From: Malacoraja senta
Lineage: Eukaryota
Assembly (NCBI GenBank): GCA_038087875.1
Contig: CM075995.1
Coordinates: 9,364,001-9,428,000, forward strand
Length of the DNA: 64,000 nt
Direction of reading: 5' to 3'
Position numbers and translations under genes: made by a program. This document shows, piece after piece, positions 1 to 64,000 of this stretch. Positions within the stretch are counted from its first letter, which is position 1. The number at the start of each line of letters is the position of its first letter. Below the pieces are notes generated by a model. That model made no database searches. It worked only from the letters and a program-made list of their open reading frames with translations, and was not told where the DNA came from.

Positions 1-340
1 GTGAATGAAGTGCATGTGGAGAGGATGTTTCCACTAGTGGGAGAGTCGAGGGCCAGGGGCCACAGAATATAAGAATATGTCTTCAGAATGAAGATGAAGA
101 GGAATTTCTTTAGAATGAATCTGAGGAATTAATTGCCACAGTAGGCTGTGGAGGCCGTCATTGGGTATTTTTAAAGCTGAGATTGACAGGTTATTGATTA
201 GTACGGGTGTCAGGGGTTATGGGGAGAAGGCAGGAGAATGGGGTTGAGAGGGAAAGATAGATCAGCCATGATTGAATGGCGGAGCAGACTCAATGGGCCA
301 AATGGCCTCATTCTGCTTATATCACGTGAACTTATGACCT
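1..340 (+). mobile_element. CR1-clade (HER1-like) LINE 3' fragment
   Basis: Degenerate ERMFPLVGESR...RNFF RT C-terminus plus 3' UTR, the same sequence as many other copies in the window. Confidence 0.75.
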
Positions 341-435
341 TCAGTGCTCAAGCAGCTCTGCGGGTCAGGCAGCATCTGTGGAGAGAATCAACAGACGGCA
401 TTTCAGGTTGGAACTCTTCCTCAGTCTGATGCTTA

Positions 436-1000
436 GAGTCATAGAGTGTGGAAGCAGGCCCTTTAACACAACTTCTTTCCATTGTTCTATCTGGGACATA
501 CGACAATAAAACACTCTTGACTTGCCAACATATCTAACCAACATATCCCATCCACATTGGTCCCACCTGCCTGCGCATGGCCCATATCCCTCCAACCCTG
601 TCCTATCCATGTACCTGTCTAACTGTTTCTTAAACATTGCGATAGTCCCTGCCTCAACTCCCTCCTCCGGCAGCTCATTCCATACACCCACCACCCTTTG
701 TGTGAAAAAGATACACCTCAAGTTCCTATCAAGTCTGAAGAAGGGTTTCGGCCCGAAACGTTGCCTATTTCCTTCGCTCCATAGATGCTGCTGCACCCGC
801 TGAGTTTCTCCAGCATTTTTGTGTACCTTCGATTTTCCAGCATCTGTAGTTCGTTCTTAAGCACTCCTATTAAATCTTTCCCCCTTCACCTTAAACCTAT
901 GTCCTCTGGTTCTCTATTCCCCTACTCTGGGCAAGGGACTCTGTGCGTCTACAAAATCTTTCCCTCTCATGGTTTTGTCCACAACGTTGTACACCTCTTG
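436..1000 (-). mobile_element. CR1-clade LINE 3' fragment interrupted by a Penelope-derived terminal repeat (about 732-862)
   Basis: ORF 365-796 contains FFTQRVVGVWNELPEEGVEAGTI, typical of the CR1 ORF2 C-terminus. Confidence 0.7.
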
Positions 1001-1197
1001 TCCGTTCTCTCTGCCAAGCCAGTGGAGGGCGACGGAGGCCTTGCAACAGCCTGGGGCTTACCTGGATCAAGAGCTGCTCCAGTACATCGAGTGCATGGAC
1101 CGTGTGACTTTGGACCTTTTGTAAATGGCGGCTCAGGCATGTGTGATATATATGCCAAAAGAAGTTCACTTTGGAGTGCACACGTGACAATAAAGAA

Positions 1198-1805
1198 CCA
1201 AGTCAAGTCAAGTTTATTCGTCACATACACATATGAGATGTGCAGTGAAATGAAAAGTGGCAATGCTCGCGGATTGTGCAAAAAACAAACAAACAAACTA
1301 CAAACAGAATGGAACAGAATCACATATTCACATGTTACATATTTGTGGGAGGAAGGGAAGAAAAAGGGAAAAACAGCAATTTAAAAAAGACACCACACAA
1401 CAGTAGAGTGGTACAGTAAAGTTAGTCCCTGGTGAGGTAGGAGTTTATAGTCCTAATGGCCTCTGGGAAGAAACTCCTTCTCATCCTCTCTGTTTTCACA
1501 GCATGGCAACGGAGGCGTTTACCTGACCGTAGCAGCTGGAACAGTCCGTTGCTGGGGTGGAAGGGGTCTCCCATGATCTTGTTGGCTCTGGAGTTCCACC
1601 TCCTGATGTATAGTTCCTGCAGGGGGGCGAGTGTAGTTCCCATAGTGCGTTCGGCCGAACGCACTACTCTCAGCAGAGCCTTCTTGTCCTGGGCAGAGCA
1701 GTTCCCAAACCAAATCGTGATGTTTCCAGACAAGATGCTTTCCACAGCCGCTGAGTAGAAGCACTGAAGGATCCTCAGCGACACTCTGAATTTCCTCAAT
1801 TGCCT
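1198..1805 (-). mobile_element. Rex1/Babar-type LINE 3' fragment
   Basis: ORF 1422-1859 (LRKF..FYSAAVESILSGNITIWFGN..SFFPEAIR) matches the Rex1 post-RT domain. AATAAA and a (CTTGA)n tail lie at about 1198-1219 on the minus strand. Confidence 0.8.
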
Positions 1806-2063
1806 GTTAAACCATTGAAGCGTTGAGATGCTGCTTGACCACCCGAGTCTCTCCAGCATTTTGTGTTTTGCTGAACGTAATCAACACACTGACATTTCTC
1901 TGATCGTAATTCCCAGTAAATCAACTCTTAAAAGTCTTTTACAATTTGCTATGAGAGCATGTACAGCAACACCAACGCAGGGGTCGGCAACCTACCGCCC
2001 GGATCCAGCCTGTAACCCAAACTCATTCGGCCCGCAGGCGTATTTTTTTTCAATTAGTTTTCG

Positions 2064-2566
2064 CGACCTGGGAACTGCAGCCAATCCCAGGGCACGCAGG
2101 CGATCTGGGCGCTACAGCCAGTCCCAGGGCACGCAGGCGATCTGGGCGCTACAGCCAGTCCCTGGGCACGCAGGCGATCTGGGCGCTACAGCCAGTCCCG
2201 GAGCACACAAGCAACCTGGGAACTGCAGCCAGATCTGGGTTAAGCGAGCCAACCTGGGAACTGCAGCCAGATCTGGGTTAAGCGAGCTGACCTGGGCGCT
2301 ACAGACAGTCCTGGGGCACGTTGGCGACCTGGGAACTGCAGCCAGATCTGGGGCAAGCGAGCCGACCTGGGAACTGCAGCCAGTCCCAGGCCTGCAGGCG
2401 ATCTGGGCGCTACAGCCAGTCCCAGGGCACGCAGGCGACCTGGGAACTGCAGCCAGTCCCGGGGCACGTTGGCGATCTGGGAACTGCAGCCAGTCCCGGG
2501 GCACGCAGGCGACCTGGGAACTGCAGCCAGACCTGGGTTAAGCGAGCCGACCTGGGAACTGCAGCC
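2064..2566. repeat. GC-rich minisatellite, about 37-bp unit (gcgacctgggaactgcagccagtcccagggcacgcag and variants), about 13 units
   Basis: Direct tandem repetition is visible and explains the repetitive ORFs on both strands. Confidence 0.9.
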
Positions 2567-5228
2567 ATTCGCGGGTCATGCAGCCAACCTGGGTGGGACC
2601 GGACAGCGGAACCGGCCGCCACCTCAGCACCTTCTGCCGGTCCGCCAGCTATGGTGTCCTTCGGCACAGGCGCATCCGGTGGAGGTGATGGTTGGCGGGT
2701 AGCTACTGGGCTGAAGGCTGGCTGCCCCGTCCCGAGCTCGCGTTCTCTCTCTCTCTCTCTCTCTCTCCCCATTATGTGATCTCCCTGAGCCAGGAAGTCC
2801 CCGTCCCTCAGACCTGAACCGCACAGCGCATTGTGGGACAGGCGAAGGTGGAGGCTCCCTGGTCCACATTGCCTCCTTGAAGGAGTTTCACATCTTCCTT
2901 TCTACTGACTAAACCAATCCCTTGATCCTGTCCCGCCAGTCTTTTTCAAAATTTAGCAACTCAAAATCTGGGTGCGTCTTCATTGCCGGGAAATACGGTA
3001 ATTAAAAAGTAACTTCAACAAATGACATTGGGAGCGGAACTACCGTAGGTATCCTGCATAAAATGAAAGGTATTTTATCGTGAAGAAAAGCATTGTTATC
3101 TGTATTAATTAAAATGCACCCCTTTCTCACTCCTGGGGGGTGGGGGGGGGGGGGGTGGGAGGGAGATTGCAACCTTCACCTGGTCCACCCTGTTTCGACT
3201 AATGCAATCAACCCGACGTGCACAAACAAGATCAAATAGAACAAGTTGACCTGCGACTTTAGGCTGTGCACGCCATACGCAAGAAGATTACACCTGAGGA
3301 TACCAAATAATGTTTTAATGCCACTTTTTAAATGAGTTATGTTAGTTTGCGTTGTACCTTGAAGATTTTAGTTTAGTGATAAGAAATTAGCTTGCATGTA
3401 ATCCGGAGCAATTAAAACGTTTCTAAAAAGTAACACATCTTACATTTGGATTGGTGATTCTGCCGGAAGCAAAAACTCTTGGCCATGTTCTACAACACAA
3501 TTTGGTAAACGTTAACCTGCATTAAAATGTTAAGTTAACAAAAAAAAAGTTTTCTAAATGAACCTGCTGCAATTAAACATTTGCCTCTCTCTCTTTTAAT
3601 ATATTATTTGCAAAACATATATTTGATTCCCTTAAATTAGTCCATTTCCATATTCCTTTGCAACATTGGAGACCATTTTGGCCCATCGGTTCTATGCTGG
3701 CTCATGGAGCAATGTCATTCTAGACTGATTTTTCCTGTCCGTTGCCATCAGCTGACCTTTGCATACAATCTGTCACCTACACACAAGGTTCCTACTAAAC
3801 CAAAGATAGACACAACATGCTGGAGTAACTCAGCGGGACAAGCAGCATCCTTGGAGAGAAGGAATGGGTGACATTTCCGGTCGAGACACTTGGGTGCACT
3901 TAAGTTACTCCAGCATTCTTTGGCTATCTTGAAGCATCTGCAGTTCCTTTATGTTTTTGGATTTGGGAGGAAATAGCACCTGGAGGAACGCAGGTGGTCA
4001 TCAGGAGAATCTGTAAAGTCCACACAGCAGCAAGCATCAGGATCGAACCGGTGTATCTGCGTGAAGCCTACACGCTGCACCACTGTGCCATTCCCATGCA
4101 GTGCAGGAGGCTGAGAGGTGATCTTATGGAGGTGTATAAAGTCATGAGGAGAACAGATCACGTGAAGGTGCAGTCTTTTTACCCAAGGTAGGAGAATCAA
4201 GAACCAGAGGACATTGGTTTCAGCTGAGAGGGAAAAGACTTAATAGGGACCTGAGGGGCAACTTTTTTGCACAGAAGGTGATTTATGGAATGTGCTGCCA
4301 AAGGAGGTAGTTGAGACAGGTACAAAAACAACATTTAAAAACAACATTTGGATAGGTACATGGTTAGGAAAGGTTTAGAGGGATAGGGGTGAAACGTGGG
4401 CAGGTGAGACTAGTATCGATGGGCATCCTGGTCGGCATGGGCAAGAGGATGGAGGAGGCTGTTTCCGTGCCCTACCACTCAGGCAATTGAGAGGCATTTA
4501 AAGAAAATTCTCAGAAATGTAGTTCTTAATCTACCGCTGCGCCACCGCGCTGTTCTATTTTTAAAACTGAAATGCAAACGAACATGATTGTTTACTAGCC
4601 AAGTTAATGAACGATTATCAGCGCTTCCAGAAAGCCCTGCCTACGCAGTGAATGGAATCAGGATGTTTTCTCATTGTAAACGAACATACGTGCTTTTTTA
4701 TTACAGTGACTGCTTCTGCAGTGAGTGACTTTAGTTAGAGAAGCATGATCTGCCTTTTATTTTAAAATGGATGTGCATTCTCTTGAGCTCGCTAGCTAAT
4801 GAGGAATAGATTTTATTGATGCTGCTGCTCTATGAACATGGCTGTCAACCTGAAGAAAGGGAAAGGTTTAAACTACTTCGGGTTTGGTATAATCACCCAA
4901 TTTTCTGCATGAAAAATTAATTGGCCACCCAAAGAGGAATTTAGTGAATTAAACGGACACTGTATCGTAAGGGAAGTTTTTATGGGTTTTGGTGATTGTT
5001 TGAGTCCCCTAAATAACAGGATACACTGGAAGCCTGTGATACTTGTACCTTGTATCCGGAACACATAGATAGAGCGCATATAATTGTTTTTCTAAGAACA
5101 AATTTTGCTAATGGCATTTTTCCTGTCTGGCTGCAAAATATTACTCTTCCAAACTAGGAGTCTGAGCAATCAGCTATTATATTGAAATGGTTTCCTTTAT
5201 TTCTTACCACCAGCTACACCACGAGTTA

Positions 5229-5619
5229 AGGGCCTGTCCCACTTACGTGTCCTTGGCACGCAAATTACGCGACCTCGTGGTCGCGTTGCGCAGAGATGCT
5301 AAAGCGAAGGTCGGGCGCGATTACATGTGTACGCACAGCCGTCTGGAGCGCGTGACATCATTTGAAGATGGACACAAAGCTGGAGAAACTCGGCGGGACC
5401 GGCAGCATCTCTGGAGAGAAGCAATGGGCGACGTTTCGTGTCGAGACTCTTCTTCAGTCTGAAAAGAAGGGTCTTGACCCGAAACGTCACCTATTGCTTC
5501 TCTCCAGAGATGCTGCCGGTCCCGCTGAGTTACTCCTGCATTTTGTGTCTATCTACGCCTCAAGCGACCACGAGGTTGCGTAATTTGCGAGCCTAGGACG
5601 CGTAAGTGGGACAGGCCCT
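5229..5619. mobile_element. PIF/Harbinger-type MITE with long TIRs, containing a nested palindromic Penelope-derived repeat (about 5362-5553)
   Basis: TIR agggcctgtcccactta...taagtgggacaggccct, extending about 55 bp. TTA duplicated at 5226-5228 and 5620-5622. Confidence 0.85.
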
Positions 5620-5785
5620 TTACTATCAATGTTTAGTGGTAATAAGAAATCTTGGATGAAAGACTGGACTTCGTTAAAGATTGGACACCGTCGCACTTGT
5701 TTTATTTGGCATTAAGATAAATAAATAAAGTCTCCAAATTGCACCTCAGGCATGTGAATGCACTTATGATATTAGTTATATCAGA

Positions 5786-6195
5786 CCATAAAACATAGGA
5801 GCAGAATGAGGCCATTTGGCCCACCATGTCTGCTCCACCATTCCATGGTTGATCTATTTTTCCCTCTCCATTCTCCTGTCTTCTCCCCATAACCTTTCAT
5901 GCCCTTACTAATCAAGACTTATCAATGTCCGCTTTAAAAATACCCACTGACTTGGCCTCCACAGCCGTCTGTGGCAATGAATTCCACAGATTTACCACCC
6001 TCTGGCTAAAGAAATTCCTCCTCATCTCTATTCTAAAGGTACGTCCTTTTATTCTGAGCCTGTGCTCTCAGGTCCTAAGCTTTCCCACTACCGGAAACAT
6101 CCTTTCCACATCCATTCTCTCTAGGGCTTTCATTACTTGATAGGTTTAAAACGAGATCCCCTCTCATCTTTCTAAACTGCTCCGACAAAGCCTTG
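5786..6195 (-). mobile_element. CR1-clade LINE 3' fragment
   Basis: Reverse complement of the same RT C-terminus and 3' UTR seen at 1-340. Confidence 0.75.
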
Positions 6196-7014
6196 CAAAT
6201 GTCATTATTGAGCAGACATTGATGTCCTTGAGAAATACTCTTCATTCTGTTTTGCTGGGTCAAAATCTTGAATTTAATATCTTTACAATGTAGAGAATAG
6301 CTCGTATTTATCATCAACTTTGAGGCAATCTAAAAATGGACAATAAATGTTGAACTTGTGGTTGACCTGTATTTTCTGTGAGTACATTTTATACTCTGTA
6401 TTTCACTTCATGGATACAACATGGCCTCATCATAAATACAGCATTTTCTGATTTTACTTTGGATTTTCAGCATCTGCAGTTTACGTACTTTTGTTACCAG
6501 ATACCTACCTTCCATTGTAAATCCTCAAGGACTATTGACAAACTACAGAGTGTTCACTCTAAAAGTAGTGCCAAGCATGTGCACAATATACAAATTGTTA
6601 CCCCTGTCAGTAACCATTTCACAACATTTGGGAGACAAATTGCAGATTGGAGAATGGATGTAGATTAGCAGGGACAAGTTGGGCCGAAGAACCTGTCTCC
6701 TGCTGGCTCTTGACAGGTTGGTTTTCTTGACTGGCTCTGCGACTCTATTTTTCTGACACTTTTGGCTTGACAAAGGAATCTAAATGCGCAAACATTTGAT
6801 TGTAAACTTGGAATTATGTTCTTATGCTGCACTGTTCAGTGTTTAGGTAAACACAAAATACTGGAGTAACTCAGTGGGTGAGGCAGCATCTATGGAGAGA
6901 AAGAACTGGCGACGTTTCAGGTCTCGATGCTGCCTCACCCACTGTTACTCCAGCATTTTGCGTCTACCTTCGATTTTACCAGCATCTGCAGTTCTTTCTT
7001 AAACTGTTCAGTGT

Positions 7015-7305
7015 TTAATTTAGTTTGGAGATACAGCACCGAAACAAGGCCCTTCAACCTACCGACCAGTCATCCCCGCACACTTGCACTATCGTACACA
7101 AATGAGGGACACTTTACAATTTTACCAAAGCCAATTAACCTACAAACCTGTATGTCTTTGGAGTGTTGGAGGAAACCGGAGAAAACCCACGCAGGTCACG
7201 GGGAGAACGTACAAACTCCGCACAGACAGCACCCGTATTTAAGATGGAACCCGGATCTCTAGCGTTGTAAGGCAGCAACTCTACCGCTGTGCCACCCTGC
7301 CACCA
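7015..7305 (-). mobile_element. V-SINE (HE1-like tRNA-derived SINE)
   Basis: tRNA-like head, V-domain and CR1-like tail with (CTAAA)n on the minus strand. Confidence 0.8.
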
Positions 7306-7481
7306 TGTTTTACGTAAACATTGCCCTTGCCATTGACTGCCTATGCCGGGTGAAATCTGAATGTTTCTGGAAAAGAAAGTTTTCTATTGGACTTTAGCTC
7401 TCTCTCACGTTTTGTATTTTTAAAAGCTTTTGTATTTTTATTGGAAATATTTACCAGCATTCATTTTTGTTTTATTTTCAG

Positions 7482-7565
7482 ACAAAATTCAAGAAGCACA
7501 AAAAGAATTGCAGGTTCCAGAGACTGCACAGAAACGTTTGCAAGTTGCTGACGGCACAAAAAAAG
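7482..7565 (+). CDS. HIVEP1: HIVEP1 small internal coding exon (84 nt, phase 1/1): (D)KIQEAQKELQVPETAQKRLQVADGTKK(E)
   Basis: Pyrimidine tract plus AG acceptor (tttattttcag, AG at 7480-7481) and donor AAG|GTTGGT at 7566. The peptide resembles the recalled HIVEP1 N-terminus (DKIEEAQKEL...KKE). G7565 + AA at 30730 gives GAA, in frame with the large exon. Confidence 0.85.
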
Positions 7566-7992
7566 GTTGGTTTAACTTCATTATGGACACATTAAAGAAA
7601 GAGTGGTGGGAATTCTTGTAAAAGATCATCTCCCGCATTAGATTATTGGAAGCTTAATTGATAACTGTTGATTTATTTTTTGGTTGGTTTAATAAAAAGA
7701 AAAGCATTGCTGACCATTAAGCAGAATATAAGGATAAAAAGCACACTAATTTACAAATCTTCAGATCTTTGTAATAAACTACATCTGAGGCATCTGTAGC
7801 TTCAATAACCTTTTCAGAAGCTTTAGAAATCTGAGGTGATTTATCCATGATGATACAAGGTGGCTATGAAGGACATTGAAATGTTAGCATATTGCTGCTG
7901 TCAGCTTTGAGTTGTTACCTTCCAGTGGCACCACTCGCCACTGGCCCTTGCCGTAAATGGAAGGACCTGTATTCATTTAGGACTTTGCACAA

Positions 7993-9415
7993 GGTGGCAC
8001 AGGCGTGGAGTTGCTGCCTTACAGCACCAGAGACCCAGGACCCATCCTGACCACGGGTGCTGTCTGTACGTTGTTTGTACATTCTCCCCGTGACCGGGTG
8101 GGTTTTCCCCGGGTGCTCTGGTTTCCCCCCACACTCCAAAGACGTATAGGTTTGTGGGTTAATTGGCTTTGGTAAAAAGAGTAAATTTCGGTAAATAGAT
8201 GCTGTTCATTGACTTCAGTTCAGCTTTCAACACCATAGTCCCCACCAGACTTGCTGAGAAGCTGCTGGAACTGGGGCTGAACACTCCCCTGTGTGCCTGG
8301 GTCCTGGACTTTCTCACCGCCAGGCCCCAGGTGGTCAAGATGGGGAGACATACCTCCAACCCCCACACCCTGAGCACAGGATCCCCCCAGGGTTGCGTCC
8401 TCAGCCCCCTACTTTACTCCCTGTACACACATGACTGTGTGGTCAGGTTCAGCTCCAACTCCATCAGCAAGTTCGCTGATGACACTGTGGTGGTGGGCCT
8501 GATCTCCGATAACGATGAGAAGGCCTACCGGGAGGATGTGGCTGACCTGGCACTCTGGTGTCAGGACAACAGACTCCTCTTGAATGTCAAAAAAACTAAG
8601 GAGCTGATTGTGGACTTTAGAAGGAGCTGATTGTGGACAACAACCGAGGACGTACACACCACTGGAGATAAATCGGACTACTGTGGACAGGGCGAGCAGC
8701 TTTAAATATGTGGGAATCCACATCACAGAGGATCTGACATGGGCAACACACACTACCGCACTGGTGAATAAGGCAAGGCAGCACCTTTACCACCTCAGGC
8801 TCTCTGAGGATCCTTCAATCCTTCTACTCTGGTGCTGTAGAAAACATCCTGTCCGGAAACATCTCGATCTGGTTTGGGAACAACTCTGCCCAGGACAGGA
8901 AGGCTCTGCAGAGAGTAATGCGTTCGGCCGAACGCACCCTGGGAACTACACTCACCCCCCCCCCTGCAGGACCTATACACCAGGAGGTACAGATCCAGAG
9001 CCAGCAACATTATGAAGGACCCCTACCACCCCAGCAACGGACTGTTCCAGCTGCTACGGTCAGGTAAACGCCTCCACTGTCATGCTGCGAAAACAGAGAG
9101 GATGAGACGGAGATTCTTCCCACAGGCCATCAGGACTGTAAACTCTGATCTCACCGGGGCGTAATTACTGTTGCGTCTTTTTTAAAATGTAAATACTGGT
9201 TCTGTTCTGTTGTTCTGTTGTTTTTGCACAGGCGTTGCCACTTTCATTTCACTGCACATCTTGTATGTGTATGTGACAAATAAAGTTGACTTGACTTAAA
9301 TTGTCCCTAATGTGTAGGATGATGTTAGTGTGTGGGAATGGCTGGTCGGCACGGGCTCGGTGGGCCCAAGGACCTGTTTCCGCATTGTATCTCTAAACTA
9401 GACTAAACTAAACTG
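7993..9415 (+). mobile_element. V-SINE split by a nested Rex1 LINE insertion
   Basis: SINE head and V-domain at 7993-8187; SINE tail resumes at about 9297 (taaattgtccctaatg...aaactaaact). Confidence 0.8.
8188..9296 (+). mobile_element. Rex1/Babar LINE, 5'-truncated, frameshifted RT
   Basis: [36 protein letters not shown] motifs, AATAAA and a (GACTT)n tail. Probable TSD taaatt. Confidence 0.88.
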
Positions 9416-10351
9416 AACCTTATCATAAATGGGAGGACCTGTATTCATGTAAGACTCTGCTTCATACACAGATTGCCCCATGTTCCCTGAAGGACTTCAC
9501 TTTATACCCAGTTATCCTCTGCTTTTAATATACAGACTGTCCTTGGATGACGGACAGCTTCTGTTTTCACAGACGCCCATGGGTTAATTTTGTCCCTACG
9601 TCAGAAAACACAAGAGAACTCACTCACATGTAACCGTATCTCCACACTTTGTGACAAGTGGCATCAAAAGCCCATAGATGGAAGGATAGACAGACACTTT
9701 ATTGTCACATGTGGCACATCACAGTGAAATTCCTTCATTTGCATTCCTTACAAAAGGTATGTAAAAGGGTGTGTATAGGGTGCGACAGAGACATAATCCT
9801 GATGAGAAGGAACAATTACTACAAGTGGAGAGAGGACATTATTTCTGCTACTCGTCGGAACGAACACCTGCATGTACGTCAAACCTCTGAATTTAATAAT
9901 ATTATGAGAGCTCGTTTGTATGTAGGGGTGTCCATAAGCTGAAGGGCCTGTTTCTGCGCTGTATCTCTAAACTAAACTAAGACTTGGAAATGACAAGATG
10001 GCACCAGACGTGTCGACTCCGCGTTTCTATGATAGAAACAAAGAACTGCAGATTCAGGTTCAAACCAAAGATAGACACAATGTGCTGGAGTAACTCAGCA
10101 GGTCAGACAGTATCGCTGGACGAAAAGGATAGGTGATGTTTTGGATCGGGACCCTTTTTCGGACTGAAAGTAGGGGAGGGTGGTGGGGGGTGGGAGGGAG
10201 GGGTGAAGAGGTGGAGGCGAGAAAAGACCAGGACCAATCATGGCCAGCAATAAATGACCTCAGGCAAGGAGGTGCCCTGGTAGACAGACCCATTGTTGGC
10301 TAGGGATGGTGTGAGCTCAAGAGGGATACAATGTGGTGAACTGTGGATCTG

Positions 10352-10815
10352 GACGGCACGTTTGCGCAGCAGTAGAGTTGCTGCCTCACACCTCTTGCAG
10401 CGCCGGAGACCCGGGTTCCATCCCAACTTCGGGTGTTTTCTGTACGGAGTCTGTACGTTCTCCCCGTGACCTGCGTGGGTTTTCTCCGAGATCTTCGGTT
10501 TCCTCCCACACTCCAAAGACGTGCAGGTTTGTAGGTTAATTGGCTCGGTGTACGTGTAAATTGTCCCTAGTGTGTGTCCATATCGACCAACGATCACCCT
10601 GTACACTAGCACTATCCTACACACTCGGGACAATTTACAATTTTACCAAATGTAACCCACAAACCTGTCTGTCTTTGGAGTGTGGGAGGAAACCGGGGGC
10701 ATCCGGTGAAAACCCCCGGGGTCACGGGGAGAACGTACAAACTCCATACAGACAGCACCCGTAGTCAGGATGGAACCCGGGTCTCTGGTGCAGTAAGGCA
10801 ACAACTCTACCGCCA
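10352..10815. mobile_element. Two V-SINEs tail-to-tail (10352-10575 on +, 10580-10815 on -)
   Basis: The V-domain sequence and its reverse complement are adjacent. Confidence 0.8.
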
Positions 10816-13457
10816 AGGCTATTTGATGGGTAGCATGCAGAGCATTTCACCATATCTCTGCACATGAGACAATAATAAAAATAAAGAATCATTGAATGCA
10901 AAGGTTCTCCTCATGATTATTGATATCTTTGCACATACTTCTGCACCACATCGCCATGCCCTGCCCTGTCGTGCTCTTCATTTGGGGATTTCTGGAAGAG
11001 AATAAACATGTGATCATATCTGCATGTTAATTCTCCCACTGAGTTTCCCAGAAGCATGGACGCGTGCACTCCACTAGTGTTGACAGTGCTGCCTGATCAA
11101 ATACTGTTCATGTCACAGTAGCAACATGAATTACTGTTGCTACTTCATGTAACACTAGCAATAATAACATTGCATTAACCTTTATGTTGCATGCAATGAC
11201 TGAATCCGAGTTTAGTTCAGTTTATTGCCATGTGCACCGAGGTACAGTGAAAAGCTTTTGTGTGCTAAGATTGTACAAGATTACAATTGAGCCGTCCACA
11301 GTGTACAGATACATGATAAAGGGAATAACGTTTAGTGCGAGGTAAAGTTCGATTAAAGACAATCTCAGAGTCTCCACTGAGGTAGATAGTAGCTCAGGAC
11401 CGCTCTCTAGTTGGTGATAGGATGGTTCAGTTGCCTGATAAGAGCCGGGAAGAAACTGTCCCTGAATCTGGTGGTGTGTGTTTTCACGCTTTTGTACCCC
11501 TTGCCTGATGGGAGAGGGGAGACGAGGGAGTGAGACTGCTCCTTGATTATGCTGCTGGCCTTGCCGAGACAGCGTGACGTGCACATGGAGTTGGCATGTG
11601 GAAGTGTCACGTATGATGGTGTATGTTTCCTTTTCCCCCTTAAGATGAGTATTGAGTAAGATGGTTGGCTCGGTGTAATTGTGCAAAGTTGCAGGGAAAT
11701 AAATATGTTGCAGTGATGGATGATACAGATAAAAGGGCTGTTCTCCGCACACGATAACTGGAGGTGAGGAGGCGTTTAAACAAGGCAGATTAGTTCAGTG
11801 CATTTCACTCACTCTGAATTTGGACCCTTCTGACGCTAGTCATCAGCTCATAAGTTCCTAAAGGAACGTCCTTTAATTCTGAGGCTGTGGCCTCTGGTCC
11901 TAGATTCTCCAACTAGTGGAAACATCCTTTCCACATCCACTCTATCCAGACCTCAAAATTGAAGATAGACACAAAAAGCTGGAGTAACTCAGCAGGACAG
12001 GCAGCATCTCTAGAGAGGGGTCTCGACTGAAGAAGGGTCTCGACCCGAAACGTCACCCCTTCCTTCTCTCCAGAAATCTTGCCTGTTCTGCCGAGTTACT
12101 CCAGCTTTTTGTGTCTTCGGTTTAAACCAGCATCTGCAGTTCCTCCCTGCACACCTCAAAATGGGAGGTTTAGTGAAGCGCGAGGCTTTTTGTGTGAGCG
12201 AGGGAGAAACACGATTTGAGGTGAACAGCACACCTAAGTTGAAAGAGAATTACTCAACAAAGCCTCCAAATCCTGTGTACACATCCACACTCTAATCAAA
12301 AACATGTTGGTGAAGTGTTTTTCTCTCCTCAGCTGAAGCTCATGAAATGTGATGTTTCCAGTAAGTTGCCTTTCATTAATTCCCCAATATCCTATTTGTG
12401 CAGTACCTTAGGACGATTCAAAGATACATCACCAATGAACTGCATTTGAATGTAATCACTGTTGTCACCTAAGAAATGTGACAGACAATCTCACATTGTG
12501 AGGCTGCCAGGAAAGCAAATGACTGCACGAACAGTTAATTTACAGTGTATGTTAGATTGCAATGAGAGCCACATCCAAATAAATATTGTGTATCATTTCC
12601 CAACATTTTGATGAAGCTTGGTGGAGATTTACTCAGCTGTGCACAATAAGCTTAACCTCTTTTATAATCTCTTGAAAAATGTGGAAAGTGAACTGATTAT
12701 AGGATGAATCACTAATAACAACATTGCTATGATCAATAGAGTGAGAAATACGTAAAGACCAATACTTTAATTCCATTACAAATGACAACGCATGATCTTT
12801 GTTATTAGCTTCCTTTAAACGATGCTACCAGCATTTGATTAAAAAAATATATAATGCCTAGCGCCAAGTGAATACAATTAGGTTTAGGTGCCACCTGTGC
12901 CGAGATACAGTGAAAGGTTTTGCTTTGCATGCTATCCAAACAGACCATACAGAAATACAATCAAGTCTAACTCAATAGATAGAGCAAAGGGGAAGAAACA
13001 GAGTGCTGAGGAAGGGTCTCGACCCAAAACGGCACCTATTCCATTTCTCCAGAGTATTCAAGAGAGAGTTAGATTTAGCTCTTAGGGCTATTGGAATCAA
13101 GGGATATGGGGAGAAAGCAGGAACGGGGTACTGATTTTGCATGATCAGCCATGATCATATTGAATGGCGGTGCTGGCTCGAAGGGCCGAATGGCCTACTT
13201 CTGCACCTTATTTTCTATGTTTCTATGCTGTTTCACCTGCTGAGTTACTCTAGCTTTTTGCATCTATGGTTTAAATCAGCATCTGCAGTTCCTTTCTACA
13301 TATGCAGAATATAGTTCTCAGTATTGTAATGCATCAGTTCCATAGACAAAGTCCAATGTCCACAATGGGGTAGAGGCGAACTGGACAGTCGCCTAGCTTA
13401 TGGAAAGCCTGATAACAAGGGAAGAAGCCGTTTCTGAATCTGGTAGTGCGTGTTCTT

Positions 13458-13790
13458 GTCTCCTGTTCACGAAGACTCACAGGTCTACTGTCTAAAAAGA
13501 CTCACTGGTGTCCTGTCCACAAAGATCTTGGCCTCCTGTCCACAAGGAGTCCCAGGTCCCCTGTCCATGAGGAATTCCAGGTCTTGTGTCTACAAAGACT
13601 CACTGGTCTCCTGTCAACAAAGACTCACTGATTTACTGTCTATGAAGATGCCCTGATCACTTGTCCATCAGGTCTCCCTGGTCTCATGACCTCATGGACA
13701 ACCTAGCCTCGTGTAACCATGGACTGACTCCCTGCTTCCACGTCCACCTGAACTCCTGGTATTATGTCTTCATGTAGAGTCCTCATTCAC
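13458..13790. repeat. Degenerate minisatellite, about 25-bp unit (tcctgtccacaaagactcactggtc-like)
   Basis: Recurrent gactcac and ctgtcca motifs at about 25-bp spacing. Confidence 0.7.
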
Positions 13791-13913
13791 CTTCGAGGCA
13801 AATCACAAGTTACTCTCAGCTATTTTAAAACTGAGATTATCTGTAGCAACCATAGCGCTTCCAGAATGCAGACTTGGCAATTTTATTGTCTCCATATGTC
13901 TACACCATTGTAA

Positions 13914-15254
13914 AGTGCACATTGTCATATTTTTATAATGGCCATTTTTATACATTTTGGTATCACCATGTAGAAATTACAGACGTGTTTATACATAGCC
14001 CCCCCCCATTTCAGGGCACCATAATAGACAATAGTCAATAGGTGCAGGCCATTCGACCCTTTGAACCAGCACTGCTATTCGATGTGATCATGGCTTGGCC
14101 ACTCAAGAATTGACCATTTTTTAGCTTTGAAAAACTCCGTTGTTGCTTTAGCCGTATGTTTGGGATCATTGTCTTGCTGTAGAATGAACCGCCAGCCAAT
14201 GAGTTTTGAGGCATTTGTTTGAACTTGAGCAGATAGGATGTGTCTATACACTTCACAATGCATTATACTACTACCATCAGCAGTTGTATCATCAATGAAG
14301 ATAAGTGAGCCACTACCTTCAGCAGCCATACATGCCCAGGCCATAACACCCCCACCACTGTGTTCCACAGATGAGGTGGTATGCTTTGGATCTTGGGCAG
14401 TTCCTTCTCTCCTCCATACTTTGCTCTTGCCATCACTCTGATACAAGTTAATCTTTGTCTCATCTGTCCACAAGACCTTTTTCCAGAACTGTGGTTGCTC
14501 TTTTAAGTACTTCTTGGCAAACTGTAACCTGGCCATCCTATTTTTGCGGCTAACCAGTGGTTTGCATCTTGCAGTGTAGCCTCTGTATTTCTGTTCATGA
14601 AGTCTTCTGCGGACAGTGGTCATTGACAAATCCACACCTGACTCCTGAAGAGTGTTTCTGATCTGTCGGACAGGTGTTTGGGGATTTTTCTTTATTATAG
14701 AGAGAATTCTTCTGTCATCAGCTGTGGAGGTCTTCCTTGGCCTGCCAGTCCCTTTACAATTAGTAAGCTCACCAGTGCTCTCTTTCTTCTTAATGATGTT
14801 CCAAACAGTTGATTTTGATAAGCCTAAGGTTTGGCTGATGTCTCTAACCATTTTATTCTTGTTTGACTTTCATTGGCACAACTTTGGTCCTCATGTTGAT
14901 AAACAGCAATAAAAGTTTCCAACGGTGATGGAAAGACTGGAGGAAAGACTAGGTGCTGAGAGCTCTCTTATACCTGCATTAAGGAGGCAATTAAACACAC
15001 CTGAGCAATTACAAACACCTGTGAAGCCATGTGTCCCAAACATTATGGTGCCCAGAAATGGGGGGGACTATGTATAACCACAGCTGTAATTTCTACATGG
15101 TGAAACCAAAATGTATAAAAATGGCCTTTATTAAAATCTGACAATGTGCACTTTAACCACATGTGATTGTTTCTATTACAAATCTCAAATTGTAGAGTAC
15201 AGAGGCAAATAAATAAATGATGGGTCTTTGTCCCAAACATTATGGAGGGCACTG
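13914..15254 (-). mobile_element. Tc1-family DNA transposon (IR/DR type), internally deleted
   Basis: ORF 14075-14851: HTH with GRPRK, WKKVLWTDE, QQDNDPKH, truncated at WPS. The about 210-bp TIR at 15042-15254 has an internal direct repeat (tgtcccaaacattatgg). A partial inverted copy lies at 13914-14025. Confidence 0.92.
14075..14894 (-). pseudogene. Tc1 transposase pseudogene
   Basis: ATG at 14894 (MRTKVVPMKVK) reaches a stop and is out of frame with the 258-aa ORF. The third catalytic residue (E) region is replaced by CR1 tail sequence. Confidence 0.85.
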
Positions 15255-17015
15255 TGAGCCTTGAATAGAACGTCAAGGCAGATGTGTTCTCGCTGTTTCC
15301 ATGCAAAGGATCAAACAGACGTTGTCTACAGTGACAAAGGTTTTCCAGTTATATTACACTTGCAGCACAAGAAGACAGAATTTAAGAAATGATATGAACA
15401 CACGGTGTGAGGATGGATGACAAGTGATCATTGCTGTCAGCCAGCATTGCAGACATTTCTCAACAAGCAATTTCAGCTTTCAACACATCAACGTCACAAG
15501 ACATGGGGCTATCAGGCCCTGGTCCCCACAGAATCACCATCACTCTGGAACTGAAGAGTCTGAAGAAGGGTCTCGAACCGAAACGTCACCCATTCCTTCT
15601 CTCCAGAGATGCTGCCTGTCCCGCTGAGTTACTCCAGCTTTTTGCGTCTAAGGTTTAGACCAGTATCTGCAGTTCCTTCTTACATACTCTACAACTGTGA
15701 ACTTGAGGCCATAGCCAGTGGTTTTGTGTGCTGGCCTTACACCGATTACCAGTTGTACGAATTAGCAGTACGAATTAGCAGCTGAGCGCACATTATGCCT
15801 GAAGAAGGGTCTCGACCCGAAATGTCGCCAATTCCTTCTCTCCATAGATGCTGCCTCACCCGCTGAGTTACTCCAGCATTTTGTGTTTACCTGCAATTAG
15901 CCCTGGATGATGGGGGACCTCATTAAAACCAACATAACAGTGAAAGGCTTGGATAGAGTGGATACGGAGAGGATGTTTCCACTAGTGGGAGAGTCTAGGA
16001 CTAGAGGTCATAGCCTCAGAATTGAAGGATGTTTTTTTAGGAAGGAGATGAGGAGCGATTTCTTTAGTCAGAGGATGGTGAATCTATGGAATTCTTTGCC
16101 ACAGACGGCTGTGGAGGCAGTCAGTGGATATTTTTAAGGCAGAGATGGATAGATTCTTGATTAGTACAGATGTCAGAAGTTATGGGATAAGGCAGGAGAA
16201 TGGGGTTAGGAGAGAGAGATAGATCAGCCATGATTCAAAGGTCTTTTATTGTAACAAGTACCAATTAAGGTACAGTGATGTGCGAATTACCATACAGCCA
16301 TACGGAATATAAAGCAACAAGACACACAACTACATAAAAGTTAACATGGCTGCCTTGTCAACAGCCTGTCTGTCCCTTCCTTTTATGTGTCTGTTATGTA
16401 TGTATTAAATGTATGTTTGTTAGTGTTCTTTAGCTTGTTTTAGGGGGGGGGGGAGGTGTTGGGGGAAACGTTTTCTAATCTCTTACCTCGACGGAGATGC
16501 GATTGTTTTCCCTATCGTATCTCCGTCCGCACTGTGGCCTAACATCGTGGAGTTGGCGGCCATTGGTGGAGATCGACCGGGAGCCTGCGGGACTTACCAT
16601 CACGGAGCTCGCGATCCCTATCGGGGGGGACGTCTATGGGGCTCCAACCGTGGGAGCCTGCGAGAGTCTTTAACATCGCGGAGCCCGCAGTCTCTGGTAG
16701 TGACCGACCGTTCAACTCGTCTGCCATTTCCTTGTTCCCCATTATAAATTCACCTGTTTCTGTCTTCAATGGACCCACATTTGCCTTAACTAATTTTTTC
16801 CTCTTCACATAACTAAAGAAGCTTTTACTATCCTCCTTTATATTCTTGGCCAGCTTACCTCCGTAAGTTGACGTCACTCCCACTTCTCCCTTTTCCATCA
16901 GACAAGAAGTACTAACGTTTGAAAAAGCATACCTCCAGATTCAGGGACAGTTACTTCCCAGCTGTTATTAGGCAACTGAACGTCCCCTCACCGGCTAGAG
17001 TGCGGTCCTGATCTC

Positions 17016-17411
17016 CCAATTGGAAGAACAGCATCTCATATTTGGCTTGGGCAGCTTACAGCCCAGTGATATGATATTGTTTTCTCTAACTTCAAGTAAC
17101 CACAGCATTGCCTCTCTCTCTATCCCGTCACCAGCCAAATAGCACCAGCTTCTCGTTTTCACCCAACAAACAGCTAACAATGGCCTGTTTCCTTTATCAT
17201 CGTAACTTTTTTGCATATCTTCCATTCATTGTTCTTTATCTCTCTACATCATCGTCTATATCTCTCGTTTCCCTTTCCCCAGACTGGTCTGAAGAAGGGT
17301 CTCGACCCGAAACGTCACCCATTCCTTCTCTCCAGAGATGCTGCCTGTCCCGCTGAGTTACTCCAGCTTTTTGGGTCTCGCTTCAGTTTAAACCAGCATC
17401 TGCAGTTCCTT
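17016..17411 (+). mobile_element. Penelope-like element 3' fragment with terminal repeat (hammerhead-like core at 17289-17316)
   Basis: LEEQHLIFGLGSLQPS endonuclease C-terminus followed by ctgaagaagggtctcgacccgaaacgtc. Confidence 0.75.
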
Positions 17412-18805
17412 CCTCCATCTCCCATCTACTACATTGGAGACCTTTGAACTATCTTTGATCAGACTTTATTCTTCACTAAATGTTTTACCCTTTATCCTAC
17501 ATCTGTAAACTGTGGGCGGCTTGAATGTAATACTGTGTAGTCTTTTCTTTGACAGGAAAGCGCACATTCCACTCTACACGACAATCATGAACAAAACCAA
17601 ATAATTAGAGAGAGGGAGCAGCAGAGATGAAGATAGAACAAGAACCAGAGAGGGTGAGGAGGCTGGGAGCACAGGCGATGGTGAGGAAGGGGAGATAGAG
17701 TGAGGAGAGAGAGAGCACCAACCGCTGAGAGCCAAGAGGGAACTGGCTGAGGAGAAAATAGCTGTGAGAAGCAGTGAGGCCTGAGAGGAATGGCGGACGT
17801 GTGTGGGTGAGAGAGCTGTGTTTCAGACAAAGGGGGTTGAAAGTGTTGGAAATCCCCATCATCTGCAATGAGAAAAATATTCTTTTATTGAAACGGAACA
17901 TCTTGATATACAGCAAGTAGCCGTCAGAAATCTTCTGGTCTAGGCCGCCAAATTACTCTGCAGCATTCTCCGTAGTGAATTGGATGCTGAACAAAATGTG
18001 GTTGCCCTCTGTCTGTCTGTGTTGATGAAATGTCAGGGAGCTGAGCTGGAAATCTAGGAAGTTCCCTTTCAGCCAGTATTCTGAATGAAGCATGCTTTGT
18101 TGGTCATCTCAAGCTGAGAACAAAGGACGTCTTTGGGCTTCGTTGCGCGGCTGTGTACGGCTCCAGCTGGTGAGTGTGTCCAGTTGTACGTAGTGGACCC
18201 AGGGCAAGCTCAGTGACAGATTCCAACGCATCTCTCTCCCCGCTCCTTTGCTGTATCTCCGGCGGCGGAGCTCGGATGTGTTGGGACGCTCTGGATTATG
18301 CTGGAAATCCGCCTCTCTGGTCCAGTGCCAACCCAGACCTGGCGTACGACTAGAATCTGAGCAGGGGTTCCTGACCCGGAGGGGAAGAAGGAAAAGGTAC
18401 GTTTGGGATGTGCAAGAAAGAACTGCAGATGCTGGATAAAATTGAAGGTAGTGTGTGGAATTGTCTGCCTCAGAGGGCGGTGGAGGCAGGTTCTCTGGAT
18501 ACTTTCAAGAGAGAGCTAGATAGGGCTCTTAAAGATAGCGGAATCAGGGGATATGGGGAGAAGGCAGGAACGGGGTACTGATTGGGGATGATCAGCCATG
18601 ATCACATTGAATGGCGGTGCTGGCTTGAAGGGCCGAATGGCCTACTCCTGCACCTATTGTCTATTGTCTATTGACACAAAAAGCTGGAGTAACTCAGCGG
18701 GAGAGGCAGCATCTAGAAACATTCATTCCCTACGCACTGGAACAGAGTTTGAGTTGAGTTGCTTGTCACATACACTGTGGTACACTGGCTGCTGTATGAT
18801 CCATA

Positions 18806-19276
18806 TACATAGAAACAGAAAATAGGTTCAGGAGTAGGCCATTCGGCCCTTCGAGCCTGCACCGCCATTCAATATGATCATGGCTGATCATCCAACTCAG
18901 TATCCTGTACCTGCCTTCTCTCCATACCCCCTGATCCCTTATAGCCACAAGGGCCACATCTAACTCCCTCTTAAATATAGCCAATGAACTGGCCTCAACT
19001 ACCTTCTGTGGCAGAGAATTCCAGAGATTCACCACTCTGTGTAAAAAATGTTTTTCTCATCTCGGTCCTAAAAGATTTCCCCCTCATCCTTAAACTGTGA
19101 CTCCTTGTTCTGGACTTCCCCAACATCGGGAACAATCTTCCTGCATCTAGCCTGTCCAACCCCTTAAGAATTTTGTACGTTTCTATAAGGTCCCCCCTCA
19201 ATCTTCTAAATTCTAGCGAGTACAAGCCGAGTCTATCCAGTCTTTCTTCATATGAAAGTCCTGCCATCCCAGGAAT
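18806..19276 (-). mobile_element. CR1-clade LINE 3' fragment
   Basis: ORFs IPGMAGLSYEERLDRLGLYSLEFRRLRGDLIETYK and VNLWNSLPQKVVEA. Confidence 0.85.
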
Positions 19277-20134
19277 CCGTGCGGACATTGTGGTCCGAAG
19301 GGCCTGTTGCTGTGCAGTACTCCTTTATGTTCTATCTGCAAAATTCACGGCATCCCTCCAAACTCATGACTCAAACCAGGAAGATATTCGAGGGAAGCAG
19401 GTGTGGCGGGTCATCACTATCTGTAGGTTCACCTCCAAGTCACACTCCATCCTGATTCCCGAGCTGCCGCGGTACCGGGAACCTGCCCAGACAACCAGAA
19501 GGCTCATGTCATAAGGTCTAGGAGCAGAATAAGGCATTCGGACCGTCAAGTCTACTTCCCCATTCAATCATGGCTGATCTATTTCTCCCTCCTAAACCCA
19601 TTCTCCTGCCTTCTCCCCATAACCCCTGACACCCGTACTAATCAACAATCTATCTATCTCTGCCTTAAAAATATCCACTGACGTCCTCCACAGCCCTCTG
19701 TGGCAATGAATTCCACAGATTCACCACCCTCTGACTATAGAAATTCCTCTTCACCCTGCTAAAGGAACGTCCTTTAATTCTGAGGCTATGTGACCTCTGG
19801 TCCTAGACTCTCCCACTAGTGGAAACATCCTCTCCACATCCACTCTATCCAGGCCTTTCGCTATTCTGTAAGTTTCAATGAGGTGCCTCCTCATCCTTCA
19901 AACTCAAGTCAGTACAGGCCCAGTGCCGACAAACGGCCAGTGCGGACCGCTGTACCGGGAACTCGCTCAGAGGACCAGAAGGCTCGGCGGACTGTGGTAA
20001 CGGGACTTCAGGCTTGGCCAACCGTGACCTGTGGAGGGAGGCCTCCTGACCCGGACCCTGCTCGTCCTTCAAAGACCAAAGAACCGAGGAGGAGGCAGCT
20101 GCTGGAGACGTTGGACACGAGGAGCAAGGGACGG

Positions 20135-21045
20135 TAGTTTAGTTCATAGATACAGCGCAGAAACAGGCCCTTCGGCCCACCCAGTCTGCTGACCAGCAAT
20201 CCCCGCACATTAACACTATCCCACACATACAAGGGACAATTTTTACATCGACCAAGCCAATTTACCTACAAACCTGCACGTCTTTGGAGTGTTGGGAGGA
20301 AACCGAAGATATCAGAGAAAAACCACGTAGGTCACGCGGAGAACATACACACTCCTGAGAGATAGCACCCGTAGTCGGGATCGAACCTGGGTCTCCGGCG
20401 CTTAAAAAGTCTATTATAAGGTTTAGTTTAGAGATACAGCGCGGAAACAGGCCCTTCGGCCCACCGAATCTGCACCGACCAGCGATCCCCGCACACTAAC
20501 ACTATCCTACGCACACTAGGGACAATATACATTTATACCAAGTCAAATAACCTACAAACCTGTACGTCCTTGGTGTGTTTGAGGAAACCGAAGATCTCGG
20601 AGAAAACCCATGCAGGTGACGGGGAGAAGGCACAAAGTCCGTACGGACCACTGGTAGTCAGGATGGGAGCCGGGTCTCAGCCGCTGCAAGGCAGTAGTGC
20701 TACTGCTGCGCCCCTGTAGTCATACAATGCAGAAACATGTACTTTGGTCAAACTCCTCCATACCCACCAAGGATGACACATGCACAGCGGGTAGAGTTGC
20801 TGCCTCACAGCGCCAGAGACCCGGGCTCAATCCTGACTACTAGTCTGTACCTTCTCCCCATGACCGCGTGGGTTTTCTCCGGGTGCTCCGGTTTCCTCCC
20901 ACACTCCAAAGACGTGCAGGTTTGTAGGTTAATTGGCTTTGGTAAAATTGTAGATTGTCCCTAGCGTGTAGGATAGTGTTGGTCAGCGGTGACTCAGTGG
21001 GCCGAAGGGCCTGTTTTTGCGCTGTATCTCTAAAACTAAACTAAA
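20135..21045. mobile_element. Cluster of three V-SINEs (20135-20400 on -, 20420-20715 on -, 20780-21045 on +)
   Basis: Repeated tRNA head, V-domain and (CTAAA)n tail pattern. Confidence 0.75.
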
Positions 21046-21550
21046 TGAGGCAGGCTGCTAATCCAGAGAACGTGCTTACATGGGAAAGTTTCTGCTGTCC
21101 TTTAGTGCGGTATCGCAACTTCCCTTCTCAGCAGCTGCGTCTCTAAAATCGAACCTGTGAATATTTATTCCATTTAAGAGAGCGGTTACAAAGTTGGACG
21201 AAGGTGAGGTGCCACCCTGGCCTTGCCTTGTTTCAGGTCAGGGTGTTCTGAACAACGGGTGGGGCTTTAGCAGTGTTGCTGCCGACTCACCACTCGGGGC
21301 TTGTTACACAGCTGCGTTTTCAGCTGGGCTAGCCTAATCAGACTCAGACATCTTCACCAAGTAGTACGTTTAGTTCGGTCGGAAGAAGGGTCTCGACCGG
21401 AACGTCACCTAGTAGTCTGAAGAAGGGTCTTGACCCAAAACGTCACCCACTCCTTCTAGCCAGAGATGCTGCCTGTCCCGCTGAGTTACTACAGCATTTT
21501 GTGTCTATCTTCAGTGTAAACCAGCATCTGCAGTTCCTCCTACACAGTAC

Positions 21551-21842
21551 GTTTAGTTTAGCTTAGAGATACATTGCGGAAACAGGCCCTTCGGCCCACC
21601 GAGTCTGCGGCGACCAGCGATCCCAGCTCACTAATGCTATTCTACACACACTGAGGACAGTTTACAATGAACCTACAAATCTGCACGAGTGTGGGAGGAT
21701 GCCGGAGCACCCAGGGAAACCCCACGCAGGTCACGGGGAGAAGGTACAAACTCCGTACAGACAGCACCCATGGTCATCAGGATGGAACCCGGGTCTCTGG
21801 CGCTGTGAGGCAGCAACTCTACCGCTGCACCACCGTGCCGCC
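21551..21842 (-). mobile_element. Near full-length V-SINE
   Basis: Head gggcggcacggtggtgcagcggtagag on the minus strand, V-domain and tail. Confidence 0.8.
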
Positions 21843-24329
21843 CACTCTATGTCAGTGGCGAGTCCAGGCAGCTGGCTGAATCGAGCCCGATTCACCCCAT
21901 TTAGCCCGGGGGAGATAAAAGGAAGCTGCTCACATCTCGTCAAGAGCAGTTTCTTGTTAAAGTAGAAAATAAAAGTGCAAGCGGCTTTGAATGCTTCAAT
22001 GCGGCAGGGTCTCTGGGGGTCCCTCCAATCAGCTACTGGAAACCCTGAAGTGTAGATGTCTACAACCTTTACACAGTTGTCTCATTCTGGGCACTGCTTT
22101 CATTAGCAACAGCATGTTAACTGACTATTTATTCTTTCGTTAAGAACACTGTACCCCGAGTAAGATAATATAAACAACAAAGCTAATATATTGTATCTGA
22201 AGAAGGGTCTCGACCTGAAATGTCACCTATTCCTTTTCTCCTGAGATGCTACCTGTCCCACTGATTTACTCCAGCTTTTTGTCTGTCTGTCTGTCTGTCT
22301 TTGGTTTAAACCAGCTTCTGCAGTTCCTTCCTACACTAATATATCGTACGATCACCAAGCAATGCAATTTGCTAAATATTCCATCTCCCAAAAAAACCCA
22401 TTGAAAGATCAGTCGTTTTTCTGCTGTGGATTTTCCTCGCAAATCCCACAGTGTTGCATTAGACAGTCGCTGACATCCCAGACTAGCTCATAGGTTTATG
22501 AAAGAGAGAGGAGGAAATGCTGTAAAAAAGCGTGGGTTTGAGGACGTTTTGGAGAGGCTGCTGAGAGAATTGTTCCAAACAAAATCAAATGCTCGGTCAA
22601 GCCAGTATCTGGGCTCGCGGTGAATCAGGCACTAAAGAGGTACGGACTCTAACAATTTGCTATCCAAGCCAAATGACTGGTTTACAGATCAAAATTCTAT
22701 GTATTTAATAGTGAGTATATCGTATATCTACCTTAATTATTGCAGTTTGTCATGATGCCACTGCTGATGGGGTTGAGGGTGAACATATGTTCACTTTAAT
22801 TGTAATACAGCACATTTCCTTCTGGGGAATATGTTTTCTAATGTATATTATTATTGTGGACATATTCCTTTCAATGTAAATCTGATTACAATCTAAGAAC
22901 GTTAAATTTAAAGGCATCTAATCCCCCCCACCTCTCAATTGATTGAAAGTGTACATTCTTGTTCTTAATGCTATGGATGCTGTGTGGTTGCCCTGAGCTA
23001 TTTTTATAAAATCGCAGCTTTAAATCCTGCTCCCTCTGCATATGCTGCTAGTGTTTAGAATATTCAATGCATATTCTTTAGATTCTTTAGATAAATATAA
23101 AATAATCTTCCTCAGTAATGTTGTCAAGCAATATATTGTAGTTCAAATTTTGGCAAAGAGCGGAGGTGGCGTTAATAAAAAATAATTTAGCTTTGTTTTC
23201 CAACAAGCAGATATAATAACTCTTTATAAAGAATACTTTTGTTGGAATAAAAATTAGCTGTGGCATAAAATGATTAGAATTATAGGACGTTCCTTTAGGA
23301 AGGTGAGGAGGAATTTGTTTAGAGGGCGGTGAATCTGTGGAATTCTTTGGCACAGGAGGCTGCGGAGGCCAAGTCAATGGATACAGTATGTATTAAGGCA
23401 CCAATAGATTAATACGGGTGTCAGGGGTTAGGGGGAGAAGGCAGGAGAATGGGGTTAGGAGGGTGAGATAGATCAGCCATGATTGAATGACGGAAGTATT
23501 GATGGGCCGACTGGCTTAATTCTGTTCCTATCACATCACTTATGAACTAATTCTGTCAAATTTCTGAAATAAAAAAGGAAGTTAAGAAAGCTGCAGCCAG
23601 CAGCAAACACGAGAACACATTGCTGAGACCGACTTTGTTTCCTGTGGTAATCATTATTAAGATTTAGTTTCTTGTACAAGACTCCACTGTCGTTTTAAAT
23701 AAGCAAGGGCACGTAAACAGATGCATAGGAACAATGTTTTCAATGCATGCTTCTGGTGAAAATCTGCTCTCGCTCCTCCAAAGGCAAGCCCCCAATACTT
23801 TGCGTCTGTTGATTTCCTAATGAGCAACCCAGTGGGTGAGGCTCATCGCAAACAACATTTCATGAGGCTGGTTCTCAATAACGTTTATATAAAATGAAGC
23901 CTATATCTGTACTGGTACATTTCAACAGCTGTACAAATATTTGCATCTGTCTGGCATTCTCCGGAGGAAATAAAGCAACGGTATAGTTTCAGTTGTGTGC
24001 TGATCAACGGTTTCATTATCTGGAGTGAGATGTGGGTGTACAAGAACACAAGGTGAATGCACAGAGTCTTTTACCCCGAGTAGGGGAATCGAGGACCAAG
24101 GACATACAAGATTTACGAGGATGTTGCCAGAACTTGGGGACTGAGATACAAGGAGAGGTTGGGCAGCTTGGACGATATTCCTTGGAGCGCAGGAAGGAGG
24201 CTGATAAAAGAGGTGATCTTATCAAGGTGTACAAAATCATCAGGGGAATAGGTAAGAGTGAATGCACCCAGAGCAGGGCAATGGAGAACCAGAGGACATA
24301 GGTTTAAGGTGAGGTGGGGGGAGGGGGGG

Positions 24330-26040
24330 GAATAGACAATAGACATTAGGTGCAGAAGTAGGCCATTCGGCCCTTCGAGCCAGCATCGCCATTCGTGCGA
24401 TCATGGCTGATCATCCACAATCAGTACCCCGTTCCTGCCTTCTCCCCATATCCCCTGACTCCACTATTTTTAAGAGCCCTATCTAGCTCTCTCTTGAAAG
24501 CATCCAGAGAACCTTCCTCCACCGCCCTCTGAGGCAGAAAATTCCACAGACTCACCACTCTCTGAGAGAAAAAGTGTTTCCTCGTCTCCGTTCTAAATGG
24601 CTTACTCCTTATTCTTAAACTGTGGCCCCTGGTTCTGGACTCCCCCACCATCGGGAACATGTTTCCTGCCTCTAGCGTGTCCAAACCCTTAACAATCTTA
24701 TATATTTCAATGAGATCCCCTCTCATCCTTCTAAGCTCCAGAGTGTACAAGCCCAGCTGCTCCATTCTCTCAGCATATGACAGTCCCGCCATCCTGGGAA
24801 TTAACCTTGTAAACCTACGCTGCATTCCCTCAATAGCAAGAATGTCCTTCCTCAAATTAGGGGACCAAAATTGCACACAATACTCCAGGTGTGGTCTCAC
24901 TAGGGCTCTGTACAACTGCAGAAGGACCTCTTTGCTCCTATATCCGATTCCTCTTGGCCAACATGCCATTCGCTTTCTTCACTGCCTGCTGTACCTGCAT
25001 GCTTACTTTCATAGACTGATGTACAAGGACCCCCTAGATCCCGTTGTACTTCCCCTTTTCCCAACTTGACGCCATTTAGATAGTAATCTGCCTTCCTGTT
25101 TTTGCTACCAAAGTTTTGCTAACCTCACATTTATCCGCATTAAACTTCATCTGCCATGCATCTGCCCACTCCCCCAACCTGTCCAAGTCACCCTGCATTC
25201 TCATAGCACCCTCCTCACAGTTCACACTGCCACCCAGCTTTGTGTCATCTGCAAATTTGCTAATGTTACTTTGAATCCCTTCATCCAAATCATTGATGTA
25301 TATTGTAAATAGCTGCGGTCCCAGCACCGAGTTGTGATACCCCACTAGTCACTGCCTGCCATTCTGAAAGGGACCCGTTAATCCCTACTCTTTGTTTCCT
25401 GTCTGCCAACCACTTCTCTATCCATGTCAGCACCCTACCCCCAATACCATGTGCCCTAATTTTGCCCACTAATCTTCTATGTGGGACCTTATCAAATGCT
25501 TTCTAAAAGTCCAGGTACACTACATCCACAGGCTCTCCCTTGTCCATTTTCCTAGTTACATCTTCAAAAAATTCCAGAAGATTAGTCAAGCATGAATTCC
25601 CCTTCGTAAATCCATGATGGCTCGGACCGATCCTGTTACTGCTATCCAAATGTGCGGCTATCTCATCTTTTATAATTGACTCCAGCATCTTCCCCACCAC
25701 CGATGTCAGGCTAACTGGTCTATAATTCCCTGTTTTTTCTCTCCCGCCTTTCTTAAAAAGTGGGATTACATTAGCTACCCTCCAATTCACAGGAACTGAT
25801 CCTGAGTCTATAGAACATTGGAAAATTATCACCAATGCGTCCACGATTTCTAGAGCCACTTCCTTAAGTATCCTGGGATGCAGACCATCAGGCCCTGGGG
25901 ATTTATCAACCTTCAATCCCATCAGTCTATCCAACACCATTTCCTGCCTAATGTGGATTTCCTTCAGTTCCTCTGTCACCCCAGATCCTCTGTCCACTAC
26001 TATATCAGGAAGATTCTTTGTGTCCTCCTTAGTGAAGACA
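24330..26040 (-). mobile_element. CR1-clade LINE, about 1.7 kb of RT/ORF2, nested within another CR1 fragment (24030-24320 and 26041-26280 on +)
   Basis: ORFs with KSPGPDGLHPR, NYRPVSLTS, VYLDF, SKFADDTK and LVRPHLEYCVQFW. The flanking + strand element resumes after 26040. Confidence 0.9.
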
Positions 26041-26744
26041 GAGGAAAGATTTAATAGGAACCTGAGGGGCAATATTTTGACACAAAGGGTGGGGGGTGTA
26101 TGGAATGAGCTGCCGGAGGAGGTAGTTGAGGCAGGTACCAACACATTTAAGAACAATTTAGACAGGTTCATGGATGGGACAGGTTTAGAGGGATATGACC
26201 CAAATGCAGGCAGGTGGGACTAGTGTAGATAGCGTTGGTCAGCGTGGGCAAGTTGGGCCGAAGGGCCTGTTTCCACGCACTATGTTGTCTGTAGAATGGA
26301 TTTGTGAAGGCTAGAAAGTTAAAATGATTCAAATAATATGTAGAAAAAACAACTTAGAAACAAGGATACTGCAAATGCTGGTTTACAAAATAGACGCAAA
26401 GTGCTGGAGTAACTCAGCGGGTCATCGGGCATGGAGTAACTCAGCGGACAGCATCTCTGGAGAACATGGATATGTGATATTTTGGGTTGGGACTCTTCTT
26501 CAGACTGATTGTAGGGAGGGTAAGAAAGAGAGGCCTGGCATGTTGATATGGTTGAGGGAAGGGGTTTGATAGGCCGATGGTTGGACAGGCTAGTGATTAA
26601 AAGATAGGGCAGGTTTAGAGGGATATGGGCCAAATGCAGGCAGATGCAGATAGAATGGGTCTGTGGATATAATGGCAGTGTGGATATTTGAAAGGAGATA
26701 GAAGCGGGCACTAGTACAGATGGGGCATGTTGGCCGGTGCGGGC

Positions 26745-27420
26745 AAATCTGCCCATAGGGCAGTGAAGAAAGCTAATGGAATGTTGGCCTTCATAACAAG
26801 AGGATTTCAGTATAGGAGTAAAGAAATTCTTCTGCAGTTGTATAGGGCTCTGGTGAGACCACATCTGGAGTATTGTGTACAGTTTTGGTCTCCTAATTTG
26901 AGGAAGGACATCCTTGTGATTGAGGCAGTGCAGCGTAGGTTCACGAGATTGATCCCCAGGATGGCGGGACTGTCATACGAGGAAAGATTGAAAAGACTCG
27001 GCTTGTATTCACTGGAGTTTGGAAGGATGAGGGGAGTCTTATAGAAACATAAAATTTTAAAAGGACTGGACAAGCTAGATGCAGGAAAAATGTTCCCAAT
27101 GTTGGGCGAGTCCAGAACCAGGGGCCACGGTCTTAGAATAAAGGGGAGGTCATTTAAGACTGAGGTGAGAAAAAACTTTTTCACCCAGAGAGTTGTGAAT
27201 TTATGGAATTCCCTGCCACAGAGGGCAGTGAAGGCCAAGTCACTGGATGGATTTAAGAGAGAGTTAGAGAGAGCTCTAGGGGCTAGTGGAATCAAGGGAT
27301 ATGGGGAGAAGGCAGGCACGGGTTATTGATAGGGGACGATCAGCCATGATCGCAATGAATGGCGGTGTGGCTCAAAGGGCTGAATGGCCTCCTACTGCAC
27401 CTATTTTCTATGTTTCTATG
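26745..27420 (+). mobile_element. CR1-clade LINE 3' fragment
   Basis: KKANGMLAFI..LVRPHLEYCVQFWSP..NFFTQRVVNLWNSLP with a (TTTCTATG)n tail. Confidence 0.88.
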
Positions 27421-28422
27421 ACACCCGTACTAATCAAGAATCTATCTATCTTTCCCTTAAATATATCCACTGACTTGGCCTCCACAGCCGTCTGTGGCAA
27501 AGAATTCCACAGATTCACCACCCTCTGACAAAAGAAATTCATCCTCATCTTCTTCCTAAAAGAACATCCTTTAATTCTGAGGCTGTGACCTCTGGTTCTA
27601 GACTCTCCCACTAGTGGAAACATCCTCTCCACATCCACTCTATCCAGGCCTTTCACTATGTTTCAATGAGGTCCCTCTTATTCTTCTAAACTCCAGCGAG
27701 TACAGGCCCAGTGCTGTCAAATGATCATCATATGTTAACCTACTCATTCCTGGGATCATTCTTGTAAACCTCCTCTAGACCCTCTCCAGAGCCAGCACAT
27801 CCTTCCTCAGATATGGGGCCCAAAACTGCTCACAATATTCCAAATACGACCTGACCAGCTCCTTATAGAGCCTCAGCATTACATCCCTGTTTTTGTATAC
27901 TAGCCCTCTTGAAATAAATGCTAGCATTGCATTTGCTTTCTTTACTACCGATTCAATTTGCAGATTAACTTTTTGGGAATCCTGCACCAACACTCCCAAG
28001 TCCCTTAGCACGTCCGATTTCTGGATTCTCTCGCCATTTAGAAAATAATGACGCATTTATTCCTTCTACCACAATGCATGACTCCACACTTTACTGCACT
28101 ATATTCCATCTGCCACTTCTCTGCCCACTCTCCCAACCTGTCCAAGTTCTTCTGCAGAGTCCCTGCTTTCTCTACACTACCGGCCCCTCCACCTATTTTC
28201 GTATCATCCGCAAACTTGGCCACAAAGCCTTCAATCCCCTCGTCCAAATCATGGATATACAACGTGAAGAGTAGCGGCCCCAGCACCGACCCCTGCGGAA
28301 CTCCGCTAGTCACTGGCAGCCAACCAGAAAAACCTCCTTTATTGCCAGTCTTTGCCTTCTGCCATCCAGCCAACCTGCTATCCATGCTGGTATCTGTCCT
28401 TTGATACTGTGGGCTCTCATCT
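27421..28422 (-). mobile_element. CR1-clade LINE RT fragment
   Basis: GVPQGSVLGPLLFTLYI..KFADDTK and RDLGVLV..KKANAML. Confidence 0.88.
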
Positions 28423-29547
28423 TCAGAGAAGGAAATAGGCAAAGTTTTGTGTCTCTACCCGAACGTTGCCTATTTCATTCGCTCCATAGATGCTGCCTCA
28501 CCCGCTGAGTTTCTCCAGCATTTTTGTCTACCTTCGATTTTCCAGCATCTGCAGTTCTTTCTTAAACACTGAAAGTAAGATGTGCTAGAGAGGAATTTGT
28601 ATTTCACATTGTAATTCATACTCTGAGAAAAGCTGTGGGTGATTGATGCACCCTGTTCCAGATTTGCCTATGAAAAGCCAGTAAACAGCCTGAGTGGTGT
28701 TACGATTGGGAAATTAAACAGACTAAAACCAGACGACTTAATTGCTGCAGGACTGCTCCATCTGTTGGTGAAAGTAGGTATTCCTTTCTGTACAGGCATT
28801 AACATGCTGCTGGACCAGTACCTTTCTAACATGACCTTTAACTTCAAGTAATCGTTGCTTTCCCTCTCTCTCCATCCCTCCCCATACTAGTTCTGCGACC
28901 AGTCTGACAGTCTTCCTGGTTACATTTTATCTTTGTCTGCCTCGCTGTCATCTTCCCCTAGCTAACAATTCTACCTTTTCATTGATCCGCATCCCCTTTG
29001 ATCTCATTTTCGCACCTTACCCTTCCTTATCTCTGCGTCTTCCTCTCCCCTGACTCTCAGTTTGTAGAAGGGTCTCGACCCAAAACGTCAGCTATTCCTT
29101 TTCTCCGGAGTTGCTGCCTGTCCCGCTGAGTTACTCCAGCATTTTGTGCCTATCTTCAGTGTAAACAAGCATCTGCAGTTCCTTCCTGCACCTTTCTACT
29201 ACCCAAGTTCAATGCCTTTATCTTCACTGTTGACGTTTATGATTAAATCGCCCAAGCACTTGTTTTATGGTTTGTCTTTGATTGTGGCACTGTTCCGTTC
29301 CCAAATCACTTCCTTCCTCCATGCCCTGACCAACAAGCAAGAGATCCTGATGTGCAGTGGAGGCCTCTGGTTCAATCAGTTTAGTTTAGTTTATTATTAT
29401 TATTATTATTATTATTATTGTACATAGAAAACCTTTTGTTTGCATGCAATCCAGTCAAAGAAAAGACTATACATGATTACAATTGAGCCGTCCACAGTGT
29501 GCAGATAAAGGATATAACGTTTAGTGCAAGATAAAGTCAATTTTGTA

Positions 29548-29915
29548 TACCTTATAGAGGTGTACACAATCATGAGCGGAATAGATCGGGTAGATGCACA
29601 GAGTCTTTTACCCAGAGTAGGGGAATCGAGGACCAGAGGACATAAGGTGAAGGGGAAAAGATTTAATAGGAATCCGAGGGGTAACTTTTTCACACAGAGG
29701 ATGGTGGGTGAATGGAACAAGCTGCCAGAGGAGGTAGTTGAGGCTGGGACTATCCCATCGTTTAAGAAACAGTTGGACAGGTAGAGGGATAGGACATGTT
29801 TGGAGGGTTATGGACCAAGCGCAGACAAGTGGGAGGATTGTACCTGGGACATGTTGGATGGTGTGGGCAAGTTGGGCTGAAGGGCCTGTTTCCACACTGT
29901 ATCACTCTGTGACTA
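29548..29915 (+). mobile_element. CR1-clade LINE 3' fragment
   Basis: LIEVYTIM..ESRTRGH..NFFTQRMVGEWNKLPEEVV. Confidence 0.8.
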
Positions 29916-30729
29916 ATTAAAGTTCAAAGGTGTCCAATGAGGTAGCTGGGAGGTCATGACCGCACTCCAGCTGATGAAAGGATGGTTCAGTTGCTTTATT
30001 ACAGCTGGGGGAGAAAGTGTCCCTGAATCTAGAGGTCTCTATGCGTTTTCTATCATCTTTACCTCTTGCCCGATGGGAAAGGGGAGTAGAAAGAATGCCT
30101 GGGCTGACACTGGTCCTTGGCATTTGACTCATGTTAAACACTTCTTAATAAATGATTGCAGCTTGATGCAGCAATGATAAATAACAATGACTTGTAGCAT
30201 CTGACCCACAGCCAGAATGAAACCGGGTGTAGTCAATGATTTCCTTAAAGTGGGCCAACGGTATCATTGGGAATGATAAAGTTGGCAGCAGAAGATGTAA
30301 CTGGGGCGGGCGGGGGGGGGGGGGTCATTTTTGTAGATAAATGCTTGTCTGACTGGGTGATTGAGAAGGTGTTAGATAGATACAAAATGCTAGAGTAACC
30401 CAGCGGGTCAGGCAGCATCTCTAGACAAAAGGAATAGGTAGCACTTCTGTGACAAATGTATGTGACAAATAAACTTGACTTGACTTGACTTCGGGTCGGA
30501 ATCCTTCTTCAGACTGAAGAATGGTTCCGACCCGAAATGTCACCTATTCCCATTTGCTGGTCGGTGCGGTCTTGGTGGGCCGAAGGGCCCGTTTCTGCAC
30601 TGTATCTCTAAAACAAAAAAAACTAAAAGATGTAACTATGTGTTGCTGTGTGACCTATTACAGTTATTGGTACGGCAGCGAAAACTAAGAACAAATTTGA
30701 TTTCTTAACTTAACTTTGTTTTTTCGTAG

Positions 30730-33700
30730 AATTCCAAGAGCCGAGAAGAAAAGGAAAACCAAACGCAGCTAAAGGTGTAAAGCGAAAGAAAGTGGTGGCT
30801 GAAAATGTGACGAAGAAAATCCCCAAATCATTTGTGAAAACTCTGTTAAAATTCAGTAAGGATGGGCAAAGTGCGGAGGCAGCCATTTCTGTCGATGGTG
30901 TCCCAACTGCTGCTTCACCATTGAATAAGGAACCTTTGCTTGACCAAAATGGTGGATTGGAGAGAGAAGGAGAACTCGGGCAAGAATATTGTGAGGACCT
31001 AAACTTTGGCGGTGAGGAGACGGTGGCTAGGGCGGGCAAACCACTGCAGAAAAAGATCTTGGCCTCACAGCATTCAGTCGAGTCGTGCAACAGATCTCCA
31101 AATTGGAAAGCTCGCCAACTGGACACTGATGCAACCTTGAAATTGTTGGTGTCGGAGAAGCCCCCCTCGCCATCCTACGAGCGCCCGCAACATCAGATTC
31201 AATGTCTCTCTCTGCTGCGTAAGCATTGGATCATCAAAGCCGAGAGCAAAAGCTGCAGTGCGAATGGGAGCTCCCCTTACGCTAGCTCTGCTTTCGACGT
31301 CCTGTTGAAGGCGATGGAGCCGGAACTGAAAACTCTGTCCAAGGTGAAGTTTCCTGCAGCCGACTCGGGCTCCAGGAAGTGGGACGACGGCATCGTATCC
31401 CAGGGGGCGTCGGGTGGAACATCATCAGTCACCGCACAGTCCCCCAGCCGGCCCTCTGCATGTAAATCTGAATTAGCAGCGGACCCACTATACTATTCCA
31501 ATGCCGCTCAAGTTGTGGCCAAATCAGAGAACAGACAGCAAGGAGCGGGCCAGCCTACGTCTCACCTACACTACCAGCAGGCACGGCATGTTCTGCATGT
31601 TAAACAAGAGCAACAACATGCCTCACCTCCCAGGTTTAACGGATCACCCACACACCAGCAGAATCAAGGCAAGCACCATTTCCAACCCACCTACAATTTG
31701 ACCATGACCTCCCTCGGTCAGTCTCAGACCACTGGCATGCCATATAGACTACATCAAAGCCAGCTTCTGGTCAATTCAAATCAGCACATGGCCCATAATC
31801 CACCTAATAGTGATCAGAAGGGATCTAGTTACAAGCATCTCCAGTTGACGTCTGTCCTCAACTCTGGGGTGGAACAAGCATGCAATAGTTTGCTGAAGGA
31901 CCAGAAGCCTAAAAAGCAGGGGAAGTATATTTGCGAGTACTGTAACAGGGCATGTGCCAAGCCGAGCGTTCTCCAGAAACACATTCGTTCTCACACCGGG
32001 GAACGGCCATACCCTTGTGTTACCTGTGGCTTTTCATTCAAGACCAAAAGCAACTTGTACAAGCACAAGAAGTCTCACGCTCACGCGATCAAGCTGGGTC
32101 TCGTCTTGAGGTCAGGGGGCAGCAGTACTTCAGTATCGCAGGACTCTGAGCGGGGGGTCAGCATGCAGTCAGACGTGGAGGAGAGCTGTGACAGTGAGGC
32201 CGACTCCACGTCGGAGGAAAGATATTTTGACCAGAAGCACTGCGAGCAGGATGCCGCACAAGTGTCCAGCGACGCGTCCCATTCAGAGGCAGCTGCAGCC
32301 TTCCCCGGGGACCTCTCGTCCTCCTCCAGCAAGCTGGGAAACAAAGTTGGCGGCTACGACTCCTACGAGTCTGTCGCCACGCACGAAGGGACGGAGTCGA
32401 GAGTTGCAGCCGCGTTGCCGAAGGTGGTGGTCTACCCGGTGAACGTTTCCCCCGCCAGGGCTGACAGTCCGCGGGTAACGGGAGCGGCTCCAGAACCAGT
32501 CAACCTGCAGCAGCAGGTAAACCCGCAGGCCGCCAAAATGGAGCCCACCTCGGCTTGGGCGACTTGGACGAAGCAAGACCCCGGTGGAAACGGCAAGCAG
32601 CAGGTGGAAATGAGCCCGCCGGAGGAAGACAAGGCCCAGTCAGTGGCTCCGCACGGCCAGCTTCAAAGGCAGCAGGCCACCGAACAGGGCAAGCATCACT
32701 TGAGCCCTCGAAGTTTAGGGAGCACTGATTCGGGTTATTTCTCCCGTTCCGAGAGTGCGGATCAACAAATGAGCCCACTCAGCCCCTTTGTCAAGTCACT
32801 GGCCACCACCGAGGGCACGTTTCCTTGTCCACCTCACAGCAATCAAATCATGGCCACCGTGTTACAGATGAACTCCGTCTCAGTTGAGAAGCTGTCCAAA
32901 TCCACAGCTCCGGTTCGTGCTCAGATAGTAAATAAGATGCTTGAAGAACGCATTTCCAAGTTGATATCCGACAATGAAGCAGTAGTGGACGATAAACAGC
33001 TGGATAGTGTCAAACCAAGAAGAACATCTCTTTCTAGAAGAGGAAGCATAGACTCTCCGAAACCATATACGTTCAAAGATTCATTCCAATTCGATCTACG
33101 GCCCCTTCATTCTGGAAGAAGAACAAGTTCCAGTTCTGATATCCCCAAGTCCCCTTTTACACCCACTGACAAGTCAAAGCAAGTCTTCCTCTTGTCGGTT
33201 CCTCCTCCGTTTCCTTCTCTTGACTGTTTGCCCATCACCAGAAGCAATTCCATGCCCGCTACTCCAGCAAACTCTGCCGTGCTCGCCAACGTAACACCAG
33301 CCGCTCACCCGCTCCGAGGGAGCCAGTCGTTCGACGAGAAAATGGCCGGTTCATTTAGCGACGAGGTCTTCATACCCGGACCGCAGACGCCCATGCAGCT
33401 TGTCCACCCCCGGACCCTTGTCAGGCAGACCGCAGTGGAAGACCCGTCGACCGGCGAGGGCCAGGGCTTTGCCTCCACTCGATCCATGGACGAGGGTTTC
33501 CAGAGGAGCGCCTTGGCCGCGGGGCTTCTGATGCCGAGGAGCAAATCGTTTGAGCACGGGACACGAGCGCAGGAGAAGGGGAGAAAGCCGCAAGGCCGAG
33601 GCTCCATGTACGAGTGCGAGACGTGCAGAAACAGGTACAGGAAGCTGGAGAACTTTGAGAACCACAAGAAGTTCTACTGCTCAGAGCTTCACGGGCCGAA

Positions 33701-36700
33701 GGTTAAACCCATGGCCACAAAAGATTCGGAGCAGGAGGCAATATCGCGCAGTATGTCCCCTCAGTTGCTACACTACAGGGTGATGGGAGCGGCGGGGGTA
33801 CTCCAGCAACCACCGAAGATGAGGAAAAGGAAGAAAATTAAAAGTATTGGTGATGACGAGGAACCTCCGCCCAGCGTGGGCACCGGGAACAAGGAACCTA
33901 TGTCGGATCGGTTAGGTGCCGCTGCCGTTGATGCATCTCACCGGAACAAGGTAACCGGTAGTATCCCATCCACGAGCGTTAGGGCAAAAACTCCACCAGG
34001 AGAACACCTCCAGGCGGGCGACAAGGAACATTCCCCAGAGGACCCGGTGTCCTTCAGCAACGAGATTCAAACCAAACCATTACCCTCACCGTCCCAAGAA
34101 CGAGAGCTAAGTAGAACCAGCAGTGGCGTGTCTGTAATCCAGCACACTAATTCGTTGAGTAGACCCAGTTCATTTGAACACTCGGAATCTGTGGACAAAA
34201 GTTCTCCCGTCCCCGTGCAAGAGAAAGAGGCCCATCGTGAAACGGTGCAGCTCTCACTGTTCACGAGTGAGAAAGAAGATGCCTGCAGCCAGCCCACTTG
34301 CCAACAGCAACCCAACCCCGGGATAGCGAGGGCAGCAACCTGCGAGCTGTCGACATCGTCGTCAGCTGATTGCTCGTCGCTGCAGCCGTTGAGGCTGGTG
34401 CGGCAACGTAACATCCAGGTGCCGGAGATTTTGGTGACAGAGGAGCCGGACCAGGAGCAGGAGGCGCAAGGCAACGAGCAGGCAGAGAAATTCCACTGGC
34501 CGCAGAGGAGCGAGACTCTCTCAAACCTACCGACCGAGAAGCTGCCACCGAAAAAGAAACGGATCCGCTTGGCTGAGATGGAGCACTCATCCGGGGAATC
34601 CAGCTTCGACTCCACCCTATCCAGGAGCTTCAGTCAGGATAGCAACCTGTCTTGTTCCAGTCTCTCCGCCTCATTTGATAAGGAGGACCTTCCAAGGACT
34701 GAAAGCCCTTCGAAGCTGGAAGCACTTAGTAAGTCGCCCGAGCTGGCTCTGGTCAGTCGTTCAAATACCCTTGGTGTTCCCAACGCACATTACAGAGAGA
34801 TGAGACGAGCTGCGTCTGAACAGAACAGCAGCGTGCCTTCCTCTACAGAGGTCACCACAGGGATCCGGAGCAAGTCATTTGATTGTGGTATCATATCCAC
34901 AACAATATCTCCATCGCCAGAGGTTTCTATGGAAATTATCTCCACAGTGGCTTCTGAAATATTTGCTTCTGGCTCGGTCTCCCTGATCGAGAGGAGAAGA
35001 GGTCCTCTTTTACGGCAGATGTCTTTGAGCATTGGCCCAGATATTCCCCAACCTCAGGTTTTGGCTTCCAGTTTATTCCACCAAAACCTAACTCTGCAGG
35101 TAGCGGCCCTGCCACAACTCAAGCGGTCCTTATCGAATAGGTTATCCCCCGTGTCCTTCTTAACTTCACATCACCCATTGTCATATGTGACGCAAGTAGT
35201 ACACCCTGAGCCACAGTCTTCAGTACGAGAAATAAACGCAAATAACCAAATCCAAGTCAAACAACCTTTTGTTCAAACATCTTCTCTTGATCAGAGGTCT
35301 GAGACATGTTGCGTTGCCCAAGGAAACCTAACAGTAATGCCTGCAAAAATAACAGATCAACAGAAATTGTGCTCAATTATATCTCTTCCTCCTGGAAATG
35401 AACATAACATATATGCTCCTAAATATCAGCTTCAAATTGTTCAAAGCCAATCCTGCCAGGCGTGTGTTCTTCCTCATGTTACAACCCAGTCGTCAGTCAT
35501 TCCCCTATCTATTCCACTCGCTCTCAGATCAAGTGCGGTCACTCCCAATATTACAACTAAATCTCTGGAGATGATCTCAAACTTGTACTTGGTCCCCCCA
35601 GTTCAGCATGTCCACCCTGGCCAGGTACTGCCTGCTGCTTCACTGATCAGGCCCGTTGGCATCCAGTGCACACAACCCACGTACAACACGGCCATTCATT
35701 CAACCTTGCCTCAGATTCTGGTCACACAAGATCAAACCAACCAGCAAGCCCTGGTCATCTGTAAATTCGACCATCCAATAAATTCAAACGCTCCTGAGGA
35801 TTATCTGGAAGCCCAAAAGAATAAAATTAAGATGTCTGCTATTGCGGAAAATTGTCACTCCCTTATCGAAAGTCGAACTGCACTCGTGGCAAGTGTATCC
35901 AAAATGGCGTCGGACTGTCTGCTTGCGCAAGAACCGACAGGAACGAGTAAACGCATGCTGTCGCCAGCAAATAGTTTAGATATTGCGATGGAAAAACACC
36001 AGAAACGGGTTAAGGATGAAAACGGCTCTGCAAGTTCTGGTAAAGTGACACAGGTGCTGTTACAAAGCACCAAATCTGTTGAAATGAATAAGCTGAAGAA
36101 GCCCATGTTGGTGAGGCAGCATTGCACAACCGATCAACTGGAGAGCTCGCTGCCTGCTGAGCAGGAAGGCCCTCTGAAAAACAACTCGCAAATCTTAGAG
36201 CTCAACAGCTCGCCAACAAAGCCTCTTCACCAGCTGCCAGCTCTGTCTAAAGAAACTTTGGAGTCTGAGGGTTCTACCTCTTCTTCGGGGACTGTGATTC
36301 AAAAATCACCCAGAATCGCTTTCTCCACTTCCCCACAGGCAATTACTACTCTGTCAAAATCAGTCACTAATACTCAGGGTGATACGCCTGCATCCAGTAA
36401 CGACCAAATACAACTAGTAAACAGTCAAGCCCAAATCAAAATGAGAGTTTCCTTCCCAGTCACAAGTACGCGAGACGTACAATGTGCCACACTCTCCACT
36501 CTGAAGACCTCAACAAATTTTAGTTGGTGTTACCTAAAAAAGTGCAAGCCGTTACATACCCAGCAGGTGGACAAAAAACTCTCTGCCTACTCAACTTGGC
36601 ACATCAGCCCTCACAATCCCAATCCATTGGGATTACCCACTAAAGTCATACTTGGTCTTCTCAACTCAAAGCAGAAGATCAAAAAAACTATGTACACGCA

Positions 36701-36770
36701 AGCGAAAAACACGCTGCTTCATTCTGGCATATTGGTGTCTTCAAGCAAATGGAAAGCTGACAAATCCAAG
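30730..36770 (+). CDS. HIVEP1: HIVEP1 large coding exon (6041 nt) with N-terminal ZAS C2H2 pair, central C2HC finger and Ser-rich regions
   Basis: 2024-aa ORF 30792-36866. Acceptor ttttcgtag at 30729 and donor AAG|GTATTA at 36771. HIVEP1-type motifs KGVKRKKVVAEN, AFDVLLKAMEPEL, KDQKPKKQGKYICEYCNRACAKPSVL, STDSGYFSRSES, RYRKLENFENHKKFYC, EKLPPKKKR. Confidence 0.96.
31926..32084 (+). other. HIVEP1: First pair of C2H2 zinc fingers (N-terminal ZAS domain)
   Basis: YICEYCNRACAKPSVLQKHIRSH-TGERP-YPCVTCGFSFKTKSNLYKHKKSHAH, followed by acidic and Ser-rich segments. Confidence 0.95.
33609..33680 (+). other. HIVEP1: Isolated central C2HC zinc finger
   Basis: YECETCRNRYRKLENFENHKKFYC, followed by a basic NLS-like segment KMRKRKKIK. 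Confidence 0.9.
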
Positions 36771-38690
36771 GTATTAATCATTTTACTTGACCAATCTCTT
36801 CTAGTCTTGCTAATGGTTTGGCAGAGAAGGCTGAATGGCGTCGAGGCCAATATAGGACAGGCTTAGAAGCCATGAGTTCAGAGAGGATTTGATGAAGATA
36901 TTAGTGTCACATAAAATGACTACTTACAATTTCAATAGACAATAGGGGCAGGAGTAGGCCATCCGGCCCTTCGAGCCAGCACCGCCATTCAATGTGATCA
37001 TGGCTGATCATCCACAATCAGTACCCCGTTCCTGCCTTCTCCCCATATCCCCTGACTCCGCTATCTTTAAGCGCTCTATCTAACTCTCTCTTGAAAACAT
37101 CTAGAGAATTGGCCTCCACTGCCTTCTGAGGCAGAGAATTCCACAGATTCACAACGCTCTGTGTGAAAAAGTTTTTCCTCGTCTCCGCTCTAAATGGCTT
37201 ACCCCTTATTCTTAAACAGTGGCTCCTGGTTCTGGACTTCGGCCCTACTTGCCAACATGTCCCATCTACACGTCCCATCTGCCTGCATTTGGTCCATATC
37301 CCTCTAAACCTGTCCTATCCATGTACCTATCTAAATGTTTCTTAAACGTTGTGACAGTACCTGCTTCAATCACCTCCACCGGCAGCTCGTTCTATACACG
37401 TCCCACCCCTTGCATGAAAAGGTTCACTGCATGTCATGTTGTCACTAGCGGGCGGAGCACCAAGGCAAATTCCTTGTATGTGAATATTGGGCCAATAAAC
37501 TTATTCATTCATTCATTCTTAGATTTCTATTAAATCTTTCCCCCCTCACCTTAAACCTATGTCCTCTGGTTCTCGATTCCCCTACTCTGCGTGAGAGTCT
37601 CTGTGTGTCTACCCGATGGATTCCTCTCATGATTTTATACACCTCTAATATTATGTACACCTCTCTAAGATCAAGTTAGTATAACTCGAGCTGAAGACAC
37701 ATAGTCTGAAGAAGGGTCTCGACCCAAAATGTTACTCTTTCATTCTCTCCAGACATGCTGCCTTTCCTGCTGAGTTACTCCAGTATTTTGTGTCTATCAT
37801 CAGTGTAAACCAGCATCTGCAGTTCCTTCCTGTGCTTGAAACAGACAATAGGTGCAGGAGTAGGCCATTCGGCCCTTCGAGCCAGCACCGCCATTCAATG
37901 CTGATAGTGGGTGAGGATGTGTAGAGGTAGTCAGGGCTCAGGTGAGGGAAAAGTTTGAGGTGACAAGGAAGAGGTCAAGGCTGTACAAACATAACCATAT
38001 GATCAATGAAATATGAGACGGGAAGGGACAGAGAGCATAATGGTGCATCAGTATACAAAGATATTTCAGGGAAAATTATTCAAATTAAAAGCACAAATTG
38101 TGACAAATTGTTTTGAGGTTAAAGTCATTAGAGAGATGTGGATACATGCTGACAATGTTTAGAGCTTAAATATTGGAAAGTAATTAGATTTAGAGAGATT
38201 GACAAAATAGAAAAGGAGCCAGTCAAGAGAGAGCCCTGTTATTAAAAGATAACATAAGTTCAAAGGTTGAAAATGAAATAATACGGATGGAAATAAGAGC
38301 TAAATGATTAGAACCCTTTTGCAGGGTGGAAATGTCGCACTAGAGGAAATAGAGAATGTTAAGTTGAGACGGGCAAAGTTTAAAGGAGATGTGAGGAGGT
38401 AGTTATTTTACACAATGGGTGCCCAGCATGAGATGCTGGAGAAGGCAGATATGATAGTGGTGTTTAAGAGGCACATGGACATGCAGGGAATGGAGGGATA
38501 TGGATCGCATGCAGGCAGAGGCGATTACTTTAACTTGGCATCAGGTTAAATTGCAAGTTGAATAGATAGTAAGGAAGGCAAATGCAATGTTAGGATTTAT
38601 TTCGAGAGGACTGGAGTATAAAAATAGGGATGTAATGCTGAGGCTCTACAAGGCACTGGTCAGTGCATTTGGAGTATTGTGAGCAATTTT

Positions 38691-39438
38691 CAGAATCAGA
38701 ATCACACTTTATTCGCCAAGTATGTTTTGCAACATACGAAGAATTTCACTGGCTGTCAGTCATACAATTAAAAGCAACAGATCACTTCAAAAACACATTT
38801 TAACATGAACATCCACCACAGTGACTCCTCCACATTCCTCACTGTGATGGAAGGCAAAATAAAGTTCAAGTCCTTCCTTTTGTTCTTCCTCGATCGGGGG
38901 ACCTTGAGCCCTCCGTTGACGGGGCGATCTAGACTCCCGTAGCCGGCGGTGTTTGGGCCCTCCGCGTCGAGACGTTCAGCTCCTGCATCGGGGGGGATGT
39001 CAGCTCCCTCGCGCTGGACGATCGAACCTCGCGTCGGGGCTGGACGAACCTTCTGCGGCGTTGGAGCTCCCGACTAGCCTCTCCCGAGACTGCGAACCCT
39101 TGATGGTAAGTCCGCAGGCCGCGGTGGGAGCGATGCCAGGCAAGGGATCTGCTCCGATGTTAAGTCCGCGCCCCGCAGTGGGGCTCACGACAGTCCGAGG
39201 AGGCTCCCAGCTCCAGCGATGGTAGGCCGCAGAGCCCAGAGAATGTGGTCCGAAAATTGATCACATCTCCGGGAAGGTAGGAACCTGAAAAAAAAAAGTT
39301 TCCCCCCGATCCCTCCTCCCCCCCCCCCCCCCCCCCCAACACAAAACAAACCGAAGTACATTAAAACAAAATTAACAAAAAGATGAAAAAATGAACAGAC
39401 TGCCGGCAGGGCTGCCATCTCCCCGGCGCCCCTAGTGG
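38691..39438 (-). mobile_element. Non-coding retroelement with a Rex1-like (ATTCTG)n tail, inserted into a CR1 fragment
   Basis: The minus strand ends ...gaataaagtgtgattctgattctga. The host CR1 sequence gagcaatttt|gggccccatatttgaggaagg is split by it. A related 5' end occurs at about 48270-48420. Confidence 0.65.
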
Positions 39439-39714
39439 GCCCCATATTTGAGGAAGGATGTGCTGGCTCTGGAGAGGGTCCGGAGGAGGTTTACGAGAAT
39501 GATCCCAGGAATGAGTGGGTTAACATATGATTTGCACTTTTCCTTGCACTTATGTAAGCCTTTTCACAGTCTCATACTGCATTTTGCGTAACGTAAAATT
39601 CAACATATTATTGTCACTATTAAATATTAAGACCAACCGTGTTGTGGTCCAAAGTAAACTCTTGTTTCTCTTCTGTGATTACTGCTGAGTGCATTTCTTC
39701 TTTATTTTGGACAG

Positions 39715-39842
39715 GCACTTGCTAACCGAACAGCGGTAATTAGTGAACACAACAGCAAAGACAAGTACGACAATCAAGGTGGTGATTCTGACAAAGATCA
39801 TGGTGCCATTGAACCCAGGCGAATTAAGATCTTCGATGGGGG
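39715..39842 (+). CDS. HIVEP1: HIVEP1 coding exon (128 nt, phase 0/2): ALANRTAVISEHNSKDKYDNQGGDSDKDHGAIEPRRIKIFDG(G)
   Basis: Acceptor tttattttggacag at 39714. The conserved EPRRIKIFDGG motif ends at a GC donor (GG|GCAAGT). Too short for the ORF track. Confidence 0.9.
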
Positions 39843-39889
39843 GCAAGTTTACATTTCAACACTTTTTAGTTATGTTAGTAAAAAAATAA

Positions 39890-40485
39890 AGGGCCTGTCC
39901 CACTTGGGCGACCTAATCTGCGAGTTTGCCCTCGACTCATACTCGCAGCATGGTCGACACGGGGTCGTAGGTGGGCTTTGTAACTCTCCTTCATGCTCGA
40001 GAGTGGTCTCCACGTACTCGAGGCCTCAGCTAGGTCGCGGCGTTTTTATTCAATATGTTAAAAAATGCCCGCGAGTAAAAAAAGGTCGCCATGGAAGAAA
40101 TCAATACTTTTTTTTACTCGTAGATTTAGTCATAGTAGGTCGGCATGTTGGTCGGCATGTAATCGAGGGTAGTCGAAGGTAGTCGTAAATAGTCTTCATC
40201 AGAAATCCTTAAGGGGCTGTCCCACTTGGATGACCTAATTGGCGAGTTTAGAAGAGTTTGAAAAAATGACATGTTGAAGATCTTCTTCAACTATGTAGAA
40301 AACCTCCTTACACCTCCTTCGACTATGTTGAAGACCAGCTTCGACTAGCTACAACTAGCTATGACTAACTTCGGGAAAATTGGACACCGAATAGCGGAGA
40401 TTGAAGACAAACTCCTTCGACCTCCCTTCAACTATGATGAAGACTATCTACGACTACCTTCGACTACCCTCGAATACCTATGACC
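39890..40485. mobile_element. Two truncated Harbinger-type MITE left ends (about 39890 and 40213)
   Basis: aagggcctgtcccacttgg and aaggggctgtcccacttgg termini, the same TIR family as 5229 and 50928. No matching right TIR seen. Confidence 0.6.
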
Positions 40486-41574
40486 AACATGCATCACGCT
40501 CGGCATATGCATTGTGGGCCAAAGGGCCTATTCCTGTGCTAGTCATAGAGTCGTACAGTGTGAAAACAGGTCCTTCGGCCCAACCTGCCCACACCAATGT
40601 TCTATAATAGTTTCAAACCTTTTACACAATCCGCTGGTCAGAATACTGCATTAGCAGTTTGTTGGACTGCAGGATTTCGCATGGATGCTTGCCGACTAAG
40701 CACTGTTTCTATTTCTGGCTTTTTAGCTAAGCACTTTCCTCACCCAATATTCAATTAAATTAAAATAATTGATTGCAATTGGATGGTTTGCTGACTTATG
40801 AAAATCTCTTGACTGCAATGACAATGGAAAATAGGTCTGGGTGGTTTCATCAAATTCAATTAATTGATAATTCCACAGTGATCTTATAGAGGTGTATAAA
40901 ATCATGAGAGGAATAGATCGGATCGATGCACAGAGTCTCTTGTCCCGGATAGGGGAATCGAGGACCAGAGGACATAGGTTTAAAGTGAAGGGGGAAAAGA
41001 TTGAATAGGAATCTGGCGGGGTAACTTTTTCACACAAAGGGTGGTGGGTGTATGGAACGAGCTGCCGGAGGAGGTGGTTGAGGCTGGACTATCCCCACAT
41101 TTAAGAAGCACTTAGCGACAGGTACAATGGATAGGACAGGTTTGGAGGGATGTGGGACAAACTAGATGGGACATGTTTGGTCGGTGTGGGCAAGTTGGGC
41201 TGAAGGGCCTGTTTCCACACTGTAAGGACTCCACGGCTGAAAACGGAGGTTCCATTCAAAGCCGTCAGATTGATTGGAGGGAGAATTAAAAAAAAAAAGA
41301 TTTTTAATGACCCATTTAATTCATTATGGAAATAATGCTTTAATTTTTGTTGATTTACATGTTAATAAGTAATCAATTTGTATCTTTGAACATTCACTGA
41401 TATTCGGGATGTACATGGTGGAGGGAGGTTTGCCAAATGTAATCACAGACATCTTTAGAATGGGTTTGGGGCGAGGAGAGGGACCTGGATTGGCGGGCCG
41501 GGCCGGGCCGGGCCGCTTGAGGGAGATGGAGGAGATCCTGCAGCAGCCTGGGGCTTAGCTGGGCTTTTCGCAGC

Positions 41575-42940
41575 CGTAATAATAATAATAAGAACACACT
41601 TTATTCTCATTGTAAATACATACAACAGAATTCCAGGCGCACTGCCCGAGCGGAGCTCCAACGTAACAGATACATAAATAACGACAATGAAAACCGCAAA
41701 CACGGCAAGAAAAACGTCAAATCAAGTCAGAATGTGCAATATTTCACAGTATAGTGTTATAGCAGTACAAAATATTGGCTATGGGGGTGTGTATTCAGTG
41801 CAGAGTTCAGAGTGGTGATGGCCTTGGGGTAGAAACTGTTTGTTGATCTTGTGGTGTGTGATTTGATGGACCTGTAACGCTTTCCTGAGGGCAGAGGCCA
41901 AACAAGTGATGTGCAGGATGTGATGAGTCCTTTAGGATGCGTGATGCCTTCTGCAGGCAACGAGAGCTATAGATCTCTTCCAGGACAGGCAGGTGTGTGT
42001 TGGTGATCTTCTGGGCTGTATTGACGACTCTCTGCAGAGCCTTATTGTCAGCCGCAGAACTGTTGCCATACCACACCAGGATGCCATGTGTCAGGACTCT
42101 CTATGGAGCAACGGTAGAATGACACTAGCAGCTGTTGTGGCAAGTTGACTTTCCTGAGTGATCTTAGGAAGTAAAGCTGTTGTTGTGCCTTCTTTACCAG
42201 GGAGTGTGTGTTAGTTGACCACCTGAGATCTGCTGAGATGTGGGTGCCCAGGAGCCTGAAACTGGAGACTCTGTCCACTCTTTCTCCGTTTATGTGAAGT
42301 GGGGGATGGTCACCCTGCTTCTTCCTAAAGTCGATGATGAGCATTTTTTGTTTTCTTGGTATTGAGTGCTAAGTTGTTCTCTGAGCACCAGCCTATTAAC
42401 CTCTGTACCTCCTCCATGTCAGCTGACTCATCGCCCTCAGTGATCAGCCCAGCCACGGTCGTGTCGTCTGCAAATTTAATGATGGTGTTTGGGCTGTGGG
42501 TCAGTATGGAGTCATAGGTATAGAGGAGGGGGCTCAGCACACAGCCTTGTGGAGCTCCTGTGCTGAGTGTCAGAGTAGGGGAGTGGTGGGGTCCCATCCT
42601 GACTGACTGCGGCCGGTCCGTTAGGAAGTCTTTAATCCATGGGCAGATGTTGTGTTGGAAGCCTGGGTCAGACAGCTTGGAGACCAGTCTACTGGGTACG
42701 ACTGTGTTGAATGCAGAGCTGTAATCCACAAATAGCGGTCGTGCATATGCTCCCTGTTGTTCCAGGTGGAGCAATACAGTACGGGGCAGGGCAGTGGCAA
42801 TGGCGTGGTCCATTGATCTGTTTGCACTGTACGCATATTGGTGTGGATCCAGGGTTGATGGGAGAGTGGCCTTGATGTGCTTAAGGACCAATCTCTCCAG
42901 GCACTTCATGATTATTGGCTGTAGTCGTTGAGGCAGGGTT
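41575..42940 (-). mobile_element. Rex1/Babar LINE fragment (second family), frameshifted RT
   Basis: [45 protein letters not shown] and LYFLRSLRK..FYRCSIES. Confidence 0.88.
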
Positions 42941-43915
42941 ATGGCTGACTGGTTAAGTATGTACGGTTATAGCGGCGACACGGGCGAACCCGAACAGAGA
43001 GGGACCCAGTGGGCCACCGCAACTGAAGACCGGCCCGGCGGGCCACCCTCGGTTACGTGTGGCGGCAGGCCTGGCTCGCTGCCGCGCAGAAGGTGGGCTA
43101 CTGCCTGCAGGGGAAGCTCAGAAACCTCCCAGCTCGGCCCCGACGACCAGAGAGTCAAGGAGGAGCAAATAGTGAAAGGCCTGGATAGAGTGGATGTGGA
43201 GAGGATGTTTCCACTAGTGGGAGAGTCTAGGACCAGAGGGCACAGCCTCAGAATAAAAAGGACATGCCTTTACGAAGGATATCAAGAGGAATTTCTCTAG
43301 TCAGAGGGTGGTGAATCTGCGGAATTCATTGCCACAGACGGCTGTGGAGGCCAAGTCATTGGATATTTTTAAGGCGGAGATTGATAGATTCTTGATTAGT
43401 ACGGGTGTCAAGGGTTATGGGACGAAGGCAGGAGAATGGGGTTAGGTGGGAAAGTTAGATCAGCCATGATTGAATGGCGTAGACTTGATGGGCCGAATGG
43501 CCTAATTCTGCTCCTGTAACTATGGGAACTTAGGATGGGAACCTAGGATAGGAAGAACGGATGCGAGGATTGGGCCGGTAGGAGAGGGACTGGGGTAATG
43601 CGTCCAGCGCCTTCAAGGTGGGCTGCAGGAGGAGCCCCCGGGACACAGAGGCGGTCGGGCGAGGAGAGGAGAGGGACGTGGGTCGGCAGGCCGAGTTGGT
43701 CGAGGGTGACGGAGGAGGCCCAGCAGTAGCCTAGGGCTCGCCTGGATCTGCTGCCCCTCCAGTACATGGAGTCCATCGACCGGACTTCGGACTTTATCCT
43801 GGCGCCAAAACATTGGCCACCCACCAATGACTCCGCCAATCCTCGCCCCCAACTGGCCGAGACCGTTACCTGGGTTCCAATTCCATACTGAGAATCTGAA
43901 TAAGGGTCGCCTCCC

Positions 43916-44241
43916 GAAACGTCACCTATCCATGTTCTCCAGAGATGCTGCCTGACCCGCTGAGTTACTCCAGCACTCTGTGAAACGTCACCAATCCATG
44001 TTCTCCACAGATGCTGCCTGACCCGCTGAGTTACTCCAGCACTCTGTGAAACGTCACCAATCCATGTTCTCCACAGATGCTGCCTGACCCGCTGAGTTAC
44101 TCCAGCACTCTGTGAAACGTCACCTATCCATGTTCTCCAGAGATGCTGCCTGACCCGCTGAGTTACTCCAGCACTCTGTGAAACGTCACCTATCCATGTT
44201 CTCCACAGATGCTGCCTGACCCGCTGAGTTATTCCAGCACT
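43916..44241 (+). repeat. Tandem array, 5 x 66 bp, of a Penelope terminal-repeat segment
   Basis: Unit gaaacgtcacctatccatgttctccagagatgctgcctgacccgctgagttactccagcactctgt starts at 43916, 43982, 44048, 44114 and 44180. Confidence 0.92.
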
Positions 44242-44564
44242 GATTCATTTTGTGTATTAACAAACATCTGCAGTTGTTGCCTTTACTTATACATTGATAA
44301 TCCCTTACTCGGTTATAGCAGACAATTGGCTATAACGGACACCATTGCCACCCACCCATGGTCCATTATAACGAGGGTTTACTGTATTTGTAAGTTGTTG
44401 AAGATTTGCTTCTGTACCATTTAATTCTGGGACACAAGAGGTGAGGTGTAGAGTTTGGGAGAGAAAAGCAACCAACATTGGGCATGGAACAGTAGCCTGA
44501 ATATCACTCATCTTGCCAGCACTTCATGCCAAAAGTACTAATAAATACCACTTTCCTTTATCTA

Positions 44565-45645
44565 GACTACATTTCTTCTCACCTTGCTTCCTGTAAGGAC
44601 TCTATCCCCGACTCCTAATTCCTCCGTCTACGCCGCATCTGCACCCAGGATGAGGTTTTCCATACCAGGGCATCGGAGATGTACTCATTCTTTAGGGAAC
44701 GGGGGTGCCCTTCTTCGACTATAGATGAGGCTCTCACTAGGGTCTCCTCGATATCCCGCAGCTCCACTCTTACTCCCACTCCCCCCATTCATAACAAGGA
44801 CAGAGTCCCCCTTGTCCTCACCTTCCACCCTATCAGCCGTCACAAACAACACATAATCCTCCGACATTTTCGCCATCTCCAACGGGATCCCACTATTGGC
44901 CACATCTTCCCATCTCCTCCCCTTTCTGCTTTCCGCAGAGACCCTTCCCTCCGCAACTTCCTGGTCAACTCGTCCCTTCCCACCCAAACCACCCCCTCCC
45001 CGGGTACTTTCCCCTGCAACCGCAGGAGATGCAATGCCTGTCCCTATACCTCCCCCCTCTACTCCATCCAAAGACCCCGACAGTCTTTCCAGGTGAGGCA
45101 GAGATTCACTTGCACCTCCTCCAACCTCATCTACTGTATCCGCTGTTCCAGGTGTGGACTCCTGTACATCGGCGAGACCAAGCGCAGGATCGGCGATCGT
45201 TTCACTGAACCCTCCGCTCAGTCCGCCATATCCTGCCTGATCTCCCGGTGTCCCAGCACTACCTCCCCCTCCAATTCCCAATCTGACCTTTCTGTTCTGG
45301 GCATCCTCCATTGTCAGAGTGAGGCTTAGCCCAAATTGGAGGAACAGCTCCTCATATTTCGCTTGGGTAGTTTACACCCCAGCGGTATGAACATTGACTT
45401 CTCCAAATTCAGATAGCCCTTGCTTTCCCCCTCTCTCAATCCCCTCCCCATTCCCAGTTCTCCCTCCAGTCTTACTGTCTCCGACTACATTTGAACTCTG
45501 TCCCGCCCACTCCCCTGACATCAGTCTGTAGAAGGGTCTCGACCTGAAACGTCACCCATCGCTTCTCGCCAGTGGGCCTGCCCCACTGAGTTACTGCAGC
45601 ATTTTATGTCTTTGATTTAAACCAGCATCTGCAGTTCTTTTCTAC
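44565..45645 (+). mobile_element. Penelope-like retroelement 3' part with GIY-YIG endonuclease and terminal repeat
   Basis: ORF 44679-45329: PLVLTFHP, CNRRRCNAC, FTCTSSNLIYCIRCSRCGLLYIGETKR. Followed at about 45525 by ctgtagaagggtctcgacctgaaacgtc. Confidence 0.88.
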
Positions 45646-45654
45646 CACTTTCCT

Positions 45655-45938
45655 TTAGTTAAATTGAGAGATACCGCACGGAAACAGGCCCTTCGGCCCA
45701 CCGAGTCCGCACTGACTAGTGATCCCCGCACTATCCTACACACACTAGGGACAATTTACACTTAAACCAAGCCAATTAACCTACAAGTTTGTACGTCTTT
45801 GGAGTGTGGGAGGAAACCAAAGATCTCAGGAAAAACCCAACGGGGTCACGGGGAGAACGTACAAACTCCGTACAGACAGCGCCTGTAGTCGGGATCGAAC
45901 CCGGGTCTCTGGCGCCGTGTCAGCAACTCTACCCGCTG
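45655..45938 (-). mobile_element. V-SINE
   Basis: B-box gggttcgatccc on the minus strand, V-domain and tail. Confidence 0.75.
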
Positions 45939-46328
45939 TGAGATCTTGTGTGAGATAATTGGCAAATCTGAGGAAATGAACCAAAATTGGCATGATGCAT
46001 TGCACTGGTTTTCCCTTTAATATCTCCTCTTTCACCTTCCCCCCATCCCGTTTCGCCCATATCCTTTCATCCAGTTTTACATTTCACCCCTCCTCCTCAC
46101 CTTATCCCTTCTCATCTCCTGCCTTTGTCATTAACTCCACCTCCCAATCTAAACCCCCATCACCTGCATCCGATCACTTGCCAGACTTTGTCCTGCTTAC
46201 TCCATTCAATCTGTAGAAGGGTCACCTATACATTCCCTCCTCAGACGCTGCCTGACCCGCTGAGTTTCTTCAGCTCTTTCTGTTTTGCATGACATAATTA
46301 GGAGCATTAATTCATTTAAAACTGCTTG

Positions 46329-46850
46329 TTTAAGAAGGAACTGCTGATGCTGGAAAATCGAAGGTAGACAAAAATGCTGGAGAAACTCAGCGGGTGAGGC
46401 AGCATCTATGGAGCGAAGGAAATAGGCGACGTTTCGAGACCCTTCTTCAGACTGATGTGGGGGTGGGGGTGCGGGAAGAAGAAAGGAAGAGGCGGAGACA
46501 GTGGGCTGTGGGAGAGCTGGGAACGGGAGGGGAAAGGGAGAAAGCAGGGACTACCTGAAATTGGAGAAGTCAATGTTCATACCACTGGGGTGTAAACTAC
46601 CCAAGCAAAATATGAGGTGCTGCTCCTCCAATTTACGGTGGGCCTCACTCTGGCCATGGAGGAGGCCCAGGACAGAAAGGTCGGAGTCGGAATGGGAGGG
46701 GGAGTTGAAGTGCTGAGCCACCGGGAGATCAGGTTGGTTATTGCGAACCGAACAGAGGTGTTGTGTGAAGCGATCGCCAAGTCTGCGCTTGGTCTCACCG
46801 ATGTAGAGCAGCTGACACCTAGAGCAGCGGATGCAATAGATGAGGTTGGA
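46329..46850 (-). mobile_element. 5'-truncated Penelope-like element with 15-bp TSD
   Basis: The minus strand reads SNLIYCIRCSRCQLLYIGETKRRLGDRF...LEEQHLIF. atttaaaactgcttg is duplicated at 46314-46328 and 46851-46865. Confidence 0.85.
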
Positions 46851-47762
46851 ATTTAAAACTGCTTGCTGTCTTGCTGAGCATTAATTAAAAAAATAAAAAA
46901 TAAATTTAGATTTCCAGCATTAGTTTTTGAATCAAAGTAATGAAACTGTATTAGACATCAGTTTAATTATCATTCCTCTCCATCTGCTTCCTGTTATTCT
47001 CTTACTGTCAGTCTCTTAGCAGATGTCTAGGAGCTGCCTGAAGCCACAGCAAGCTAGTGCCAGAAGGATTCATGTAAAGAGCCACACTACATGAATCAAG
47101 TTGAATGGGGAAATGGGACTACGCTTTAAGAATAGAAGGATCTCGAGAGCATTAGAGTTATACAGCGAGGAAACAGGCCCTTTGGCCCAACTTGCCCGTG
47201 CCGACCAACATGTACGCCATTAGGGTTGCCATTGGGTGAAATTAGGTTGTCCCATACAGGACCGCCCTTGTCCCGTATTTGACCGCTACTGCTCGGGTCG
47301 AGGGGACTGTTGGGTCAGAGCGCCGCGTCCGGCCCCGCCTCACCCGTCCCGACGTAGTGCAGCCCGTGGAGTGCAGATCAGTTGCCTGATAACAGCCGGG
47401 AAGAAATTGTCCCTGAATCTGGAGGTGTGCGTTTTCACACTTCTGTACCTCTTGCCTGATGGGAGAGGGGAGAAGAGGGAGTGGTCAGGGTGAGACTGGT
47501 CCTTGATTATGCTGCTGGCCTTGCCGAGGCAGCGTGAGGTATAGATGGAGTCAATGGAAGGGAGGTTGGTTTGTGTGATGGTCAGGGCTGCGTCCACAAT
47601 TCGCTGCAATTTCTTGCGGTCTTAAAATGATTCAGCACCTTCTGTGAAAATATGAGCAGATATTTTTATTCATAATCAATGTTTGTCCATGTGTCGTGTA
47701 GCCAATGCTTCTGAAAGAAGACAATAACACTATATTATAATCCTACTTTTATTTTGCTGCAG

Positions 47763-47938
47763 ATTTAAATCAAATGAAGAGTACGTGTATGTTCGGGGCC
47801 GGGGGAGGGGGAAGTACATCTGTGAGGAATGTGGGATACGCTGCAAGAAGCCCAGTATGTTGAGGAAGCATATCCGCACTCATACAGACCTTCGTCCTTA
47901 TCATTGCAACTACTGCAACTTCTCCTTCAAAACTAAAG
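47763..47938 (+). CDS. HIVEP1: HIVEP1 coding exon (176 nt, phase 2/1): C-terminal ZAS finger and first half of the last finger
   Basis: Acceptor ttttgctgcag at 47762; [58 protein letters not shown]; donor G|GTAAGT at 47939. Confidence 0.96.
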
Positions 47939-50344
47939 GTAAGTACCGACCAGACTCTTCACAAGATCATCAGTGACACGAGCAGAATTAGGCCATTCGG
48001 CCCATCAAGTCATGGCTGATCGATCTCTCCCTCCTAACCCCATTCGCCTGCCTTCTCCCCATAACCCCTGACACCCGTACTAATCAGGAATCTGCCAATG
48101 TCAGCCTTAAATATATCCGCTGACTTGGCCTCCACAGCCGTCTGTGGCAATGAATTCCACAGATTCACCGCCCTCTGACTCAAGAAATTCCTCCTCATCT
48201 CCTTCCTAAAAGTACGTCCTTTAATTCTGAGGCTGTGACCTCTGGTCCTAGACTCTCCCACTGGTGAAAACGGTTTCCCTCTTACCCTCCCCACCTCCCC
48301 CACATAAAAAGACTAACAAACCTCCAAAAACATACCTTTAAACAGACTAAAAATAACAAAAAGACAAAAAAGCAGACAGACTGTAGGCAGAGGCTGCCAT
48401 CATACGGCGCCCCCTGGTGGACATCTTGCAATAAATGTATCTCGCAGTAATCGTAAGAATTCTCCCAACTCTGCTAGCCCTTACTGTCCCCTCCCCTTCA
48501 TCAGCCCTCTGGTTGTCACCTCCCATCCCCCAGCCCTCGGGCTCCTCCTCCGCCTTTTTTCCTTTATTCCTTTCTTCTCCCCATCCCCTATCAGTCTGAA
48601 GAAGGGTTTCGGCCCGAAACGTTGCCTATTTCCTTCGCTCCATAGATGCTGCTGCACCCGCTGAGTTTCTCCAGCATTGTTGTGTACCTACAATAAATGT
48701 AAACTTGTACTTGAAACGTCATCCTTCTAAACTCCAGCGAGTACAGGCCCAGTGCCATCAAACATTCATCATATGTTAACCTACTTATCCTTTTACCAGG
48801 ATGTCGCCAGGACCCGATGGTCTGAGCCATAGGGAGAGCTTGGGTCTCTATTCCATGGAGCGCAGGAGGATGAGGGGAGATCTTATAGAGGTGTACAAAA
48901 TCATGATAGGAATAGATCGGGTAGACGCACAGAGTCTCACCCAGAGTAGGGGAATCGAGGACCAGAGGACGTAGGTTTAAGGTAAAAGGGAAAAGGTTTT
49001 AAGGGTGGTGGGTGTATGGAACAAGCTGCCAGAGGAGGTAGTTGAGGCAGGGACTGTCCCAACATTTAAGAAACAGCTAGACAGGTACATGGATAGGACA
49101 GGTTTAGAGGGATATGGGCGAAAGCGGCAAGGTGGAACTAGTGTGAATGGGACATATCGGCCGGTGTGGGCAGGTTGGGCCAAATGGCCTGTTTCCACGC
49201 TCTATGACTTGATGGGCCGAATGCTTCCAATGCCTTATGGTCCTATGTTTGATGATCTTACTAATGTTGCTGCAGCAACCATACCACTGTGCCACCCCAT
49301 TCATCATGGCATGGTGTTCAGCACACACATTGTGACTGAAGGCCGCCCTCTTCTGTGCTTTTATTTATTAGAATATTTAAGACTGAGGTGAGAAAAAATG
49401 TTGTCACCCAGAGAGTTGTGAATTTGTGGAATTCCCTACCACAGAGGGCAGTGGAGGCCAAGTCACTGGATGGATTTAAGAGAGAGTTAGATAGAGCTCT
49501 AGGGGCTAGTGGAGTCAAGGGATATGGGGAGAAGGCAGGCACGGGTTATTGATAGGGGACGATCAGCCATGATCACAATGAATGGCGGTGCTGGCTCGAA
49601 GGGCCGAATGGCCGCCTCCTGCACCTATTTTCTATGTTTCTATGTTCTACCTCAAGAAAACCACATTATAGATTGTTATGGCACCTTTCAGCTGCCCACT
49701 GGGGTTGAATTTCTAGGCACTCATTTTTAGATGTTGTGGTTCAACTCGAGATGGTACAGATCCTGTAAGATAGATTGGAACTTCTACATTTGTAGGAAGG
49801 AACTGCAGGTGCTGGTTCACACCGAAGGTAGACACAAAATGCTGGAGTAACTCAACGGGGAACACAGCATCTCTGGAGAAAAGCAATAGGTGACGTTTTG
49901 GGTCGATACCCTTCATCTTCAGAAGGGTTTTGACCCGAAACGTCACCTTTCCTCCAGAAATGCTGCCTGAACCGCTGTGTTACTCCTGCACTTTGTGTTT
50001 ATCTTTGGAACGTCTACAGCCTACACATAATTACAGGGTGACACTATCCTACACCCACTAGGGACAATTTTTACATTTACCAAGCCAATTAGCCTACATA
50101 CCTGTACGTCTTTGGAGTGTGGGAAGAAACCGAAGATCTCTGAGAAAACCCACGCAGGTCACGGGGGGACGTACAAACTCCGTACAGACAGCACCCATAG
50201 TCAGGATGGAACCCGGGTCTCCGGCGCTGCAGTCGCTGTAAGGCAAAAACTATACCGCAGCGCCACCGCGACTGCCCGTGCTACCAGAGGTTAATTAAAT
50301 TTGCAATGTATCGTACTGCCTTTTCAGCCTTCCTGCTCGCATAT

Positions 50345-50887
50345 TCAGTTTAGTTTCGAGGTACAACGCGCAAACAGGCCCTTTGGCCCACCGAGTCCTC
50401 GCCGATCAGCGATCACCCATTCACACTAGTTCTATCCTACACAATAGGGACAATTTACAGGAGCCAATTAACCTACAAACCTGTACGCCTTTGGAGTGTG
50501 GGGGGAAACCGGAGAAAACCCACAAATTCACAGTGAGAACGTACACACTCCATAAAGACAGCGCCCGTAGTCAGGATCGAACCTGGATCTCTGGAGCTGT
50601 AAGGCTGCAACTCCATAAAGACAGCACCCATAGTCAGGATCGAACCTGGATTTCTAGAGCTGTAAGGCAGCAACTCCATAAAGACAGCGGCCATAGTCAG
50701 GATCGAACCTGGATCTCTAGAGCTGTAAGGCTGCAACTTCATAAAGACAGCGGCCATAGTCAGGATCGAACCTGGATCTCTGGAGCTGTAAGGCTGCAAC
50801 TCCATAAAGACAGCGGCCATAGTCAGGATCGAACCTGGATCTCTAGAGCTGTAAGGCTGCAACTCTACCGCTGCGCCACTGTGCCGC
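50345..50887 (-). mobile_element. V-SINE with 5 tandem 63-bp copies of its B-box region (50548-50862)
   Basis: Unit ctccataaagacagc...ggatcgaacctgg...gcaa starts at 50548, 50611, 50674, 50737 and 50800. Confidence 0.88.
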
Positions 50888-50927
50888 TCTAAACTAAACT
50901 AAACTAAACTAAACTGAATTTGAGTAA

Positions 50928-51157
50928 AGATCCTGTCCCACTTGGCGATTTTCTTTCGGCGACTGCCGGCGTCAAATCAGTGTCACCAAAAGATTTTGAA
51001 CATTTCAGAATCCAGCGGCGACAAAAAAAAATGTTGCGACACTTGAAAAAACACCGCGTGTCAATACGTCGTCATATCGCGAATTTTTTGGTGACCTGAT
51101 ACGTCAGTCAATGATGCCGGCATTCGCCAAAAAAAATCACCAAGTGGGACAGGCCCT
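50928..51157. mobile_element. Harbinger-type MITE (230 bp)
   Basis: TIR ...cctgtcccacttggcgatttt / aaaatcaccaagtgggacaggccct. TAA duplicated at 50925-50927 and 51158-51160. Confidence 0.82.
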
Positions 51158-51226
51158 TAACTTCCACTTGTCACTCAACTATTGACATCATAAAGGTCCT
51201 GTTATTTTTTGTCTGTTTTCCCGAAG

Positions 51227-51328
51227 GAAACTTGACCAAACACATGAAATCCAAGGCTCATAGCAAGAAGTGCGTGGAAATAGGAGTGTCAGCTGGTCCG
51301 TTCGATGATCAAGACACGGATGACTCAG
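51227..51328 (+). CDS. HIVEP1: HIVEP1 coding exon (102 nt, phase 1/1): (G)[33 protein letters not shown]
   Basis: Acceptor gttttcccgaag at 51226 and donor G|GTATGG at 51329. Completes the C2H2 finger begun in the previous exon (CNYC...HMKSKAH). Confidence 0.95.
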
Positions 51329-53442
51329 GTATGGATCATTCTCTCCTCATGGGTCACCTGAGCCAGTGAGTAGGATGGTCAAATAACCACAGTAGCTTTC
51401 ACTGCTTCCTGTCCCAGTACTTTTCTGTTGTCCATTTAGTTTATTCAATTGTCATGTATACCAAGGGACAGTGAAAAGCTTTTTTGTTGCTTGCTATCCA
51501 GTCAATAGAGAGAGACTATACATGATTACAATCGAGCCGCCCACCGTGTACAGAAACAGGATGAAGGGAATTAAATTTAGCGCAAGATAAAGTCCAGTCA
51601 AGTCTAATTAAAGATAGTCCGAGGGGCTCCAACGGTGTGCTTGGTAGCTCAGGACCGCTCTCAAGTTGGTGATAGGATGGTTCAGTTGCCTGATAACAGC
51701 CGATATGAAACTGTCCCATAATCTGGAAGAATGTTTTTTTAAAACTTTTCTGTACCTCTTGCCTAATGGGAGAGGGGATCGAATGGAGTGACTAGGGTGA
51801 GACTGATCCTTGATTATGCTGCTGGCCTTGCCGAGGCAGCATGAATGTAGTTGGAATCAATGGAAGGAAGGTTGGTTTGCGTGACAGTCAAGTCTATTCC
51901 ACCATTCAATCGTGGCTGATCTATCTTTCCCTCTCAACCCCTGACACCCGTACTAATCAAGAATCTGTCAATCTCCGCCTTACAAATATCCATTGACTTG
52001 GCCTCCACAGCTGTCTGTGGCAATGAATTCCACAGATTCACCACCCTCTGACTAAAGAAATTCCTCCTCATCTCCTTTCTAAAGGCACGTCCTTTAATCC
52101 TGAGGCTGTGCCCTCTGGTCCTAGACTCTCCCACTAGTGGAAACATCCTCTCCACATCCACAGGTGACAATGAAGAGATTGACAGATTCTTGATCAGTAC
52201 AGAATAAGCGAGTTCGGTATTCCGAAAAACGCAAGGAATCATGGGATTTGTCAAAGGTCGTAAGCCATATGGGTAAATACATCTCGGCGCTATACAGTGA
52301 GTATACTTTTGGTCCGATTTTTTGTCTTTTTTTCAATGGGAGACCGGGGAGGGGTAGAACGGGCGGGCAGGGGGAGACCCACAAGCTTGTTTGTACGGAG
52401 TTTGTACGTTCTCCCCATGTGGGTTTTCTCCGGGATCTCCGGATTCCTCCCACACTCTAAAGGCTTACAGATTTGCAGGTACATTGGCTTGGTATAAATG
52501 TAAATTGTCCCTAACGTATGTAGGATAGTGTTAGTGTGCGGGGATCGCTGGTCAGCGCGGACTCGGTGAGCCGAAGGGCCTGTTTCCACGCTGTATCTCT
52601 AATGTAAAGCAAACTAAACTAAACACCACAGTAAGCTTGTCTCTGCTGAATATATATTCTGGTACATTACTGAGGACATGCTGCATACCGAAGGTACCAT
52701 CTCACAGGTTAGACAATAAACATACATACCAATTGATGATTCAAAAGGATTAAAGAAAAAATCTGCTTGCTGCCCTTAAGGTCAGGATAAGTTATCTTGG
52801 TGATGCGGCACAGAAATACAATGTCATCCGTCACCTTTGGTCTGGGTGAGACGAGACAGCCCACAACTCCATATCATCAACAACTGATCACTGGCTACAT
52901 ATATATGTTGGAGCGCTGTGTGGATCTGGTGAAGTGCAAGGATTTTTATCTTTCAAGCTTTTTGTCAGGACTTCTTACACCAATAATGCAAATGTGATTC
53001 GTTCAATTTCTCAGTTTACATTGGTATTTCTTCTATGGATGGGAAAGATTTAGAGGTATATACACCAAATGTGAGCAAATGGGATTAGCATCGTGGTCGG
53101 CATGGATGAGTTGGGCTGAAGGGCCTGTTTCCGTGTTGTTTGACTTGAGTCTATCCCATTATATAAAAGAATTGCATTTACTAACCAATGTGGTTCTTTT
53201 TGTGAAATATCAATGTGCTTCTCGATTCCCCTACTCCGGAGAAAAGACCATCTATTTTCTTCATGATTTTATACATCTCTATACGATCACGCCTCAGTTT
53301 CCTGCACTCCAAGGAATAAAGTCCTCGCCCGCCCAATCATTCCTTATAGCTCAGGCCTTCATATCCAGGTATCATCCTTGTGAATCTTCTCTGCACTCTT
53401 TCCAGCTTAACCACCCCCATCATATATCTTGTGAAGATAGAC

Positions 53443-53686
53443 ACAGAGTGCTGGAGTAACTCACCGGTCAGCCAGCATCTGTGGAGAACATGGATAGGTG
53501 ACGTTTCACAGAGTGCTGGAGTAACTCAGTGGGTCAGGCAGCATCTGTGGAGAACATGGATAGGTGACGTTTCACAGAGTGCTGGAGTAACTCAGTGGGT
53601 CAGGCAGCATCTGTGGAGAACATGGATAGGTGATGTTTCACAGCGTGCTGGAGTAACTCAGCGGGTCAGGCAGCATCTGTGGAGAA
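53443..53686 (-). repeat. Tandem array, about 4 x 66 bp, reverse complement of the 43916 array unit
   Basis: acagagtgctggagtaactc...ggataggtgacgtttc units start at 53443, 53508, 53574 and 53640. Confidence 0.9.
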
Positions 53687-55734
53687 AAAGAATAGGCCGA
53701 ACCCTTCTTTAGGTTAAAACCCTTCTTCAGACTAACAGTCACTCCAGTAAGTGGCAACATCTCTTCTCAAGGGTGATTGACCCAGCCCCACCAATGTCCC
53801 GGCAACAGGGTGGAGATTATGTTGGCAACTTTTGTACAATGGCTCCGAGTGAGGTGGCTTTTCTGCTCGAAGTAAGGGACGGGATGTCCGTGGGAAATGT
53901 GGAACAGTGAGCTTTACATAGAAACATAGATTTTATGTTTACATAGATACATAGAAACACTTTAAATACATGTTGGGATGTGTCAACATATTCACAAGGA
54001 TGTTGCCAGGACTCACGGGTCTGAGCTATAGGGAGATGTTAAGCAGGCTAGGACTCTATTCCTTGGAGCGCAGGAGGATGAGGGGTTCGTAAGTTCATGT
54101 TTTTAAGTGATAGGAGAAAAATTAGGCCATTTGGCCCATCAAGTCAACTCCGCCATTCAATCATGGCTGATCTATCTCTCCCTCATAACACCATTCTCCT
54201 GCCTTCTCCCCATAACCCCAGCCACCCGTACTCATCAAGAGTCTATCTGTCTCTGCCTTAAAAATATCCACTGACTTGGCCTCCACAGGGTGATCTTATG
54301 GAGGTGGACAAAATCATGAGAGGAATAGATTGGGTACACACACAGAGTCTCTTGCCCAGAGTAGGGGAATCGAGGACCAGACGGCATAGGTTTAAGGTGA
54401 GGGGGGAAAGATTGAATAGGAAACTGAAGGGTAACTTTTTGATACAAAGATTGGTGGGTGTATGAAACGAGCTGCTGCAGGAAGTAGTTGAGGCAGGTAA
54501 TATCTCAAAGTCTAAGAGACATTTAATCAGGTACATGGATAGGATAGGTTTAAAGGGGAATGGGCCTAATGCAGGCAGGTGGGACTGGTGTAGGTTGGTC
54601 GGTGTGGGCAAGTTCGGCCGATCAGTCTGCATTCCAGTAGTCAAAGAGAAAGGATAAGGAATGTTTTAATAACAACTAGAATTGAATAGTATTTGCTAAT
54701 GCTTCACTCATTTGAAATGCCGGGGTAAACAGCAATAGCTGTTTCTGATCCTAAATGATTCAACATAGTCTCACACCAAGTTGCATATGTTGGGGGATGG
54801 AATTTAACGATGTCCTCATTGACCTTGGCTGTATTTGTTTGGCCATGAAACGTTTTGAGGGAACAAGAAACTGCAGCGGTAGAGTTGCCGCCTTACAGCG
54901 CCAGAAACCCGGGTTCGATCCTGACCTCGGGCGCTGTCTGTACGGAGTTTGCACATTCTCCCGGAGACCTCGTGGGTTTTCTCTTGGTGCTCCGGTTTCC
55001 TCCCACACTCCAAAGACGTACAGGTTTGTAGGTTGATTGGCCTCGGTACATTGTAAATTGTCCCTAGTGTGTGAAGGATAATGCCAATGTACGGGGTGAT
55101 CGCTGGGCAGTGTGCGCCGAAGGGCCTGTTTCCATGCTGTATCTCTAAAGTCTGAGATGCTGGTTAGCACAAAAGGACACAAAGTGCTAGAGTAACCTAG
55201 CGGGTCAGGCAGCATTTCTGAAGTGGGGACCCCCCTTTTTTTGAGACATTTCACCCGTATCATTTGGGCGTCACTTCTAATCCTGATTCTTTTAGTAGTC
55301 TCCTCCCACAGTCAACTTTATGGCCATTGCAGATAGTAGAACTACTTTCCTTCCCTTCATCTCAAAAATAAAAAATTCCAATGGTGCATTTTAGAATCTC
55401 CCAAGGGCTGCCAGAATTTCCAATCAACCATGTTTTCTTTTAGACTTCAGAGACACAGCGTAGAAAGTGGCCCTTTGGCTCACCGAGTCCATGGTGACCA
55501 GTGGTCACCCCATACATGGCTGGTCAGAAAGCATCTCTTGTGCTGTACTGATCTATGTTTAAGAAAGAATTGCAGATGCTGGTAAAATCAAAGATAGACA
55601 CAAAATGCTGGAGTAACATAGCAGGTGAGGCAGCATCTATGGAGAGAAGGAATTGCCGATGTTTCGGGTCGAGACACTTCTTCAGACTGATCTATGTACT
55701 GCTCTATGTTCAGTTGGAGGAAATAAGTACTACA

Positions 55735-56546
55735 TACACAGACACACGCATGCGCACACAAACGCAGACGCGCACGCACACACACACGCACGCAGACAAA
55801 CGCAGGCACACACACACAAACGCAGTCACACGCACACACAAACGCAGACACACAAACGCAGACACACACACAAACATATACACAGACACACACACAAACG
55901 CAGACACATACACACAAACGCAGACACACACACAAACTCAGGGACACAGACACACACACACAAATGCATGCACACACACACATCCACACACATAAACACT
56001 AACACAGACACACACAAGCAGACAAACACACAAATGCAGACAAACACACAAATGCAGACACACACACAAACGCAGACACACACAAACACAGACAAACACA
56101 CAAACACAGACACACACACAAACACAGACACACACACACAAACACAGACACACACACAAACGCAGACATACACACACAAACGCAGACACACACAAACACA
56201 TACACACAAACGCAGACACACATACAAACGCACACACACACAAACACAGACACACACACACATGCAGACACACACACAAACGCAGACACACACAAACGCA
56301 GACACACACACAAACGCAGACACACACACAAACGCAGACATACACACACAAACGCAGACACACACAAACACATACACACAAACGCAGACACACATACAAA
56401 CACACACACACACAAACACAGACACACACACACATGCAGACACACACACAAACGCGCACACACACAAACGCGCACACACACAAACACAGACACACGCACA
56501 AACGCAGACACACACACAAACGCAGACACACACATACAGACACAAA
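55735..56546. repeat. Compound (CA)-rich microsatellite, about 810 bp
   Basis: (CA)n interspersed with aacgcaga and aacacaga units. Confidence 0.97.
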
Positions 56547-57130
56547 CTCAAAATGAGTTTGTTATCATTCAGTGGAGCAGATGGATATGGGTTAATTGTG
56601 GGTTGTGTGCATCAGTCCCATATCATCCAATTCAATCATTCTTTTGTGGAAACACAAAGACATTGGTGATAAAGAGTTAATAGCTGCTTTGGTATGAAAC
56701 GATGTTGAATCATTACAGGATGAGGAACAGGTATTTTGCTGTTTACCCTGGGATTTCAAATTAGTGCAGCATTAGCAAATACTTTTCAATTCACAGTTGT
56801 TGTTAAAGCATTCCTTGTGGTATCTTTGATTTGTTGGAATGCAGGTTGTCACCCAGTGTTAGACTGCAGTGTGTGGAACCTGAGTAGCAGTGCTTTAGAT
56901 GTGTGGGCTCCATGAGAGGCAGGTGCACAGTGTAATATGACCCCAGGTAGAGAGAGCCACAAGAATTTGTCATTGGGATGGTTCTTTGCCACTGATGTAG
57001 ACTTTGTGATTGATTGGTGTATAACAGGTGCGCCCACAACAGTTAAACCTTTACAATTATTGCCTTTGTCTTTGTAGGATTATCAACCAAATGTTTTATA
57101 CTTTAAAAAAATGGAGAAAGCCTACACATA

Positions 57131-57207
57131 CAGTGCCCTCCATAATGTTTGGGACAAAGACCCGTCCTTTATTTATCTCTTTGTCCCAAACATTATGGAG
57201 GGCACTG
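57131..57207. mobile_element. 77-bp Tc1-derived mini-element
   Basis: Perfect 30-bp TIRs (cagtgccctccataatgtttgggacaaaga) identical to the Tc1 end at 15225-15254, with TA on both sides. Confidence 0.92.
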
Positions 57208-57291
57208 TATAATGGTGGAGGACTTCACCCAATAGGCACAGAGATTTCCACTGTTGCCATGCATTAAATATACATTTTAAAACTGATTTAA

Positions 57292-57611
57292 GGGCGGCAC
57301 GGTGGCGCAGCGGTAGAGTTGCTGCCTTACAGTGCTTACAACATCAGAGACCCAGGTTCGATCCCGGCTAAGGGTGCCGACTGTGCGGAGTTTGCACGTT
57401 CTCCCCGTGATCTGCGTGGGTTTTCTCCGAGATCTTCGGTTTCCTCCCACACTCCAAAGACGTACAGGGGTTGTAGGTTAATGGCTTGGTATAAATGTAA
57501 AAATTGTCCCTCATGTAGGATAGTGTTAAGATGTGGGATCGCTGGTCGGTGTGGACTCTGTGGGCCGAAGGGCCTGTTTCCGCACTGTACCTCTAAACCA
57601 AACTAAACTAA
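57292..57611 (+). mobile_element. Full-length V-SINE (HE1-like)
   Basis: A box tggcgcagcgg (57303), B box ggttcgatccc (57355), V-domain ggagtttgcacgttctccccgtg...ggtttcctcccac and an (AAACT)n tail. Confidence 0.88.
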
Positions 57612-58840
57612 AGATAGACACAAAGTGCTGGAATAACTGAGCAGGCCAGCAGCATCTCTGGAGAAAAGGAATAGATGATGTTTCAAGTCGAGACCCTTCT
57701 TCAGACTGGGTACAAGCTAGTTCTAATGATCCCATTTACAGTCTTTGAATACTGCCATTAAATAATCACTGCAGTGCACTCACATCTGGCTGCAGATGTT
57801 CAGGAAGTTTAGAATGATTTTTGTTTTGCAGTGTGTATTGTCGACAGACAAATAGAACTGTATTTTCTCCAGGGCTGTGTTGCGGATGTTAGATTGGAGT
57901 TTAAAATCATTCATTTTTCCTGCTTTCATCTTATGACCATTGTTCGTTTGAAGTTTTCATCAAACATTTTAGATTTGGCATCATTAAAAAAACCCATTTA
58001 ATTAAAACTAGAGAATAGAAACTTTAGACTTTATTCTTTAGACTTTAGACATACAGCACAGAAACAGGCTCTTCGGCCCACCGTGTCCGCGCCGACCAGC
58101 ATTCACCCCGTACACTAGCACTGTTCTGCACACCAGGGACAATTTATAATCTTAATGAAGCCAATTAACCTACACCCTGTACGTCTTTGGGAATGTGGGA
58201 GAAAACCCACGCAGTCATAGGGAGAAGATACAAACTCTGTACAGACAGCACCTGTAGACAGGATCGAACCTGGGTCTCTGCCGCTGCAACTCTACCACTG
58301 CACCTAAATAGGTGCTTTAAGATGGCAGAAATAGTTGTGATGCAGTACAATTGCTTGAAGTACTTTCATGAAAACTCCCCGCATCATTGCTTCTGATTCA
58401 TATCAATGTTTGCTACCATTCCCATTCAACTGGTTATTCAATGACTAACATAAATTGGACATTTTTCATACAATTATTTTGACACTTTCCTACTGCCTTC
58501 TACTATACAAATTAAATGAGGAAAATGTTACCAAAGTATAAATATTGTGAGCTCGAAACATCATTTATTTTAAAGTATTCTTGTACCGTCGTACGTAACG
58601 TGGTGAAGTACGGCTGACATTTGCAGTGAGTTTGCAGTCTGCTTTTATCCTTTGAATGAGCTGCCTGCTGCTGTAATGTGGGCAGTAAATTGACCAATTA
58701 CTCCTCCGCTGCCACTTACACACTTACAACTGACCACTGAGGGTGATTCCAGCAATGCAAGACAAACTCTTTCTCTGCTTTTTTAGTTTGTAGGAAGCTT
58801 TTTTTTTAAAAGAAAAAGCCACTATCCATTCATGGTATGT

Positions 58841-59029
58841 TTAAGAAGAAACTGCAGATGCTAGAAAATAGAAGGTAGACAAAAATGCTGGAGAAACTCA
58901 GCGGGTGAGGCAGCACCTATGGAGCGAAGGAAATAGGGTCGAGAGCCAAGGGTCTTGACCCAAAATGTCGACTATTTCCTTCGCTCCATAGATGCTGCCT
59001 CACCCACTGAGTTTCTCCAGCATTTTTGT
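58841..59029. mobile_element. Palindromic Penelope-terminal-repeat-derived element with TSD
   Basis: Inverted arms gacaaaaatgctggagaaactcag / ctgagtttctccagcatttttgtc. cattcatggtatgt is duplicated at 58827-58840 and 59038-59051. Confidence 0.75.
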
Positions 59030-59080
59030 CCACCATTCATTCATGGTATGTCTTTATCCTGTGTTATTAGAAGCTATTAG

Positions 59081-59520
59081 AGTCATGGAGTGATACAGCG
59101 TGGAAACAGGCCCTTCAGCCCAACTTGCCCACACTGGCCAACATGTCCCATCTACACTAGTCATAGAGTGATACAGCATGGAAACAGGCCCTTCAGCCCA
59201 ACATGTCCCATCTACACTAGTCATAGAGTGGACTCACCAGCCAACATGTCCCATCTACACTAGTCATAGAGTGATACAGCATGGAAACAGGCCCTTCGGC
59301 CCAACTTGCCCACACTGGCCAACATGTCCCATCTACACTAGTCATAGAGTGATACAGCATGGAAACAGGCCCTTCAGCCCAACTTGCCCACACTGGCCAA
59401 CATGTCCCATCTACACTAGTCATAGAGTGATACAGCATGGAAACAGGCCCTTCAGCCCAACATGTCCCATCTACACTAGTCATAGAGTGGACTCACCAGC
59501 CAACATGTCCCATCTACACT
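59081..59520 (-). repeat. Higher-order tandem array of a CR1 3' tail (units of 78-60-43-78-78-60-43 bp)
   Basis: All units run agtcat(a/g)gag...catctacact. The array is contiguous with the CR1 fragment at 59521-59780. Confidence 0.88.
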
Positions 59521-60875
59521 AGTCCCACCTGCCCGCGTTTGGTCCATATCCCTCCAAACCTGTCCTATCCATGCACCTGTCTTTTAACTGTTTTTTCAAT
59601 GTTGTGATAGTCCCAGCCTCAACTACCTCCTCTAGCAGCTCGTTCCATGCACCCACCACCCTCTGTGTGAAAAAGTTACCCCTCAGATTCCTTTTAAATC
59701 TTTTCCCCTTCATCCTGAACCTATGTCCTCGATTCACCTACTCTGGGCAAGAGACTCTGTGCATCCACCCAATCTATTCCTTTTATTTTTCTTGCTCATG
59801 TTGCATGAGTCATGCTTGGCTGAGATATTTAAACATGAAATGAAAATGCTAAACATCTTTTCTTTCTTCCAGAAGAGGCAGGCAATTAATACTTTATGGG
59901 GAGGAGAGCTTGTAATGTTAGCAGCTAGAACTACATTTCGCCTTTGATCTGTGTTCATTGTTAATCTCAGCAGGCAAGGGTAAACGCACATTTACAATGT
60001 CATGTTCAGTTTTGGTCGCCATGTTATGGGAAAGACGTTGTCAAGCTTGAAAGGGTGCAGAGAAGATTTACCAGGATGTTGCCAGGTAAATTACCAGCTC
60101 CAGGGAGAGGTTGAGCAGGCTAGGAGGGGGGGCCATTTTATAGAGGTGTACTAAATCATGAGAGGAATAGACCAGGTAAACGCCAGAGTCCGTTGCCCAG
60201 AGCAGGGGAATCGAGAACCAGAGGACAGGTTTGTGAGGGGAAAAAAGATTTAATAGGAACCTGAGGGGTAACTTTTTTTTACACAAAACGGTGGTGGGTG
60301 TACGGAACGAGCAGCTGGAGGAGGAAGTCGAGGCAAGTACGTTTAAGAAACATTTAGACAGGGACATGGATAGGATAGGTTTAGAGGAATAAAGTGAATG
60401 CTCACAACCTTTTTCCCAGCATAGAGGATTCTAAAACTAGAGAACATAGACTTAAGGTGAGAGGGGAAAGATTTAAGATGGATATCAGGGGAACATCTTC
60501 ACTGAAAGAGTAGTCTGTATTTGGTTTTACCTTGCACTAAACGTTATTCCCTTATCATGTATCTATACACTGTGAATGGCTTGATTGTAATCATGTGTTG
60601 TCTTTCCGCTGACTGGTTAGCACGCAACAAAAGCTTTTCACTGTACCTCGATACACGTGCCAATAAACTGACCTGAAATTGAATAACCTGACCAGAAAAG
60701 CTATAGCAGCGGATACAGTAATTACCTTTATAAGACATTTGGACAGATATATGGATAGGAAGGGGTTAGAGGGCCAAATGGGACTACCCCAATGTGCTAA
60801 CTTGCTTGTCATGGACAAGCTGGGCCTGGTTCCATGCTGTACAGCTCTATGACTCTTAAGAGAAATAAGATTGAA

Positions 60876-62411
60876 TTAGACTAAGTGGGACCTGTTGGGT
60901 CCCTGTCACACGGGAGGCTTGGTCCCCCAACGTAACACGGTCCCCAATGCAATATTCCACCACTCACCCGTTCTCCCAATGCAATCTAGTAGTAAGTAAG
61001 TAAGTAAGTTTTATTTATATAGCACGTTTTAAGTCAACTCGCATTGACACCAAAGTGCTTTACATAAAATAAATAATAAGTTTCCATACAAACCATAGAA
61101 AAAGGTTAAAAAAGAAAACAAATGGACACAACACATTATAGGGTTCAACACAAACGTCCCCCCACAGCAGAATCAACATTTTCCACTGTGGGGAATCTGT
61201 CCCCCCACCAACGCAATATTGCACCACTCATGCATAGCCCCCTGACTGCGCACGCACGGCTCATTTCCCCTCAACCCCCACCACTCCATCTTCCCTCTTC
61301 TTTCCCCTCCCCAATCCCTCCCTCACCTCTCTCTCCCTCTCCTTTCCCCTACCCTCAGTCATGCCCTCCATAACTCCTCTCCCTTCCCTACCCCCTCCTC
61401 TCCCTCTATCCCCCTCTCCTCACCCCTTCCTCTCCCTCAATCCCCCCACTCTCCCTCCTCCCCTCCCCAGGATATTTCCCCTCTCCTCCTCCCCTCCCCC
61501 AATCCCTCTCTCACCTCTCCCTCCCTCTCCTTTCCCCTATCCTCAGTCACTTCCTCCCTCCATAAAAAGCAGCATCTACAGTTCCTTCCTCCACAGGTCA
61601 TTCATTGTTAGCTGTGGTTTAGATCCCGTTGACTTGACGATTGGACCAGTTTGCATCATGTGTGTGTGTGTGTGTGTGTTACTCAAACTCCGCGCAAACT
61701 GCTTGGCCACCCTGCAACCCGACTCACTCTCCCTCCCTCTGCCCACTCCAGCTCAGCCGCTACTCAGCCCATCCCCACCCTGTCCGACCGCCCACTGCTG
61801 CCGCTCAGCCCATCCCCGCCCTGCCTGCCCGCCTACCTGCTCGCTGTTGCGGCCGGGCCACAAGGGGGGATGGAGTCGGTGTTGGTCACGGTGGGCACCA
61901 CGGGTTTCGATGAGCTGGTGGAGGAGATCTCCGAGAGGGCCGTGAGGGGGAGTTTCCGCAACGGCGGCAGCGGAGGAGATGGACCCGGGGGGACGGGTAG
62001 ACGGGACCGCTATTGCCACAGAGGGTGTGCGGGGGAGAGGGGTGAGTGATGAGGGAGAGAGAGACGGGACCAGAGCCTCCACTGGGTCACTGAACCCGCG
62101 GCCGTCGCCGGTGGGGCAGGAAGGGGCTTCGCCGTCCCAGCCGTGGCATTGACTGACAGGAGAGCAGACCAATCTGCGTGGTGCTGACTGAAGGAATCTG
62201 CGCATGCGTGTTTTTAAAGATTTTTAAACCTCGATAACTTTTATTATATACCACCGATCAGAACGAAACTTGTTGCACTCGCAGTACAGGAGAACGGTGA
62301 GTAAACTGGCGAAAAATTGTAGGACTATCGCGTACCGTTTTTGCGGAAATAGCAAAACCCGCAAACCGGAAGATCACAAGATCAGAGTTTTAGTTATGTA
62401 TAGAGGATAGA
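60876..62411 (-). mobile_element. Non-autonomous Helitron (about 1.5 kb) with captured sequence
   Basis: The minus strand starts A^TCTATCCTCTATACATAAC (62411) and ends GGGACC-CAACA-GGTCCC hairpin, then 11 nt ending CTAA^T (60876). No TSD; inserted between A and T. Confidence 0.78.
61870..61950 (+). pseudogene. ALG13: ALG13-like 5' coding fragment (MESVLVTVGTTGFDELVEEISERAVRG)
   Basis: VTVGTTxFDxL directly after an ATG matches the recalled N-terminus of the ALG13 UDP-GlcNAc transferase (MKCVFVTVGTTSFDDL). No downstream ALG13 exons seen. Confidence 0.72.
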
Positions 62412-62538
62412 TACAATGTGGCCCAAGTAAATTGGAATCAAAGCTTAGCTGGGAAAGCTCATTGAACACTGGGACACCTTTAAGATGAAGATGTTTCCTT
62501 TGCAACGTAGATACATTCCTTAGTTTAGTTTATTGTCA

Positions 62539-62858
62539 AAGCCCTGTCCCACTGTACGAGTTCATTCCAAGAGCTCTCCCGAGTTTGCCCTGATTCGAAC
62601 TCGGAGATTTACGGTAATGGCCGCTCGTAGGTACTCGGGGCTCTCGTGAACATTTTTCAACATGTTGAAAAATCTTCACGAGTCTTCACGAGCTTACTAT
62701 GTTTCCCAAGTACCTGCCGTTAGCATTACGAGCCTCTAAGAGACGTCCCCGAGCTCCGACGTACCCGCTACATTCATTCTACGTGCTTACCACGAGTTTG
62801 ATTTTTTTTTTAAACTCGGGGGAGCTCTTGAATGAACTCGTACAGTGGGACAGGGCTT
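62539..62858. mobile_element. Harbinger-type MITE (320 bp)
   Basis: TIR aagccctgtcccactgtacgagttcatt / aatgaactcgtacagtgggacagggctt. TCA duplicated at 62536-62538 and 62859-62861. Confidence 0.85.
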
Positions 62859-63489
62859 TCACATGTACCGAGACTAAAGACTAGCAGCAAATGTAAAGAG
62901 GAATCCAAAAAATATTATAAATAGATAACCAGGAAAAAGGTTAAATGAGAAGAGGTGGGTCAGTCGATGACCAGAAAGAAGTCTATTCACGAAGGCAAGG
63001 ATGCCGTTCACGATTTTTAGTTTGTTTTGGGTGGCACGATGGCGGAGCTGTGGAGCTGCTGCCTCACAGCGCCACAGACCCGGGTTCGACAATTTAACAT
63101 TTAACCGAGCCAATCAGGCTTGCAACTCAATAGAAGGAATGGGTGATGCTTCAAGTCGAGACCCTTCTACCAACTGAGAGTCAGGGGAGAGGTAGACACA
63201 GGGATATGGAAGGGTGAGGTGTGAAAACGAGAGATCAGAGGGGCGAAGATCAAGGAAAAAGTAGAGCAGTTCATTGTTAGCTGAGGGGAAGGCTTCTCTT
63301 CTTCTGTCGTGTGTCTTTTAGATCTGCAGCTCCGTTGAGGTGAGCCAGGCCAACGTGTCATCGTCCAGGTCAATCAGACCTCGTTCACCATTCGGTGGCC
63401 GGTGTTTGGGGCAACTGGTGACGATGTGCTCCACTGTCTGTGTTGGGTCCCCACACTCGCTGTCCACGAGGCCCCACCTTGAGGGGAAG

Positions 63490-63928
63490 GCGACAATGAG
63501 GCATACAATGATAAAATTTAATCAGGAGGCAGTCAGGCTAGTCGGAGAACTGGGATAGGGAGGGGTGGAGAGAGAGGGAAAGCAAGGGTTACTTGAAGTT
63601 GGAGAAGTCAGTTATCATACCGTTGGATTGTAATCAAAATATAAGCTGCCCAAGCAAAATATGAGGTGCTGTTCCTCCAATTTGCGCTGGGCCTCATTCT
63701 GTCAGTGGAGGAGGCCCAGGACAGAAAGGGCAGTGGGAATGGGAGGGGGAGTCAAGGGTTTTGCAACCGGGAGATCATGTGGGACTAGGCGGACTGAGCG
63801 TATCCCTGTGTCTCCCACTCCCCTGACTCTCAGTCTGAAGAAGGGTCTCGACCCGAAACATCACCCATTCCTTCTATCCAGAGATGCTGCCTGCCCGCTG
63901 AGTTACTTCAGCATTTTGTGTCTATCCT
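63490..63928. mobile_element. Penelope-like fragment (minus strand endonuclease C-terminus) joined to a + strand terminal repeat
   Basis: The minus strand at about 63640-63790 encodes KLEEQHLIFCLGSL. ctgaagaagggtctcgacccgaaac begins at 63835. Confidence 0.7.
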
Positions 63929-64000
63929 GCAAACCTGTACCTTTTTCGGAGTGTGGGAGGAAAGCAAGAGCTCCTAGAGAAGACCCACGCAGGTCACGGA

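Follow-up and report, generated by a model that had tools for sequence, protein, structure and literature searches.

A non-autonomous Helitron with a captured ALG13 first exon in an intron of HIVEP1 in the skate Malacoraja senta

The element and its setting in HIVEP1

The window analysed here is a 64,000-nucleotide stretch of Malacoraja senta DNA (GenBank assembly GCA_038087875.1, contig CM075995.1, forward-strand positions 9,364,001 to 9,428,000), and positions are counted from its first base unless a contig is named. A long open reading frame at 30.7–36.8 kb belongs to HIVEP1 (ZNF40); it matches the Amblyraja protein at 96% over the 221 residues searched, and the named top matches are all ZNF40/HIVEP1. 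When the Amblyraja HIVEP1 protein was mapped on the window plus 100 kb downstream, exons were located at 7.5, 30.7–36.8, 39.7, 47.8, 51.2–51.3, 78.9–79.4 and 84.6–85.7 kb. The element described below lies inside a HIVEP1 intron, as a sequence-only reading of the window had proposed. This is a phase-1 intron between positions 51328 and 78928, before the last two exons and downstream of all zinc-finger exons, and from the element it is 16.5 kb downstream to the start of the following exon, at G000:C19:9442928.

The element (Table 1) is a gene-capturing non-autonomous Helitron, an assignment that is real and well supported. Its 5′ end on the minus strand reads A|TCTATCCTCTATACATAAC... and continues, from 62411, as TCTATCC-TCTATACATAACTAAAACTCTG, and the family consensus likewise opens with TCTAT; the core common to the family begins at 62404, and the outer 7 nt represent a TCTA-like extension that is frequent among copies. 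At the opposite end, a 17-nt hairpin (GGGACC-CAACA-GGTCCC) stands seven bases from the CTAA. The canonical Helitron ends recognised in the sequence-only reading (TC after A, hairpin, CTAA and T) are all present, but the 11 nt reported there as the distance from the hairpin to CTAA is the distance to the end of the element. CTAA is itself a variant. Among 43 3′ ends recovered from copies, the last four bases are CTAG, the family form, in 30 and CTAA in 3, with T as the next base in 32. The 3′ hairpin folds as proposed but, taken alone, is no better than shuffled sequences (z = −0.79), although it is conserved among copies. An Rfam search of positions 60500–62900 returned no match.

In comparison with other copies, the window copy has lost ~95 bp near 62100 and gained the ~206-bp nested insertion, the tail of which is presumably L2/SINE-like. 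This nested piece is abundant in polyA RNA, on the minus strand, and the reads likely derive from its other copies. A CpG-rich block had been noted at about 61690–62210; its CpG observed/expected ratio is indeed 0.66, versus 0.52 for the whole window. Positions 61924 and 61936 are A in most copies but G in the window copy, as in the donor gene; both are G in 3 of 70 copies, which suggests that the window copy may have branched early or been converted later. A MITE-like element with long terminal inverted repeats lies at ~62540–62860, ~130 bp from the Helitron 5′ end, and has a very high copy number in all sequencing runs compared.

Table 1. Coordinates of the Helitron, its parts and the preceding HIVEP1 exon in the window
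Feature	Position	Strand	Remarks
HIVEP1 exon preceding the element, with phase-1 donor	51223–51328	+	
Non-autonomous Helitron, ALG13-carrying subfamily	60876–62411	−	Ends common to dispersed copies; consensus (1,366 nt) versus window 82–94%
Helitron 3′ terminus	60876–60903	−	Hairpin 60903–60887; CTAA 60879–60876; then T
Nested retroelement-like insertion, (TTAC)n tail, flanked by two AATCT repeats	60988–61193	−	Missing from other copies; RNA joint 60984–61204
Purine-rich low-complexity tract, length varies	61270–61564	−	Common to sister subfamilies
Captured ALG13 block, antisense to the Helitron	61565–62112	+	Donor G000:C7:5532230–5532858; right boundary approximate
Region upstream of the ALG13 ATG, likely 5′ UTR plus proximal promoter; 335 bp in donor; CpGs decayed in window copy	61565–61869	+	
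ALG13 exon-1 coding part	61870–61947	+	26 codons versus 27 in donor, through loss of one codon; two missense changes
Site of the authentic ALG13 exon-1 splice donor, inactive	61948–61953	+	GGGAGT versus GTGAGT in gene; GT in 58/70 copies
Cryptic GTGAGT, captured intron-1 sequence	62042–62047	+	Phase 1, in frame with next HIVEP1 exon; putative donor
Helitron left (5′) segment, ~300 bp, TC start after A	62113–62411	−	Also in ALG13-free sister subfamilies

The captured ALG13 block and its copies

The ATG at 61870 opens an ALG13 N-terminus, as had been read from the sequence: 24 of 27 residues are identical to the N-terminus of the skate ALG13 protein P0121. The 27-residue peptide alone gives a weak match to Pfam GT28_C (E = 0.064; profile positions 2–21) and found no match in a PDB search. 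The true ALG13 gene, for which the genome was searched, is complete and lies on another contig, G000:C7, where exons 2 and 3 were located by a Pfam PF04101 search (2 of 23 matches, the other 21 being long open reading frames that match the C-terminal part of the profile). Exon 1, at C7:5532565, has 81 nt or 27 codons followed by GTGAGT, and exons 2 and 3 lie downstream in frame; exon 2 is 100% identical to P0121, and exon 3 matches yeast Alg13 structures (E = 9e-6). Positions 329–946 of the family consensus are the reverse of C7:5532858–5532230 (618 bp), with 81% identity when gaps are included and 88–98% at aligned non-CpG sites. The block consists of 335 bp upstream of the ATG, the 81-nt exon 1 and ~210 bp of intron 1, and because it contains intron and upstream DNA, capture occurred at the DNA level.

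A genome search with the ALG13 block returned 551 candidates, 40 of which were scored and, apart from the window itself, stand at 80–85%. A 23-mer from the exon, with up to 2 mismatches allowed, is found at 281 places, one of which is the ALG13 gene, and its control at none. Since 36 of 46 copies chosen without this 23-mer would pass the same pattern, the number of copies can reasonably be put at ~360. A 24-mer taken from the 5′ terminus occurs at 1,935 places (control, 0), and the exon is present at 5 of 30 such ends (the first 30 exact matches, ordered by position), which corresponds by proportion to ~320 copies. Ninety loci were examined, 81 of them with the exon, and removal of 11 duplicates left 70 copies, in which the 5′ end is present in 55, the 3′ end in 43 and both in 32; the 1,366-nt consensus was built on 31 full-length copies. 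Host-gene capture in a cartilaginous fish, including the ALG13 upstream region, had been proposed from the window alone, and it is borne out by a true locus elsewhere and by hundreds of copies with termini in common. The capture event is family-wide and not special to the HIVEP1 locus.

Insertion sites were compared in 24 copies with clean ends. A target-site duplication of at least 2 nt is absent in 23 of them, T follows the element in 22, and A precedes it in 13; TCTA repeats make the left edge hard to place. Of the suggested pattern A^TC...CTRR^T, CTRR and the following T are thus found at most 3′ ends; the window copy itself sits A|T. No orthologous empty site was visible in contigs of three organisms, where repeats swamped the comparison, and 24 joined flanks, searched for a paralogous empty site, matched only themselves or tandem artefacts. 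The family-diagnostic A at 61924 is found in 50–54 contigs of each of three other organisms, so the ALG13 subfamily is common to several species. Head-to-tail arrangements are frequent: 11 of 30 sampled 5′ ends lie directly behind another Helitron 3′ end, which in 4 cases is of the type found in RepHel-coding elements.

The median non-CpG divergence from the consensus is 4.4% (69 copies; overall 4–6%), and CpG sites are 13–20% diverged in every block. In the exon we counted 173 non-synonymous changes versus 191 expected at synonymous rates, using 61 rows that were left after 7 truncated or misaligned and 2 near-duplicate rows had been dropped. ATG, frame and GT are all kept in 28 of 70 copies. 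These patterns are consistent with a cargo that decays neutrally under methylation.

Sister subfamilies, coding partners and the route of capture

ALG13-free sister elements have the same 250–300-bp left segment, the same purine tract and the same right end. One such subfamily, with 761 candidates and the 5′ end in 29 of 30 loci (L183–L212, e.g. L188:1292–1807, plus strand), carries exon 1 of SAC3D1 in sense, together with its splice donor. The part of this cargo that was searched is 80–82% identical to SAC3D1 proteins of skates, and the similarity stops at a GT, where the protein continues. Because a search of the assembly with the SAC3D1 cargo did not find the donor gene, this capture rests on protein similarity to other skates. 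A third subfamily (1,171 candidates; L213–L242, e.g. L164:1086–1178, minus strand), which accounts for 7 of 30 sampled 5′ ends, contains a CpG-rich exon-like cassette ending in GTGAGT; the cassette had no PDB or Pfam match, and its donor was not located. In L155, L173 and L179, a sister cargo has a TATA-like ATATAAAG and, after it, a GC-rich stretch similar to a repeat in ALG13 intron 1. L119 (G000:C7, ~52882138–52884220, minus strand) is a 2.1-kb ALG13-free element with the same 3′ end, a minisatellite and two promoter-like TATA/CCGGAAGT blocks.

Most copies have four exon bases in common at which they depart from the ALG13 gene (56/70, 62/70, 66/70 and 50/70), and from this we infer a single ancestral capture. 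The left segment, purine tract and right end that the ALG13-free sisters share place the block inside a pre-existing chassis. For the same reason, capture into the interior of an existing element, by template switch or gap repair, is mildly favoured over composite or end-bypass transposition, which we rank lower, as a less probable though serious contender. Composite transposition stays in play, since flanking copies beside the donor may never have reached fixation. At the junctions, donor and chassis overlap by a 3-nt TTA on one side and by a weaker ACC on the other; as possible traces of the capture, these overlaps are suggestive only.

RepHel genes are represented in the genome by 112 matches, with open reading frames of up to 1,766 aa. 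One 1,727-aa frame contains Helitron_like_N and PIF1 domains and no endonuclease domain. RepHel elements end in CAGACCC-AAC-GGGTCTG plus CACTTGGTCTAG and the ALG13 family in GGGACCC-AAC-GGGTCCC plus ACTTAGTCTAG; the two hairpins have the same core with compensatory outer pairs, and RepHel ends are also CTAG. No long match emerged when parts of the element were compared by BLAST with 12 RepHel loci and with 10 larger RepHel regions; in the 10 regions, similarity between the RepHel elements and the ALG13 family is confined to the terminal 30 nt and to a short 5′ motif. A 3′-end match near one RepHel locus was discarded as shared sequence, since it belonged to a separate ALG13-free sister element. 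L103–L122 and L246 constitute a young RepHel Helitron family, with 93–98% identity over 4–8 kb and open frames of up to 1,766 aa, which is embedded in head-to-tail arrays of short derivatives and was possibly active recently.

Other explanations of the block and its carrier can be weighed against these data. A genuine ALG13 gene nested in HIVEP1, a retrocopy or a segmental duplicate, as opposed to transposon cargo, would account for the intact ATG and coding signature of the window copy. The complete gene, however, is on C7, and the PF04101 search found exons 2 and 3 there only; the block contains intron and upstream DNA, which is not mRNA-derived, and it is bounded by transposon ends that are common to dispersed copies. 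We give these readings virtually no weight. The direction of transfer could also be reversed, with the block originating as Helitron repeat sequence and becoming part of the ALG13 gene by insertion or exaptation; its presence in hundreds of repeat copies and once in a gene would be explained in this way. Such a reversal is already contradicted by the homologous N-terminus in sharks: the peptide that aligns with GT28_C is the conserved ALG13 N-terminus, and it was found also in one shark and one sawfish protein. Moreover, the sole long match to the element in 99 kb around the ALG13 gene is C7:5532230–5532779, no Helitron end was found beside this stretch, and 25 of 30 sampled 5′ ends lack the block, leaving the reversed direction next to inconceivable. 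Somewhat more can be said for a carrier of another type, such as a Helentron-type element or an unclassified repeat with Helitron-like ends, given that neither a coding partner with long common sequence nor an empty site was seen. We nonetheless consider it quite improbable, because the TC start, CTAG end, subterminal hairpin, T after the end, lack of duplication and head-to-tail arrays all argue for a Helitron, as does the near-identical end geometry of the RepHel-coding elements.

The account that we regard as highly probable as a whole is the following. A non-autonomous Helitron carrying, in antisense, the ALG13 upstream region, exon 1 and the start of intron 1, and present in several hundred copies, would have been mobilised in trans, likely by RepHel transposase. 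It would have multiplied by rolling-circle amplification, giving rise to head-to-tail junctions, and its copies would have been silenced through methylation. The copy in the HIVEP1 intron would then likely be an inert passenger that is decaying neutrally.

The window copy in HIVEP1 and gene starts captured elsewhere

In the window copy the true ALG13 exon-1 donor is mutated from GT to GG at 61948–61949, and its phase, 0, would in any case not fit the phase-1 HIVEP1 acceptor. The sequence-only reading missed this authentic site and listed two others, GTGAGG at 61942 and GTGAGT at 62042. Both exist, but 61942 was rejected as a donor: it is coding sequence (codons 25–26 of the exon), scores under 5 on an approximate matrix and is out of frame, so that translation would stop after 70 codons. 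On the same matrix the true donor scores 9.6 and the 62042 site 8.7, and a splice from it to HIVEP1 is predicted to join in phase 1 and to produce a 587-aa open reading frame without zinc fingers that ends at the normal HIVEP1 stop.

The window copy keeps 26 of 43 CpGs, compared with a family median of 0.69 (64 copies) and 33 of 41 in the donor, and ranks 19th of 64 from the bottom; its non-CpG divergence equals the family median. Neither CpG retention nor constraint is above that of the sister copies. RNA reads were available from one polyA run of organism J, for which the species match is uncertain (7.3 million reads, ~6% of the data; depth 0.8–4.4 over 61828–62079). In this weak test no read had the window copy's alleles (which include G at 61884, 61903 and 61949), the other allele being found in 3/3 reads at 61884, 3/3 at 61903 and 2/2 at 61924 (the family allele), and there was no joint from 61941 or 62041 among the RNA joints listed.

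The fragment had been proposed as an alternative first exon for the downstream HIVEP1 exons. Acting as an exon trap, the captured ALG13 promoter would drive a transcript spliced from 62042 into the last two HIVEP1 exons, much as HelibatN3 does in some bat genes; the available passages of PMC4778049 state that HelibatN3 can trap exons and name three bat transcripts that start in it. The fragment is co-oriented with HIVEP1, its ATG is intact, the frame is open for 57 codons, and the phase, the score and the predicted stop of the 62042 site are all suitable, so that this donor keeps the idea formally open. On the other side stand the dead true donor, a phase match that has a one-in-three chance of arising, CpG loss at or above that of the family, and the lack of reads with the window copy's alleles in a shallow RNA set; in bats, too, three is the full number of transcripts with a start site from such insertions in those passages. 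We judge an exon trap at this locus very unlikely. The alternative-first-exon proposal is not sustained, and the window copy is likely without consequence for HIVEP1.

Maize Helitrons have captured host exons and dispersed them between Helitron ends, often with fragments of several genes stacked; in contrast, each skate subfamily examined has one 5′ cassette, at the same internal position. HelibatN3 of Myotis resembles the skate element in being non-autonomous, ~1 kb in length, and loaded with a single host gene's promoter, 5′ UTR and exon 1 together with part of its intron 1, the gene being NUBPL in HelibatN3 (available passages of PMC4224331). Its cargo is also minus-oriented, according to the supplement, its copy number is high (1,000 in the text, 2,745 in a table), and it has an exon-trapping splice donor. 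The skate element differs in its gene (ALG13), its lineage and its ~280–400 copies, and while exon-trap activity is known for HelibatN3, the skate element is known from its sequence, with the true donor of the window copy mutated. The same passages describe promoter captures from 15 genes by bat Helitrons, higher copy numbers with 5′ cargo, and composite transposition documented for a bat element; ALG13 and SAC3D1 are absent from the four supplementary files searched.

In Xenopus laevis, the non-autonomous derivatives of Heli1Xen1 are, like the skate family, vertebrate Helitrons with captured coding fragments. The available passages of PMC12001565, which do not mention cartilaginous fish, report 19 captured fragments in 64 insertions, 17 of the 19 from gene 5′ ends and with at most 17 per fragment. 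Capture there is rare and low-copy, whereas single captures in the skate reach hundreds of copies. The word 'Helitron' is absent from the main text of the little skate genome paper (PMC10115646), and none of the elasmobranch Helitron papers listed, judged by title or the start of the abstract, concerns capture. We found no paper on a Helitron with ALG13, SAC3D1 or promoter capture in cartilaginous fish among the literature searched. The ALG13-carrying Helitron is thus apparently undescribed in skates, while the pattern of gene-start capture is already known from bats.

A broader reading, which we put forward tentatively and with less than even confidence, adds skates to vesper bats as a second vertebrate lineage with repeated uptake of gene starts by one Helitron family. 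The cargoes concerned, ALG13, SAC3D1 and one or more CpG-rich exon-like cassettes that end in GTGAGT, would all have entered at the same internal position. Each would then have been carried to hundreds of sites as a ready unit of promoter, exon and donor, and some of these units may now start chimeric transcripts. The boldest form of this reading, a zinc-finger-less HIVEP1 isoform arising from the window copy, is on its own highly doubtful. In the bat data Helitrons with gene 5′ ends seemed to amplify more, and in Xenopus capture is infrequent (passages cited above). In the skate family two or more first-exon cargoes have been identified, each in hundreds of copies, on a chassis that cargo-free sisters also have. 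The family offers an independent case for testing the 5′ bias and for deciding whether capture proceeds by internal repair or by end bypass. Candidate exon traps are the 28 sampled copies, out of 70, in which ATG, frame and donor are all intact, and the family level is of more interest than the HIVEP1 locus. For work on skates, such copies are a source of error in mapping reads, calling methylation and annotating genes at ALG13 and SAC3D1.

The HIVEP1 introns in the window contain further repeats. A Tc1/mariner-like transposase fragment was recognised by eye, from the list of open reading frames, at 14075–14869 on the minus strand in another intron, and tandem arrays of SINE/LINE fragments occupy 43500–44200, 50300–50900, 53350–53700 and 59100–59520.
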